Assembly: GCA_030390025.1 (NCBI GenBank)
Contig: CM059432.1
Span: forward strand, 14,200,001-14,264,000
Direction: 5' to 3'
Length of the DNA: 64,000 bases
Origin: Squalus acanthias
Lineage: Eukaryota
In this document: in pieces, positions 1 to 64,000 of the stretch
Position numbering within the stretch: the first letter of the stretch is position 1
How the letters are laid out: each line of letters starts with the position of its first letter
Made by a program: the position numbers and the translations under genes
Notes under the pieces: model-generated
The model's input: the letters and a program-made list of their open reading frames with translations, nothing else
Database searches by the model: none
Told to the model about the DNA's origin: nothing

Positions 1-1395
1 CTCTCACCAGTCATAAAATATTCTGCTTTTTTGTTTTTCCTACCAAAGTGGATAACTTCACACTTCCCCACATTGTACTCCATTTGCCATGTTCTTGCCC
101 ATTCAGTCAACCTGTCTATATCTCTCTGCAGCCTCTTTGTGTCCTCCTCACAGATTACTTTCCCACCTAACTTTGTATCATCAGCAAACTTGGATACGTT
201 ACACTCAGTCCCTTCATCTAAGTCATTAATATAGATTGTAAATAGCTGAGGCCCAAGCACTGATCCTTGCGGTACCCCGCTAGGTACAGCCTGCCAACTT
301 GAAAAAGTCCCATTGATTCCTACTCTCTGTTTTCTGTCCATTAACCAATCCTCAATCCACGCTAATATATTACTCCCAATCCCATGAGTCCTAATTTTGT
401 GTAATAACCTCTTGTGTGGCACCTTATCGAATGCCTTCTGAAAATCCAAATACACTACATCCTCTGGTTCCCCCTTATCCATCCTACCAGTTACATTTTC
501 AAAAAACTTGAACAGATTTGTCAAACATGATTTCCCTTTCATAAAACCATGTTGACTCTGCCTAATCATATTACAAAGTGCCCTGTTACCACGTCCCTAA
601 TAATAGATTCTAGCATTTTGCCTACTACTGATGTCAGGCTAACTGGCCTATAGTTCCCCATTTTTTCTCTTCCTCCTTTCTTAAATAGCGGGGTTATGTT
701 TGCTACCTTCCAATCCTTGGGGACTGTTCTGAAATCTAGAGAATTCTGGAAGATTAATACCAGTGCATCCACTATCTCTGCAGCTACCTCTTTTAAAACC
801 CTAGGATACAGGTCGTCAGGTCCAGGGGATTTGTCGCCACTTAGTCCCATTAATTTCTCCAGTACTATGTCTTTACTTATACTGATTTCTTTAAGTTCAT
901 CATTCTCTCTAGACCCTTGGTTCCCCATTATTTCCGGAATGTTTTTTATGGCTTCTACCGTGAAAACAGATACATTATTTGTTTAATGTCTCTGCCATTT
1001 CCTTATTGCCCATTATAATTTCTCCTGTCTCTGTCTCTAATGGGCCCAAACTTACTTACTTTCACTAATCTCTTCCTATCTAGAAACGTTACAGTCTGTT
1101 TTTATGTCTCTTGCTAATTTACTCTCATATTCTTTTTTTCTCTTTCCTTATCAATTTCTTGGTCCTCCTTTGCTGAATTCTAAAATCCTCCCAATCCTCA
1201 GGCTTACTACTCTTTTTGGCAACATTATAAGCCTCTTCCTTTGATCTAATACTATCTTTAACTTCTCTTGTTAGTCACGGTTGGACCACTTTTCCTGTGG
1301 GGTTTTTGTGCCTTAAAGGAATGTATATTTGTTGTAAATTATGTATTAATTCTTTAAATGCTAGCCATTGCTTGTTTACCATCATATCTTTTACA
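1..1395 (-). mobile_element. CR1 LINE fragment (RT region, degenerate)
   Basis: ORF 566..928(-) has KSPGPDDLYPRVLKE, DWKVANITPLFKKG and NYRPVSLTSVVGKMLE, typical of CR1 ORF2; frameshifted. Confidence 0.9.
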
Positions 1396-1489
1396 GTACA
1401 TTTGAAGTTGTAAACTCAACAGCTGGTTCAATGGCCACTGAACTCCCGCCTCAGCCTCACAGATGTGGTGCATGACCAGCGTGGACCCG

Positions 1490-1590
1490 ATAGCAAAATA
1501 CTGCAGATGCTGGAAATCCGAAATAACAACAGAAAACGCTGGAAAAACTCAGCAGGCCAGGCAGCATCCGTGGAGAGAGAAAGAGAGTCC
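1490..1590 (-). repeat. Penelope-like terminal fragment
   Basis: Same sequence as the 3' end of the GIY-YIG-bearing element at 42154-42799. Confidence 0.7.
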
Positions 1591-1852
1591 ATGGACCCCA
1601 TGGACGAGCTGTCAAATGCAGAAGGTGAGCTGAAATTCATTCTTAAGTGGCTCTAAACAAGCCACTAATGACCTGAATTGGGTCCCCCGCTGTGAACCTG
1701 CTGCTGCATGTCGGGTCTGCTCAGCGACATCGGGGAAAGGCGCGTGTCAGCGGGTTCACAGAGGGGTCCCAACCCACTGGGGGGGAAAAAAAACACTTTC
1801 CCACCCGACCCGCCACCGATTGCGCCCGCTGACCCCACGGAAAATCTTGCCC

Positions 1853-1958
1853 GTTAACTCTGTTTCTCTCTCCACAGATGCTGCCTGACCTGCTGAGTAT
1901 TTCCAGCATTTTCTATTTTTATTTCAGATTTCCAGCATCCGCAGCATTTTGCTTTTCC
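1853..1958 (+). repeat. Penelope-like terminal fragment
   Basis: GTTAACTCTGTTTCTCTCTCCACAGATGCTGCCTGACCTGCTGAG... matches 42694-42799. Confidence 0.75.
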
Positions 1959-1959
1959 A

Positions 1960-2592
1960 CCTCTGTAATATCGCCCGTCTCCGCCCCTGCCTCAGCCCAC
2001 CTGCTGCTAAAATCCTCATCCATGCTTTTGTTACCTCCAAACTCGACTATTCCAATGCTCTCCTGACCAGCCTTCCATCCTTCCCCCTCTGGAAACTTCA
2101 ATTATCCAAAGCTCTTCTGCCCGTATCCTATCTCACACCAAATCTTTCTCACCCATCAGCCAGTCCTCACTGACCTAAATTGGCTCCTCGACCCCAGTGC
2201 TTCAAATTTAAAATTCTTATCCCCATGCTTAAATCTCTTCATGGCCTTGCAGCTCCCTATTTGTGTATTATCCTCTACCTCTACAATCTCCCACCCCAAG
2301 CTCTCTGTTCCTCTGACTTTGACCTCTTGTGCATCTCCCCCTTCCTTTGCCCCATCAGTGGCGGCCGTGCCTTCAGCTGCCGAGGTGCCACCCCCTGGAA
2401 TTCCCTCCCTAAACCTTTCAAACTCTCCGCCTCCCTCGTTCCCTTTAAGACTCGCTTTGAAAACCACCTCCTTGACCAACCCTTCCTAGTATTCTTTGGC
2501 TTGGTGGGCGACTTTTTTGATTACAACTCTGGGAAGCACCTTGGGACGATCTTCTATGTTATAGGTGCTATATAAATGCAAGTTGTTGTTGT
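1960..2592 (+). mobile_element. L2-type LINE 3' fragment
   Basis: LIHAFVTSKLDYSNALL, KSLHGLAAPYL and GGRAFS..PWNSLP motifs; tail GCTATATAAATGCAAGTTGTTGTTG. Confidence 0.8.
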
Positions 2593-3054
2593 AGTAATTG
2601 CTGTTGTGAATATTTGAAGCATGGGAAGATTCTAGGCTAGGGGGAGACAGCAGGGCATTGAGATTAGTTTTGGATTGCTCTAGGAAAGAGCCTGCACGTA
2701 TATGATGGGCGAATGATTTCCTTCTGTACTGTAAACTTCTATAGTTCTGTCGTGAATGCTCTCAGTTCTGTAAATATCATTACAAGGGAGACCTATATTT
2801 ACTACAATATGCATTACCTCATTCTAATGCTCGTTTTTCCTTTGCTAGCGGCACAAATAGCACAAAACAATGTATGTGCTTTGAAAATTTCTAATGTTTG
2901 ACCCCCCCAGTTATGGTGCTGGACCACAATGTTCAAAATATTCCAGGAAAAAAGTGAAATAGGGCAGATAAAGAATTATTGTTCAATACACTCAATGCAA
3001 TTCAGTCTCATGCATTTTTAAACTCATAAATAAATAAATTAATCAGTATAAATT

Positions 3055-3392
3055 GCATTGAGTCTAGCCATCTTCAGATGAGACGTTAAACCGAGAGCCC
3101 ACTGCTCTCTCAGGTGGACGTAAGTATTTCCCACGGCCACTATTTCGAAGAACAGCAGGGGGAGTTTTCCCCGGTGTCCTGGCTAATATTTATCCCCCAA
3201 CCAACATCACTAAAAAACAGATTATCTGGTCATTATCTCATTGCTGTTTGTGGGACCACGCTGTGCGCAAATTGACTGCCGCGGTTCCAACATTGCAACA
3301 GTGTCTACACTTCAAAAGTACTTCATTGGCTGTAAAGCACTTTGGAATGTCCTGAAGTCGTGAAAGGTGCTATATCGATGCAAGTCGTTCTT
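3055..3392 (+). mobile_element. Deu-domain SINE (SacSINE1/AmnSINE-like), 5' truncated
   Basis: GATGAGACGTTAAACCGAG...CCCGGTGTCCTGGC core; multiple copies in window; L2-like tail. Confidence 0.75.
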
Positions 3393-4257
3393 CTTAGGAC
3401 GTGCAATTTTTATGTTAGGCGCTTCATTCTGTCACTAAAAAGTCTTTGTTTTGAAATACAATTTAAATTTGTTTTTTCTCCTTTTTTTGTATTTTTTACT
3501 TTAGGTACGTTGCGTACCATCCTTTAGCTAAGATGATGGCAGTCATGCCTGTTCCAATACATTTGTAACTGGCACCAGGAGGTGTGAGACCGTTAGCTCC
3601 CCCTCTTGACATTCTCTCCCTTCTGAGGTGAAGTTTCCTGCCTCCATTTAGTGCCTCCATTTAGTGCCTCCCTCATCCTCTGGTTACGATCAGGAAATAA
3701 CCAAGTTGCACATCTGGAAGGTGCATGACCACAAAGTACCAGTCCAGCGTAACTGTGGCTACCCAAAAGAAACACAACAGGCAGCTTTTTTTTTCCATTT
3801 AAATGTCCTTATGGTCATAACTATCATAGGTTTCTTGGTTTAATGACAAATCTATAAAGAGCAATTGGTTTTCAAAAGCAATTTGCAGGCATCAGTTTGT
3901 GGATTTGGACCAGTTCTGGTTAAAAGCCAGTCTGTTGGTTGAAAACCAATTGAAGTTATTTGCATAACATCACCGTGGCAATATACATGACTGCTTCACT
4001 GAATGCACTGAATGTTGGGACTTGATTGTCAGTTAACAAGCTTGTTTTCCACTCAGCTCTTTATTTATGACATGCTCTCAGGCGGGTGAGGAGCTGTAGA
4101 ATGAACTGGCCATTTGCCACCCACTGGGTCATCAATGCACATCTTGAAGCCTGCAGGGGAAATGCAAAGAAATAATACGGAGACCCCCAGCTCCAACGAA
4201 CTTTGATCACTCAAGCTTGTCAAAAGCAGCAAATAGATATTAACTGAGACTTTTGAC

Positions 4258-4590
4258 TACAACTTGCATTTATATAGCGCCTTCAACATAGTTAAAACAT
4301 CTCAAGGCACTTTACAGGAGCTTTATGAGACAAAATTTGTGACCGAGCCACGTAAGAAGATATCAGGACAGATGACCAAAAGCTTGGTCAAAGAGGTAGG
4401 TTTTAAGTCGCATCTTAAAAGAGGAGAGGTAGCGAGGCGGAGAGCTTTAGGCAGGGAATTCCAGAGCTTAGGGCCTAGGCAGCTGAAGGCACAGCCACCA
4501 ATGGTGGAGGGGTGAAAATCGGGGATGCTCAAGAGGCCAGAATTGGAGGAGCGCAGAGATCTCGGAAGGTTGTAGAACTGGAGAAGGTTA
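4258..4590 (-). mobile_element. L2-type LINE 3' fragment
   Basis: STIGGCAFSCLGPKLWNSLP plus L2 tail. Confidence 0.8.
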
Positions 4591-5239
4591 ACAAAATAGT
4601 ATTTTGTACTGGATCACTGAGGCTGCTCGATGCTGAACCGGACACACTGACCTGATTTAAACAGCCACAGAATTGCTGTGGTCTGTTTTTGGTGTTTTAA
4701 CAATCAGTTCTTGGACGATGTGACATTGATGCCAGAGGATGGTTTATTCCCCATTTGGTTGCCCAGATTAGGGAATCTTTCAAAAAATTCTGAAAACTGG
4801 TCAATAAAAGAGTTGACTAAAAATGTCTGTAGGTGTTTGCAGGGTGCTAACACGTTATGGACACTGGTCGCTAAACTAATCGGCACACAGTAAGATCCCA
4901 CGACATTACCCAAAAAACAGTTTGGAGATTTCCCGGTGTTCTGAGCAACATTCCGCCCTCAATTAATACCACCATTTACTTCATTTGTGGGATCTTGCTG
5001 TGTTAAACGGCTGTCTTTTGTTCTGATATAAGTCACTACACTTTGAAGTAACTCATTGTGTGCAAATCGCTTTAAGAGGGCTGCAATAAGCACTGTGTAA
5101 ATGCAAGTCTTACATGTCAATTCGGGCTTCATGTGCACTCTAGATATTGAAAAACACAAATTTTAACAATTTTTAATCACCCAAATTTAATCTGCCCAGC
5201 AAAAAGAACTTTATCAAATGCTCCACAAGAGGTATTGTA

Positions 5240-5724
5240 AATGTCCTAACTCGCACTGAGTCCCGTTCACCCATCACCCCTGTGCTCGCTGACCTACATT
5301 GGCTCCCGGTTAAGCAACGCCTCGATTTCAAAATTCTCACTCTCGTTTTCAAATCCCTCTATGGCCTCGCCCCTCCCTATCTCTGTAATCTCCTTCAGCC
5401 CCACAACCCCCCGAGATATCTGCGCTCCTCAAATTCTGCCCTCTTGAACATCCCTAATTATAATCACTCAACCATTGGTGGCCGTGCCTTCTGTTGCCTA
5501 GGCCCTAAGCTCTGGAATTCCCTGCCTAAACCTCTCCGCCTCTCTTTCCTCCTTTAAGACATTCCTTAAAACCTTCCTCTTTGACCAAGCTTTTGGTCAC
5601 CTGTCCTAATATCTCCTTATGTGGCTCGGTGTCAAATTTTTTGTCTTATAATATTCCTGTGAAACACCTTGGGACGTTTTACTACGTGAAAGGCGCTATA
5701 TTAATACAACTTGTTGTTGTTGTA
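5240..5724 (+). mobile_element. L2-type LINE 3' fragment
   Basis: LADLHWLPVKQRLDFKIL..LAPPYL..GGRAF..LWNSLP; (TTG)n tail. Confidence 0.85.
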
Positions 5725-6549
5725 AAATTCAAGGCGTAAGTCAATACATCACACAGATTTTTTTGCACTCACAAATCTGGGAGTGTAATTGTATGGACAA
5801 TGTTTGCCATTTAGCTCCAGTGAAGCAATGTAAATTTTCCTGAATAGGGTCAAATGACAAAATTGTGTTTTTCTCATAAAAGAGGTAACCGTCAGATGGA
5901 TTTGTTTTTAACATTGTACTTGCATGTTGCTCGAAGCCTGCTATTTCTGCGAGAGGCTCCGACCTTTACATCATCAGCCTGTGTCTTTTCCTCATTATTT
6001 TGAATCTCATCAACGTTGATGATGTCTAGCAAAATCAGTGCAGTATTTCACGGGTGGATAGTTTGGTGTTGGGATTTGAAAGGCGTTGCTTGTTTGCCGG
6101 GAGCTGTTTGAATGTCGGCCAGTGCTAAATCTGTCAGGATTGGAATTCAGGGTTATGGGTTTATCAACCTAAAGTCAAACATCGCTTTTCATTTAAACTA
6201 AAATGTGCCAAGATTCTAGGTTACCTGAAATACACTCCCTGGTGGGCTGTGAGGATAAAGGTAATTTTTCTTTGCTGTATAGCTGCCAGAGATCGGACGA
6301 TTTGCAGTACATTTTAATATCAAGGAAACAGTTTTGAAAATGTTAAAAAAAAATCAATTGCCAGTCCTGTATTTCCTCACAGCAGTCAATATGCCAATAC
6401 AAATATTTTTGCAAAAAAATTGCAACACCTGAATGACTAAGTCCTTCTGATCAGATGTTTCACGTGTAAATTGGCAGCAAGCACTGTCTGACCTTAGAGA
6501 CACCTTGATTCACCCCAGGTGATAACAATATGACAGCATTTTCCACTAG

Positions 6550-7170
6550 TAACCGAGGCATAGAATATAAGAGCTGGGAGGTTATGCTTGAACTGTATAA
6601 AACACTAGTTAGGCTGCAGCTAGAATACTGCATGCAGTTCTGGTTACCACATTACAGGAAGATGTGATTGCACTAGAGAGGGTGCAGAGGAGATTTACAA
6701 GGATGTTGCCAGGACTGGAGAATTTTAGCTATGAGGAAAGATTGGATAGACTGCAGTTATTTTCTTTGGAACGGAGGAGGCTGAGGGGAGACCTAATTGA
6801 GGTGTATAAAATTATGAGAGACCTAGATAGAGTGAATAAGAAGGACCTATTTCCCTTAGCAGAAGGGTCAATAACCAGGGGGCATAGATTTAAAGTAATT
6901 GGTAGGAGGTTTAGAGGGGAGTTGAGGAGAAATTGTTTCACCCAGAGGGTGGTGGTGGTCTGGAACTCACTGCCTGAAAGGGTGGTAGAGGCAGAAACCC
7001 TCATCACATTTAAACAGTACTTGGATATGCACTTGAAGTGCCGTAACCTACAGGGCTACGGACCAAGAGCTGGGAAGTGGGATAAGGCTGGATAGCTCTT
7101 TGTCGGCCGGCACGGACAAGACGGGCTGAATGGCCTCCTTCTGTGCTGTAAATTTCTATGATTCTATGAT
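6550..7170 (+). mobile_element. CR1 LINE 3' fragment
   Basis: [46 protein letters not shown] 3' motif and (TTCTATGA)n tail. Confidence 0.92.
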
Positions 7171-7904
7171 AGTAATACTCACCAATTGAAAATTCATCCC
7201 TGAATCTCTACGGTAACCCATCTCCTCCCATCCTGCCAGGAGTCAGGATAACTCGAAGCCTGTTGTCTGATGATTCCATCATGTCTTTGAAGAATTACTC
7301 CAGCATAAGGCTCTAAAATGACCTAATGCTCGAGTACTTTCCTGGAAAATGCAGCACTGTTTTTAATTTATTTATTTATAAGATAACTGTTAGCAAGTGA
7401 GAAAGCATTGATTCAAAACTTCCCATGAGGTGACTGCCCTCCTGAATGGTAAAGCTCTCAATAACAGCAACTTGCAAGTATATAGCGTCCTTAACATAGA
7501 AATACCTCCAAAGGTCCTTCACAGAGGCGTAATCAAACCAAATCTGCCAACAGTATTGCGAGAGTAGGCTGGATTTTCCTACAAGGGGCAGTCATACTGA
7601 CTCGCCATACAATTTCTCTCTTTCAGTGTAGGGGGCTACAATCCATACAGAGAAGGCCATTTAAAGGACACTCGTCCCTCCACCAGGGTAGGTGTCCGCA
7701 ATTTACTGAATACCAATGAACCCTCAAATGGTAATGGGTCCTGTTGTAGGCAGGGCAAAACTTCAGCTTTGCTTCAGGGCTGGCATGACTCAAAATGATT
7801 AGGTGACACAGGAAATAGACAGAAGCAACATGGATCTTGTGGATTGTCAGATCATCCACGATTCACTGGGAGCAGCCATTAATATTCTTCACTGCGTAAG
7901 TACA

Positions 7905-8252
7905 TGGTTAAAAATGATGAGGGGTTTTACTGGAGCAAGTAGAGAGAAACCGTTTCCTCTGGCAAGTGGGTCTGTAACCAGAGGTTGTAGATTTAAAATG
8001 ATTGGCAATAGAACTAGAGGGGAAATGAGGAGAATATTTTTCACACAGAGGGATGTTAAGATCTGGAACGCACTGCCTGAATAGGAACTTTCAAAAGGCA
8101 ATTGGACATGTCCTTGAAGAGGACTAATTTGCAGAGTTATGGAGAAAAAGTTGGGATGTGGGACTAAATTGGACCGCGCTTCTAAAGAGCCGGCACAGGC
8201 ACGACGGGCCGAATGGCCTCCTTCTGTGCTCTAAGATTCTATGATTCTCTGA
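7905..8252 (+). mobile_element. CR1 LINE 3' fragment
   Basis: FFTQRDVKIWNALP; GGCCGAATGGCC and GATTCTAT tail. Confidence 0.85.
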
Positions 8253-9335
8253 TTCTAAAAATGGACCAATCTTCTGAAGACCAGCAGGACTATATAGCAG
8301 GTCACCATTTCGCTTTAGATTCCAGTAGACTCCTCTAATTTCTCCCCCTCCCACCCCCGCTCATTAAAGATGAATGGTGTCGAACTTACCTGATCAGACA
8401 CCTCCCATACAGACTCCAGCACTGTGGGGAAGCTCATTTTCTGGGTGGCATTTAAAGCACCTCTGACATTCCCTTCTTGGGAGCCCCACATCTTCTTACA
8501 AGGTAATTATTTTTAAACTATTCTTTTAAGAATACGCACATGGAAAAAAATTGAAAGTAAGTATTCTGTATTCCTTGTGCCTTTAATTACCCACTGGTAT
8601 CGCATCTAGAGACGACGGTTACTAAATGAAGATGGCTATTACATCACATTACTGATCATGGCATTAATGGCACTTGTGGTAGATTTTCAACTGAAAATAA
8701 TAAATTTTAATGAGTGCCCTGAGACGTTTTACTACATTAAAGGCGCTATATAAATGCAGGTTGTTGTTGAGTATTCTTGTTCGGTCCAAAGAAAATCAGT
8801 TAAAGCTGTATTGAGGTGAAACTTTGAGGTGAATTGCTTTACTGTTTTCAGCACATTAGCGGTGCACAAATGGCGCAGAAAAAAATTCCGGCCTATTCTT
8901 GGCCTTAAAATGCTTCTCCCGCGCTCCCTTGCACTTTCTGGCTACACACACTTGTTTCTCAATGCCTCTCACAGGGGTCACATTACCAGCGGGTCTTTGG
9001 ACCTCCTCAATGCCCCTCCACCCCTTACCCGCACTGAGGACTTCTCGGAAGCAGACATGGCATTACCTTTGGGCATAATCTTGGTCCCGTAACATGGAGG
9101 AGGAGGAAGTGGAGCGCAGGATGGAGCCAAGGAGACTCAGGCAACATTTCAGATTGGAACTGGTTGGAACGTGCACGCTGTATCATTTTCACGGGCGATG
9201 GAGCCAAAAATGCCCAGAAAAGGTAAGTTTGGAATTATTTCTGTGGGGCCTGAATGCTCCTCTGGGCTTCACAAAAATAATATGGTCTACTAGCGGCCCG
9301 GGAGCCTCTCCTTTGGAACATAGGAACAGGAGTAG

Positions 9336-10291
9336 TGTAGGACGTGCGGAATTACCCCTCGCCCCGTCCAACAGGTTATAGAGGTCGGACTTGAGACTTA
9401 TGAGAAATGACACCAGACACACTGGTTCTGAATTTAACCTTTTATTGTTCCTAAGACAGATTCAAAACTCCAACCACTATTCGAGCAGTCCACCAATAAT
9501 ATTACAGGAAATCATACATACAACCGCCCGCAGATGATCAGTCCAGCGTTGATTGTAGGCCACGTCCTTTCGACTGCAGCTCTTCGCCTTTCGACGATCA
9601 GCCAGGCCCCTCCTTCCGACTGCAGTGCCGATATTTTCCGTCACTGGTTTTTATACAGTTTTCCTTGTTTTTTTCCCCAGTAAATCAATCATTCAGAAAT
9701 GGTGAAATGTTCCTTTAATGTTCGACCTGAGCTGTTTGAGCTGTCAAACGTTCACACTCACACATCCTGTGTCGCTATCCATTAATAAAAACAGAAAATG
9801 CTGGAGATACTCAGCAGGTCAGGCAGCATCTGTGAAGAGACAAACAGAGTGAACGTTTCAGGTCGATGACCTTTCGTCAGATCTCATCCATTATTTGCCT
9901 TTATCAAAGCACAAAATTGTTCATTCACTCATAAAGTTTACAAAAGTGGCAGAAAACCACTTGGTTACAGTTCATGTGTTACGTCGTATTCCGCATTTCA
10001 AAACTTCAAAGGTTTGACTCCTCCCTTTTAGCCTCCAAAAAAAATCATTAGAGACATGATGATGTCTGCAAATCTATGGGGGTTTGTTTATCTCTGTTGT
10101 CTATGAATACCCCCTGCAGTCATAACCATGTTTGCTGCCTTTTAGTAAAGCACATCAAAGCACATTCCATGTCCACTTATCAGTGAAAGACCGTCTGTCA
10201 CAACTTTATTTCACTTCGAAATACCTTTTGGCCTGGCAAAGCATTTTAATATATACCAAAATTTAAAATTAAGGGTCTGTGTATGCCTACA
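9336..10291 (-). mobile_element. Solo LTR inserted in a CR1 3' tail
   Basis: TGTAGG...CCTACA inverted termini; 4-bp TSD GTAG (9332-9335, 10292-10295); minus-strand TATAAAA near 9650 and AATAAA near 9443; removing it restores the CR1 tail GGAGTAGGCCATTC. Confidence 0.8.
9785..9885 (-). mobile_element. Penelope-like terminal fragment with hammerhead core, inside the solo LTR
   Basis: 8-bp TSD ATCCATTA (9777-9784, 9886-9893); minus strand reads CTGACGA-A-AGGTC-atc-GACCT-GAAACGTT. Confidence 0.8.
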
Positions 10292-10720
10292 GTAGGCCAT
10301 TCAACCCTTCGAGCCTGTTTCGCCATTCAATTAGATCATGGCTGATCTGTATCTTAACTCCATCCACCCACCTTGGTTTCATTACCCTTGCCTAACAAAA
10401 ATCTATCAATCTCAGTTTTGAAATTGTCGGTTGAACTAACCGCGACAGCTTTTTGAGGGAGAGAGTTCCAGATTTCCACTACCCTTTCTGTGAAAGAGTG
10501 CTTCCTGACATCACCCCTGAACGGCCTAGCTCTAATTTTAAGGTTCTGCCCCCTTGTTCTGGACTGCCCCATCTGAGGAAATAGTTTATCTCTATCTACC
10601 CTATCAAGTCCTTTGATCATCTTAAACACCTCAATTAGATCACCTCTTAATCTTCTATACACGAGGGAATACAAGCAATCAGTCCTCATATTTTAACCCT
10701 TTTAACTTCGGTATCATTTT
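10292..10720 (-). mobile_element. CR1 LINE 3' fragment (tail continues at 9316-9335)
   Basis: ORF 10354..10689 [21 protein letters not shown]. Confidence 0.88.
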
Positions 10721-10769
10721 GAGAGGGAACAGCACAGGATGGAGACAAGGAGACGTAGGCAGCATAATT

Positions 10770-11263
10770 ACATCGGATTACACAGGATATACGGCACAGA
10801 AACAGGCCATTCAGCCCAACCAGTCCATGTCGGTGTTTATGCTCCACTCGAGCCTCCTCCCGTCTTTACTCATCTAAATCTATCAGCATTACCCTCTATT
10901 CACCTTCTCCCTCATGTGTTTATCTAGCCTCCCCTTAAATGCATCTATACTATTCGCTTCAACCACTCCCTGTGGTAGTGAGTTCCACACTCTCACCACT
11001 CTCTGGGTAAAGAAGTTTCTTCTGAATTCCCTATTGGATTTCTTGGTGACTATCTTATATTGATGGCCTCTAGTTTTGCTCTTCCCGACAGGTGGAAATA
11101 CTCTTTCTGTATCCACTCTATCAAAACCTTGCATGATTTTAAAGCCCACTATTAGGTCACCCCTCAGCCTTCTCTTTTCAAGAGAAAAGAGACCCAGCCT
11201 GTTCATCCTTTCCTGATATGTATACCCTCGCATTTCTGGTAACATCCTTCTAAATCTTCTCTG
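10770..11263 (-). mobile_element. CR1 LINE 3' fragment
   Basis: ORF 10889..11326 [25 protein letters not shown]. Confidence 0.88.
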
Positions 11264-12049
11264 CATTTTAGTTTGGAACTGGTTGGAATGTGCGCGTCGT
11301 ATCAGTTCCATGGGCGATGGAGCCACAAATGCCCAGAAAAGGTAAGTTTGGAATTATTTTTGTGGGCCTCAATGCTTATACGGGCTCCACAAAAATAATA
11401 TGGACCACTACCGGCCCGGGAGCCTCCCCTTTGCAATCATGACAGCGACCGTACTTACCTTGCTGGTAGCGGGGCGGCCCAATATTGGTAGGCCTCAATC
11501 TGGCGAGCTGCATCGTGATACCAGTTTGGCGACTCTCATCTCACTGGACCGATGCAACTGAGGCCTGGGCCTCAAAATCATGGCCGCCCCTCGCTTTGAG
11601 CGCGGGCGATCAGCCAGCATGCCCGGTTGATCGGTCGCATCAAAAGTCAAAAGCAACCCCACTGCAAGAAGCCATGGGAAGGATAATGGGAGAAAAATTT
11701 ACACTGGTGCAGTGGGGATCCTGTCCTGAATTTGGGTAAAAGTACATTGTTGGGGAACAGCAGAAGAAAATAGTTAAATCTGGTGATCTGCGAATTAAGC
11801 AGAGACAGTCCGTTCCAGGGCACTACAGGTTTGAACTTTGTAAATGAATTAATAAAATACGTAAATTATTTGCTGATCAGTTGTATTGTCTGGTGACTTT
11901 TTTTTAATGTGCCAGATAGGTTTTAAGATCATCAATAGTGTGTGATTTGGAGAATAAACCAACAATGAGATAAAATGAAAATAACTGCAAATGTTCGAAG
12001 TGCACAACGGGCCTGTCTGCGTCATAGAGAAAAAAGACAGGTTAACATT

Positions 12050-12820
12050 TCACCTTGCACCCTCTGTAAACTCGAGCTCATTCAAAACTGTGCTGCCCGT
12101 GTCCTAACTCGCACCAAGTCCCATCCACCCATCACCCCTGTGCTCGCTGACCTACATTGGCTCCCGGTCCAGCAATTTTAAATTCTCATCCTTGTTTTCA
12201 AATCCCTCCATGGCCTCGCTCCTCCCGAACTCTGTAACTTCCACCAGCCCCACAATCCTCTGAGATCTCTGCGCTCCTTCAATTCTGGTCTCTTGCGCAT
12301 CCTCGATTTTCTTCGCAAAGTTGCAGGCTGGCCAGGATAGTCGAGCCTGGAGGGAATAAAAGCATGGATGAGGGTTTCATCAGCAAATGATCTGAGGCAG
12401 GGGCGGAGTTAGGCGATGCTATGGAGGTGGAAGTAGGCAGTTTTGGTGATGGAGAGGATATGGGGTTAGAAGTTCAGCTCAGTGTCAAATAGGACGACAA
12501 AGTTGCTAACAGTCTGGTTCAGTCTCAGACAGCGACCTCGCCTCTCCCTATCTCTGAAACCTCCTCCCGCCCTCCAACCCTCCGAGAAATCGGCACTCCT
12601 CCAACTCTGGCCTCTTGAGCATCCCCGATTTCCATTGCCCCACCATTGGTGGCCGTGCCTTCAGCTGCCGAGGCCCTATGCTCTGGAATTCCCTCCCTGA
12701 ACCTCTCTGCCTCTCTACCTCTCTCTCCTCCTTTAAGACACTCCTTGAAGCTTACCTCTTTGACCGTGCTTTTGGTCACCTGTCCTAACACCTCCTTATG
12801 TGGCTTGGCGTCAAATTCTA
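12050..12820. mobile_element. Rearranged L2-type LINE fragments in both orientations
   Basis: LELIQNCAARVL..LADLHWLP on +; inverted piece at about 12320-12530; + strand 3' piece to 12820. Confidence 0.7.
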
Positions 12821-13190
12821 TCTCATAATTGTATCTGTTGTTGAGCTGTTCATCAGAACGGCCCTGGGGTCTGAGTTGTGAGCTACAATAAATTCTACGT
12901 TTGGAACGGCTGCTCCACTGCCATGTGTTGTGCCAAATGTTGCGAATGATGAAAACAAAGGTTGGCAATGTGCAACAATAGAGTAGCACAGTGAAAGGCT
13001 CAACTAGCATTCGAAACCGCAAAAGCAAAGTTCACGGCATTTACTCACCGACTTGAAGCCTGAAAGTACCATGTATACACTTCCCGTACGTCGCTCCTTT
13101 TTTTTTCTATGACGTACAGCTTCGAGTTTCTTTGGAGTTTTCCTGCTGGCATTTGTATCAGCAGTTTCCTTCGCTAACTTCTACCACTGA

Positions 13191-14049
13191 TAATGAAGCA
13201 GTCCATGCCCGCATGCAACACGACCTGGACGACGTTCAGGCTTGGGCTGATAAGTGGCAGGTAACATTCGCGCCACAGATGTGCCAGGCAATGACTATCT
13301 CCAACAAGCGAGAGTCTAACCACCGCCCCTTGACATTCAACGGCATTACCATCGCCGAATCCCCCACCATCAACATCCTGGGAGTCACCATTGACCAGAA
13401 ACTTAACTGGACTAGCCACATAAATACTGTGGCAACAAGAGCAGATCAGAGGCTGGGGATTCTGCGGCGAGTGTCTCACCTCCTGACTCCCCAAAGCCTT
13501 TCTACCATCTACAAGGCACAAGCAAGGAGTGTGATGGCATACTCTCCACTTGCCTGGATGAGTGCAGCTCCAACAACACTCAAGAAGCTCGACACCATCC
13601 AGGATAAAGCAGCCCGTTTGATTGGCACCCCATCCACTGCCTTAAACATTCACTCCCTCCACCACCGGCATACCGTGGCTGCAGTGTGTATCATCTACAA
13701 GATGCAATGCAGCAACTCACCAAGGCTTCTTCGGCAGCACCTCCCAAACCCGCGACCTCTTCCACCTAGAAGGACAAGGGCAGCAGGCGCATGGGAACAC
13801 CACCACCTCCAAGTTCCCCTCCAAGTCACACACCATCCTGACTGTGAAGTATATCGCCGATCCTTCATCGTCGCTGGGTCAAAATCCTGGAACTCCCTGC
13901 CTAACAGCACTGTGGGAGTACCTTCACCACACGGACTGCAGCGGTTCAAGAAGGCGGCTCACCACCACCTCCTCAAGGGCAATTAGGGATGGGCAATAAA
14001 TGCTGGCCTTGCCAGCGACGCCCAGATCCCATAAGCAAATTTTTTAAAA
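13191..14049 (+). mobile_element. CR1/L2-group LINE family B, 3' fragment
   Basis: DLDDVQAWADKWQVTF..LGVTIDQKLNWTSHI..WNSLP; probable TSD ACTGA (13186-13190, 14050-14054). Confidence 0.88.
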
Positions 14050-14717
14050 ACTGAGTTTTTCTGCACAGATTTGAGCCAGTTGCAGAAAGAAAAGCTATTT
14101 GACCAAGTCATGACACTTGCCCAAGGGTGGAATGAGGACAGACATCCCAGATTCTTATCTGTCTGTGCTTCCTGATGCATGATAATCTGAAGTGACAACC
14201 GAGTGTACACGTGCATGAAAATATCATGTTATAAGTACCTCAGGCCAGATTTAACAAGATGGCATTATATCAAAAATGAATGGGCCCTGGCAGAAAAATA
14301 ATGAGGATTTTATTTTAAAGTATGATAGCAAATGAGAAGAAGCAGTAGGGAAGGCGGTGCTTGGGCCCCACTGTTCAGGGAGCAGTGCAGAGATACATAT
14401 CAATCATTGCTAGTGTGAAAGATGCACCATGCAGCAGGCTGCTCTCTTCATGTTCTTGACTCCGTTACTATTTTTGGCTCAGTTGATGTATTCCGTTTCA
14501 TGGAGCTGGTTGAATTATCGATTCACTGCAAACCCTGGGGACCCAGTTGTGAGCCACTGTAAACGCTACCTACATTTAGTCTGCTTTTATTCCGATGCCA
14601 TATGTTGTAATGCACCTCGATAGCCATGCAGTGAACGGTGAACTCCATACTCCTATCACATCACAGTTTTTAACAGTGCTCTGCGTAATATGTTTTTTTA
14701 CAACGAATAAAACATCG

Positions 14718-14915
14718 TTCATTCATCGTCGCTGGGTTAAAATCCTGGAACTCCCTCCCTAACAGCACTGTGGGAGTACCTTCACCACACGGACTGCCGT
14801 GGCTCAAGAAGGCGGCTCACCACCACCTTCTCGAGGGCAACTAGGGATGGGCAATAAATGCTGGCCTTGCCAGCGACGCCCACATCCCATGAACGAATAT
14901 AAAATTAAAAAAATA
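14718..14915 (+). mobile_element. LINE family B extreme 3' end
   Basis: Near-identical to 13862-14035. Confidence 0.85.
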
Positions 14916-15499
14916 AATAAACCAGCTCCAAACAATCTAAAAAATGCCCAAACCTACTGGCGATATTACCGCTAATATTTAATTTAATTCCTTTTATTTT
15001 CACAGATTCGTGCGGGACAGCTTGGCTCAGTTGGTAGCAGGTTGTGTATTAAAGGTTCACTCCAGGATTTGCAAACGTAAGCGAGGCTGACACTCCAGTG
15101 CAGTACTGAGGGGGTGAGGGGGGTTGGCAAGGCAGCTGAGGGTGATTTAAAATTTAAAAGGCAGCATCGGCTGCTGCAATCGAACGCCAATCGGCAGCAT
15201 AAAGGAACGTGACAAAAACGTTGACATTATTTTCCTTCCGCTGGCGCTGCCAGCCATGCGAGACAAGTGCCACAACCTTTATTCTCTTCCCCACCTGAGA
15301 CATGCAACCCTGGTGGGACTGGAAATGCCACTGGCAAATCCCCACAAATATTATAATTGGCCTGAACCCTGGGCACAACAGCTGCAGTCTCATCGACCTG
15401 GCAAGAATCCCACCAGTTTGGAAAATCCAAGCTATGGGTGTGATCATTGCAACAGGGAGAAGGTCTGGCCTGCTTTAGAAGTCTTCTTAAAACTAAATT

Positions 15500-16050
15500 T
15501 GTTTTGATAATTGACCCAACAGCCTCCTCCTTATGTGCCTCCCCAGGAGTTCCATCACCTCTTTCTCAGAGGCCAAAGGTAGGGGTCCATCTCCAGTGTC
15601 CTGACTCTCACGGGCGTTGCGTGCCACCTTTTCCTGCAAGAACCCAGGTGTCAGCAGACGGAAAGTGTGACAGACATGCCCTGTGCTGGAAGGAAACACA
15701 GATATGAGAGGTGAACGCTGGAAGAGTCAGCATACATGTGAGGCTGTGAAGGGAGATCCAGGCACATTTGAGAGAGTCAGGGGTGCAAGGGCACAGCAGT
15801 GTACACTACAGTCCTCTGTTGGAGCCCATGAACATTGGGAAGAATGGACTGACATGCTTGGTACTACAGTGCATTCAGGGAAGTGGGGGGGACTGCTCTT
15901 GTCTGTTCGCATCAGGCTATTAAACTTCCTGCGGCATTGCACTGTCATCCTGGGTGCCAAAGAAATAGTGCCGCTGCCACCACCTTCTACATGGCTTGGA
16001 GGTCAATGGCTTCTTCAAATACACTCCAAGAAGGCTTTCCCTCATGTGCT
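15500..16050 (-). pseudogene. Decayed Harbinger-type Myb/SANT gene (2 exon remnants)
   Basis: PRMTVQCRRKFNSLMR and CAG|EKVARNARESQDTGDG..EKEVMELLG resemble exons 1 and 2 of the gene at 31035-32924. Confidence 0.6.
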
Positions 16051-16069
16051 TCAATAGAACATTTATTTT

Positions 16070-16880
16070 CATTATTTATTCATTCTTGGGATGTGGGCGT
16101 GGTGGCAAGGCCCCTCCCTAGTTGCCCTGAGAACTTGAACCGCTGCAGTCCGATTGTTATTCTTTGTAGTGCTTTGATACAACTGAGTGGCCTGCTAAAC
16201 CACTTCAGTGGGCAGTTAAGAGTCAACCACATTGGTGTGGGACTGGAGAAAGAAAGAAAGAAAGACTTGCATTTATATAGCGCCTTTCACGACCACCGGA
16301 CGTCTCAAAGCGCTTTACAGCCAATGAAGTACTTTTGGAGTGTAGTCACTGTTGTAATGTGGGAAACGCGGCAGCCAATTTGCACACAGCAAGCTCCCAC
16401 AAACAGCAATGTGATAATGACTAGATCATCTGTTTTTTGTTATGTTGATTGAGGGATAAATATTGGCCAGGACACCGGGGATAACTCCCCTGCTCTTCTT
16501 CAAAATAGTGCCATGGGATCGTTTGTGTCCACCTGAGAGAGCAGACGGGGCCTCGGTTTAACGTCTCATCCGAAAGGCGTCACCTCCGACAGTGCAGCGC
16601 TCCCTCAGCACTGCACTGGAGTGCCAGCCTAGATTTATGTGCTCAAGTGTCTGGAGTGGGACTGGAGGCACATATAGGCCAGGCCACGTAAGGACGACAA
16701 GTTTACTTCCGTAAAGGACATTGGTGAACCAGATGGATTTTTTTTTATGACACTCTGATCCCAGCTTTTTATTTCCAGATTTTTAACTGAATTCAATTTC
16801 TCGAACTGCCGTGGTGGGATTTGAACTCAGGTTCTTTGCATTATTAGTGCAGGCCTCTGGATTACAACTACCAGTAACAC
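16070..16880 (-). mobile_element. tRNA-derived SINE family 2, interrupted by a Deu-SINE
   Basis: B-box GTTCAAATCC on - strand near 16820; similar to 59240-59545; 3' end matches the LINE family B tail. Confidence 0.6.
16249..16655 (-). mobile_element. Deu-domain SINE
   Basis: Full core and tail; flanked by the direct repeat GTGGGACTGGAG. Confidence 0.8.
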
Positions 16881-16910
16881 TTCTAGGCCTGCTTCAGAGA
16901 AACTGCCTAC

Positions 16911-16993
16911 CTGATGCTTTGAGGGTGGTCTTCCTCCATTCCCTCTTCGACCCTGCTGTTAACTCCAAAGTGAATGGAAGCTGTTGTGCCCAT
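16911..16993 (-). CDS. Candidate first coding exon of an unidentified host gene (MGTTASIHFGVNSRVEEGMEEDHPQSI)
   Basis: Acceptor ...CCACTGCAG at 17084, Kozak GCGGCCATGG, MGxxxS start, donor AG|GTAGGC; no homology recognised. Confidence 0.3.
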
Positions 16994-17359
16994 GGCCGCT
17001 TTCCAGCCAGTCAATAGTGAGGCCCCTCTTCCTGATACAGCTCGAGCTGTGAGGGTCTGATGAAGTTCTGGGACTTTTAAATCCTGCAGTGGGGCAAGCA
17101 ACTGGCGCAAATGGCTGGATTAAAAAAACGAGAGTCATCAAGACTCGCCTTTCCACCAAGTTCTCCTTTCCACCAGCGGTCGCCTCTGTGTGTTCCAGTC
17201 GGCTACTTGTTTCAGTTCAGTCTAAAGTCACGGGCAACTGCAAAACGTGATGAGGAATCTACTCTGTACTAGCAGTCTGTTGCTCACGGTACTCTACCAC
17301 AATTATTTCAGGCCTGCTGTACGTCAGCAGCAACCAGAAGGAATTTCATAAGACAATTT

Positions 17360-17717
17360 AGGGGTTGCCAACCCTCCAGGATTGCCCTGGAGTCTCCAGG
17401 AATGAAAGAATAAGCTCCAGGACGCCGCTGCCAGCAAAGCAAAAGAGCAAAATCATAGGGGCATTAAAAATAATTTTTTTTATTTAAATTCTTTGAACGC
17501 TTTTGTTTATTAGTTTTAAAAATATCAGACATGGGGGAGAATAGGCTGTTGACGGACACTGAAGAATCATCCAATCAGGTTTATTCAACTTTCCGATTGG
17601 TGTAGGACGTGCTGGGCGACCAATGGCGGCAATGTGGGGGGGGGGGGGGGGGCAGTCGAAGGCAGGAGGTCATGTGATGAAACCTCCAGGAATACGTCCA
17701 ACCAGAGTTGGCAACTG
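17360..17717. mobile_element. Short non-autonomous DNA transposon (hAT/Blackjack-like TIR)
   Basis: GTTGCCAAC (17364-17372) and GTTGGCAAC (17707-17715) inverted termini; internal CTCCAGGA repeats. Confidence 0.55.
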
Positions 17718-18669
17718 TTTTGATCACGTGTGTTTCTGGCTGCCCTCCATCTAACACAAAAGAACGTTGTGTGAGGTTCTTTTATTTATTATGTGGTCCA
17801 TCTTTTCAGCTGTAATATCTGTCAGTGTCGACGCTGCCTGCTGGACTGCTCCATATCATTGCTGCGTAATGATGCCCAGATTGAAGATTGAGAGGATTTA
17901 TTCTTTGTGAAGCCATTAAGAAACTTTCAGCAATAGATATTCAAAAGCAGCAGATATTACCGTTTGTCCTTTACAGCGGTGTCTGAATTTCTCAAGGTAA
18001 TTTACCACCAGTAGTAAATTCGATGAAATTGCGTCGATTTTCCGAGTTCAAAATAAAAATTGAGCCAACTGACCTTGGCCTACTGGCAGTAAGGAAGAGA
18101 ACAAGGCAAATAAATCTAAGCTGCCAAGAAAGCCACAAGACAGGCAAAGTGAATTACCACCTTCAGTTACACAATGTATCAGACACCAAGAGGGTTATAG
18201 AGTCTCCAACTAAAACCTAAGTTTCATCACAACATTGAAATCCCTGGCGAAGAATTTACCAAAGATACAGAGGATTGTTAAAAGAAATTTAGCGAGATTA
18301 AAAGGGTGGGTAGGGTAGACGGAATTTGCACATGACCAGCAAAGGAAAATAAAATGGCCTTAACCATCTAAAATAACCCTGTAATCTCTGTTTGATGTAG
18401 GATGGGTCAAATAAACTCAAATAAATAATTTTTCCGACAAACAAAATCTGTGGGCTGCCGCCTCCATTAACATTGCAGACAAATGAACTTCATACGAACA
18501 TATTAGGTGTTCTCAAGCTAATATTCACACGTCATAATTTCAAGGCCTCAGGACTCAGGGCCTGCTCTGAGAAAGCCAAGTTGTGCGGTCACATGACTCA
18601 TATACAATATCAAAATGATTACTGAACTAAAAAAATTCTTCATGAAATTAAAAGACTGCAATTTCTCGG

Positions 18670-19827
18670 AATATAGGAACAGGAGTAGACCATTCAGCTC
18701 CTCGAACCTGCTCTGCCATTCAATGAGATCATGGCTGATCTGTGAACTAACTCCATCCACCTGCCTTGGCTCCATATCCTTTTATACCCTTGTCTAGCAA
18801 AAATCCATCAATCTCAGGTTTAAAATCATTAATTGAGCCAGCATTTATCGCTTTTTGTGGGAGAGAGTTCCACACTTCTACCACCCTTTGTGTGAAGGCG
18901 TGTTTCCTAACTTCTCTCTTAAATGGCCTGGCTCCAATTTTAAGGTTATGTCCCCTAGTCCCTGACTCCCCCACCAGTGGAAAAGGTTTCTCTCTATCTA
19001 CCCTATCAATGCCTTTTAAAATCCTAAAAACTTCAATCAAATCACCCCTTAACCTTCTATATTCCAGGGAATACAAGTCTAGTTGATGTAATCTCTCCTC
19101 ATAATCTAACTCTTGGAGCACTGATAACATTCATTCTGGTTAATCTGTACTGCACTCTTTCCAAGGCCAGTATATCCTTTCTAAGGTATGGTGCCCAGAA
19201 CTGTACACAGTACTCCAGATGTGGTCTAACCAGGGCTTTGTAGCAAAACTTCCTCCCCTTTATATTCTAACCCTCTACTGTATTTTTGTTATCTGTGTAC
19301 TTGGGCCCCTAAATCTATTTGGACCTCCACTGTACCTAGCTTTTCACCATTTAAAAAGGACTCGGATCTATCCTTTTTTGGTCCAAAATTTATGACCTCA
19401 CACTTTTACCTGCGTCGAAATCCATCTGCCACACTTACGCCCACTCACTTAATGTGTCATCAGCAAACTTGGATATATGGCTCTCTATTGTGTTATCTAA
19501 GTCATTATTAAATATAGTGAATAATTGAGGCCCCAGCACAGAGCCTTGCGGGACACCACTAGTCACTTGCTTCCAATTCAAGTACATACCCATTATCCCT
19601 ACTCTCTGTCTTCAACCGCCTAACCAATCTCCTCGCCAGGTCAATAATTTGCCTTTGATTCTATGAGCTGTAACTTTAGCTAACAGTCTCTTATGTGGAA
19701 CCTTATCGAATGCCTTCTGGACGTCCATATAAACTACATCCATAGACATTCCTCTGTCTACTGCTTTAGTTACTTCCTCAAAAAATTCAATCAGGTTCAT
19801 TAGACATGACCTACCCTTTACAAATCT
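18670..19827 (-). mobile_element. CR1 LINE fragment (continues at 20345-20472)
   Basis: ORFs 18747..19130 and 19612..19875 (GRSCLMNLIEFFEEVT..KAFDKVPH). Confidence 0.9.
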
Positions 19828-20212
19828 AGAATAACAATAGAAAATGCTGGAAACACTCAGCAGGTCAGGCAGCATCCGTGGAGAGAGAAACAGAGTTAGC
19901 GTTTCAGGTCTGTCAGAACTGGAAAAAGTTAGAGATGTAACAGGTTTTAAGCAGGTGCAGAGGCAGGGAAAGGGGGGAGGGGAGGAAAGAACAAAAGGGA
20001 TGGTCTGTGATAGGGTGGAAGGCAGGAGTGGTTAAATGTTGCAAATGGGGATGGCAGAATCATCAACAGCTGCCATGTGGAAAAATAGGGGCAGGGGTAA
20101 TAGTCTGAAATTGTTGAACTCAATGTTGAGTCCAGAAGCTTGTAAAGTGCCTAATCGAAAGATGAGGTGCTGTTCCTTGAGCTTATGCTGAGTTTCATTG
20201 GAACAATGTAAG
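19828..20212 (-). mobile_element. Penelope-like element 3' fragment (GIY-YIG C-terminus)
   Basis: KLKEQHLIFRLGTLQASGLNIEFNNF; homologous to 42154-42799; ribozyme stem II deleted. Confidence 0.8.
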
Positions 20213-20267
20213 AAAAAATTGAGAGGTCGCACAACACCAGGTTATAGTCTAACAGTTTTATTTGAAA

Positions 20268-20309
20268 TCACAAGCTTTCGGAGCTATCGATTGCTCCTTC
20301 CTCAGGTGA
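20268..20309 (-). ncRNA. Minimal type I hammerhead ribozyme (family 2)
   Basis: TCAC-CTGAGGA-A-GGAGC-aatcgata-GCTCC-GAAA-GC-TT-GTGA: conserved core, stems I and II pair. Confidence 0.75.
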
Positions 20310-20624
20310 AGTAAATTAGATACAGAATGTAAGAAGCCATAGCTATGTTGGCTCTCTCTAATCAGCTCAAAGTTCTCTAAGTGCTCAGTCACTCTGTCCT
20401 TAATGATAGATTCCAATAACTTCCCCACAACAGATGTTATACTAACAGGTCTATAATTTCCTGGTTTCTCTCCTAAAATAAAGAGGAAAAGCTGCAAATG
20501 CTAGAAATCTGAAAGGAGAATAAGAAGTTCTGGAAATATACAGCAGGTCAGTCGGCATCTGTCAAGAGAGCAGGCAGGTTAGGATGTTTCAAATGTGTAC
20601 CATTTGGTCATCAGAAGGATACAC

Positions 20625-21366
20625 ACCTGAAATTCTCTTTACAGATGATGCTGGGGGTCGGAAGTATGAGTTTCCCGGAGTTTCTGCCGAATTTCACGGT
20701 AGGACCTGATTTTTTTTTTTTAATTCTCTGTTTCCCAGCTGCAGCCAGCCAGATTGAGAGTCTGGATGGCTTTCGGGCGGGTAGGCCTGCAGCTCCAGGT
20801 GGCAGCTGGGGATCTGTCATTGGGAGAGGAGCAGTCACTGGGAGGGGGGTAGGTGATCGGCAGTCATCAGGAGGGAGTCGGACATCGGGAGGGAGTCGAA
20901 CAGCAGGAGGGAATCGGACATCGGGAGGGAGTTGGTAATCCGGGTGGGGGGGCAGACAGATTGTGGGGGGAGGTCGGACAGATCACGGGACAGGGGTTTA
21001 CAGGTTTGCCTCTTGGGCCTGGGGAAAGCACTCCTGCTCCTCCTGGCCTACAAGCAGTGCTGTATAGACTCTAAGCTGATGGATCCGGCCCGTCACACCT
21101 CCCTTCAACTGCCGGGTTGCCCGAGGCCCAGCAAAACCCGTCCTGCAGGCGTTAAAGATAAAAGTTGAGTTAAAATGGAGGCACACAGCCTCCTTAAAAT
21201 ATTTTAAAGAGGGATACGCCTCCTGGGAGCGGCTTGGTTGCCCGTCCCCTGACCTTCCTCCGTTAAAACCGGAAGTGGGCGGGTTGGAGGCCAGTTAGGG
21301 TCAGGTTGCCCATTTTTTTAATTTTAATCCTCCCCCAACTGGCCTGGGGGGTTAACATTACCCCTG
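20625..21366. repeat. Probable non-autonomous DNA transposon remnant with ~18-bp G-rich tandem repeats
   Basis: GGAGGGAGTCGGACATCG-like units at about 20865-20935; GGCGGG subterminal-like motifs; only one clear terminus. Confidence 0.4.
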
Positions 21367-21407
21367 ATGTTTCCAATTGTGGGGGAGTCCAAAATGAAGA
21401 GCCCATA

Positions 21408-21623
21408 AATAGAAAATAAGAACAGAAAATGCTGGAAATACTCAGCAGGTCAGGCAGCATCTGTGGAGAGAGAAACAGAGTTAATGTTTCAGGTCAATGA
21501 AGCTCTAGCGAAAGGTCATCGACCTGAAACGTTAACTCTGTTTTTCGCTCTCCACAGATGCTACCTGACCTGCTGAGCATTTTCTGTTTTTATTTCAGAT
21601 TTCCAGCATCCACAGTATTTTGC
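21408..21623. repeat. Inverted pair of Penelope-like termini with a degenerate hammerhead at the centre
   Basis: 21408-21500 is the reverse complement of about 21517-21600; centre CTAGCGAAAGGTCATCGACCTGAAACGTTAAC. Confidence 0.75.
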
Positions 21624-21639
21624 ATGTGTATTAGCCATA

Positions 21640-21918
21640 CACGTAAGGTAGTCGCTAATAAATCCAATAGGGAATTCAGGAGAAACTTCTTTACCCAGAG
21701 AGTGCTGAGAATGTGGAACTCGCCACCACAGGGAGTGGTTGAGACGAATAGCTTAGATGCATTTAAGGGGAAGCTAGATGAGTACATGAGGGAGAAAGGA
21801 ATAGAAGGAGATGATGATAGGGTTAAATAAGGGAGGAGGCTCGTGTGGAGCATAAACATAGACCAGTTGGGCCGAATAGCCTGTTTCTGTGTTGTAAAAT
21901 TCTATGTCGTTCTGTGTA
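21640..21918 (+). mobile_element. CR1 LINE 3' end
   Basis: FRRNFFTQRVLRMWNS; CR1 tail. Confidence 0.85.
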
Positions 21919-22579
21919 ATCCTTGTGGGACCTCTGCTGGGAGGGGATTTAAAATCTACCCTGTTGTATATTTGCAGAATTTTCTGATTTAATTTCAGAT
22001 TTCTAGTTTTTTTTTAAATATCCAATAACATTTTCATATTGTAATAATGTAAAGAAAAAGAACACAAGGTGTATACCTTTTTTTCAAATTGTTTCCAGTA
22101 GAGATTTATTTTGTAAATTTACAATTGTAGGACCCTTTGATATAATTCACAATCATAATCTATTTCAAAGGTTTTTTCTAGAGTTTGCGAGAGCTCGAGG
22201 ATTCATCCTGCATCAGAATCCGTGGCTTGCTCATAACAATTGTGCCACGATGTGAGGCTGCCTCCTTGAACTGCTCTCTGATGGCACTACACAGAGACTG
22301 GAACAAACCGGCAGCATCAATACAGGCAATTAGCACGGGTGGGTGGCTATGTCCAAACTCTCCGAGCCACAAAGGTAAAAAGCACCTTAAGAGGATCCAC
22401 GGTGGGTACCCATTGTATTGATTCAATGGACAGTCCTGATGAATGATGACACGGCTGATCTTGCAATGTTGTGACGCCAAGTCCGGCTTTTCGACTCTGT
22501 CTAATGGGTTTTCACTTGGGTTTCTGCTGTTCCGTCATGGCTATAGAAGTCAACGCATCAATTTTGCTTTAAAATGATT

Positions 22580-23294
22580 GGCCCAGAAATTCGCGTGTCC
22601 GGCTTGCCGCGGGGGTAAGGATCGCACGCGCTCTTACCTACCGCGCCTGCCGTTGTGTTTTGGGCCCACGGGAACTTCGGGTCCTGGGCCTCTCCCAACT
22701 GCCGGCGCACAGTGCTTGCGTGTTCCAGGGACGTAGTTAGTGCGATGTGACCCCTGGGATCACGTGGGATCACCTGTCAAATCTGTGAATTGAAATCGGC
22801 CCCAAAAGAACAGCTAAACTTAAAATAAATTTAAAAAAAAAACCATCACATTTATAAAATAACTATAGTTAAATAAATTAACCACTTTAAACAAAAATTT
22901 AAATTTTTGAAAAAATTAAAATACTTTTTAAAAGTTATAAAAATAAACTTACCTTTCTTTAAAGTATCTAAAAAAGATAAACCTGTTGAAAAAAATTTTA
23001 AATTATACTTAATTAACCACTTACCTTGTTCAAAACGGGTCTTGCGCTTCCTTTTCATTAGCGTAGTATCTTCCATACTTAACCTCGCGTAGAAACCTGA
23101 AAAAAAATCTAAGTGTGCTGCGTGTGCGCAGCCTCTAGCGTGCACGCGGTTCACCTAGGAACCGCCCCCTTCACCATACCGGAAGTTCCGGTTTCCCGCG
23201 CATGCGCAGTGCATGCAGGAAACCGGCACTTCGGGAAGCAATACGGGTGAGTACACAGTCCGTACTCACCCGGGAAGGGCCGAATTTTTGGGCC
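22580..23294. mobile_element. MITE (Harbinger/Tourist-like)
   Basis: TIR GGCCCAGAAATTCG / CGAATTTTTGGGCC; flanks ATT and AAT; GC-rich arms around an AT-rich core. Confidence 0.7.
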
Positions 23295-23439
23295 AATATA
23301 AACAGTTTGAAGTTGTACAAGCTGGGTGTGATGTGGCAGGTATTAATGTCATTGTATTGGATTCATTGAGTATTGTGACTTGGGTACACTCACACAAGAT
23401 GGGTAGTGCAGGACTACTTGCATCTAGTACGCTTCCACA

Positions 23440-23757
23440 GGAACATAGCCACAGGAGTGGGCCATTCAGCCTCTCGAGCCTGTTCCGCCATTGAATTAGA
23501 TTATGGCTGATCTGCATCTTAACTCCATTTACCCACCTTGGTACCATATCCCTTAATACCCTTACCTAACAGCCTCAACAGCTGTTTGGGGGAGAAAGTT
23601 CCAGATTTCCACTTGCCTTTGTGTGAAGAAGTGCTTCCTGAACGGCCTCGCTCTAATTTTAAGGTTAAGCCCCCTTGTTCTGGACTGCCCCACCAGAGGA
23701 AATAGTTTCACTCTATCTACCATATCAAATCCTTTAATCATCTTAAATCATCTTAAA
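23440..23757 (-). mobile_element. CR1 LINE 3' end
   Basis: Similar to 10292-10630. Confidence 0.8.
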
Positions 23758-24186
23758 TTGCAGTTCACAAGCAGCTGAATAACCAAACATTGAAAACACT
23801 ACAATATAGTGCATTAACGTAATATACTGCGATCAGTGCATTTAAAAAAATATTCCCATGAAAATCACTCTCAAGTGGGATTACCTGATAGGCTGAACAA
23901 AGCTACCCCTGGCGCACAATGAATTCCCAGTAAATAGTTGCTATCATCCTTCCTAGACAGTTTCATTTATCTTCATTAAACCAGCCACAGAGGATGGTTT
24001 CTAATATATTCTCCATTCCCAGTAAACAAGTGAAGCAATGAAATAGCACTTCATGCTGAAAATGAAGGAATATATTCACTCACAACCTTGCAAAAAGGAA
24101 ATAAACGATTGAGAAAGTACTCTAAGGTATAAAAGCTAAAAGTGAAGATCATTTTCCCCCAGTTTTCACTGCTATCAAATGTATTA

Positions 24187-24356
24187 AAAGAAAGACTTGC
24201 AGTTATATAGCGCTTTTCACATCCACCTGACGTCCCAAAGCGTTTTACAGACAATGAAGTACTTTTTGAAGTGCAGTCACTGTTGCAATGTAGGAAACGC
24301 GGCAGCCAATTTGCACACAGCAAGCTCCCACAAACAGCAATGTGATAATGACCAGA
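24187..24356 (-). mobile_element. Deu-SINE 3' fragment
   Basis: Matches 16255-16425. Confidence 0.8.
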
Positions 24357-25650
24357 TAGAATCATAGAATGGTTACAGCACAGAAGGGGGCCATTCAGCC
24401 CGTCGAGCCTGTGCCAGCTCTCTGCAAGAGCACTTTGACTAGTCCCACTCCCCTGCCCTTTCCCCGTAGCCCTGCAAATATTTTTCCTTCAGGTACTTAT
24501 TCAGTTCCCTTTTGAAAGCCACGATTGAGTCTGCCTCCACCGCCCTTTCAGGCAGTGCATTCCAGATCATAACCACTCGATGTGAAAAAATGTTTTCCCT
24601 CATGTCGCCTTTGGTTCTTTTGCCAATCACCTTAAATCTGTGTCCTCTGGTTCTCGACCCTTCTGCCGATGGGAACAGTTTCTCTCTATCTACTCTGTCT
24701 AGACCCCTCATGATTTTGAACACCTCTATCAAATCTCCTCTCAATCTTCTCTGCTCTAAGGAGAACAATTTCGGTTTCTCCAGTCTATCCACGTAACTGA
24801 AGTTCCTCATCCCTGGAACCATTCTCGTAAATCTTTTCTGCACCCTCTCTAAGGCCTTCACATCCTTCCTAAAGTACGGTGCCCAGTTTTGGACACAATA
24901 CTGCAGTTGAGGTCGAACCAGTGTTTTATAAAGGTTCATCATAACTTGCTTGCTTTTTAACTCTTTGCCTCTATTTATAAAGCCCAGGATCCCGTATGCT
25001 TTTTTAACCGTTTTCACAACCTGCCCTGCCACCTTCAATGATTTGTGCACATATACCCCCAGGTTTCTCTGTTCTTGCACCCCTTTAGGATTGTAACCTT
25101 TGGTTATATTGCCTTTCCTCATTCTTCCTACTAAAATGTAACACTTTGCACTTTTCTGCGTTAAATTTCATCTGCCACATGTCCGCCCATTTCACCAGCT
25201 TATCAATGACTTCTTTAAGTCTATCACTATCCTCCTCACTGTTCACTATACTTCCAAGTTTTACGTCATCTGCAAATTTTGAAATTGTGCCCTGTACACC
25301 CAAGTCCAAGTCATTAATATATATCAAGAAAAGCAGTGGTCCTCGTACCGACCCCTGGGGAACACTACTGTATACCTTCCTCCAGTCCAAAAAACAACCG
25401 TTCACCACTACTCTCTGTTTCCTGTCACTTAGCCAATTTTATATCCATGCTGTCCCTTTTATTCCATAGGCTTCAACTTTGCTGGCAAGCCTATTATGTG
25501 GCACTTTATCAAATGCCTTTTGAAAGTCCATGTATACCACATCAACCACATTGCCCTCATCAACCCTCTCTGTTACCTCATCAAAAAACCCAATCAATTT
25601 AGTTAAACACAATTTGCCTTTAACAAATCCGTGCTGGCTTTCTTTAATTA
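24357..25650 (-). mobile_element. CR1 LINE fragment
   Basis: VPQGSV.GPLLFLIYINDL..KFADD RT motifs; 227-aa C-terminal ORF; tail. Confidence 0.93.
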
Positions 25651-25751
25651 ATACAACAACAACAACTTGTATTTATATAGTGCCTTTAACATAGTAAAAT
25701 GTCCCAAGGCACTGCACAGGAGTATTTTAAGACAAAAAAATTTGACAAATA

Positions 25752-26385
25752 AGGAGGTTAAGAAGGCATACGGGATACTTTCCTTTATTAGCTGAGGCAT
25801 AAGAGCAGGGAGGTTATGCTTGAACTGTATAAAACACTAGTTAGTCCTCAGCTAGAGTACTGCGTACAGTTCTGGTCACCACATTACAGGAAAGATGTGA
25901 TTGCACTAGAGAGGGTACAGAGGAGATTTATGAGGATGTTGCCAGGACTGGAGAATTTTAGCTATGAGGAAAGATTGGATAGGCTGGGGTTGTTTTCTTT
26001 GGAACAGAGGAGGCTGAGGGGAGATTTAATTGAACTGGCCTAGATAGAGTGGATAGGAAGGACCTATTTCCCTTAGTAGAGAGGTCAATAACCAGGGGGC
26101 ATAGATTTAAAGTCATTGGTAGAAGGATTAGAGGGGAGTTGAGGAGAAATTTTTTCACCCAGAGGGTGGTGGGGGTCTGGAACTCACTGCCTGAAAGGGT
26201 GGTAGAGGCAGGAACCCTCATCGCATTTAAAACGTACTTGGATATACACTTGAAGTGCTGCAACCTACAAGGCTACGGACCAAGTGCTGGGAAGTGGGAT
26301 TAGGCTGGATGGCTCTTTGTCGGCCGGCATGGACAAGATGGGCCGAATGGCCTCATTCTGTGCCATAAACCTCTATGATTCTATA
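25752..26385 (+). mobile_element. CR1 LINE 3' fragment
   Basis: [20 protein letters not shown]; same subfamily as 6550-7170. Confidence 0.92.
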
Positions 26386-26916
26386 AATCCATTATGACTG
26401 GAACTGAATAAATCATGTTTCTCCAAGTGCTTAGTAATTCCGTTCCATATTATACTCTCCAGAGGAGTAATATTCCAGCATTGCACTGCTGGTGGGGAGC
26501 TTCCCCTCACAGCACTGCCCATCAAAAATTAAACCCACACTGTGTCTGACAGGCACAGTTCGCCAAGAGCAGCAGAAGGTCGGAAAATGATCAGTAGGAA
26601 GTAAGACTAACAGGCCTATAATTTCCTGGATTATCCCTTGGATAATTTCTTGACATTTAATTGCAGCCTCATTACCAACTGCAGAAGCGCCTTGGCTTGT
26701 CTTAGCTGAGGAAGCATGCATTTTAATTTTAATAACTTAAAGGGATCTGAAATTCCCAATTTGGCATTTAAAATGAAGAGCACTCCCTCAAATAAATAAT
26801 TGCTATCTTGCTCATTTCCTACCTCAAGGCCAAACTCGTCCTTTTAGTTAAGTGTGAAACTTTACCTCCCAGTTTTACTCTTGCTGGATTTCCCTATTCT
26901 GCAGGCGGCATCATCT

Positions 26917-26929
26917 GTTGCTAGGTAAC
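26917..26929. promoter_or_regulatory. RFX X-box-like motif in unique sequence
   Basis: GTTGCT-A-GGTAAC fits GTNRCY-N(0-3)-RGYAAC; minus-strand donor GAG|GTAAAG about 50 bp away. Confidence 0.35.
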
Positions 26930-27219
26930 ACCGGGCGCTGCTGCTGTCTGCTCTGATTTCAGAGTGCAGGCTCGTCGCAAGTCCCAGTGATTCGAGACCT
27001 CCATCTCACACCAGGAGGCCTGCAATTCGGATTGACCAGCAGAGGTATTTGTTTTGTTTTTTTTCCAAATCATGTGCTCCGCACGGCATAAACAAAATTC
27101 ACCAGAGCAATGGCAGGTGGCAGCAACTTTTGTAAACCTGAACCAGCTAGCAACAAACCATATTTGTCAGTTTAAAAAAATATATATAGTCTTCCTCCTT
27201 TTAGCCATTCTTCACCACT

Positions 27220-28162
27220 TCACAGGTGACCTGCTCCCAGGCCATTGCCAGTGCTGAGCTTTCACCCACTGCTCGGAGATGCATAAGGGCCTCTTAGAGG
27301 TGCACTCTGCCTTATTTTGCTTTCCTCTCTCCCTGTGTGGAATGAACGAGGCCAAAAGAGTCGGAGGGCAGCTTCAAATGTTCATTGCTCTTGAAGGGGC
27401 CGCTGATTTCCAGTGCTTCCTCCTCCATCTGGGTGAGGGCCAGAATGTTGGGTGCTCCTCCCTGGGTCTCACTCTTCTCCCTTGTGTTGGGCGCCGTTTC
27501 CTCCTGCAGAAAGAGAGGACAAGAGTTAGTGAGCGGCTAGTGCAAAGGAAAGTGCGCGCGTGCAGGCCTTCTTAAAGCAGTGCATACGCTAAGAGATGGA
27601 GAAGGAGCGAGGTGCAAACGGGATGGGGAAACGTTGAATGGAAAGCAAATGTTGGAGGAAGAAGTCCTGAGAGAAGTTCCTGGTTCTGTGATTGCCACCG
27701 TGTGAGAATGGAATGCTGCCAGTGCCTGCTTTGAAGGCGGCAAACAAGAGGTTTGGAATGAGAATGGGAGGTGGTATTCTGTCCCCTTGTGAAGTAGGGG
27801 CGGGAAGTGTTCAGAGTGCAAGGGGAGAGGGGAAAGGACTGTTACCAGGTATTATGCAGAGTGGTGGAGAAATGAAAAAGAGCATGGACCTGTTGGGCCG
27901 AATGGCCTGTCTCTGTGCTGTAAATACTTTGAAAGTTCTCACCCTTGCTGCTCTTGTGAAGTCCTTGGAGCGTTTCCTGCATCGAATCCAGGTCCTGGGG
28001 CTGATGCTCCTGGAACTGGTAAGCTCAGCCACCTCTCTCCAGGCCTGCTGAATGGATCTTCTTCCCATTCCTGGAAAAGCGAAGGTCCCTCATTGCCCTG
28101 ACCTGTTCCACTAGGACCTCGAGGGAGGCATCTGAGAACTTGGGAGCAGCCTTGTGACTCAT
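27220..28162 (-). pseudogene. Harbinger-type Myb/SANT gene remnant with intron
   Basis: Exon 1 28162-27943 MSHKAAPKFSDASLEVLVEQV/fs/QAWREVAE..PRTWIRCRKRSKDF, donor GTGAGA; exon 2 from 27503 EETAPNTREKSETQGG..LTQMEEEALEI. Confidence 0.75.
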
Positions 28163-28214
28163 TCGGAAGAATCAGCTCTGCAGCAGTATTAGTCAACAAT
28201 TTTTATTTTTATTC

Positions 28215-28630
28215 GGTTTTTTTTATGGGATGTGGGCGTCACTGGCAAAGCCAGCATTTATTGCCCATCCCTAATTGCCCTTGAGAAGGTGGTGGTGAGC
28301 TGCCTTCTTGAACCGCTGCAGTCCGTGTGGTGAAGGTCCTCCCACAGTGCTGTTAGGGAGGGAGTTCCAGGATTTTGACCCAGCGACGATGACGGATCGG
28401 CCGATATACTTCCAAGTCAGGTTGGTGTGTGACTTGGAGGGGACCTTGGAGGTGGTGCTGTTCCCATGCGCCTGCTGCCCTTGTCCTTCTAGGTGGAAGA
28501 GGTTGCGGGTTTCAGAGGTGCTGCCGAAGAAGCCTTGGCGAGTTGCTGCAGTGCACCTAGTAGATGGTACACACTGCAGCCATGGTACGCCGGTGGTGGA
28601 GGGAGTGAATATTTAAGGTGGTGGATGGGG
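28215..28630 (-). mobile_element. LINE family B 3' fragment
   Basis: Reverse complement of about 13625-14035. Confidence 0.87.
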
Positions 28631-29025
28631 TTCAAATCCCACTCGAGCACAAAATCTAGGCTGACACTCCAGTACAGCGCTGAGGGAGTGCCGCACTGTC
28701 GGAGGTGCCGTCTTTTGGATGAGACGTTAAACCAAGGCCCCGTCTGCGCTCCCAGGTGGACATAAAAGATCCCATGGCACTATTTTGAAGAAGAGTAGGG
28801 GAGTTATCCCTGTTGTCCTGGCCAATATTTATCCCTCAACCAACATCACTACAACAGATTATCTGGTCATTATCACATTGCTGTTTGTGAGAGCTTGCTG
28901 TGTGTAAACTGGCTGCTGCATTTTCTACATTACAACATTTCAAAAAGTACTTCATTGGCTGTAAAGCGCTTTGGGACGTCCTGAGGTTGTGAAAGGCGCT
29001 GTATAAATGCAAGTCTTTCTTCTTT
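28630..29025 (+). mobile_element. Deu-domain tRNA SINE
   Basis: B-box GTTCAAATCC, Deu core, L2-like tail. Confidence 0.82.
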
Positions 29026-29037
29026 GTTCAGAAAGTG

Positions 29038-29075
<38 letters not shown>

Positions 29076-29820
29076 AGCATTTCCTACTTCTTCTGTGCTA
29101 GCAGCATGAAAGGGACATCATGCAGTCTGTCACTTCAACCACTCACCCACTCCAACGTAACCTGGATCATCTTCTTTGCTGAGCCTCAGTCGCAGTTTCC
29201 AGCTGTCAATCAGCAGGCAGGTCTGGCACTGTTATTCCCCTTCCCCATCCCCCTCCCCTTCCATGAGAACATAGGAAATAGGAGCAGGAGTCGGCCATGC
29301 GGCCCCTCGAACCTGCTCCGCCATTCAATAAGATCATGGCTGATCTTCGACCTCAACTCCACTTTCCTGCACTATCCCCATATCCCTTGGTTCCCTTAGT
29401 ATCTAAAAATCTATCGATCTCTTCCTCTTCTTCTCCCCATCATTCATATAAACACACCATTAATTAGGCAGCTGTGCCAAATGGAATATTTAATATAGAG
29501 AAATTTAAAGGGGCTTAGGGAAAAGGCAAGAGAATGGGACTGAGTGCTCTTTCAGAGAGCTAAGCACAGGCATGATGGGCTGAATGGACTTCTGTGCTGT
29601 AGGATTCTATTTGTCTCTACAATATTTAGGTAACATATTTGAAGCCAATTAACAATTGAAGGATTAAAGGGGCAGTGGCAGCATGGAAGTGAAATTGGCT
29701 ACGAGACACAAAGCAGAGAGCAGCAGTGCACTGTTGTTTTTCAGACTGGAGGAAAGGATACAGTGGTGTCTCCCGGGGCTCGGTATTAGGACTGCTGTTC
29801 TCTTTCATATGTATTAATGA

Positions 29821-30026
29821 TGTGGAGATGCCGGCGTTGGACTGGGGTGGACAAAAATCAGAAGTCGCACAACACCAGGTTATAGTCCAACAGATTTATT
29901 TAATTTTACAAGCTTTCGGAGCTGTTCTCTCACAGCTACCTTACCTGAAGAAGGAGCGAACAGCTCCGAAAGCTTGTAAAATTAAATAAATCTGTTGGAC
30001 TATAACCTGGTGTTGTGCGACTTCTG
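29821..30026. mobile_element. Short inverted-repeat Penelope-like insert (family 2)
   Basis: About 70-bp inverted repeat (29858-29927 vs 29958-30027); flanked by ATAT(G/A)TATTAATGA duplication; homologous to 20222-20310. Confidence 0.7.
29941..29979 (+). ncRNA. Minimal type I hammerhead ribozyme (family 2)
   Basis: TTAC-CTGAAGA-A-GGAGC-gaaca-GCTCC-GAAA-GC-TT-GTAA; stem I covaries with the 20268 copy. Confidence 0.8.
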
Positions 30027-31034
30027 ATATATATTAATGACCTGGACCTGGGTATAGGGGGCAGAATTTCAAAGCTTGCAGATGACGCAAAGCTTGGAAA
30101 TGTAGCAAACAGTGAGGAGGATAGGAGCAGACCTCGGGTGGACATAGACAGACTGGTGAAATGGGCCAGACACATGGCAGATGAAATTTGATGCAGAGAA
30201 GTGTGAAGTGATGCATTTTGGAATGGCACCAGGGATGAGGGGTTTCAGTTATCTGGAGAGACTAGAAAAGCTGGGATTGTTCTCCTTAGAGCAGAGAAGG
30301 GTAAGGAGATTTAATAGAGGTGTTCAAAATGATGAGGGGTTTTGAAAGAGTAGATAGTGAGAAACTGTTTCCACTGGCAGGATGATCAGTAACCAGAGGT
30401 CACAGATTTAAAATAATTGGCAAAAATGGCAGGTGGGAGATGAGGAGAATTTTTTTACACAGTGAGTTGTTATGATCTGGAATGCACTGCCTGAAAGGGT
30501 GGTGGAAGCAGATTCAATAGTAACTTTCAGAAGGCAATTGGATCTCTACTTAAGAAAAGAAAAAAATTGCAGGGCTATGGGGAAAGAGCAGGGGAATGGG
30601 ACTAATTGGACAGCTCTTTCAGAAAGCCGGCACAGGCATGATGGCCGAATGGCCTCCTTCTGTGCTGTACGATTCTATGGGCGAGAAATTCATTATCGCC
30701 TAGGAGTGGGCGCTAACTTTGGAAAAGTGTGAGATTTAGCGCCAGGCGCTAAGAAATCTCGGCTGCACGCAAAATTCAGTGTCATCGCTCAAAGATTGGG
30801 AGCGCTAAATCAAGCGCTAACGGCCTAGCTCAGTGGCGTTAGACTCAAAGCGCTAACCAATATCAGGTGCAGCCTAATCGCAAGTCATCATTGCCACAGG
30901 CTCTTTCCAGTTCTTAAAGGGGAGGTTCATTCATGCTGCAGAACCTCATTCTCAGCGTTGCTGCCTGTGAACCTGTGTCAGCAAGCAGGAGCAGGCCAAG
31001 CCCAAGGAGCCAGACGACTCAAGCAGGTTTCATG

Positions 31035-32924
31035 ATGGCAGATCCACGCCCCAGGGAGAAAGCCCACAGATTTTCTGACCAAGCATTGGAGGAGTTGGTG
31101 TCCGCTGTGGAGAGACGGAGGGCGGTGCTCGACCCGGCAAGTGGCTGGAGGCCCTCGCCATGTGGAGGGAGGTTACCCAGCAAGTCTTGGGCAGCACTGT
31201 GTCCCCAGGACCCACACTCAGTGCAGGAAGAAAGTTAACGACCTTACTCGGGTGGTCAGGGTGAGTCAGTGCCTCAACAAATGCTACATACCACCATCTG
31301 AACCACAGTCTGCACACACTGCCCAAAGCATCACACCCCCAGCACTAACCCACCAACAATCTCCACCTATCAACACTCACACCCACATCTCACACCTTGC
31401 ACACAATGACAGCTATTCAAATATGGCAGGCACATCACCCAAACACATCGCTCCACACTCACTCACACACTTTCCTTTCTCTTGCAGGCCATGGTGGCTC
31501 ACAACAGGAGGGAGCAGGAGCGCACAGGCAGGGAACAAGGCAACACCCAACCACTGTCTGCGCTGGAAAATAGAGTGCAGCAGATTATTGGGCGCCAGGT
31601 GGTGGGTGTCGTGGCCACCGGCGACGTTGACCCCCTTGGGGACAACAAAGGTATGCTCATCCCTTCTCCTTCTTCTCACATCCCATTTCCCCCTCACCCC
31701 ACAAGCATTTCGCACTTTCCAGCTAATCATGCTGTATGCATGCATTTCTCCCTTCCTGCCCCCCTCCCCTCAGCTTAACCCGACTCTTGTGCCTTTATGC
31801 TTTCAGATAATGAGCAAGCGCCTGAGCAGCCTGTCCCTGAGGACATCATAGAGAGCGAGGCGGGAAAAGAGGAGGAGGAAGAACACACCGCGTCACTGCA
31901 TGTCTCACCCGCAGGCACCAGCTCAGATACTGGCACTAGGTGTTCTTTAGAGGCTAGTATAATAGCGGGATCTGCACAGGGTGATGCATCGGGGATGAGC
32001 AGGCTGCAGCAAGGCCAGGGGGAAAGGGTAGCTCAGGGGCCAGCTCCCCAGAGGGCGAGTTCGCGCGTGAGTTCGGCTGCACAGGACTCAGATGAGGACC
32101 TCAATGGGGAGGCCTTTAGAAGAAGGGTGATGGGCATGCACGCGGAGATGATAGGTGCAATGGCAAGGGTGCCTGAGAGCCTGTTGGCCATGGTAAGGAG
32201 CGTGGAGGAGTCCGCCTCCAAATTTGCACAGAGCTCTGCGCACACCATGGAGCCCATCATTTCCAGTCTGCAAAGGTTGGTCGACTCCCAGAGAGGCTGT
32301 GGCGACCCAAACCTGATGCCGTGTGTGATGGGCGATCTGGCAGCTTCCATTGCAGCACAGGCGGAAGCGACGCAACGTCTTAGTGCTGTAATGCAGTCTA
32401 TGCTTGGTGCAATTCAATCTCAGACTGCTCTCCTGCAGTCTCAGCTTGATGCCACGCAAGCTCTGACTGCTGCCATCGTGGCTGGGTCTACCACCATCGA
32501 CCAGGGCTTTCACGGGGTCACAGCAGGCCAGCAATCTGTGCTGCAACAGATTTCTAGTGATGCTGAGGTGCTGGCCTGGGGGAGTGGCAGTGGGTCAGTG
32601 GAGCAGAAACCTGCTGTCCTCTCTCAGGATGACAGCATTCCTGCTCCCACCACTGCCACTCCGCCATTGCCCTTGTCGCTGCCTGTCATCCAGCCAGCCC
32701 AGACTGCTGCTGCCCAGCCTGAGATGGCGCAGTCTACAGCCGGGCCTTCGAAGTCCAGAGCTGGTCGAGGGTGCCCTGCAAGGCCATCTGAAGTTTCCTG
32801 CACGGACACTCAGCAGCCTTCCACCAGCCCTGCTGCAGCCACTGGGCCAACACTTCATAGGAGCACTAGAGTACGCAAAGGCACAGTAACGACAGGCACT
32901 AAGGGATTGCACAAGGGTGAATAG
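31035..32924 (+). pseudogene. Harbinger Myb/SANT-like DNA-binding protein, 3 exons (31035-31260, 31488-31650, 31807-32924)
   Basis: RFSDQALEELV..WREV..RTHTQCRKKVNDL; GT-AG introns with compatible phases; exon 1 frameshifted, exons 2 and 3 open. Confidence 0.85.
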
Positions 32925-33009
32925 TTAATATTGTTGTAGTAAAGATGTGTTCACTGATTATTGATAAATTTATTCATTCACTTCGGATAATTTTGTACTG
33001 TCTCTCATT

Positions 33010-33478
33010 TCAGCTGTGCGCTGTGATATGGCCTGCGACAGGGATGGATGTGGTGAGCAACAAGGAGCTGGGGTTGAATTTACTGGAAGCCTCTCAGCGA
33101 TGGATGGCCACCTGCGAGATGTTACCTATTTCTCCTGTTGCAGACTGGAAGGATCCGCTGGCGAAGAAATTGAGGGCGACGGTGACCTTGACTGCCACTG
33201 AGAGAGCCGTCCTCGTCCTGATCTGAGGCTGGTTGCAGGAGGTGGCAGAGTTCGGTGACCACCTCCTTGCTGACGCGGTGTCTTCTAAGACACTGCTCCT
33301 GACTTAATTGGAGGTAGGAGAATTGCTGTCGGAAGACGCTCGGAGGATAAGGCCTCCTGTTGAGAACCCTCATGGCCCTCCTCCTCCCTCTGGCCACATG
33401 TTCCAATCTTTCTCGCTACCTCCGCTCCCTCCACAGTAGATCCTGGAGGGCGAGGTCGACTGCCAGTACAGCCCCCAT
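33010..33478 (-). pseudogene. HARBI1-like transposase, N-terminal part only
   Basis: RRPYPPSVFRQQFSYLQLSQEQCLRR and [18 protein letters not shown]; catalytic domain missing. Confidence 0.85.
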
Positions 33479-34334
33479 TAATGTAAGGAAGTGTAATAGT
33501 TGTAAGAATAAATGTAACTAATGTTTAGTAGCCACAACACTCTGGAGACTAAACAACCTTTAAATGACTGATTTAAACTGTTGCACAATGACAAACTGAC
33601 AAGGAAGCAGTGACCTGAGAGCTGTGACTCATTACTCGTGATCCCTTTAAGTAGCGCCCCTGGAGCCGGCTACCGACTGCTTCACGCCTCCTCCCCCTGT
33701 CGCTATCGGGGCAAGGCGCTAAGGCAGGGGGCAATACTCAATTTGGCAGATCAGGCACCCAGTGAGCGTTGCATGCTCACTGATGTCACGATCTGCCTGG
33801 CGCTGAACTCCCTGGCGCTAACTCGTAGCGGCGGCGCTATGGGGGGCCAAATTTGGCATGCGACGCTGGATTCGCCTCGCCGTGGCGCTACTGCCTCAGT
33901 GCCCTGTTAGCGCCCCCGCCAGGCGCTAACTGGAGGTGCTAAGTTACAAATTTCTCCCCCTATGATTCTATGTCAAGGCAATGTGTACCAAGTAGCCCGA
34001 CATAGCAATCATTTGAAATAGGTTGTGCTGTGTAAGGTTTTATTTGCTGTCACATACACACATGTCCAAACCAAATCTTCATCATTAAAGCTGATCCTAA
34101 TTTCAGATAAGACGCAAATGCACAACATCTGTGTGTTGGATTATTTTTAGTCAGTACTGATTGCAGGCAGGTCATTATTACTTGAATGCACTCGGAGGCA
34201 AGCTGACCTACTTTTGACAAATGGCTGTTAGGCATCAACTTATCAGCTGGGGAACTGCCCCACAGCCTGTGGATAGAAACATATTCTTTTTCATATGGGA
34301 CTTTAATAAAAATTAAAGTGATCTGCATTCTTAT

Positions 34335-35655
34335 AAGAACATAGGAACATAAGAAATAGGAGCAGGAGTAGGCCATATGGCTCCTCGATTAAATGAGTTC
34401 ATGGATGATCTTCGACCTCAGCTCACTTTCCCGCCCGATCCCCATATCATCGACCTGAAACGTTAACTCTGTTTCTCTCTTCACAGATGCTGCCTGACCT
34501 GCTGAGTATCTCCAGCATTTTCTGTTTTTACCCCATATCTCTTTATTCCCTTAGGGGGAAAAATTCAGTTGGTTGCGCCTCCCGTTAGCCTTAAGAGGGC
34601 GCTAATGGGGCGCAAAGCAACTAGCGCCCGGGTGCGGCGATGTTTGCGCCGCTCGCGAAATTAACTAGACATTTTGCGGCGGTGCTAAACACTACCGCCA
34701 CAATCTCCTGCGCCGGCAGATCGTGACGTCAGTCGAGTGCGCAACGCCCCGGTAGCGCCCCGGAGCGGATATTGAGTGGCGCCCCCTGCCTTACCGCCTG
34801 CCACTAGCAACGACAGGTTGAGGGGAGCGTTTTGCAGTCAGGAAGGGACTGGTGAGCGCTATTTAAAGGCGACTGCTTCCTGCCTTTTTTTGTTGGCGAC
34901 ATTTTTGCACCACGCATTCTGAGAGAGAGAGAGAGAGACTTCTGGAGCGATTCAATGCTGTTTAAAGGAGTTTTGGGTACTGAGCAGCACTTTGCAGGCT
35001 CATTTTGATTTGCCCTTCCTTGTATCGATTTAGAAGAGACTGTGGGGGTTGCACTCTGAGCTCTTTCCCTGGTTGTCTCCATTGTTCTTTCCAGCAGATT
35101 TGATGTGCAGGTCTCTCCAGTCCGAGATTCAAGGCTGCAATGAGCAGGAAGTGGATGGAAAGCAAGATCAACCCTCCCCTTTAAGAACTGGCCGGCGCCA
35201 GTGTGTCTGTGTTCCATTGCTGACTGACATCACATGAGCTTCGCCAGCGCTCTGAGTTAGCGCCTCGCTCCTCGCCCTTCGCGCCTTAAGACAGATGTGT
35301 AGCGCCTGATTTAGCGCTCCAATCACCTCCAGGGGCAATAAGAGTCAAGTTTGCAGTCGGAGGCGATAATTAGTGCCAGGCGCTAATCTTTGCGCCCGGC
35401 CGATAATTGCGCCCCAAACAGGGCGAGACTGAATTTTCCCCCTGAGAGTCCAAAAAATTATTGATCTCGGTCTTGAATATACTCAACAACTGAGCCTCCA
35501 CAGCCCTCTGGGGTAGAGAATTCCAAAGATTCACCACCCTCTGAGTGAAGAAATTTCTCCTCATCACAGTCCTAAATGGCCGACCCCTTATTCTGAGACT
35601 GTGACCCCTGGTTCTGGACTCTCCAGCCAAGGGAACAGCCTCTCAGCATCTATTG
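34335..35655 (-). mobile_element. CR1 3' end split by a Penelope-like fragment (34449-34530) and a Harbinger MITE
   Basis: CR1 tail at 34335; TSD CCCCATATC around the Penelope piece; ORF 35370..35630. Confidence 0.8.
34554..35442 (-). mobile_element. Non-autonomous Harbinger element, copy 1
   Basis: TIR GGGGGAAAAATTCAGT / ACTGAATTTTCCCCC; flanks TTA and TGA. Confidence 0.9.
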
Positions 35656-36379
35656 TGTTGAAATGAAAACTCATTGTTTTGCAGGACCTCGAAGTTTACT
35701 TGCTCCAATGACTTGTTGGCTTGTAAAACCCAAGCATGTCATTGCCTAGCCACTTCTTGATTTACTCCCTTATCTTACCGACTCTTTTCAACCTTGGCGG
35801 TGCTTGGTATTAAGGGCCTCATTCCACACAAAAAAAAATACATTGCTATATTCATTACCACATTTCAGGTGATGGAGATCTTGGTGTAATATACATTATA
35901 AATGCACCAACTAAGCTAAACTTAGGTCTCAAGGGGCTAACTTCACAGAAGAGCGGGGTGAAACATAGATTAAGATGCAGATGGGATGTCTCAACCAGTG
36001 TGCAGGAGACAATGAAAGGCACTTTAATTATCCATTGATGGTTCACATTCATGGCTGCTGCTTCATTTGAACTCAGCAGAGGTCATTGCCCAGTTAGGCT
36101 GGTAGATTCCGCTTGTGGGTGGGGAGCAGGTAATCAGTTTGACTGAAAGTTGACACTGGAGTCAGGCTGATTAGAAGAAACAACAGACTGCGGGAAGTGG
36201 ATGTTTCTGCCCTGGGCTTAAAGCCAAAATGCACGGCTTCAGCTTCCTATAGCTGGTAGTTGTACGGAAAATAAGATAATTTTGGAAATACAAGAAAGAC
36301 AGCTCACCAAAATGGGTGGCAAGTTCATTATTTTCCTGATGTATGGAAAGCGAATTGATGCTGAGTGGAATGAGTGAGC

Positions 36380-37150
36380 TATGTCAAAGCGCAGCCCTTC
36401 CTGAATGACAAACAGCACAGCAGGCTAGAATTATTCAGGACACTCAATCTGGATACTGCAGATCCCCTCGCGACCTGTCCAGGCAGTGTAGACATGCTTT
36501 CAACATCTCAATGACCGGGCCTAGTAGATGCACGTGCTTTGTTGTACCACTCCTCTTCTGTTCAGACCACTCTGATTGTGGTCATTAGCCATGGGAATAG
36601 GAGGTCACCGAAAAGCCATCTGTGGATTTAATTCTCTTCCCTGATGATGTCAGGGAGGGCCGAATGATGAAAGATAAAGGCGTCATGGCAACTCGCTGCA
36701 TATTGGCCGTCGACATGACTCTGATTGCTGTCAAACACTATCTTGACATTGAGGCACTGGAATTCCTTCTTGTTATTGTAGCTGAGTTGCTGTTCTGTGG
36801 GGGCAATGTGGGTGCCATCAATTGCACCGTGGACCTTGGGAATGCCAGCAACCCCATAAAACTGTATGGCACTAACTCCCTGCTGCCTTGCTATGAAGCC
36901 ACGGACTATGAATTAGACTGTTCTTATGTAAAGGGTGTAAGAGACCTGATGAATGCATGCCCATACTGCTCCCTGTCTGATGTTACAGAAATCCCCTGCT
37001 GCCTGTGCTGTAGAGGTTGAGTGCAGTGTGGACAGGTAAGCCCTACTGCATCTTTGGTGAAGTACATTCTTCTTATGCAGAGCTCCAAGGAGAGGGCCTC
37101 ATATGACCTTTGCTGCCTTAATGGGGTGGGGGGGGGTGGTGTTGGGGAGG
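36380..37150 (-). pseudogene. Old HARBI1-like transposase fossil
   Basis: Minus-strand translation AGIPKVHGAIDGTHI..NKKEFQCLNV..CHDAFIF..WLFGD..WLMT with stops and frameshifts. Confidence 0.8.
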
Positions 37151-37254
37151 AGGGATAAAGTATTACCTGGTGGGCCACATTCTTCTTAAATTCTGTCTGA
37201 GTTTCCTTTGCTCCAGCCTGTGCTCCTCCTTATCCTCCTCCATGATAATAGCAT

Positions 37255-38775
37255 AAAATCATAGAATCTTACAGCACAGAAGGAGGCCATTTGACCCATT
37301 GTGCCTGTGCCGGCTCTTTGAAAGAGGTATCCAATTTAGTCCCACAACTCAGCTTTCTCCCCATAACCTTGCAAATTAGTGCTCTTCAAGCATATGTCCA
37401 ATTGCCTTTTGAAAGTTACAATGGAATCTGATTCCACCACTCTTTCAGGTAGTGTGTTCCAGATCTTAACAATCCTCTGTGTGGAAAAAAAAATTCTCCT
37501 TATTTCCCCTCTAGTTCTTTTTGCCAATTATTTTAAATCTATGACCTCTGGTTACTGACTCACTTGCCAGCGGAAACAGTTGCTCCCTACTTGCTCTATG
37601 AAAACCCCTCATCATTTTGAACACCTCTATTAGATCTCTGCTTGACCTTCTGTGCGCTAAGGAGATCAATCCCAGCTTCTCTAATCTCATCACATAACTG
37701 AAGTCCCTCATCTTTGGTATTATCCTGCTAAACCTTCTCTGTACCCTCTCCAAGGCTTTGACATCCTTCCTAAAGTGTGGTGCCCAGAATTGTACACAAT
37801 ACTCCAGCTGAGGCCTAACCAGTGATTTGTAAAGGTTCAGCATGACCTCCTTGTTTTGTATTCAATGCCCCTATTTACAAAGCCAAATATCCCATACGCT
37901 TTCTTAACCACCTTATCAACTTGCCCTGCCACCTTCATCGATTTGGGAATATGCACCCCCCAGGTCCCTCTGCTCTTATACCCACCTCAAAATAGTACCA
38001 TTTAGATTATACTGCCTCGCCATGATGTTCCTCCCAAAGTGCATCACTTCACACTTATCCGCATTAAATTGCATCTGCCATGTGTCTGCCCATTTCACCA
38101 GTCTGTTTATGTCCCCCTGAAGTCTGCTACTGTCCTGTTCACTATTTACTACATTGCCAAGTTTTGTATCATCCGCAAATTTTGTAATTGTACTCCCTAC
38201 ACCCAAGTCCAGGTCATTTATGTATAACAAGAAAAGCACTGGTCCCAATGCTGACTCCTGAGGGACCCCACTGCATACTTCTCTCTAGTCAGAAAAAACA
38301 TCCATTCACCACTACTCTCTGCTTCCTATCCCTTAGCCAATTACTTACCCAAGTTATCACTGTCCCTTTAATACCATGTGCTTCTATTTTCCGAATAAGT
38401 TATGTACTTTATTTAATACCTTTGAAAGTCCATATATACAGCATCTACTGCACTACCTTCATCCACCCTCTCTGTTACTTCATCAAAGACCTCAATCCGG
38501 TTAGTCAGACACGATTTGCCTTTTAAAAATTTGTGCTGGCTGTCCCTTATTAACTCATGCTTCTCCAACTGAGAATTAATTTTCTCCTTGACACTGGCCT
38601 TTAGTAGTTTCCCCACCACTGACGTTAGACTGTCTGGCCTGCCCCTCTCCCCTTTTTTGAACAGTGGTGTAACATTTGCCATCCTCTAGTCCTCTGGCAC
38701 CATTCCCATATTCAAGGAGGATTGAAAGATTGTGGTCAGAGTTTCTGCTATCTCCACTCTAGCTTCCCTCAGCAT
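37255..38775 (-). mobile_element. CR1 LINE fragment
   Basis: [30 protein letters not shown]; tail. Confidence 0.93.
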
Positions 38776-39544
38776 ATAGTAATATTTCCATAAAGAAAGC
38801 CATACCTACTCCTACGAAAGCCTGACTGCAGGTGGCGGGTCTAAGAATATTCCGGTGGCCTGACCCTGAGAGATACAGTCAGAAGAAAGTGCAGGTAGTC
38901 ACAGAGATGCAAAAAATTTTTTAAAAGGAATTACAAGTTGCAAAAATCAATATTTAAATTCTCCAGACTCTTGAAGCTCACCAACTCCTCACTTCCACCC
39001 TGATCGGGTGATCCTGGCAGCGGAAGGATCTCATATATCTCAGTCTAAGCTGCCCAGCAGTGTAAACCCAGGCAACTTGCACAGCTACGCCATGGGCTCT
39101 CACCCTGACGTATGCTAATGAGACCAAGGGGGACTCAGGAGGCGGATCACGGAAGGTTCAACAAGCGCGAGGTACCTCGAAAGAAGCGCTTTAAAGGCAC
39201 ACAATGGGAAGAAATTACTTCCACCCAATTTTCCTGGCTCAGAAAATTTTCCACTCCATTTTCTACACTGTTAATGCGCTGACTTTGAAGTCTGAACAGC
39301 GATTCCATAGAAACGCACTGATAGACCTGTGATAACTCTGTGATTGGGAACCACTCAATTCAAAGCAGGTCAATAAATTTCTGTTTGGGCAAGGACTAAC
39401 TCTCTTTAATCCAACCAACCATTTACTTAAAGTAACAGGGAAGATTAAAATTAATCTTAAGAATTCCTCAACAAACACAAATACCAAGACGCGTTGTAAA
39501 TATTCAATAGTCTGCAGTGACCTTGGTGAGTACTGGGAATATTT

Positions 39545-39828
39545 TTTTTATTTGTTCATGGGATGTGGGCGTCGCTGGCAAGGCCAGCATTTATTGCCTA
39601 TCCCTAATTGCCCTTGAGAAGGTGGTGGTGAGCTGCCTTCTTGAACCGCTGCAGTCCGTGTGGTGAAGGTACTCCCACAGTGCTGTTAGGGAGGGAGTTC
39701 CAGGATTTTAACTCAGTGATGATGAAGAATCGGCAATATAGTTCCAAGTCAGGATGGTGTGTGACTTGGAGGGGAACTTGGAGGTGGTGGTGTTCCCATG
39801 CGCCTGCTGCCCTTGTCCTTATTGGTGC
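39545..39828 (-). mobile_element. LINE family B 3' end
   Basis: Matches 28215-28490. Confidence 0.85.
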
Positions 39829-39855
39829 TTAGTTATTCCACAGGGCTAGAACTTG

Positions 39856-40852
39856 TACATAAGAACATAAGAACATAAGAAATAGGAGCAGGAGTAGGCC
39901 ATTCGGCCCCTCAAGCCTGCTTCGCCATTCAATAAGATCATGGCTGATCTTCTACCTCAACTCCACTTTCCTGCACTATCCCCTTATCCCTTGATTCCCT
40001 TAATATCCAAAAATCTATCATTCTCTGTCTTGAATATACTCAATGACTGAGCCTCCACAGCCCTCTGGGGTAGAGAATTCCAAAGATTCACCACCCTCTG
40101 AGTGAAGAAATTTCTCATCATCTCAGTCCTAAATGGCCGACCACTTATTCTGAGACTGTGACCCCTGGTTCTAGACTCCCCAGCCAGGGGTAACATCCTC
40201 CCTGCATCTACCCTGTCAAGCCCTGTAAGAATTTTGTATGTTTCAATGAGATCACCCCTCATTCTTCTAAACTCTAGAGAATATAGGCCTAGTCTACTCA
40301 ATCTCTCCTCATAGGACAATCCCCCCATCCCAGGAAACAGTCTGGTGAACTTTCGTTGCACTCCCTCTATGACAAGTATATCCTTCCTTAGGTAAGGAGA
40401 CCAAAACTGTACACAATACTCCAGGTGTGGTCTCACCAGGGCCCTATATAATTGCAGTAAGACATCTTTACTCTTATACTCAAATCCTCTTGTAATAAAG
40501 GCCAACATACCATTTGCTTTCCTAATTGCTTGCTGTACCTGCATGTTAACGTTCAGTGATTCGTGTACAAGGACACCCAGGTCCCTCTGAACACCAACAT
40601 TTCCCAATCTCTCACCATTTAAAAAATACTCTGCTTTTCTATTTCTCCAACCAAAGTGGATAACTTCACATTTCTCCACATTATATTCCATTTGCCATGT
40701 TCTTGCCCACTCACTTAGCTTGTCTATATCCTTGAAGCCTCTTTGTATCAGCCTCACAACTTACATTCCCACCCAGCTTGTAACATCAGCAGACTTGGAT
40801 ATATTACATTTGGGCCCCTCATCCAAATCATTGAAATCATTGATATAGATTG
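39856..40852 (-). mobile_element. CR1 LINE fragment
   Basis: 257-aa ORF 39984..40757; (TTCTTATG)n tail. Confidence 0.93.
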
Positions 40853-41143
40853 TATAGGTAGTTCAGTCACGTAGAGAGCAGTATCATTAGAAAGGCTCTA
40901 GTACCGCAAAGATCCATCATTCAACTAAATAAGCATTTTAAAAAGTGATAATTGGTACATTTAAACAATCACTTAATGGTCAAAGAAAGAAAGACTTGCA
41001 TTTATATAGCGCCTTTCATGATCTTAGGATGTCCCAAAGCACTTTACAGTGAATGAATACATTTGAAGTGTAGTCACTGTTGTAGTGTAGGAAACTCGGC
41101 AGCCAATTGCACACAGCAAGCTCCCACAAACAGCAATGTGATA

Positions 41144-42137
41144 AGAGCAGAAGAAATAGGAGCAGGAATAGGCCATTCGGCCCTTCGAGCCTGCTCCGCC
41201 ATTCAATGAGATCATGGCTGATCTTCTGCCTCAACTCCGTTCACCGGCCCTATCGTCATATCCCTTGATGCCCTTACTAGTCAGAAATCTATCGACTTCT
41301 GTTTTATATATACCCAATGACTGAGCCTCCACAGCCTTCTGGGGTAGAGAATTCCAAAGATCCACCACCCTCTGTGTGAAGAAATTTCTTCTCATCTCAG
41401 TCCTGAATGGCGTACCCTTTATCCTGAGACTGTGGCCCCTGGTTCTAGACTCCCCAGCCAAGGAAAACATTCTCCCAGCATCCACCCTATCAAGCCCTGT
41501 AATAATTTTGTATGCTTCAATGAGATCCCCTCTCACTCTTCTGAATTCAAGAGAATACAGGCCTAGTTTACTCAATCTCTTCTCATACGACAGTCCCGCC
41601 ATCCCAGGAATCAATCTCGTGAACCTTCGTTGCACTCCCTCTATGGCAAGTATATCCTTCCTTAGGTAAGGAGACCAAAATTGTACACAGTACTCCAGGT
41701 GTGGTCTCACCAAGGCCCTATATAATTGGAGTAAGACTTCTTTACTCCTGTACTCAAATCCTCTTGTAATGAAGGCCAGCATACCATTTGCCTTCCTAAT
41801 GGCTTGCTGCACCTGCACATTCACTTTCAGTGACTCATGTACAAGGACACCCAGGTCCCTTTGAGCATCTGCATTCCCCAATCTTTCACCAGTTAGGAAA
41901 TACTCTGCCTTTCTGTTTTTTCTACCAAAGTGGATAACTTCACATTTATCCACATTATATTCCATCTGCCATGTTCTCGCCCACTCACTGAGCCTGTCGA
42001 GATCCCCTTGAAGCCTCTCACATCCTCTTCACAACTGACACTGCCACCTAGCTTTGTATCATCAGCAAATTTGGAAATGTTACATTTAGTCCCCTCATCC
42101 AAATCATTGATATAGATTGTGAATAGCTGGGGCCCAA
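41144..42137 (-). mobile_element. CR1 LINE fragment
   Basis: 244-aa ORF 41231..41965; [10 protein letters not shown]. Confidence 0.93.
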
Positions 42138-42153
42138 ATAATCTGTTTTTGTT

Positions 42154-42799
42154 CCTCTACATTTAGAGACCAAACGCAGATTAGGTGACCACTTTGCGGA
42201 ACACCTCCGTTCAGTACGTAAGCGTGACCCTGAGCTTACAGTCGCCTATTACTTTAATTCTCTGCTCCACTCCCACTCTGACCTCTCCATCCTCGGCCTC
42301 TTACACTGTTCCAATGAAGCTTAGCGTAAGCTCGAGGAACAGCATCTCATCTTTCGATTAGGCACTTTACAGCCTCTGGACTCAACATCGAGTTCAACAA
42401 TTTCAGACCATAACCTCTGCGCATATTTCTTTTCACATGGCAGCTGTTAATGATTCTCCATTTACACCTCATCTAAACTCATCTTTTGTTTCTTAACTTG
42501 CCCCATTACCATCTCCTTTTGCCTCGCACCATCATCCCTTTTTTCTGTTAATCACTCCTGCCTTCCACCCTATCACAGATCTTCCCTTTTGTTCTTTCCT
42601 CCCCTCATCCCTTTCCCTGCCCCTGCACTTACTTAAAAATCTGTTACATCTCTAACGTTTTCCAGTTCTGACGATGGGTCATTAACCTGAAACGTTAACT
42701 CTGTTTCTCTCTCCACAGATGCTGCCTGACCTGCTGATGATTTCCAGCATTTTCTGTTTTCATTTCAGATTTCCAGCATCCGCAGTATTTTGCTTTTGT
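42154..42799 (+). mobile_element. Penelope-like element 3' fragment (GIY-YIG endonuclease end plus terminal repeat)
   Basis: LYI/fs/ETKRRLGDHFAEH..RKLEEQHLIFRLGTLQP; 13-bp TSD ATCTGTTTTTGTT (42141-42153, 42800-42812). Confidence 0.88.
42664..42700 (+). ncRNA. Minimal type I hammerhead ribozyme (family 1)
   Basis: AGTT-CTGACGA-T-GGGT-catta-ACCT-GAAA-CG-TT-AACT. Confidence 0.7.
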
Positions 42800-43174
42800 A
42801 TCTGTTTTTGTTTTCTTGATTGAGGGAGAAATATTGGCCAGGGCACCAGGAATAACTCCCCTGCTCTTCTTCGAAATAATGCCACGGGATCTTTTACGTC
42901 CACCTGAGAGAGCAGACGGGGCCTCGGTTTAAAGTCTCATCCAAAAGATGGCACCTCTGACAGTGCAGCACTCCCTCAGTGTCAGCCAAGTTTTTTGTGC
43001 TCAAGACTCTGGAGTGGGACTTGAACCCACAACCTTCTGACTCAGAGACTAGAGTGCTACCCACTGTGCCACAGCTGACACTGTTCAGTAACTGTTCAGA
43101 GCGTTACGAAAGTTATTAAAAGATGTGATCAAATATAAGAGGGAACATAGAATTACTACAATATACTGAGCCAT

Positions 43175-44039
43175 GGGGGAGAAATTCGGTATCGCCCCGT
43201 TTGGGGCGCAATTATCGGCCGGGCGCAAAGTTTAGCGCCTGCCGCTAATTATCGCCTCTAACTGCAAACTTGGCTTCTATCGCCCCAGGAAGTGATTGGA
43301 GCGCTAAATCAGGTGCTACACACCTCTCTTAAGGCACTAACGCCGAGGAGCGAGGTGCTACCTCAGAGCGCTGGCGAAGCTCATGTGATGTAAGTCAGCA
43401 ATGGCGCCGGACAGTTCTTATAGGGGAGGGTCGATCTTGCTCTGCATCCACACCCTGCTCATTGCAGCCTTGAATCTCGGCTTGGAGAGACCTGTACATC
43501 AAATCTGCTGGAAAGTACAATGGAGAGGCCCAGAGAAAGAGCTCAGAGTGCAGCCCCCACAGTCTCTTCTAAATCGATGCAAGGAAGGTCAAATCAAAAT
43601 GAACCTGCAAAGTGCTGCTCAGTACCCAAAACTCCTTCACACAGCGTTGAATCTCTCCAGAAGTCTCTCTTTCTCTCTCAGAATGCATGGTGCAAAAATG
43701 TCGCTGACAAAAAAAGGCAGGAAGCGGTCGCCTTTAAATAGCGCTCCCCCAGTCCCTTCCCGACTGCAAAACGCTCCCCTCAACCTGTTGTTACTAGCGG
43801 CAGGTGGTAAGGCAGGGGGCGCCACTCAATATCCGGTCCGGGGCGCTACCGGGACGTTGCACGCTCGACTGATGTCACGATCTGCGGGCGCAGGAGATCA
43901 TGGCGGTAGTGTTTAGCACCACCGCAAAATGTCTGGTCAATTTCGCGAGCGGCGCAAACATCGCCACCCCCGGGCTCTAGTTGCTTTGCGCCCCATTAGG
44001 GCGCTAACGGGAGGCGCAAAGCAACCGAATTTTACCCCC
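43175..44039 (+). mobile_element. Non-autonomous Harbinger element, copy 2
   Basis: TIR GGGGGAGAAATTCGGT / ACCGAATTTTACCCCC; TSD CAT. Confidence 0.9.
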
Positions 44040-44171
44040 CATAGGTTTAACCACTAGTCTGGGACTGGGTTCGCTGATCTCTGTTTAGGGAGCTGCAGGC
44101 ATTCCACAATTGTGTTGCACTGGACTGGGGGAGGAAGGTGCTAACTCTTGCTGGGGTGTGGTTTTGGAGAT

Positions 44172-44740
44172 GCCAGCATCTGGAGTACTGTGTACAGTAT
44201 TGGTCTCCTTATTTAAGGAAGGATGTAAATGCATTGGAAGCAGTTCAGGGAAGGTTTACTAGACTAATAACTGGAATGGGCGTGTTGTCTTATGAGGAAA
44301 GGTTGGACAGGCTAGGCTTGTATCTGCTGGAGTTTAGAAGAGTAAGAGGTGACTTGATTGAAACATATAAGATCCTGAGGGGTCTGGACAGGGTGGATGT
44401 GGAGAGGATGTTTCCTCTTGTGGGAGAATCTAGAACTAGGGGTCACTGTTTAAAATAAAGGGTCGCCCATTTAAGACAGATGAGGAGTAATTTTTTCTCA
44501 CAGAGGGTCGTGAGTCTTTGGAACTCTCTTCCTCAGAGGGCGGTGGAAGCAGAGTCTTTGAATATTTTTACGGCAGAGGTAGATAGATTCTTGGTAAGCA
44601 AGGGGGTGAAAAGTTATCGGGGGTAGGCGGGAATGTGGAGCAATCTGGTCAGCCATGATCTTATTGAATGGCGGAGCAGGCTCGAGGGGCTGAGTGACCC
44701 ACTCCTGCTCCTAGTTCGTATGTTCGTATGTTCATACGTA
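44172..44740 (+). mobile_element. CR1 LINE 3' fragment
   Basis: HLEYCVQYWSPYLRKD; (TTCGTATG)n tail. Confidence 0.9.
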
Positions 44741-45051
44741 CGTAAAGTCAGAATTACCCCTACGCTCTTTCCCAAAGGACTAACTTGATAGCAACCAGGA
44801 ATGGGAACCTTGACTAATCTTCCCCTCCGTGGGCACTGAGCACAACTGCAATACCCCAAGTAATGCTCCAGCTGAGAGGAGCTAACTCAGTCAGACTGGG
44901 AATTGAATCTGGGACCTTTGAGTTTGAACAACAACAACAACAACAACAACTTGTATTTATATAGCACCTTAGTAAAACGTCCCAAGGCGCTGCACAGGAT
45001 AATTTTAAGACAAAAAAAATTTGACACCGATCCACATAAGGATAAATTAGG

Positions 45052-46130
45052 GCAGCTGGAGTCATACCGAGCACAAAGGAAGATGGTTGTGGTGATTGAA
45101 GGTCAATCATCACAGCCCCAGGACATCGCTGCAGGAGTTCCTCAGGGCAGTGTCCTAGACCCAACCATCTTCAGCTGCTTCATCAATGACCTTCTCTCCA
45201 ACATAAGGTCAGAAATGGGGATGTTCGCTGATGACTGCACAATGTTCAGCGTCATTCACAACTCCTCATATAATGAAGCAGTCCATGCCCACATGCAACA
45301 AGACCTGGACGACGTTCAGGCTTGGGCTGATAAGTGGCAGGTAACATTCACGCCACAGAAGTGCCAGGCAATGACTATCTCCAACAAGCGAGAGTCTAAC
45401 CACCTCCCCTTGACATTCAACAGTATTACCATCTCCGAATGCCCCACCATTACCATCCCAGGGGTCAGCATTGAGCAGAAACTTAACTGGACCGGCCACA
45501 TAAATACTGTGGCAACAAGAGCAGGTCAGAGGCTGGGTATTCTGCAGTGAGTATATCACCTCCTGACTCCCCAAAGCCTTTCCACCATCAACAAGGCACA
45601 AATAAGGAGTGTGATGGAATACTCTCCACTTGCCTGGATGAGTGCAGCTCCAATAACAGTCAAGAAGCGCGACACCATCCAGGACAAAGCAGCCCACTTG
45701 ATTGGCACCCCATCCACCATCTTAAACATTCACTCCCTCCACCACCGGCGTACCGTGGCTGCAGTGTGTACCATCTACAAGATGCACTGCAGCAATTCGC
45801 CAAGGCTTCTTCAGCAGCACCTCCCAAACCCACGACCTCTACCACCTAGAAGGACAAGGGCAGCAGGCGCATGGGAACACCACCACCACCTGCAAGTTCC
45901 CCTCCAAGTCACACACCATCCTGACTTAGAAATATATCGCCGTTCCTGCATCGTCGCTGGGTCAAAATCCTGGAACTCCCTACCCAACAGCACTGTGGGA
46001 GAACCTTCACCACACGGACTGCAGCGGTTCAAGAAGGTGGCTCACCACCACCATCTCAAGGGCAATTAGGGATGGGCAATAAATGCTGGCCCTGCCAGCG
46101 ATGCCCACATCCCATAAACGAATGTTAAAA
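45052..46130 (+). mobile_element. LINE family B fragment with RT motifs
   Basis: GVPQGSVLDPTIFSCFINDL..MFADD; same 3' end as 13191-14049. Confidence 0.9.
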
Positions 46131-47694
46131 AATGGAGGTGGACTGGCTGTGCCTGTCATTATGCCACCAACTTTATCTACTGTAGCCCTGACAATGATGG
46201 AGGAGAACTGCCACCACAGGCTCTGGTTCAGCTGGGAGGCAGGTACAGAGCTGGGGGACAGCACTGCCAGTGATCTCAGAGAGTTTTCAATCCACAGATG
46301 TTATTGTACAGGTAACTGCTGTGCTGTTTGGTAGAGCCAACACTGGCATCTCCTTTCTCACTAAACTGCAGCAATAATAACAAAGAAAAACTGAAAATAC
46401 TGGGTGGGTGAATTTGGTCTTGGGCAGTTGCGCAAACAGCGAATCGACAGCCCGTTTTACACCCCACCTGATTTTCTAATCCATTGACAAGAACAGTGGC
46501 AATCGGACTTTTCACCCTTCTTTGCCAGCTTTTATCCTCACACAGTCAATAATGGTACAGCTGTTCATATACACAAGTCTGCTTGTATGCAATTTAATAG
46601 TGTCCTTCAATTTAGGACATTTTACAGGACTCCGCTGCAATTGCATTTCACCCTTGCTGCAAGGTTGTCCGACCATAACATATATGGCTAATTGTTTTTG
46701 GCATGTCCCCATGAACCACAGCGCGGTTTCAAAGCATTTAATAAATGCTCAATTGTCCGTTCTCTTATGTAAGAATTCTTTCTTCTTTTTGGCTGGTTTT
46801 AAGTCCATGCATTTATTTCATCTTCAGCTGCTCTCTGACTGATGGCTTGAGGGACTCATGATCAGTTTCCGTCGTGTTGTAGTTGATTAATTTTCTTTTG
46901 GCAATTCTGCACAATGGACACACTTCAAAACTGATTGTTTTTAGGTACTGGGCTACTTTATGGCTCCATAGGATTTCACTTCATTCCTCAAAAGTGGTAA
47001 AGCATCCCAGCAGACCTTGTTTAAAGTTTAAAATATGAAGCAAGTTTATTGAGCACGCAATCAGCAAGCGAAGAATCCAACTGTGATGTAATTCTATATT
47101 TACAGTAGAATATCTTTTAACAAACTCCTCCAGCAGACAATATAATAAAAGATTGCAGGGCCAACAATCCACAGGGCTGACGTCCTTGTGTAAGTGCCAG
47201 GATGTGCAAACCAATGGCCAATGCTGGTTACCCTGCCAAAGTATGTGGGGGAGGACCCCATATTTCAAAAATTCCCGAGGCGCCCGCACCACTAGGGGTG
47301 CCTGCAGGATGGAAAGGCCACACAATGCAGTGGAGGCTAGCCATTCTGGCAGGGGAAGCCAGGGTCACCCCTTGGGAACATGTCATATGAGGCCCATTGG
47401 CTCACTTTGTAAGGAGGCTGACAAAAACTCTCACTTCCGTTCATCTCCCCTCACTCAGCGTAATGGTCAGGCATTTTGACCACACGGCCAGCGGCAGTGA
47501 ATGCCACCACTACCCTCAGATTAAAACCACATATGTGGGCTATTTTATTCCTCAGAGCAGAGAAGGCTCAGAGGAGATTTGATAAAATCATGAAGGGTTT
47601 AGATAGAGTAAATAAAGAGAAACTGTTTCTAATGCTTGAAGGCTCAATAACCAGAGGGCACAGATTTAAGGTGATTGGCAAAAGAACATGAGCC

Positions 47695-49243
47695 ATAGAG
47701 TCATAACGGCACAGAAGGGGGCCATTTGGCCCACTGAGTCCGTGCCGGCTCTCTGTAGAGCAATCCAGTCAGTCCCATTCCCCCGCTCTATCCCCGTAGC
47801 CCTGCAAGTTTATTTCCCTCAAGTGCCTATCCAGTCTCCCCTTGAAAACACTGAGTGTCTCCGCTTCCACCACTTCCGTCGGCAGCGAATTCCAGGTCCT
47901 CACCACTCGCTGTGTAAAAAAGTTTTTCCTCACTTTCCCCCTGTATCTCTTGCCCAAAACCTTAAATCTGTGTCCCCTAGTCCTTGTACCATCAATTAGT
48001 GGGAACAGCCTTTCCCCGTCTAGCCTACCCAAATCCGTCATAATCTTGTACACCTCTATCAAATCACCTCTCAACCACCTTTGCTCTAATGAAAACAAAT
48101 CCAGCTTCTCCAACCTGTCCTTGTAGCTAAGATCCCCCATCCCCGGAACTATTCTGGTAAATCTCCTCTGCACCCTCTCAAGGGCCTTCATATCCTTCCT
48201 AAAGTGTGGTGACCAGAACTGGACGCAATACTCCAGTTGTGGCCTAACCAGTGCTTTATAAAGATTCAGCATAACTTCTCTACTTTAGTACTCAATACCT
48301 CTATTTATGAAGCCCAAGATCCCATATGCTTTGCTAACCACTCTCTGAATATGTCCTGTCACTTTCAGGGACCTTTGCACATTAACTCCCAGGTCCCTCT
48401 GTCCCTGCACACTCTTTAAAACTGTGCCATTAAGTGTATATTGCCTCTCCCTGTTCCTTCTGCCAAAATGCATCACCTCACACTTCTCTGTATTAAATTC
48501 CATCTGCCACTTGTCTGCCCATTCTGCTAGCCTTTCTATGTCCTGTTGCAGTCGATTGGTATCATCCTCACTGTTTGCCACACCCCCAAGTTTGGTGTCA
48601 TTGGCAAATTTAGAAATTCTACTCTGTATTCCAATATCCAGGTCATTTATATATATATATCAAAAAAAGCAGTGGCCCCAGCACTGACCCTTGGAGAACA
48701 CCACTGTCTACCATCCCCCAGTCTGAAAAATAGCCATTTACCACAACTCGCTGTTTTCTGTCCTTAAGCCAATTCCTTATCCAAGCTGCCACTGACCCAC
48801 CTATTCCATGAGCCTCAATTTTGTTAACCAGCCTTCTCTGCGGTACTTTGTCAAACGCCTTCCGAAAATCCACGTAGACAACATCCATTGCATTCCCTTC
48901 ATCAATCCTCCTGTTACTTCATAAAAAAATTCAATTAGATTAGTCAAACACGATCTTCCTTTTACAAATCCATGTTGGCTCTCCTTAATTAGCTTAAACC
49001 TCTCCAAGTGCCCATTAATTTTTTCCTTGATTATTGTTTCTAAAACTTTACCCTCCACTGATGTTAAACTGACCAGCCTATAGTTACTAGGATTGTCCTT
49101 ACACCCTTTCTTGAACAATGGTGTCACATTTGCCACTTTCCAATCCTCAGGCACCTCTTTAGGGAAGATTGGAAAATTATGGCAAGCCCTTCTGCTATCT
49201 CCTCCCCCAATTCCCTTAGCAACCTGGGATGCAAGTCATCTGG
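47695..49243 (-). mobile_element. CR1 LINE fragment inserted in an older + strand CR1 (47550-47690, 49245-49431, 57977-58036)
   Basis: ORFs 47769..48272, 48285..48581, 48643..48888 and 48801..49154. Confidence 0.92.
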
Positions 49244-49431
49244 AAAAAAACTTTTTTACGTAACGAGTGGTTAGGATTTGGAATGGACTGCCTGATAGAA
49301 TGGTGGATACAGATTCAATAGTAGCCTTCAAAAGGGAATTGGATGAACACTTGAAGGAGAAAAAATTACAGGGATATGGGGAAAGAGTGGGGGAGTGGGA
49401 CTAACTGGATTGCTCTTCGAAACAGCCGGCG

Positions 49432-50229
49432 TGTAGGATAGAGTGTACCTGTAGGATTTAGTAAACATTATTAAGATTCTATAACCATTTTTATATAACT
49501 ATAATATGTGAAATTGTATGTTAAAAACCTAAAAGGTCTGTATAAAATGGCGAATGGCTGATACCAAAGCAGGATGGGATATTATGCCAACCTGACTAAA
49601 AACCTCTGTTTTAAATTACTGAAGTAATGGAATGTGCTGCATAAACACGGAGACTGTCGGGGACATGATATTCGGTAATGTTATGGAAAAGAGATAAGAG
49701 CTAGAGAAGAGAGATAGGGATTGGAGACATCCTTCAATTAGGAAGCTTCAGAATAGACAAACTGTTTAGAAAACACCTCAAGAATGTTCTGTAAAGTGAA
49801 ATTCTTAGACAAGGGTATCTTGTTATGCACAGAAAGAGACCTAGTGGGATTAATAAGGTCATAAGATGACTGACAAGGAAAGGAGGGACATGTACCAGGT
49901 GTCAGAGAGCTAATTACTGCCATGTAGGCAAAACGGGAGGAAAAGGGTATAAAAATGCAGATATTGAACACTGAAGGCAGCGTGAAACCAGAGGATGAGA
50001 AGCTTCAGTCAACAGAACACAGCAAGAGAATAAAGAGACCGCGCCACAGTCACTCAGAAGGAACGCCGGGGTTCGATGATCAGACTGCGACTATCTTCTT
50101 GTTAAGTATTACTTCTTTGTACTGGATGTTTGATGCTTAATAAACCTGTTTTACTGATACACAATATACCTGTCCCCAGAGTGGTTTATGTAGACACGGA
50201 CAAATTATAAAGAGCTTTAAAAAGCTACA
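49432..50229 (+). repeat. 5' LTR
   Basis: TGTAGG..GCTACA; TATAAAA at 49948-49954; AATAAA at 50139-50144; direct repeat of 57176-57976. Confidence 0.95.
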
Positions 50230-50231
50230 GT

Positions 50232-50249
50232 TGGCGCCCAACATGGGGC
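50232..50249 (+). promoter_or_regulatory. Primer binding site, tRNA-Lys(1,2)-type
   Basis: TGGCGCCCAACATGGGGC, 2 nt after the LTR; 17/18 match to TGGCGCCCAACGTGGGGC. Confidence 0.9.
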
Positions 50250-50386
50250 TGTGACTATTAACTGAAACCAGGTTCATTGTGCACAAGGCAGGCGCTTGAT
50301 TTTTGCTTGGATTTTCGTCTGATCAACGGAAGTCCTTGTGGAAGTTAGGTTACCTAACAGATAGTGTCTCTTTAACGTACAGCAGA

Positions 50387-52110
50387 ATGTCGAGTGAAAA
50401 TTTTTATGAAGACTGTAAAACAAAGTTAACGAAGAAGTGCGAGGATGCACAGCTACAGACGTTAGTAGTGGAATGTCTAACAAAGGATAAGAGAGTATCG
50501 TTTGAGGACGTTGTCACGTTCATTGAAAAACAAGTTAAGGAGAAGAGATGGAAGCTAGATAGGGCAGTGCAGCTAATGGCCTATGCGGCAGTGTATTGTG
50601 TAGAACAAGCAATAATACAGCAACAGAGTATTAATGCAGTTCACGCCGGTGCTGCAATGTAGAACCTTGAGGAGGCTCGGTGTCAGGTAGCCTCCTTAAC
50701 AAAAGACAATGACCGTCTTACCAGCCAATTAAATGATTCACGAGGAGCCCTAAGAGAGGCTCTTCAGCGCCCCCAAAGGGAGTTGGACCACAGGCAGTGT
50801 CATATTACTATACAACAGTTGGAAAACCAGCTGGGTAAACAACGGGCTGTAATAGCGGCAGTCACGGGAGTAGACCCCCCACGAGTTATGATAAAGAATG
50901 TGAGGAGTTAAGTGGAGAGCTATGTTCTCCCTTGCTACCCCCTTCCCAAAAGGCCCCCGTCTCATATGCCACCATCGACCTGGCTAAGAGGGCCCCAGCC
51001 TACGCTGATAACAATATCATAAAAACCTCAGTGGACGAGCCTGCACCTGTTGAAGCCCCAGTTAATGTTCTGACTCGCACCCAAGTGATTCCTAACGCGC
51101 CACCAGCTGCTGACGGTGACCAGGCACAAGCAGGAGCACAACCAGCGGCAGCTCACCCGGGAATGCAGTGGGCGGGTACTTATGAACGATCCCAGCCCCT
51201 GAACTATGCAGAACTACAGGCATGTGCCCAACAATTCGGACCAGTTAACCCACAAACATGCCCCATAGAGCTAAGGCAATGTATAGTGGGGTTCCGGAAT
51301 TACCATCCTAATTCTGAGGACAGTGACATGAAAAATGTTATGCTGTCTGCCTTGACTCCGGACCTACGGATCAGTCTCCCATTCATGGCCTTGCATGTGG
51401 GTAACCCCCTGAATAACTTAATCACAACTATACAAACAGCTCTGGGCTTGGACACTATTGATCTGGTTCAGAAATTAAACTAGTCTCAACAAGGGCCTCA
51501 TGAGACCCCTGCTGCATTCGGGGATCGGTTGTACACTGTTTATGAGATGATGCAGGCACGCCCCAATGATAATGTCTTAAATGGGAAGAATGAGGCAGCA
51601 TTTAAGAAAATATACTTAAAGAATATTCAGGCCTCACTGCGAGCAGCCTTAGGGCACACTGTCAGCCACAACTCGCAATGGACAGACCTTTTAAGAGACG
51701 CTGACGCTGCACGGGCCTACACTAAAACTCAGGTTCAGGTACCAACAGCAGAGACGCCAGTGCATGTAGTTGAGGGACCCCAGGCCTCCCCAGCGTCACT
51801 ACCCCATAAGCAACCCTTGATATGTTATAACTGTGGAAAGGTGGGACACTTTGCAAAGGATTGCCGAGGTCCTAGACAGACAGGCTCTGGAGGTGGGAGG
51901 AATAATAATAATTACTCGCGATATGGTCCGTCCCGTTCACCCAATCCAATGGAGAGTAAAATAGACGTCCTAGGCTCGTGTATGGAGAGAATGTCATGTA
52001 TTATGCAAACTCTTGCATCGACCCAGCTGTCGGGGTACCCCGTGGCTCCAACTATGAGCTCGTCATTCCCGCCCCCACCGTTGCCCCAACAACCCAACGG
52101 CCCACAATGA
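50387..52110 (+). pseudogene. gag: gag (coiled-coil N-terminus, capsid-like middle, CCHC zinc knuckle), disrupted
   Basis: CYNCGKVGHFAKDC knuckle; stops at 50660 and 51481 and a frameshift near 50900. Confidence 0.85.
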
Positions 52111-52857
52111 CGGGGTCCGGCCCCACCGGCCTGGCCTGAAGTGGGGTTCAGACGAGATGGCCATGATCGACCGGTGGTCTCAGCTTTGCTGCCTGGGGGC
52201 CGACAGCAAACGATGCTAATAGACACCGGCTCATCTGTTTCAATCCTGCATTCCCCAGACCCTGAACGCCAGCTTGAAATAGGCAAACGTAGCTTCGTAA
52301 TAACAGGAGTCACCGGCGCACAGGCACCAGCATATCCAGGAGAGGAAGTTAGCATTTCCTTTGAGGCCTTCCCCATAAAAATCACTGATCCGTTATATAT
52401 GTGTATGATCAACGAAATGGGAATACTTGGCAATGACACCCTACGGGGAATGACAGCCATTATAGATTACAATCAGAACTGTTTGTGGGTTGAGTCTAAA
52501 CCAGGAGATGTAGTGCAAATTTCAGATGCCCACTCGGTGTTTGCTATAAAGAAGCCTGAGCAGATAGCACTGCTGACACATTCCCTACCTCCGTCTGAGG
52601 GAGAATTATATCCTCCCTTACCACCTCCTCCTACAGCAGTCTATGTCAGCAGTGACATGGAAAAACCCCCGCTGGACAGTTCCGCATATATCGAGAAACC
52701 AGTTAGTGTCCTAACTGGAACTCAAGTAACCCCTAAGTTGCTGAGACGCCAATTTAATAACTTCCATGTCGGTAAAACTTTAGGTTTCTCTCTCTTTTTT
52801 TTTCTTTTTTTTAATGTCTGTGCCGAGAGAAATAAAACACAAGATTTGCTGAGTTAA
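52111..52857 (+). CDS. pro: Retroviral-type aspartic protease, in frame with gag after TGA
   Basis: MLIDTGSSVS active site, ITGVTG flap, GILGNDTL motif. Confidence 0.85.
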   Translation, partial: RGPAPPAWPEVGFRRDGHDRPVVSALLPGGRQQTMLIDTGSSVSILHSPDPERQLEIGKRSFVITGVTGAQAPAYPGEEVSISFEAFPIKITDPLYMCMINEMGILGNDTLRGMTAIIDYNQNCLWVESKPGDVVQISDAHSVFAIKKPEQIALLTHSLPPSEGELYPPLPPPPTAVYVSSDMEKPPLDSSAYIEKPVSVLTGTQVTPKLLRRQFNNFHVGKTLGFSLFFFLFFNVCAERNKTQDLLS

Positions 52858-53988
52858 GGAACTTAAAAAAAAAATTCTGGAATTTCAGTTTGTGTGAAAG
52901 TGTGTGTTAAAGTGTGAAAGTTTATCTGACTATAAATGTTTAAGAAGTTACAGTATTCCTTTTGTCTGAAAAGTCTGTCTTTAAAAGAAAGATCCTGTTA
53001 TGTGTGTTTTAGCTCCACCCACTTCTCTGTGTTAAAAGCTTTTAAAACTCTTGTCTTGTCTTGGATTTTGGAAGTTTTAAGAATGTGCGAATAAGATTGT
53101 GCACCCAGAATTGAAAAAAAAACTTTGAACTACAATTTAAGTTAAGCTGGTGTGTAACAACTGAGAAGAACAACAACAAGTTTGTTTAACAAAAGATTAA
53201 GTTTCAGTCTAAGATTTATCCTTGGAGTCGCGGTTGCTATGGTGAAATTTCCAAGGCAGTTTGATTTGATTTGTTTAAATGTGAAAAACTAATTTTTCTC
53301 CAGTTGTCTTCAATGTTTTTACAGTATTTTGGAAAGGCATCTGAAGAAAGGACAATAAGAAATATGACATAATTTACTGTTTTCTGCAAGGATATGATAT
53401 TTTGCTTTGTTTTATCTGTTCTGTTCGTGTTTAGTTAAAGTGTGAAAACACAACTGTCTTTTTCGATCAGGAAAGTATTTTTAGATTTACGTGAAGTGTT
53501 GCAATTGCGTGCGCCTGACAATGTTTCGCTCCACCTTCTTAAAACCTGCAAACGAGTTAACCCTTTCCACTGACAGCTGTTTAAGTTCACCAAGCAACAA
53601 CTTTAGTATTGCTGAATGAAATTTAAAGATATTGGACATTATTAAATTTAAGTTTCTTAATTTTAAATTAATATTTCCCCACAGTGACAGAAGGAAAATT
53701 ATGATTTGATAAATTAACCCCTTGGGCTCTTAAGCAGAGTCACAATGGATTCTCTTCTTTCTTTTGTTATATGGAAGTTACCTTGTAAACTAATTGCAGC
53801 ACTTCTGTCTCTAATGTTAAAACACTGTGTAAACCACCCAGCCTGGAAATCACTTGTTTCTGAAATTGGAGTTGATAAGATAAATTGATAGAAATGAAAT
53901 TGAACATTGACAAAACCAGTCAGTTCAACAATACTGCTGTTTGGATTTTGGGATAATTTTGAAATGACAAAATGGACTCAGGCACTAT

Positions 53989-54873
53989 GGGGGAAAAATT
54001 CAGTTGGTTTGCGCCTCCCGTTAGCGCCTTAAGAGGGCGCTAATGGGGCGCAAAGCAACTAGCACCCGTGGGCGGTGATGTTTGCGCCGCTCATGAAATT
54101 AACTAGTCATTTTGCGGCGGCGCTGAACATTACCACCACGATCTCCTGCGCTGGCAGATCGTGACGTCAGTCGAGTGTGCAACGCCCCGGTAGCACCCCG
54201 GACCTGATATTGAGTGGCGCCCCCTGCCTTACTGCCTGCCGCTAGCAACGACAGGTTGAGGGGAGCGTTTTGCAGTCAGGAAGGGACTGGGGGAGCGCTA
54301 TTTAAAGGCGACCGCTTCCTGCCTTTTTTTGTTGGTGACATTTTTGCACCACGCATTCTGAGAGAGAGAGAGAGAGAGAGAGAGACTTCTGGAGAGATTC
54401 AACGCTGTGTGAAGGAGTTTTGGGTACTGAGCAGCACTTTGCAGGTTCATTTTGATTGGCCCTTCCTTGTATCGATTTAGAAGAGACTGTGGGGGCTGCA
54501 CTCTGAGCTCTTTCCCATGGCCTCTCCATTGTTCTTTCCAGCAGATTTGATGTGCAGGTCTCTCCAGGCCGAGATTCAAGGCTGCAATGAGCAGGATGTG
54601 GATGGAGAGCAAGATTAAACCTCCCCTTTAAGAACTGGCCCGTGCCATTGTGTCTGTGTTCCATTGCTGACTGACATCACACGAGCTTCGCCAGCGCTCT
54701 GAGGTAGCGCCTCGCTCCTCGGCCTTTGCGCCTTAAGACAGGTGTGTAGCACCTGATTTAGCTCTCCAATCACCTCCAGGGGCGATAAAAGCCAAGTTTG
54801 CAGTCGGAGGCGATAATTAGCACCAGGCACTAATCTTTGCGCCCCAAATGGGGCGATACTGAATTTCTCCCCC
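53989..54873 (-). mobile_element. Non-autonomous Harbinger element, copy 3 (nested in the provirus)
   Basis: TIR GGGGGAAAAATTCAGT / ACTGAATTTCTCCCCC; TSD TAT. Confidence 0.92.
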
Positions 54874-55831
54874 TATATATTTGGTTACTTTTGGGAAAAG
54901 AAAAGATCCTCTAAAATAATGATATATAAAATGTGATAATAACTTGGACTAAGTGAGAACATTTGATCTATGTTTTCAATCTTTTATATTGTACTGGACA
55001 GCAAAGTTTCTCCAGGGCTCATGAATGAGATATGAATGGTAATTAAAGGGAAGGGATTGAGGCTGTAAGATTGAAACTTGAGAATTACACCGCTGAATGA
55101 GAATTTTCAAAACTTTCTAGTGAAAGTCAGGAAAGTGTAGCTAAGAATAGTAAATTGATAGCTTTCTCTTGGAGACATTTGTGTCCCTGCCTATAATGAA
55201 TCTTTTAAGAAAACTGAATTTGGTAGTCTGGTCACTACCCAAGACATCGGGACCATGCAGAGGAAGATGAGCAAAGATTTCCAGACGACTACAATCTTTT
55301 GATAAGATACCTGAAAGCCCGAGAATGGCTTGTATTGGAGGACATGTGTGGCACGATATTGAGATACCGCTATGAGTGTGTAACTGTGATTTGTTATGTA
55401 TGAAGTAATTACCATCCGGAAATGAATGGTTAATTTGCACTGAAGAACGGGTCTCAGACATGCTCAGTTACTTGACCAGAAATGGTTAATGTGGCTCAGG
55501 AGAGTGCGACAACTTTTAAAGCATTGACACATACTCCATCGAGAAACTATCTAATTAATGAAACAATCAGAATAGAGTTAAACACACTGGTTAGAGGGAT
55601 TGAAATTGAAGTTGAAGAATTTGGATTGAGACAATTGAGGCCAAGGAGAAATCATATTAGCAAGAATTATCCACAAGATGGATACAGTGAAAGAGATCTG
55701 GAGATTCTTTTAAGTCCATGATTTGTTGATTAGATGTTAAACTGTAATGTCGTGTGAAATGATTGTAAGACTGAATTTAACTTGTAACTGTAATAATTGT
55801 GTTTTGTAGATAACAGAGCGTGGGAAAAACC

Positions 55832-56420
55832 AGGGCCTTGGTGAGACCACATCTTGAGTATTGTGTGCAGTTTTGGTCACCTTATCTGAGGAAGGAGGTT
55901 CTTGCCATGGAAGGAGTTCAGCGAAGATTCACCAGGCTGATACCTGGAATGGCAGGAATGACGTATGAGGAGCGATTGGGTCGATTGGGCTTATACCCGC
56001 TGGAGTTTAGAAGAATGAGAGGGGATCTCATTGAAACTTATAAAATTCTGACAGGACTGGACAGACTAGATGCAGGAAGGATGTTCCCGATGGTCGAGGA
56101 GTCCAGAACCAGGGGTCACAGTCTAAGGATAAGGGGTAAGCCATTTAGGACAGAAATGAGGAGAAATTTCTTCACCCAGAGAGTGGTGAACCTGTGGAAT
56201 TCTCTACCACAGAAGGCAGTAGAGGCCAATTCATTAAATATATTCAAGAAGGAGTTGGATATATTTCTTAAGGCTAAAGGGATCAAGGGATATGGGGAGA
56301 AAGCAGGGACAGGGTTCTGAATTTGGATGATCAGCCATGATCGCATTGAATGGCGGAGCAAGCTAGAGGGGCCGAATGGCCTACTCCTGCTCCTATCTTC
56401 TATGTTTCTATGTTTCTATG
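55832..56420 (+). mobile_element. CR1 LINE 3' fragment nested in the provirus
   Basis: Open 166-aa ORF; (TTTCTATG)n tail. Confidence 0.92.
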
Positions 56421-56438
56421 AATCCAGTATGAGGTGAT

Positions 56439-56825
56439 TTTAGTGGTGCTTCCTGTGTCACTACTACCGCAACTACCATGCTTTACGGGTCTAACAGGAC
56501 CTGTCCCATCAACCAACACATTTTTAAGTATGAGCTGCACAATTATGCGGCATAATTCAGATACGACATTCCCCTGTTGTTTGAGGATTTCAGTGAGCTC
56601 GTGATGCGACTGAACTCCTCTCTAAAGCATTTTTATATTTTGGAGCAAGACAACTCGAGAATAGATATTGAAATTGAAAGCATCGAGGACAACTCACACT
56701 GGTGGGATATTGGGCTTAATACATCAGCACGCCCTTAGGTTCATATTATTTCACACGCTCTGGTAGTTCTCCAACTTGTAATGATAGTGTATTTGATATA
56801 TGTAAACCGTGTAGTAAGACTTTGA
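56439..56825 (+). pseudogene. env-like membrane protein C-terminus (heptad region, WW motif, transmembrane helix)
   Basis: FSGASCVTT..LFEDFSELVMRLNSSLKHFYILEQDNSRIDIEIESIEDNSHWWDIG..HALVVLQLVMIVYLIYVNR with two internal stops; located before the 3' LTR. Confidence 0.6.
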
Positions 56826-57175
56826 ACTATGTAAGATTAGAAGTTTGATTAAGATCTACCCAGTTAAACACAAATGCCACAAGGTAGGGAGTCAAAAATT
56901 GTTAGGACTAATAATACAATATAAGGAGGGACATAGAAATTCCTCCTTGGATTAGGATAATTTCCCATGTACTGGTCATAACCCAACTTGTAGTACTGAT
57001 ATGCTTACTATTCTACACCTGCTACCTGAAACACCTATGTCCAAAACCTGATCGCGATTAAACTTGATCACAACACAGAATATTTTAGAGTTACATAAAC
57101 GTGGGAGAACAAACCCAGATGTAAGATTTTAGTTTTGAGGGGTAGTCAAAATGCCTCGGCCTCAAGGTAGGGATC

Positions 57176-57976
57176 TGCAGGATAGAGTGTACCTGTAGGA
57201 GTTAGTAAACATTATTAAGATTCTATAACCATTTTTATATAACTATAATATGTGAAATTGTATGTTAAAAACCTAAAAGGTCTGTATAAAATGGCGAATG
57301 GCTGATACCAAAGCAGGATGGGATATTGCGCCAACCTGACTAAAAACCTCTGTTTTAAATTACTGAAGTAATGGAATGTTGTGCTGCACAAACACGGAGA
57401 CTGTCGGGGACATGATATTCGGTAATGATATGGAAAAGAGATAAGAGCTAGAGAAGAGAGATAGGGATTGGAGACATCCTTCATTTAAGGAGCTGCAGAA
57501 TAGACAAACTGTTTAGAAAACACCTCAAGAATGTTCTGTAAAGTGAAATTCTTAGACAAGGGTATCTTGTTATGCACAGAAAGAGACCTAGTGGGATTAA
57601 CAAGGTCATAAGATGACTGACAAGGAAAGGAGGGACATTTACCAGGTGTCAGAGAGCTAATTACTGCCACGTAGGCAAAACGGGAGGAAAAGGGTATAAA
57701 AATGCAGATATTGAACACTGAAGGCAGCGTGAAACCAGAGGATGAGAAGCTTCAGTCAACAGAACACAGCAAGGGAATAAAGAGACCGCGCCGCAGTCAC
57801 TCGGAAGGAACGCCGGGGTTCGATGAACAGACTGCGACTATCTTCTTGTTAAGTATTATTTCTTTGTACTGGATGTTTAATGCTTAATAAACCTGTTTTA
57901 CTGATACACAATATACCTGTACCCGGAGTGGTTTGTGTAGTCACGGACAAATTATAAAGAGCTTTAAAAAGCTACA
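57176..57976 (+). repeat. 3' LTR
   Basis: TGCAGG..GCTACA; preceded by purine-rich AAGGTAGGGA. Confidence 0.95.
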
Positions 57977-59239
57977 GGCGCAGACTCGATGGGCCAAATG
58001 GCCTCCTTCTGTGCGGTACTAGTCTATGATTCTATGCTGAACATTCAAGGCACCCACAGTAATATCTTAGGAGTCAGCCATTTTCCCTTTCTATCATCAT
58101 TAAGTAGGTAAATAACAGTCCGTATCACCATAGACCTGCTATAAACTGATAGTTATGGGCAAAAGCTGCATGTGGGATGTCCAAAAGTCTTACCTGTTGA
58201 AAATCATTGGCTGGAAGAGCTAAATGTTACTCCATTGGAATAACAGATGGTAAATGATTCATATTATATTACATTATCATATAAATTCATTACGCACGCC
58301 ATCCTTCATACGATGCCTCCAACCTAACTTATTGTGGATCTCGAGTAGAGACGGAAGGTGCAGAAACCAAGCCCCTTTTTCTATTGGACCTTGACTGCAC
58401 GCAGGTAATAGGGCGAGTGGTGCTCAGAGTTCATGGGACAGCTGGTGAGCATGCTGTCCCAGAGCCCCAGCAGTTGTGCAAAAGTGCCTTCATTAACCAT
58501 CATATGGACAGCCTAAAGTTATAGGGAACTGCTTATAATGATAGCCCCCAAAAATTCACAGCAGCAACAAAAGTAATTGCATTCCAGAAACTTAAGTTTC
58601 TCCACAAGAAAATACAAGCTTTAACAATCAGTTCCATAGCAGCACGCATGCTGAGCTCCATCCTTAACTGTCACGCCATCCACTTTAGCTTGATGAACAA
58701 TGCTCAGTCCCACGGTAGCCATTTCTAATTATAAAAAAAGTGTTTTAGTGCGAATCACCTACTGGTAGCTACAGTGAAAGTTACATTGTGGTATGTGTTT
58801 TCATATTTTTAGATGTGGGAGAGTGATTCATACAGAAATGTGGCTTAGATACTGGTTATTTTGATTCGTAGAAGAAAGACACGGAGAATGAGTGCGTGAC
58901 GTTTACTTTGGAATCATTATTTCCAGCATTCGCGCATGGAGTCATGAATATTCCCTCCTGGCGAGCATTCTGCTAACTGTGGTGAAGTACTCCTCCTGAA
59001 GCTGTTTAAAACAGCACTAACCTAGCTGTAGACTTGCCAGAATACACTTTGAAATTCGCAGTACACTGAAGCATCGTTACGCAAATGCAAATTCCTGTAG
59101 ATCGAACCAATCAAGTGTTAATTCCTGTAGATTGAACCATATATTAAAATGTCTTTCAATGTTATTTATAAACTGTCCCTTCAAAAATGGGATACTTTAA
59201 CCAGAACACATGGATTATGTGCAAGCTGGGAGGATTCTC

Positions 59240-59545
59240 ATTTTCTTTATTCACGGGATGTGGGCGTCCCTAATTTCCCTTAACTGAGCCATTTCAGAGG
59301 GAAGTTAAGATTCAACCACATTGCTGTGGGTCTGGAGGACATTAGTGAACCAGATGGGTTTTATACAATAGTTTCATGGTCACCATTACTGACACTAGCT
59401 TTTTTTTTTAAATTCCAGCATTGTTATTTAACTGAATTTAAATTCCCCAGCTGCCGTGGTGGGATTTGAACTCTGATTGCTCTAAGTCATTAGTCCAAGT
59501 TTCTGGATTGCTCAGCCAGTAACATAACCACTAAGCTACCGTACA
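59240..59545 (-). mobile_element. tRNA-derived SINE family 2
   Basis: A-box TAGCTTAGTGG and B-box GTTCAAATCC on - strand; tail GACGCCCACATCCC. Confidence 0.65.
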
Positions 59546-60141
59546 CACTGTTTGAAGAAATGTGATTTGAAAAGGTTTATGACCTGATCATGGCTGTTAA
59601 GAAAGAACAAACTTTCATTCCTAAAGCACCTTATTATTCCTGAGGATGCCCGAATGCACTTTACAACTAACGGATTACTTTTGAAATGTAGTCGCTGTTA
59701 TCTCGGCAAACTTAGGAACCAATTTGTGCACAGCAAGGTCCTACAAATAACAAATGGAAGAATAATCAGTTAATCTGTTTTAGTGGTGTTGGTTGAGGAT
59801 TGAATGTTGACCAGGGCACTGAAAGAACTTGATTTAACATCCCATCTGAAAAACCACGGGGGCGATTTTCTCACTGGAGGCAGGTTGGATGCAGGTTTCA
59901 GTTTGGGTGGGTTCCAAACCCGCCTCCACTGGTAGGTTTGAAAAAATTGCGATTTTCCCCTAATTGGCCAGTTGATTTCAGAGGTGTGGGTTGCCCTTGG
60001 CCAATTAGTGTTTTGGGACTGAAACTCGCCTCTGCTGACATCACTTTTCCAGCCTCATTTAAGGGCTGCATGCTGCCTTGGATCATTCCACTGGATTTCT
60101 GCCGATGCTGCACCACCTGCAACATCTTTTGAGAAACCACT

Positions 60142-60325
60142 ATGTCCAATTCCAAGGCAAGGGCCTCCCCGAGGTTCTCGGATGAAGCGCTGCAAATGTT
60201 GGTTGAGGGGGTGAGAGCTAGCATGGAGGTGCTCTTCCCCTCATCTGGGAGGAAGAGGCCTCCCAAAGAAACCAAGGCTGTGTGGGTCCAGCTGGCAAGG
60301 GATATAACCTCCAGATCTGTGTGCA
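60142..60325 (+). pseudogene. Myb/SANT gene 5' remnant
   Basis: MSNSKARASPRFSDEALQMLVEGV..VLFP..AVWVQLARDITS. Confidence 0.8.
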
Positions 60326-60568
60326 GATTGGGTGAATGTTTATGTGTATTGATAAAATGCCATCCCTGTTGGAAAGCATTAAAATGATTTGATGGCAAAA
60401 TGTTGGCGTGATGGCATCTGTTCTACAGCCTTAGGCGGCTCCACATTGCGGGCTCCGCGACACTTGCGTTGTCAGGTTGGTGGCCAGAGTGAAAGGAGGC
60501 CAGAGAGTCATGTTCATTGTCTATGATGTCTTAAGATGGAGCCAAGGACATGTGCCAACATGGGCAAC

Positions 60569-61807
60569 CTATGCAAATCTGGCCAGGATAAGTGCATCCC
60601 TTGCATCTCGGGCAGCCATGTGCTCGCATGCTGCCGCTGCTGCTGGTCAATAGACCGCCGCTCGGTCCTCCTCCTGCTCCTCCTCCTCCTCCTTCTCATC
60701 CTCATCTGAGGAGGCTTGGAGCTGAGCCACTTGCTCATCAGGAAGCTGCAAGCCACGATGCTGTGCCATGTTGTGCAGTGCACAGCAGACCATGACCATT
60801 CTGGAGACCCTGTCTGCTGAATACTGCAGGGCTCCACCTGATCGGTCAAGGCATCGGAAGCGCATCTTCAACAACCCAATGGTTTGTTCGATGATGGACC
60901 TGGTCGAAGTGTGGCTGGCATTGTAGTGCTCTTCAGCCTCGTTAGCTGGCCTCCTGATCGGCGCCATTAGCCACTTCTTCAGGGGGCAGCCCTTGTCACC
61001 AAGGAGCCATCCGTTAAGTTGGTTTGGCGGATTGAAAAGCGGAGGAACACTAGAGTTCCGCAGGATGAAAGAGTCATGACAACTAACACAGAACTTGGCT
61101 CAAACATGTAAAAACTCCTTCTTGTGGTTACACACCAGCTGTACGTTGAGGGAGTGGAAGCCCTTGCGGTTGACAAAGATAGCTGGGTTGTGATGGAGTG
61201 CCCTAAGGGCCACATGTGTGCAGCCTATGACACCCTGCACCATTGGCAAGCCTGCCATATTTGCAAAGCCAACTGAACGCGCGGTTATGCTTGCTTGATC
61301 CCTTGAGAACTGGATGTAATTGTCTGCCTTTGCGAAAAGGGCATCGGTAACCTGTGTGATGCAACTGTGGGCGGCCGACTGGGAGATGCCGCTGATGTCT
61401 GCTGATGATCCCTGGAAGGAGCCTGAGGCAAAGAAGTTGAGTGTGGTGGTGACTTTGACAGCCACTGGTAAGGGGTGTCCACCCGTTCCTCTGGGCACCA
61501 GGTCTTGGTGCAGCAGTGTGCAGATGTCTCGGACAACCTCTCGCGAAAGTCTCAGCCTCCTTTGGCACTGCTGCTCACTCATGTTGAGGTAGCTCATCCT
61601 CTGTCTGTAAACCCTCTGTTGGGGGTATCTCCTGCGGCGAGGTGACTCGATGCACTGGCTCATTCTGCCCTGTGCAGCATCAGGTGGCTGAGCAGGAGGT
61701 TGGGGCTCCTGCTGCTGTTGCTGCTGAGCTGCCTGGTTCTGCTGCTGCCCTGGATGCTCCTCATCCAAATCTGAGGTCCACGGTGAAAGGAAATGAATGG
61801 TTCCCAT
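60569..61807 (-). pseudogene. HARBI1-like DDE transposase, full length but frameshifted
   Basis: [17 protein letters not shown] (first catalytic D reads as G), [50 protein letters not shown]. Confidence 0.92.
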
Positions 61808-62934
61808 GCTGCTTGCCGATGCCTCCGTTGGGGAAGCCCTCATTCCAAGCGGGGAGAGGGTCTTCCAAGGAGGTCCCACAGTTGAGAGATAGAAGCTGCA
61901 GCATCTCCGACTTCGGTAGGCCTGCTAAAAGTGCTGAAAGACCTTTTAAAGCAAAGTTCTGGCACCTGCAACTAATCCCTGATGCAAGCTCCGTTTTAAT
62001 GGTGGAGCTGCAGCTGTGAGGAGGCCACCCACTTGTCAACCCGCCAGGTTTAGCTGGCATGGTTTAGGAGGGTCGTGGAATATGCTGGAAATGTGGAAAA
62101 ATAACGAGGGTCTCTCAAAATAGGATTAGAGAGGCCCTTAACGACCATTTAAGGCTCTTAACAACCTCTTTGGCCTGCTGGAGGCGGGACCGTTTCGCAC
62201 CCAGCAAAACCGCCTCTGGCAAAATTGCACGGAGGCGGGTTGGAGGCGGGTTCCGAACCCGCACTCATTTTTTGCGATTTTCCCACCTATCCCGCCTCCA
62301 AACCCGCCTCCTCGGGGCTGGGAAAATCGCCCCCCACATTTCCAATAATGCAGCACTCCTTCAGTAATGCACTGGCGTGTTAGCCTAGATTATGCACTCT
62401 GGTCTACTGTGGGCTTGAATTTAGAATTGCGGGTATTGTGTATAATTATGGTATATAACACATTGGCTTGCTGTCTGGGAACCAAAAATGAATCTTTTTG
62501 CCTCTGACGTTGTTTTGCTAACTCCAGCCCATCTGTCTCCTCATGTTCTCCTGGCAATCCCTTTCCAAATTTTCCTGCAGACTTATTTGCAAGCACTTTA
62601 TTTAAAACCAGTATTCTTGATGCTACCTGGGGCAAACCCTGCCAGTAAGGGAACTTTTTTAATTACATAACCAAATTTAACAAAACTTTAAAATACTGTA
62701 TGCATTTTATGTCAATGCTTGACATTTTTTCCTCCTGCAGTTCTCCTCTCACTTTCCTCCCCAAATCCCTGACAGTACATGTGGACCATAGTTCTATTAA
62801 AAGGCGGGCCCTCTTGTATCTCAGCCAGTATTCATTCTTCATGGCTAAGCCGACAGCAAGCTATTTGGGGGCGAGGCATTGCAGGCAAGTGCCCGATTCC
62901 ACCTTTAGCTGGTAGTCACACGCAAGCACCTTCT

Positions 62935-63067
62935 AATAGGAAACTTTTTCAGGGCTTTGGAGAAAGAGCAGGGGAGTGGGACTGATTGGATAGCTCTTTC
63001 AAAGAGCCAGCAAGGACACGATGGGCTGACTGGCCACCTTCTGTGCTGTATGATTCTATGATTCTAA
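62935..63067 (+). mobile_element. CR1 3' tail
   Basis: GGGGAGTGGGACT..GATTCTATGATTCTA. Confidence 0.75.
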
Positions 63068-64000
63068 TAGGAGTCAGTGGGTAGCAAGCTTGAGTGGGAA
63101 CCCTGACTGATTTTTCTTTCCCTAGCCAGGGGCCACTGCAGCCAAATCAGATCAGCCAACTCAAGAACCAGGAATCATCTAGGACCTTCTTGTGTGGCTC
63201 AGTGTCATGCCACACAGCACCCGTGAGAAAGTTTGTTATTTAAATCGGCACTACTATATATTTACTGAACTTAATGAAGGTTGAAATTAAATGTTTAACG
63301 AGTGTACCTACATTTTGAATAATTATAATCAAGAAATTCATTTCAACACACAGAAAATATGAAATGTAAAAGTGCAGCGAGAAAGCTAGTGAGGCAAAAG
63401 AGATTAAAACACACTCATTTCAAGAGTACTAAATAAAACATTTTTCTTACAGTTTCAGACCATGTTTATTAAATATTCACTCTATTTCTGATTTCCATTT
63501 CCTGCATTCACAATAAGGTGGAAACATTATTCTCGCAAGGAAACTCATTTCATTTGATATCATTGCAATGTGTCATCGGTTTGTGTTTGCTGATTATACT
63601 GAAACAATCCATTTTATGGTTTGGAAGTCAAGCTGGGCGCTTTGTAATCAGAATTACTAGGTGCTATGTTGGATAACATTTGAATTGTAGGGAATTTATT
63701 ATAAAAATAAGTAATATCACTTCCTTCCGTTCACCGGGTTGTAAGCGGAGGAGTCAACAACTTTAACCAGAAATTCTGAATTTTTACAACACAGTAAAGG
63801 TGGTGCAAAAGACTTCTCTGAGTTTGCAAATGCGTGATGTGATGATATCATCTGACTTGTAAAAACGTTCAAGGTTTGAAAAGGAAGGCTGGTCATTTCT
63901 AAAGATAACCCGTGAACACTTGGAAAGCAGGGAAACCAGTCTATTCCTAATCAAATAGGTGGTACAGTGGACCATTATAAGGGGGGGGGGTCAGGATGGA

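What the first reader, a model, noticed from the sequence alone, without database searches (positions are those of the whole stretch)
29821..30026. About 200-bp mobile cassette: intact hammerhead ribozyme inside a long inverted repeat
Seen: a complete core CUGAAGA..GAAA with stem I TTAC/GTAA, stem II GGAGC/GCTCC, an extra A after A9 and a palindromic AGCU in place of stem III. It lies in one arm of a ~70-bp inverted repeat, and the cassette is flanked by a ~14-bp duplication. Known: Penelope-like elements carry minimal hammerheads proposed to cleave as dimers, and often insert with an inverted terminal repeat. Inference: a tiny non-coding retrozyme-like unit whose antisense arm could mask the ribozyme.
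Basis: partly seen in the sequence, partly recalled or inferred. Interest (0 to 1): 0.7.

Follow-up and report, generated by a model that had tools for sequence, protein, structure and literature searches.

The report
Truncated fold-back Penelope retroelement insertion
The hairpin with a hammerhead ribozyme motif is real, but it is the ordinary back-to-back double stub that Penelope-like jumping genes leave when they insert, not a new mobile unit.

Summary
A minimal type I hammerhead lies at 29941-29979 (+), with its cut predicted after 29975. The arms are 71/71 identical (74/75 when extended), and a 10-14-bp target duplication sits inside an old CR1-type LINE. The 'cassette' is two 5'-truncated, head-to-head copies of the 3' end of a high-copy Penelope-like element (PLE). 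The minus-strand copy carries a 36-40-nt tail; the plus-strand copy stops at the tail-less end. Both ends match the two places where public contigs of this family run into mixed flanks, and three other head-to-head joints have other breakpoints. A second copy in the window has no inverted repeat. A homologue follows a GIY-YIG-like reading-frame end in a metagenome contig. This anatomy (inverted truncated copy, one-sided 30-40-bp tail, duplication, dimer-type hammerhead) is published for PLEs. With one whole ribozyme and no tandem unit, it fails the retrozyme test. The antisense arm would mask the ribozyme (about 30 kcal/mol), most likely as a by-product of insertion. The scan has filed this kind before, in this genome and in others. 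Verdict: ordinary.

The parts
29669..29806 (+). Host LINE (CR1 type; family name recalled), reverse-transcriptase region left of the insertion
   Evidence: 70-77% identity to three window paralogues that run on unbroken across the site
29807..29820 (.). Left target-site duplication, AT-rich; 29807-16 is certain, 29817-20 is shared with the element's usual end
   Evidence: 13/14 identical to 30027-40; family loose ends at 29817
29817..29856 (-). PLE 'tail', 36-40 nt, present on this end only
   Evidence: Outside the inverted repeat; contigs end with mixed flanks at 29817 and at 29860; 30-40-bp one-sided tail described in PMC8557442, PMC3846280 and PMC11167929
29857..29927 (-). Left arm: 5'-truncated copy of the PLE terminal repeat, broken off in the stem II loop region; holds only the 3' half of the hammerhead
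   Evidence: 71/71 complementary to 29958-30028; minus-strand print
29928..29933 (.). Inversion junction; a 6-bp mini-hairpin (29920-25 / 29932-37) straddles it
   Evidence: DNA fold -4.6 kcal/mol, z -3.8, 0 of 200 shuffles (the stretch was chosen after the hairpin was seen)
29934..30028 (+). Plus-strand 5'-truncated copy of the same terminal repeat, ending at the tail-less family end
   Evidence: 84% identical over 92 columns to the copy at 20222-20313; another contig resumes at 29934 (table 5)
29941..29979 (+). Minimal type I hammerhead (stem I 4 bp, stem II 5 bp, extra A after A9, palindromic AGCU in place of stem III); predicted cut after 29975
   Evidence: Position map and descriptor; stems kept in 4 of 4 distinct homologues, 2 compensatory pairs in stem I
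30027..30040 (.). Right target-site duplication; 30026-28 also complement the left arm's end
30027..30680 (+). Host LINE continued: IYINDLDLGI...KLADDAKLG frame, then the 3' part
   Evidence: Translation; 70-84% identity to window paralogues
20205..20335 (-). Second, independent insertion of the same family: hammerhead (C3 at 20305), no tail, no inverted repeat, perfect 10-bp duplication 20205-14 / 20326-35

Best explanation
This is a single, dead-on-arrival insertion of an endonuclease-positive Penelope-like retroelement (probably Neptune-like; clade inferred only from relatives) into an older CR1-type LINE. Shown: two 5'-truncated copies of the element's hammerhead-bearing terminal repeat lie head to head, one ending at the tail end and one at the tail-less end, within a 10-14-bp AT-rich duplication. 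Inferred (about 0.55 for this route): the PLE protein nicked both strands 10-14 nt apart. Each 3' end primed reverse transcription on an uncut transcript, one from each of the two reverse-transcription start sites that bound the tail. The two cDNAs stopped about 110 and 95 nt in and were joined in the middle, perhaps through the AGCT/mini-hairpin at 29920-37. The hammerhead belongs to the parent element, where it would work as a dimer or with protein help. At this locus it has no tandem partner, and in a plus-strand transcript it would be buried in a 71-bp hairpin. Silence here is a by-product, not a switch.
For: [quoted passage not shown] High-copy family: 8390, 7083, 1419 and 2056 contigs were laid in 4 of 4 runs, one labelled another organism. 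Loose ends with mixed flanks (agreement 0.37-0.48) cluster at 29817 (123/105/20/55 contigs) and 29860 (72/60/not listed/41), the two ends of this insertion to within 3-4 nt. The three joints of table 5 that link the left arm to the plus copy all have other breakpoints (29852>29942, 29858>29934, 29877>29960 with 34 letters between). The second window copy has a 10-bp duplication and no inversion. In L002 the same hammerhead plus downstream motif (82% over 55 nt) follows reading-frame pieces that match a GIY-YIG-type protein of L003 (E 4e-9 and 7e-6; Atlas 0.97, GIY-YIG on 23-34% of cluster members; relative with RVT_1). In L001 a reverse-transcriptase piece (RVT_1 E 1.5e-5, below the curated cut-off) lies inverted upstream of such a hammerhead. 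PAc cleaves and extends both strands at AT-rich sites, starts at two sites that bound the tail, and uses uncut RNA (PMC11167929). The plus copy holds 22-26 nt that the left arm lacks, so it was not copied from the left arm by simple fold-back.
Against: No reading frame of this very family was found; the PLE link rests on homologues from other organisms (L001-L003) and on anatomy. The duplication has 1 mismatch while the arms have 0 in 71; this is compatible, with up to a 34-45% chance at the upper bound of arm divergence. PAc was reported to start at RNA sites not homologous to the cut DNA, whereas here 4 nt (left) and 2-3 nt (right) of microhomology are seen. The twin-priming route is not tested; self-priming on an antisense template (PMC3846280) predicts the same geometry.
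Confidence: 0.88

Rival explanations
1. Same identity (a PLE insertion) but another route: one priming event at the target, then self-priming or fold-back on an antisense template at the junction palindrome, as proposed by Arkhipova et al. 2013. This rival competes only with the twin-priming step of the best explanation.
For: A 6-bp mini-hairpin straddles the junction. PMC3846280 reports palindromes at inverted junctions and reads them as self-priming.
Against: The right arm ends at the family's second preferred end (29860 cluster), as expected if it was primed there on its own. The plus copy carries 22-26 nt that the left arm lacks, so a plain fold-back of the left cDNA cannot make it.
Confidence: 0.3
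2. One reading: a self-propagating, non-coding, retrozyme-like or MITE-like hairpin cassette of about 210 bp that moves as a unit, with its antisense arm as a regulatory mask of the ribozyme.
For: Intact core and near-perfect arms. Masking is strongly predicted (30 kcal/mol). One listed head-to-head contig has a high mean word depth (293.7, X5), which could mean several copies of one junction, though of another junction. Animal non-LTR retrozymes derive from PLE terminal repeats (bioRxiv 10.64898/2026.07.22.740005).
Against: Only one complete hammerhead and no tandem unit, while retrozymes need two. The second window copy has no inverted repeat. The three other joints differ. The ends are the standard PLE ends. 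Perfect arms are expected of a recent single event.
Confidence: 0.05
3. The fold-back is an assembly or library chimera, or a later rearrangement, and not a product of insertion.
For: No listed contig piece bridges this junction (32 pieces shown, 19,090 not shown).
Against: A target duplication with a continuous host LINE on both sides. The two outer ends equal the two family ends. The 6-nt junction is not a mirror image. Similar joints stand in two independent DNA runs.
Confidence: 0.03
4. The hairpin has been co-opted by the host as a source of small RNA that silences this PLE family.
For: A 71-bp perfect stem if transcribed (-141.5 kcal/mol, z -20). A. vaga Penelopes give small RNAs (PMC3846280).
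Against: It lies inside a decayed LINE in a repeat-filled region. No sign of selection was tested or seen; perfect arms fit youth.
Confidence: 0.03

Closest known systems
Insertion unit of endonuclease-positive Penelope-like elements: terminal repeat (pLTR), adjacent inverted 5'-truncated copy, one-sided 30-40-bp tail, TSD (Craig et al. 2021 PMC8557442, passages; Arkhipova et al. 2013 PMC3846280, passages and Discussion)
   Same: Head-to-head inverted copy, 36-40-nt tail on one end only, 10-14-bp AT-rich duplication, palindrome at the inverted junction, insertion into an older LINE
   Different: Extremely truncated (about 110 + 95 nt) with no coding sequence; no parent ORF of this exact family was seen here
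Minimal hammerheads (min-HHR) of metazoan PLE terminal repeats (Cervera and De la Pena 2014, PMC4209133, parts 1-2 of 4 plus a supplement search)
   Same: Type I; short stem I (4 bp); extra nucleotide between 9 and 10.1; G10.1-C11.1; palindromic 15.2-16.2; mostly single motifs in truncated copies. Pairs on opposite strands 100-700 bp apart were already noted there
   Different: Stem II is 5 bp, against 7-8 bp in the Schistosoma motifs. No shark example turned up in the searched supplement (file 2; file 1 not searched)
PAc, Poseidon PLE of Anolis carolinensis (Frangieh et al. 2024, PMC11167929, parts 1-2 of 4)
   Same: Two genomic 3' ends that bound a tail; AT-rich target; both strands primed; uncut RNA as template
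   Different: Short microhomologies at both primed ends here (4 and 2-3 nt). The tail of PAc lies 111-118 nt into its ORF; whether this tail reaches an ORF start was not settled. The relatives found here look Neptune-like (Cys-rich linker in P0001/P0002; clade feature from PMC8557442)
Animal non-LTR retrozymes (Cervera and De la Pena 2020 PMC7229834, passages; Li et al. 2026 bioRxiv 10.64898/2026.07.22.740005, parts 1-3 of 5)
   Same: Non-coding, PLE-derived, type I hammerhead, TSD longer than 4 bp
   Different: Retrozymes are head-to-tail tandems with a complete ribozyme in each unit. This is head-to-head with one complete ribozyme, so it cannot release a unit-length RNA

Membership tests
Endonuclease-positive PLE insertion | Minimal type I hammerhead in the terminal repeat | tested here: met
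Endonuclease-positive PLE insertion | 30-40-bp tail at one end only; two family 3' ends | tested here: met
   29817/21-29856; loose-end clusters at 29817 and 29860
Endonuclease-positive PLE insertion | Adjacent inverted 5'-truncated copy, head to head, with variable breakpoints | tested here: met
   three other joints
Endonuclease-positive PLE insertion | Target-site duplication in AT-rich DNA | tested here: met
   10-14 bp here, 10 bp at the second copy
Endonuclease-positive PLE insertion | Parent element with an RT + GIY-YIG ORF upstream of this terminal repeat | tested here: inconclusive
   Not seen for this family (no genome held); seen for homologous repeats in L001-L003 from other organisms
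Minimal PLE hammerhead (min-HHR) | Conserved core, extra nucleotide after A9, G10.1-C11.1, palindromic 15.1-16.1 | tested here: met
Minimal PLE hammerhead (min-HHR) | Stems kept by compensatory change | tested here: inconclusive
   36 of 36 cells paired, 2 compensatory pairs in stem I (which was not in the search pattern); only 4 distinct rows, and 26 of 500 shuffles as high. Core and stem II were fixed by the pattern for 3 of 5 rows
Minimal PLE hammerhead (min-HHR) | Cleavage as a dimer or with protein help | not testable with these tools
   Needs a bench assay; the minimum-energy co-fold of two monomers paired stem II in trans, not the AGCU dimer
Non-LTR retrozyme | Head-to-tail tandem with at least two complete hammerheads | tested here: not met
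   One complete motif; the other half lies on the opposite strand
Non-LTR retrozyme | Unit-length linear and circular RNA | not testable with these tools
   Only contigs were offered
Non-autonomous element moving as a fixed hairpin unit | Same junction and ends at many loci | tested here: inconclusive
   Other joints differ and the second window copy lacks the inversion, but this junction would not be listed as a joint and most pieces were not shown

The most novel reading that the evidence does not exclude
The roughly 210-bp fold-back has become a non-autonomous element of its own. A PLE protein mobilises it as a fixed unit through its tail, and the antisense arm holds the hammerhead shut so that the hairpin RNA survives as template: a hairpin 'MITE' of Penelope elements. 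My data do not exclude this, since I could not count loci with this exact junction. A search for such an element in the paper library (4 of 5 terms required) listed 0 papers.
Probability: 0.05. Interest if true: 0.55.

Novelty: new member of a known kind. Interest (0 to 1): 0.12.

Why it matters
As one locus it matters little: it is a clean, tiny example of a PLE insertion product described between 2013 and 2024. Its value is as a data point. How PLEs make head-to-head structures is called unresolved in PMC8557442 and PMC3846280. Micro-insertions like this one keep both primed ends, the duplication and the junction within about 235 bp, and the family is very abundant here. A genome-wide table of their ends, microhomologies and junction palindromes would separate twin priming from self-priming.

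Tried and rejected
Whole-genome search was not possible: no genome is held. Rfam gave 0 hits at gathering score. Its 14 sub-threshold hits are miRNA and sRNA models matching any long hairpin, and I rejected them. A 21-nt terminal-repeat motif found 0 loci in metagenome and viral contigs. The hammerhead pattern found 0 in viral and prokaryote genome contigs and 3 in metagenomes. No RNA holder was listed for the locus; X6 is only guessed to be RNA, so nothing is claimed on expression. Summed contig depth falls over 29929-29937 in all 4 runs (0 in X11), but depth is not copy number and I do not use it. The stretch laid (29740-29980) left out most of the right arm and the right flank, so an empty site could not show as a joint. 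One X1 contig covers 29740-29819 with 3 differences and 19 unaligned letters: an empty allele or a LINE paralogue, unresolved. A tail stem-loop is predicted (9-bp stem, -15.1 kcal/mol) but is weak (z -1.7, 12 of 200 shuffles). Pfam did not recognise the 40-aa host piece, the 35-aa piece at 20104-20208 or the L003 ORF. Lunse et al. on dimer cleavage is not held; I know it only from its title and the review PMC6765202. Paper searches; none listed this family, and most subscription papers and bioRxiv supplements are outside the library. Look-ups of earlier findings by sequence and nearby gave nothing relevant.

Full report
Observation. On the plus strand, 29941-29979 reads as a type I hammerhead: stem I TTAC/GTAA, core CTGAAGA, one extra A, stem II GGAGC/GCTCC, GAAA, palindromic AGCT over positions 15.1-16.1, and U17 at 29975. 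A descriptor for such motifs found 3 hits in the window and none in 200 dinucleotide shuffles. Rfam has no match at gathering score. The inverted repeat is 29857-29931 / 29954-30028, 74 of 75 complementary, and perfect over 71 nt up to 29927. The duplication 29807-20 / 30027-40 agrees at 13 of 14 positions.

Surroundings. The window is packed with LINE remnants and other repeats. The flanks of the insertion are one LINE reverse-transcriptase region, broken at the IYIND motif, which three window paralogues cross unbroken. The label CR1 is recalled, not from a call. That the host is a shark comes from earlier scan notes and was not tested.

Anatomy. Read in the element's sense, the left part (29927 down to 29817, minus strand) holds the 3' half of the hammerhead, an AT-rich stretch, a conserved motif and the 36-40-nt extension. 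The right part (about 29934-30028, plus strand) holds the whole hammerhead and the same stretch, and stops before the extension. The two 5' ends meet in the middle: head to head. A 6-bp mini-hairpin straddles the junction. The plus copy has 22-26 nt that the left arm lacks. Both copies reach 5' beyond the predicted cut, so their template was uncut there, or religated.

The family. A second copy at 20205-20335 (minus strand; 84% over 92 columns) has an intact hammerhead with another loop II and a compensated stem I, a perfect 10-bp duplication, no extension and no inverted repeat. I laid 4 of the 24 listed runs on 29740-29980 (contigs only). 8390, 7083, 1419 and 2056 contigs were laid; one run is labelled a different organism. 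Loose ends with mixed flanking letters (agreement 0.37-0.48) cluster at 29817 (123, 105, 20, 55 contigs) and at 29860 (72, 60, not listed, 41). These are two family ends, matching the two outer ends of this insertion to within 3-4 nt. Table 5 lists three joints from the left arm to the plus copy, each with another breakpoint (29852>29942; 29858>29934; 29877>29960 with 34 letters between that contain a hammerhead 5' half). Of the 5 indel rows, 4 fall in loop II and 1 next to it. No substitution row falls in the core, but diverged contigs are clipped, so this is no proof of conservation. Both arms carry a minority letter at 29859/30026 (98% of X1 depth has the other letter), which fits one donor, though the right-hand letter could come from the target. 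Against my reading: this locus's own junction cannot appear as a joint, and only 32 of 19,122 pieces were shown, so its recurrence was not counted.

Link to an autonomous element. A hammerhead pattern found three metagenome contigs. L002 also shares the downstream motif, which was outside the pattern (82% over 55 nt, E 1.4e-5). About 200 nt upstream of its hammerhead, two frame pieces match the 177-aa ORF of L003 (E 4e-9 and 7e-6). That ORF scores 0.97 with Atlas clusters that carry GIY-YIG on 23-34% of members. It hits two longer proteins (2 of 92 candidates), one with RVT_1 above the cut-off and one with a weak GIY-YIG hit. L001 has an RT piece (RVT_1 E 1.5e-5, below the cut-off) inverted upstream of its hammerhead. 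Across 4 distinct rows all 36 stem cells pair, with two compensatory pairs in stem I; 26 of 500 shuffles do as well, so this is modest support. No ORF of this exact family was seen.

How it most likely arose. Frangieh et al. (PMC11167929; parts 1-2 of 4) showed that a PLE protein cleaves and extends both strands at AT-rich sites. It starts reverse transcription at two sites that bound the tail and uses uncut RNA; its hammerhead cleaves only with protein. The simplest account here is that each side of a 10-14-nt staggered cut primed one cDNA, one from each start site, and the two short cDNAs were joined in the middle. That step is inference (about 0.55). Self-priming on an antisense template (PMC3846280, Discussion) is the main rival (about 0.3). 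Short microhomologies at both ends (4 and 2-3 nt) differ from the 'not homologous' start reported for PAc and may be chance.

The masking idea. Forcing the hammerhead fold costs 30.0 kcal/mol in the full plus-strand transcript, against 0.8 without the left arm; the stem pair probabilities are 0.0 against 0.33-0.46. So the ribozyme would be masked. But such motifs show no cleavage as monomers and low cleavage as dimers anyway (PMC4209133). Any head-to-head PLE insertion that spans the ribozyme gives this mask. Nothing points to selection for it.

Comparison. The inverted 5'-truncated copy and the one-sided 30-40-bp tail are described as typical (PMC8557442, passages; PMC3846280, passages). Minimal hammerheads with the extra nucleotide and the palindrome, mostly single and sometimes paired on opposite strands, were described in 2014 (PMC4209133, parts 1-2 of 4; supplement file 2 searched, no shark entry). 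Non-LTR retrozymes are tandems with a complete ribozyme per unit (PMC7229834, passages; bioRxiv 10.64898/2026.07.22.740005, parts 1-3 of 5; its supplements are closed and may list this family for its one chondrichthyan). This locus fails that test. It works like, and by four tested features is, a PLE insertion unit; the parent ORF remains inconclusive.

Earlier findings. My reading was written down before the look-ups. The scan has filed fold-back and truncated PLE copies with hammerheads as ordinary, in this genome (18 notes fit, 8 shown) and in others. One note says 5' ends cluster just upstream of the hammerhead. The five sense copies I saw with a whole core start 3-20 nt before C3, but the read tool only shows such short cases, so this is a biased sample.

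Verdict. Real, well preserved, and of a known kind. Interest 0.12; new member of a known kind. The bolder reading, a fixed hairpin unit that moves on its own, keeps about 0.05 until the junction is counted genome-wide.

Noticed in passing
window 21414-21595: A second head-to-head fold-back, of another hammerhead-type repeat family (arms 83-89% complementary, 15 nt between): the same anatomy in an older, different family.
   Followed up: partly
window 1492-1588 / 1857-1953: Head-to-head pair of that other family's tails (97 nt, 90% complementary) enclosing 268 nt of unrelated sequence.
   Followed up: partly
window 42664-42710 (+), also near 9880 (-) and 19822-19943 (-): Second hammerhead family, with palindromic ACGT in place of stem III; 10 matches to 42640-42800 in the window, itself included.
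   Followed up: partly
window 20104-20335 (-): The second family copy is inserted into a frame ending ...EQHLIFRLGTLQASGLNIEFNNF, recalled as a PLE GIY-YIG C-terminus (Pfam gave no hit): a PLE inside a PLE.
   Followed up: partly
window 50300-52857 (+): LTR-type retroelement remnant: zinc knuckle (PF00098, E 5e-8) followed by an aspartyl protease frame (PF00077, E 6e-4, just under the cut-off).
   Followed up: no
window 60647-61924 (-) and 31036-32924 (+): DDE_Tnp_4-like transposase frames (E 0.0012, below the cut-off) and a 381-aa low-complexity frame with no Pfam hit; recalled as Harbinger-type parts.
   Followed up: no
L002 493-965: A 5'-truncated PLE-like end sits between unrelated frames in a marine metagenome contig; one of them is recalled as deoxyhypusine-synthase-like. 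Either a chimeric contig or an insertion into a non-animal sequence.
   Followed up: no
window 29740-29819 (X1 record 1): A low-depth contig matches the left flank with 3 differences and leaves at the insertion point: a possible empty allele or a close LINE paralogue.
   Followed up: no
window 29813-29820 (table 7): The loose-letter consensus beyond the tail end shares its last four letters in 3 of 4 runs, so some copies run a few bases further; the ATG there may be the parent's start codon (inference).
   Followed up: no

Follow-up and report, generated by a model that had tools for sequence, protein, structure and literature searches.

A decayed pol-less mosaic of a foamy-like endogenous retrovirus in Squalus acanthias, likely copied by the Pol of its relatives

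The element at 49432–57976 is, with a probability that we put at about 0.85, a decayed copy of a multi-copy mosaic of a foamy-like endogenous retrovirus (ERV), which lacks pol and env and was likely reverse-transcribed and integrated by Pol acting in trans from relatives. It lies in a window of 64,000 nucleotides from Squalus acanthias (contig CM059432.1), the whole stretch of DNA analysed, to which all positions refer. All cis needs of a retroviral RNA are retained: LTRs, a tRNA-Lys(CTT) primer-binding site (PBS), a leader with gag, and a polypurine tract (PPT). A first-pass annotation made from the letters had reported a 4-bp target-site duplication (TSD), a Lys PBS, and about 23 substitutions and one indel between the LTRs; all were recovered, the LTR count exactly (23 substitutions and one 3-bp indel over 799/802 bp, K2P 0.029). 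The PBS was compared with the 3' end plus CCA of the same genome's own tRNA-Lys(CTT) genes, which four sister copies (L003, L004, L008 and L010) match at 18/18 bases. A whole-genome search with the 5' LTR returned 1170 first-look candidates. The features, in which L017 is a pol-bearing relative, are:

49428..49431 and 57977..57980, + strand: target-site duplication GGCG, 4 bp, repeated on both sides
49432..50229, + strand: 5' LTR, TG..CA ends, 97% identity to the 3' LTR
50232..50249, + strand: PBS TGGCGCCCAACATGGGGC, tRNA-Lys(CTT), 17/18 bases
50387..52110, + strand: gag (N-terminal part, p12-like region, CA, NC), stop TGA at 52108-52110
52111..52590, + strand: protease and first RT codons, in frame behind the gag TGA, DTG at 52222-52230
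52591..52740, + strand: diverged second copy of a gag p12-like segment, colinear with gag 50915-51105, ~50% amino-acid identity to the gag of L017
52741..53988, + strand: non-coding AT-rich module, part 1, 91-94% to copies outside the ERV
53989..54872, no strand assigned: 884-bp non-autonomous DNA transposon, later insertion, TIR GGGGGAAAAATTCAG, TSD CTAT, absent from sister copies
54873..55833, + strand: non-coding module, part 2, aligned to sister copies
55834..56416, + strand: 5'-truncated LINE 3' end, later insertion, absent from sister copies
56417..56817, + strand: non-coding module, part 3, including a diverged second env tail
56818..57173, + strand: remnants of the family's own env (100-bp fragment 56818-56919, cytoplasmic tail ~56931-57173) and the PPT
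57164..57173, + strand: PPT AAGGTAGGGA
57176..57976, + strand: 3' LTR, TG..CA ends

The N-terminal part of Gag is coiled-coil-like, and NC carries a single CCHC knuckle (~51823-51867, zf-CCHC 5.2e-8). Gag and protease had been annotated as one running frame, which the window copy does not have: stop codons at 50660 and 51481 and a frameshift near 50839-50911 break gag, which has also lost ~180 bp at 50608/9 in a private deletion. The protease frame is open from 52111 to 52857 (248 aa) and contains the DTG motif; its RVP match (E 5.9e-4, 20.5 bits) falls slightly below the 20.7 cut-off. The 'Pro-rich tail' ascribed to this frame is the diverged second copy of a gag segment listed above. The absence of RT, RNase H and integrase, also annotated, was borne out by a six-frame Pfam scan of 52600-57176 (X at stops, E up to 1), which found none of the three, not even as decayed RT or integrase, and by tblastx with the pol of L017, which gave no match between 52745 and 56535. 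Homology to the pol-bearing relatives stops at the RT start (52589/52590) and resumes in the env tail at 56818. The sequence between the breakpoint and the 3' LTR measures ~3.1 kb once the two nested insertions are subtracted, not the ~2 kb estimated before. Both insertions, called a MITE and a CR1 at first reading, are confirmed by empty sites in sister copies; contigs of four public runs also bridge the empty site of the 884-bp transposon. We take the LINE fragment at 55834-56416 to be CR1-like.

Five sister copies (L001-L005) align to 50608-53988, 54873-55833 and 56417-57321 at 85-93% and carry neither insertion. L030 has the full layout, and L031 has the same layout up to 53250, where the match ends. 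The junctions of the window copy are common to L001, L002, L003, the trio L004/L005/L030, and L031. The trio, all on contig C6, are segmental duplicates (a 100%-supported clade, two with the same flank) and were counted once, so that the exact window form is represented by only about six independent insertions. Genome-wide numbers rest on 40 scored candidates per query and are to be read as lower bounds and rough ratios. On that footing, the search with the 52590 junction (159 first-look candidates, 40 scored) returned 8 matches that span the junction; the others start at 52591 (16), at 52600-52602 (10) or at 52638 (4), or bear pol (2). Forms without CA, NC and protease outnumber the window form by 30 to 8 among the 40 scored. 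The two copies inspected per shorter class are truncated in gag, with joins at 51885, 50983 or 51152. Contigs of other public runs bridge two shorter pol-less junctions, 51885 to 52591 (X17, X18) and 50943 to 52641 (X20). In four runs that are only guessed to be RNA, contigs were absent from 51997-52281 and almost absent from 52282-52566; we draw no conclusion from this.

The recurrence of the same junctions in 8 of the 40 scored matches, at several loci, upholds the annotated idea of a non-autonomous family. It also weighs against a single full-length provirus having lost pol and env in place through deletion and unrelated insertions. Deletion is the usual decay of old proviruses, and the window copy does have private changes made after integration: the deletion at 50608/9, a 57-bp inversion at 52754-52810 and the two nested insertions. 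However, loci with different flanks and TSDs have the same breakpoints (52590, ~52740 and 56818), and what fills the gap is no remnant of pol but sequence found thousands of times elsewhere. Sister copies refute loss in place, which we regard as practically untenable. The earlier statement that this is not a simple post-insertion deletion thus stands, with window-form TSDs of GGCG (window), CACC (L001) and CCTT (L005). Elsewhere, AAGA flanks a shorter form (L010) and AGAG the pol-bearing L017; in L007 and L008, 3 of 4 bases match, and the TSD of L002 is not confirmable, its 5' flank being PPT-like. Copies differ from one another by 2-4 bases in the 34 bases at the junction. LTR pairs of three window-form copies diverge by K2P 0.029-0.032, those of shorter forms by 0.030-0.047 and that of L017 by 0.022, suggesting, together with the mixing of both kinds in the gag-pro tree and as far as LTR divergence can date them, that pol-less and pol-bearing forms were active in the same period. 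The difference of 0.124 between the two LTRs of L005 counts against the main reading. LTR pairs 7.2 and 11.5 kb apart on C26 (L015, L016, L019) were rejected as proviruses; they are one solo LTR in a duplicated unit with identical flanks.

What replaced pol is itself composite. Behind the second gag segment lies a non-coding module of ~2.6 kb that occurs much more often within another family of LTR-like repeats: a genome search gave 3281 first-look candidates, and 29 of the 40 scored are without the ERV gag-remnant side. Outside the ERV, the module adjoins LTR-like direct repeats in three of four copies examined (L011, L013, L014; both repeats visible in two of these). Two of the four stand-alone copies have a PPT-like tract, then TGTA, ahead of the 3' repeat, and in L014 a PBS-like TGG motif lies behind the 5' repeat. 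The second env tail (56535-56798) is diverged, retains a membrane-anchor remnant and has 45% amino-acid identity to the env of L017. Of the family's own env, ~679 bp that relatives carry between the 100-bp fragment and the cytoplasmic tail are missing in the window. Abundance and context, used here in place of a rooted tree to judge the direction of transfer (into or out of the ERV), suggest that the filler is foreign to it. An open frame in the module (~75 codons, ~55433-55660, open in most of 17 copies) was considered as a protein gene and rejected; minor-allele counts by codon position (34, 26, 38) show no third-position excess. Searched against Rfam, 49000-58400 gave no match at E up to 0.1. 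A module with no recognisable coding sequence or RNA family might be a transduced cellular RNA of the kind picked up in oncogene capture, instead of an older retroelement. We consider this origin quite improbable, given that the module sits between divergent gag sequence and a divergent env tail that has a membrane anchor, that its copies number in the thousands, and that outside the ERV it is bordered by the LTR-like repeats, some with PPT- or PBS-like motifs, described above. In annotation, the AT-rich filler is best masked as a repeat family of its own and not as ERV interior.

Helper candidates exist in the same genome. Pol-bearing loci with the same LTR ends, PBS, gag and protease were found (L017, L021, L023 and L025-L028), as an earlier proposal of borrowed pol had led one to look for; these seven match the window copy in LTR, Lys PBS, gag-pro and env tail at 82-95%. 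Sister copies are thus of both kinds, some with pol at this position and others without. All 40 scored candidates of a pro-to-RT junction search (103 at first look) span that junction, and a search with pol DNA gave 1395 first-look candidates. L017 encodes RVT_1 (2.5e-35), RT_RNaseH_2, RNase_H, Integrase_H2C2 and rve. The RT of the pol-bearing relatives matches foamy PR-RT best (7o0h, 7kse; 4.5e-44), ahead of Ty3 (8e-31) and MLV (about 1e-25), and their integrase matches that of PFV best (6.8e-33; Ty3 1e-25). The best longer homologue of the relative's Pol, with 49% identity, is from Xenopus tropicalis. By these matches to structure-database sequences, the parent family is foamy-like in Pol. 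Gag differs: a CCHC knuckle is present in the window and in L017 (zf-CCHC 5.2e-8 and 1.2e-7), so a foamy-type Gag free of Cys-His motifs was not found in either, and its PDB matches are to orthoretroviral NC only. Against Pfam (E up to 0.01) the env pieces of L017 hit no family, PF00523 included, and in PDB at E up to 1 they gave chance coiled-coil matches or nothing. The spuma/loki-like affinity proposed at first reading is therefore retained for the spuma side, in the relatives' Pol, and finds no support in this Env search for the loki side.

The architecture, the TSDs and the co-occurrence with these loci make mobilisation by the relatives' Pol likely. The mosaic would have arisen when reverse transcriptase switched templates between RNAs packaged together, those of the virus and those of an older, non-autonomous retroelement, and RT and integrase of a helper would have made the copies. 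The element's own gag-pro may have been dispensable, since shorter derivatives without CA, NC and protease spread more. The first-pass annotation had instead proposed a satellite whose spread needed its own Gag and protease, packaging itself preferentially and borrowing RT and integrase alone. Some observations fit: CA-NC-PR stops and frameshifts are private to each copy of the window form, the C6 duplicates excepted, so gag-pro was still intact as a frame in the source at the time of copying, and Gag or protease of its own may have played some part; the gag TGA with the protease in frame is retained in 14 of 15 copies. Conserved gag flanks may also reflect cis effects on trans-complementation (PMC10924933, in part), a further point in the satellite's favour. 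On the other side, derivatives lacking CA, NC and protease are the commoner ones and have similar LTR ages, so own gag-pro was probably not needed for spread, and repeated recombination with helpers would be an equally good way of keeping gag-pro open. In the star-like gag-pro tree of 17 copies, internal branches lack support and pol-less and pol-bearing copies are interleaved; there is no pol-less clade and no internal branch for measuring constraint, and dN/dS would reflect post-insertion decay alone. Together with the broken gag of the window copy, this leaves dependence on an own processed capsid doubtful. All 17 gag-pro copies, the pol-bearing relatives included, have at least one stop or frameshifting indel, and no working helper is seen today.

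Trans-mobilised recombinant ERVs share a set of traits that recur here: cis signals common to a competent family, a replaced centre, no pol of their own, and several insertion sites with their own TSDs. In ETn/MusD, recKoRV/KoRV-A and bovine ERVK D/C, as described in the portion of PMC10924933 at hand, an old retroelement took the place of a central segment between conserved flanks. recKoRV kept the 5' LTR-gag and env-tail-3' LTR of the competent virus around a centre from the older, degraded retroelement PhER, and its recombinants spread to new sites beside the intact virus (PMC10924933, PMC6112702, both in part). The present case differs in host and virus lineage, with a foamy-like Pol in a cartilaginous fish, in being millions of years old and not recent, and in its three or more foreign pieces, its set of shorter derivatives and a donor far more abundant than the virus. 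Mouse ETn likewise combines the LTRs and flanks of a competent ERV with an unrelated non-coding centre and is mobilised in trans (PMC10924933, in part), as would apply here by inference; unlike the window form with its whole gag and protease, ETn has gag scraps only and no protease, and MusD is a betaretrovirus-like class II element. In cattle, defective D-type ERVK[2-1-LTR] elements with conserved GAG and ENV parts in their flanks dominate new insertions and rely on competent C-type copies, a relation that the authors term 'parasite-of-parasite' (PMC10924933, in part); it was demonstrated there by de novo insertions and GWAS, whereas here fossil copies alone speak.

Within retroviruses, the closest comparison is with the FLERVs of fishes and amphibians, in that foamy PR-RT and PFV integrase are the nearest matches to Pol of the pol-bearing relative. 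The Xenopus tropicalis homologue fits the grouping of a frog FLERV with shark FLERVs, and the tRNA-Lys PBS is that of most mammalian foamy viruses, both as given in the accessible part of PMC5512871, where no mention of pol-less mosaic derivatives was found. Unlike the CCHC-bearing Gag seen here, foamy Gag has GR boxes and no Cys-His motif (PMC3705302, in part), and foamy Pol is made separately (PMC3705302, PMC3196705, in part), whereas here the protease follows the gag stop in frame, a layout that argues, on sequence grounds, against separate Pol expression. Lokiretroviruses are marked by an Env similar to the paramyxovirus fusion glycoprotein PF00523 (PMC7947760, in part), a similarity lacking in the L017 env at E up to 0.01.

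The pattern is likely, by analogy, the parasite-of-a-parasite relation already known from mouse, koala and cattle. It bears on foamy packaging, for mammalian foamy viruses need a cis-acting pol sequence to package their genome (PMC3705302, in part), and derivatives without any pol make up 38 of the 40 scored in the 52590 search, beside pol-bearing sequence in 40 of 40 in the pro-to-RT search. We tentatively raise, as a rather unlikely scenario, that pol-less mosaics, lacking the pol packaging element, came to swamp the foamy-like lineage from which they derived in cartilaginous fish; pol-dependent packaging would then have arisen later, or the module would supply it, and the form with open gag-pro would represent a stage of partial autonomy, packaging itself and taking only RT and integrase. 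On the preferred reading, a mosaic copied by its relatives' Pol, the takeover by recombinant ERVs known so far from mouse, koala and cattle would extend to a foamy-like lineage in an early-branching vertebrate, an extension that supports takeover by old-retroelement recombinants as a general route to ERV extinction.

The pol-less architecture of the provirus-like element at 49432-57976 recurs at other loci with different target-site duplications (TSDs), which bears out the central idea of the first-pass annotation, that this is a non-autonomous retroelement as opposed to the product of a local deletion. The main parts of the window copy, including the AT-rich non-coding filler that sits where pol would be (the module), are as follows:

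49432-50229 and 57176-57976: LTR direct repeats of ~800 bp
52591-52740: diverged second gag scrap, colinear with gag 50915-51105 at ~50% protein identity
~52741 to 56817: non-coding module, GC 31-35% in its first part
56535-56798: diverged second env tail with a membrane-anchor remnant, at the module's end, with 45% amino acid identity to the env of the pol-bearing relative L017

The cis elements are complete in the window form. The LTR pair, aligned with MAFFT, differs by 23 substitutions and one 3-bp indel (K2P 0.029), ends in TG..CA, and is flanked on both outer sides by GGCG. The sequence TGGCGCCCAACATGGGGC starts two bases 3' of the 5' LTR, and its comparison with the 3' ends of tRNA-Lys(CTT) genes of the same genome, which read GCCCCACGTTGGGCG (ARAGORN-confirmed at four loci), identifies a Lys-type primer-binding site (PBS) with one mismatch; the site is perfect in four sister copies. 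The purine tract AAGGTAGGGA lies 5' of the 3' LTR. U3 length ranges from 654 to 864 bp among copies of the window element's family (hereafter the ERV). The 21-base tRNA-Lys 3'-end pattern has 215 exact matches in total, and tRNA-Lys(CTT)-type 3' ends also form long arrays at C26:44311009-44345137 (period ~1798 bp) and C21:9.9-11.0 Mb. Just upstream of the provirus, and unrelated to it, lies a LINE reverse-transcriptase fragment (48801-49235, minus strand; RVT_1, 3.1e-7).

The window gag, which contains one CCHC knuckle (Pfam 5.2e-8), is broken by stops at 50660 and 51481 and by a frameshift near 50839-50911. A TGA at 52108 ends gag; beyond it the same frame stays open for 248 aa, in which a DTG motif and a weak match to retroviral protease are found. 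A six-frame Pfam reading of 52600-57176, with X at stops, matched none of the RT, RNase H and integrase families. The previously described combination of LTRs, TSD, Lys PBS, gag-pro and absent pol was thus confirmed by alignment, tRNA comparison and six-frame search; of the gag-pro frame, the open protease part held and the intact gag did not, and the supposed Pro-rich tail is instead the diverged gag scrap at 52591-52740.

An LTR search of the 3.7-Gb assembly gave 1170 first-look candidates, and 34 stretches (given L numbers here) were fetched and compared by BLASTN. Six copies (L001, L002, L003, L004, L005 and L030) match the window from gag and protease across the AT-rich interior to the 3' part, and a further one (L031) keeps the window layout up to 53250. 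The only parts missing from the six are 53989-54872 and 55834-56416, so the window copy gained these two segments later, as insertions; empty-site comparison identified the first by terminal inverted repeats and the TSD CTAT, and the second by a LINE tail. The first is an 884-bp TIR element, nested with its 4-bp CTAT duplication in the module, and a second copy (91%) lies at 6681-7576 of L012, ~300 bp from module sequence. TSDs vary by locus: CACC in L001, CCTT in L005 and AAGA in L010, with a match at 3/4 bases in L007 and L008; the TSD of L002 could not be confirmed. The three copies on contig C6 (L004, L005 and L030) group together with 100% support, and the 3' flank is common to L004 and L005, so the three were counted as one insertion. 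Compared with every other copy examined, the window copy carries a 57-bp segment (52754-52810) in inverted orientation, which accounts for opposite-strand mini-hits in the genome searches. Many LTR hits on C26 (L015, L016 and L019; 8.2-8.8 Mb and 11.5-11.8 Mb) were ruled out as proviruses, having identical flanks on both sides and a spacing of 7.2 or 11.5 kb; they are a solo LTR inside a tandemly or segmentally duplicated unit.

Pol-bearing relatives are present in the same genome, and those of the same age have matching LTR ends and PBS. One of them, L017 with L018, is a 10.1-kb element (TSD AGAG) with the same LTR and Lys PBS as the window's and a gag-protease 86% identical to it. Beyond protease, Pfam identified RT, a tether/RNase H-like domain, RNase H and integrase, and there are also env-like frames, ~2.4 kb in all, that include an RQKR site and, C-terminally, a membrane anchor. 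At six further pol-bearing loci, gag-protease shares 87-95% identity with that of the window, as close as in the pol-less sisters. The RT of the pol-bearing relative best matches foamy-virus PR-RT structures (4.5e-44, versus 8e-31 for Ty3 and ~1e-25 for MLV) and its integrase that of PFV (6.8e-33). Because both enzymes match foamy structures best, the parent family is, by sequence, foamy-like in Pol, yet no canonical foamy virus, and an earlier hint at a spuma-like lineage is borne out by the Pol of these relatives. The best longer homologue of the relative's Pol is a Xenopus tropicalis protein (49% identity), in agreement with PMC5512871, which groups a foamy-like ERV of a frog with shark elements. 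Foamy viruses, as outlined in PMC3705302, have a Gag with GR boxes and make Pol separately, whereas here Gag carries a CCHC knuckle and protease follows the gag TGA in frame. This order (site 52108-52113) holds in 14/15 copies, including L001-L005, L017, L021, L023, L025-L028 and L031, and is an orthoretrovirus-like layout on a foamy-like Pol, with readthrough likely. The loki affinity also suggested at first is unsupported: the env pieces of L017 gave no match in Pfam, which covers the F-protein family that PMC7947760 presents as a mark of lokiretrovirus Env.

Homology between the window and pol-bearing copies stops at 52589/52590, a few codons after RT begins, and restarts at 56818 with a 100-bp env fragment followed by the env tail and LTR. 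The three pieces in between (gag scrap, module and second env tail) are foreign to the ERV. The module is far commoner than the ERV: a 1.4-kb module query gave 3281 first-look candidates, and the ERV side was missing in 29 of the 40 scored. In three of four non-ERV copies examined (L011, L013 and L014) the module adjoins LTR-like direct repeats, both of which were seen in two copies; a PPT-like tract followed by TGTA, resembling the ERV's own, stands 5' of the 3' repeat in 2/4, and L014 shows a PBS-like TGG motif 3' of its 5' repeat. Given this abundance, the repeats and the PPT-like and PBS-like motifs, the filler is best interpreted as internal sequence from an older LTR retroelement, non-coding and itself probably derived from a distant relative of the same virus. 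The second, very abundant non-coding LTR-like family that carries the module (L011, G000:C1:34368927-34378926; L013; L014) has direct repeats of 0.9-1.55 kb, PPT-like GAGGTGGGGAT followed by TGTA and, in L014, TGGCACCCCAGATGGGAC at the expected PBS place. Within the module, 55433-55721 holds a frame of ~75-110 codons that is open in most of 17 copies (the window and 16 loci) and is less variable than its flanks (0.027 versus 0.047-0.064). Variation by codon position in this frame is equal (34, 26, 38), and the low variation could reflect nucleotide-level constraint or chance.

A 301-bp query across 52590 gave 159 first-look candidates. Among the 40 scored, eight span the junction (the window form), 16 start at 52591, 10 at 52600-52602 and four at 52638, and two are pol-bearing. 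The intact pro-to-RT junction, queried at equal length, gave 103 such candidates, and 40/40 of those scored span it; by these counts, pol-less forms are at least as common as pol-bearing ones. In the shorter classes, with two members each examined, gag is joined to the diverged scrap at 51885, 50983 or 51152, giving the junctions 51885|52591, 50983|52600 and 51152|52638. The first contains filler, the second has its crossover where gag and scrap correspond by homology, and the third shows 5-6 bases of microhomology. The latter two joins look like deletions between two gag-like repeats. Across four pol-less architectures, left breakpoints are spread over 1.6 kb of gag-pro, and all right ones fall within 50 bases (52591-52641; L006-L010, L032 and L033), at the start of the scrap. 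Contigs from four public runs (two studies; the kind of run is a guess) read across the shorter junctions at 51885|52591 and 50943|52641 and across the empty sites of both nested insertions, which places these forms in other samples as well. Among the 40 scored, copies that keep gag-pro are fewer than those that lack CA, NC and protease, and the idea of a self-made capsid finds no support.

LTR pairs differ by 0.029-0.032 in three copies of the window form, by 0.030-0.047 in shorter forms and by 0.022 in L017. A gag-protease tree built from 17 copies has a star-like shape that gives no basis for measuring selection; pol-less and pol-bearing copies are interleaved in it, and the only supported groups are the C6 duplicates and the L017/L026 pair. 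The similar divergences and this interleaving indicate that all forms were active in the same period, which a typical vertebrate neutral rate would place on the order of ten million years ago. The LTR pair of L005 (G000:C6:62127247-62137246) differs by 0.124 despite a flanking CCTT duplication, a sign that its LTRs may have undergone exchange or conversion with another subfamily. In none of the 17 copies is CA-NC-PR free of stops and frameshifting indels, and these lesions are private to a copy or duplicate group; the sources of the copies had an open CA-NC-PR when copied.

We propose that the RT of a pol-bearing helper was primed on tRNA-Lys(CTT), that its integrase produced the 4-bp duplications, and that template switching among co-packaged RNAs gave rise to the mosaic; for its spread the element would not have needed gag-pro of its own. 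In ETn/MusD, recKoRV/KoRV-A and bovine ERVK D/C, as described in PMC10924933, an old retroelement replaces the central segment, gag and env flanks stay, and defective forms dominate. The pol-less ERV, here read from genomic copies, follows the same pattern and adds one more case to it. Mammalian foamy vectors, according to PMC3705302, require a packaging element inside pol; unlike them, this foamy-like lineage would have tolerated complete loss of the pol sequence in its mobilised RNAs, the most interesting implication of the mobilisation proposed here.
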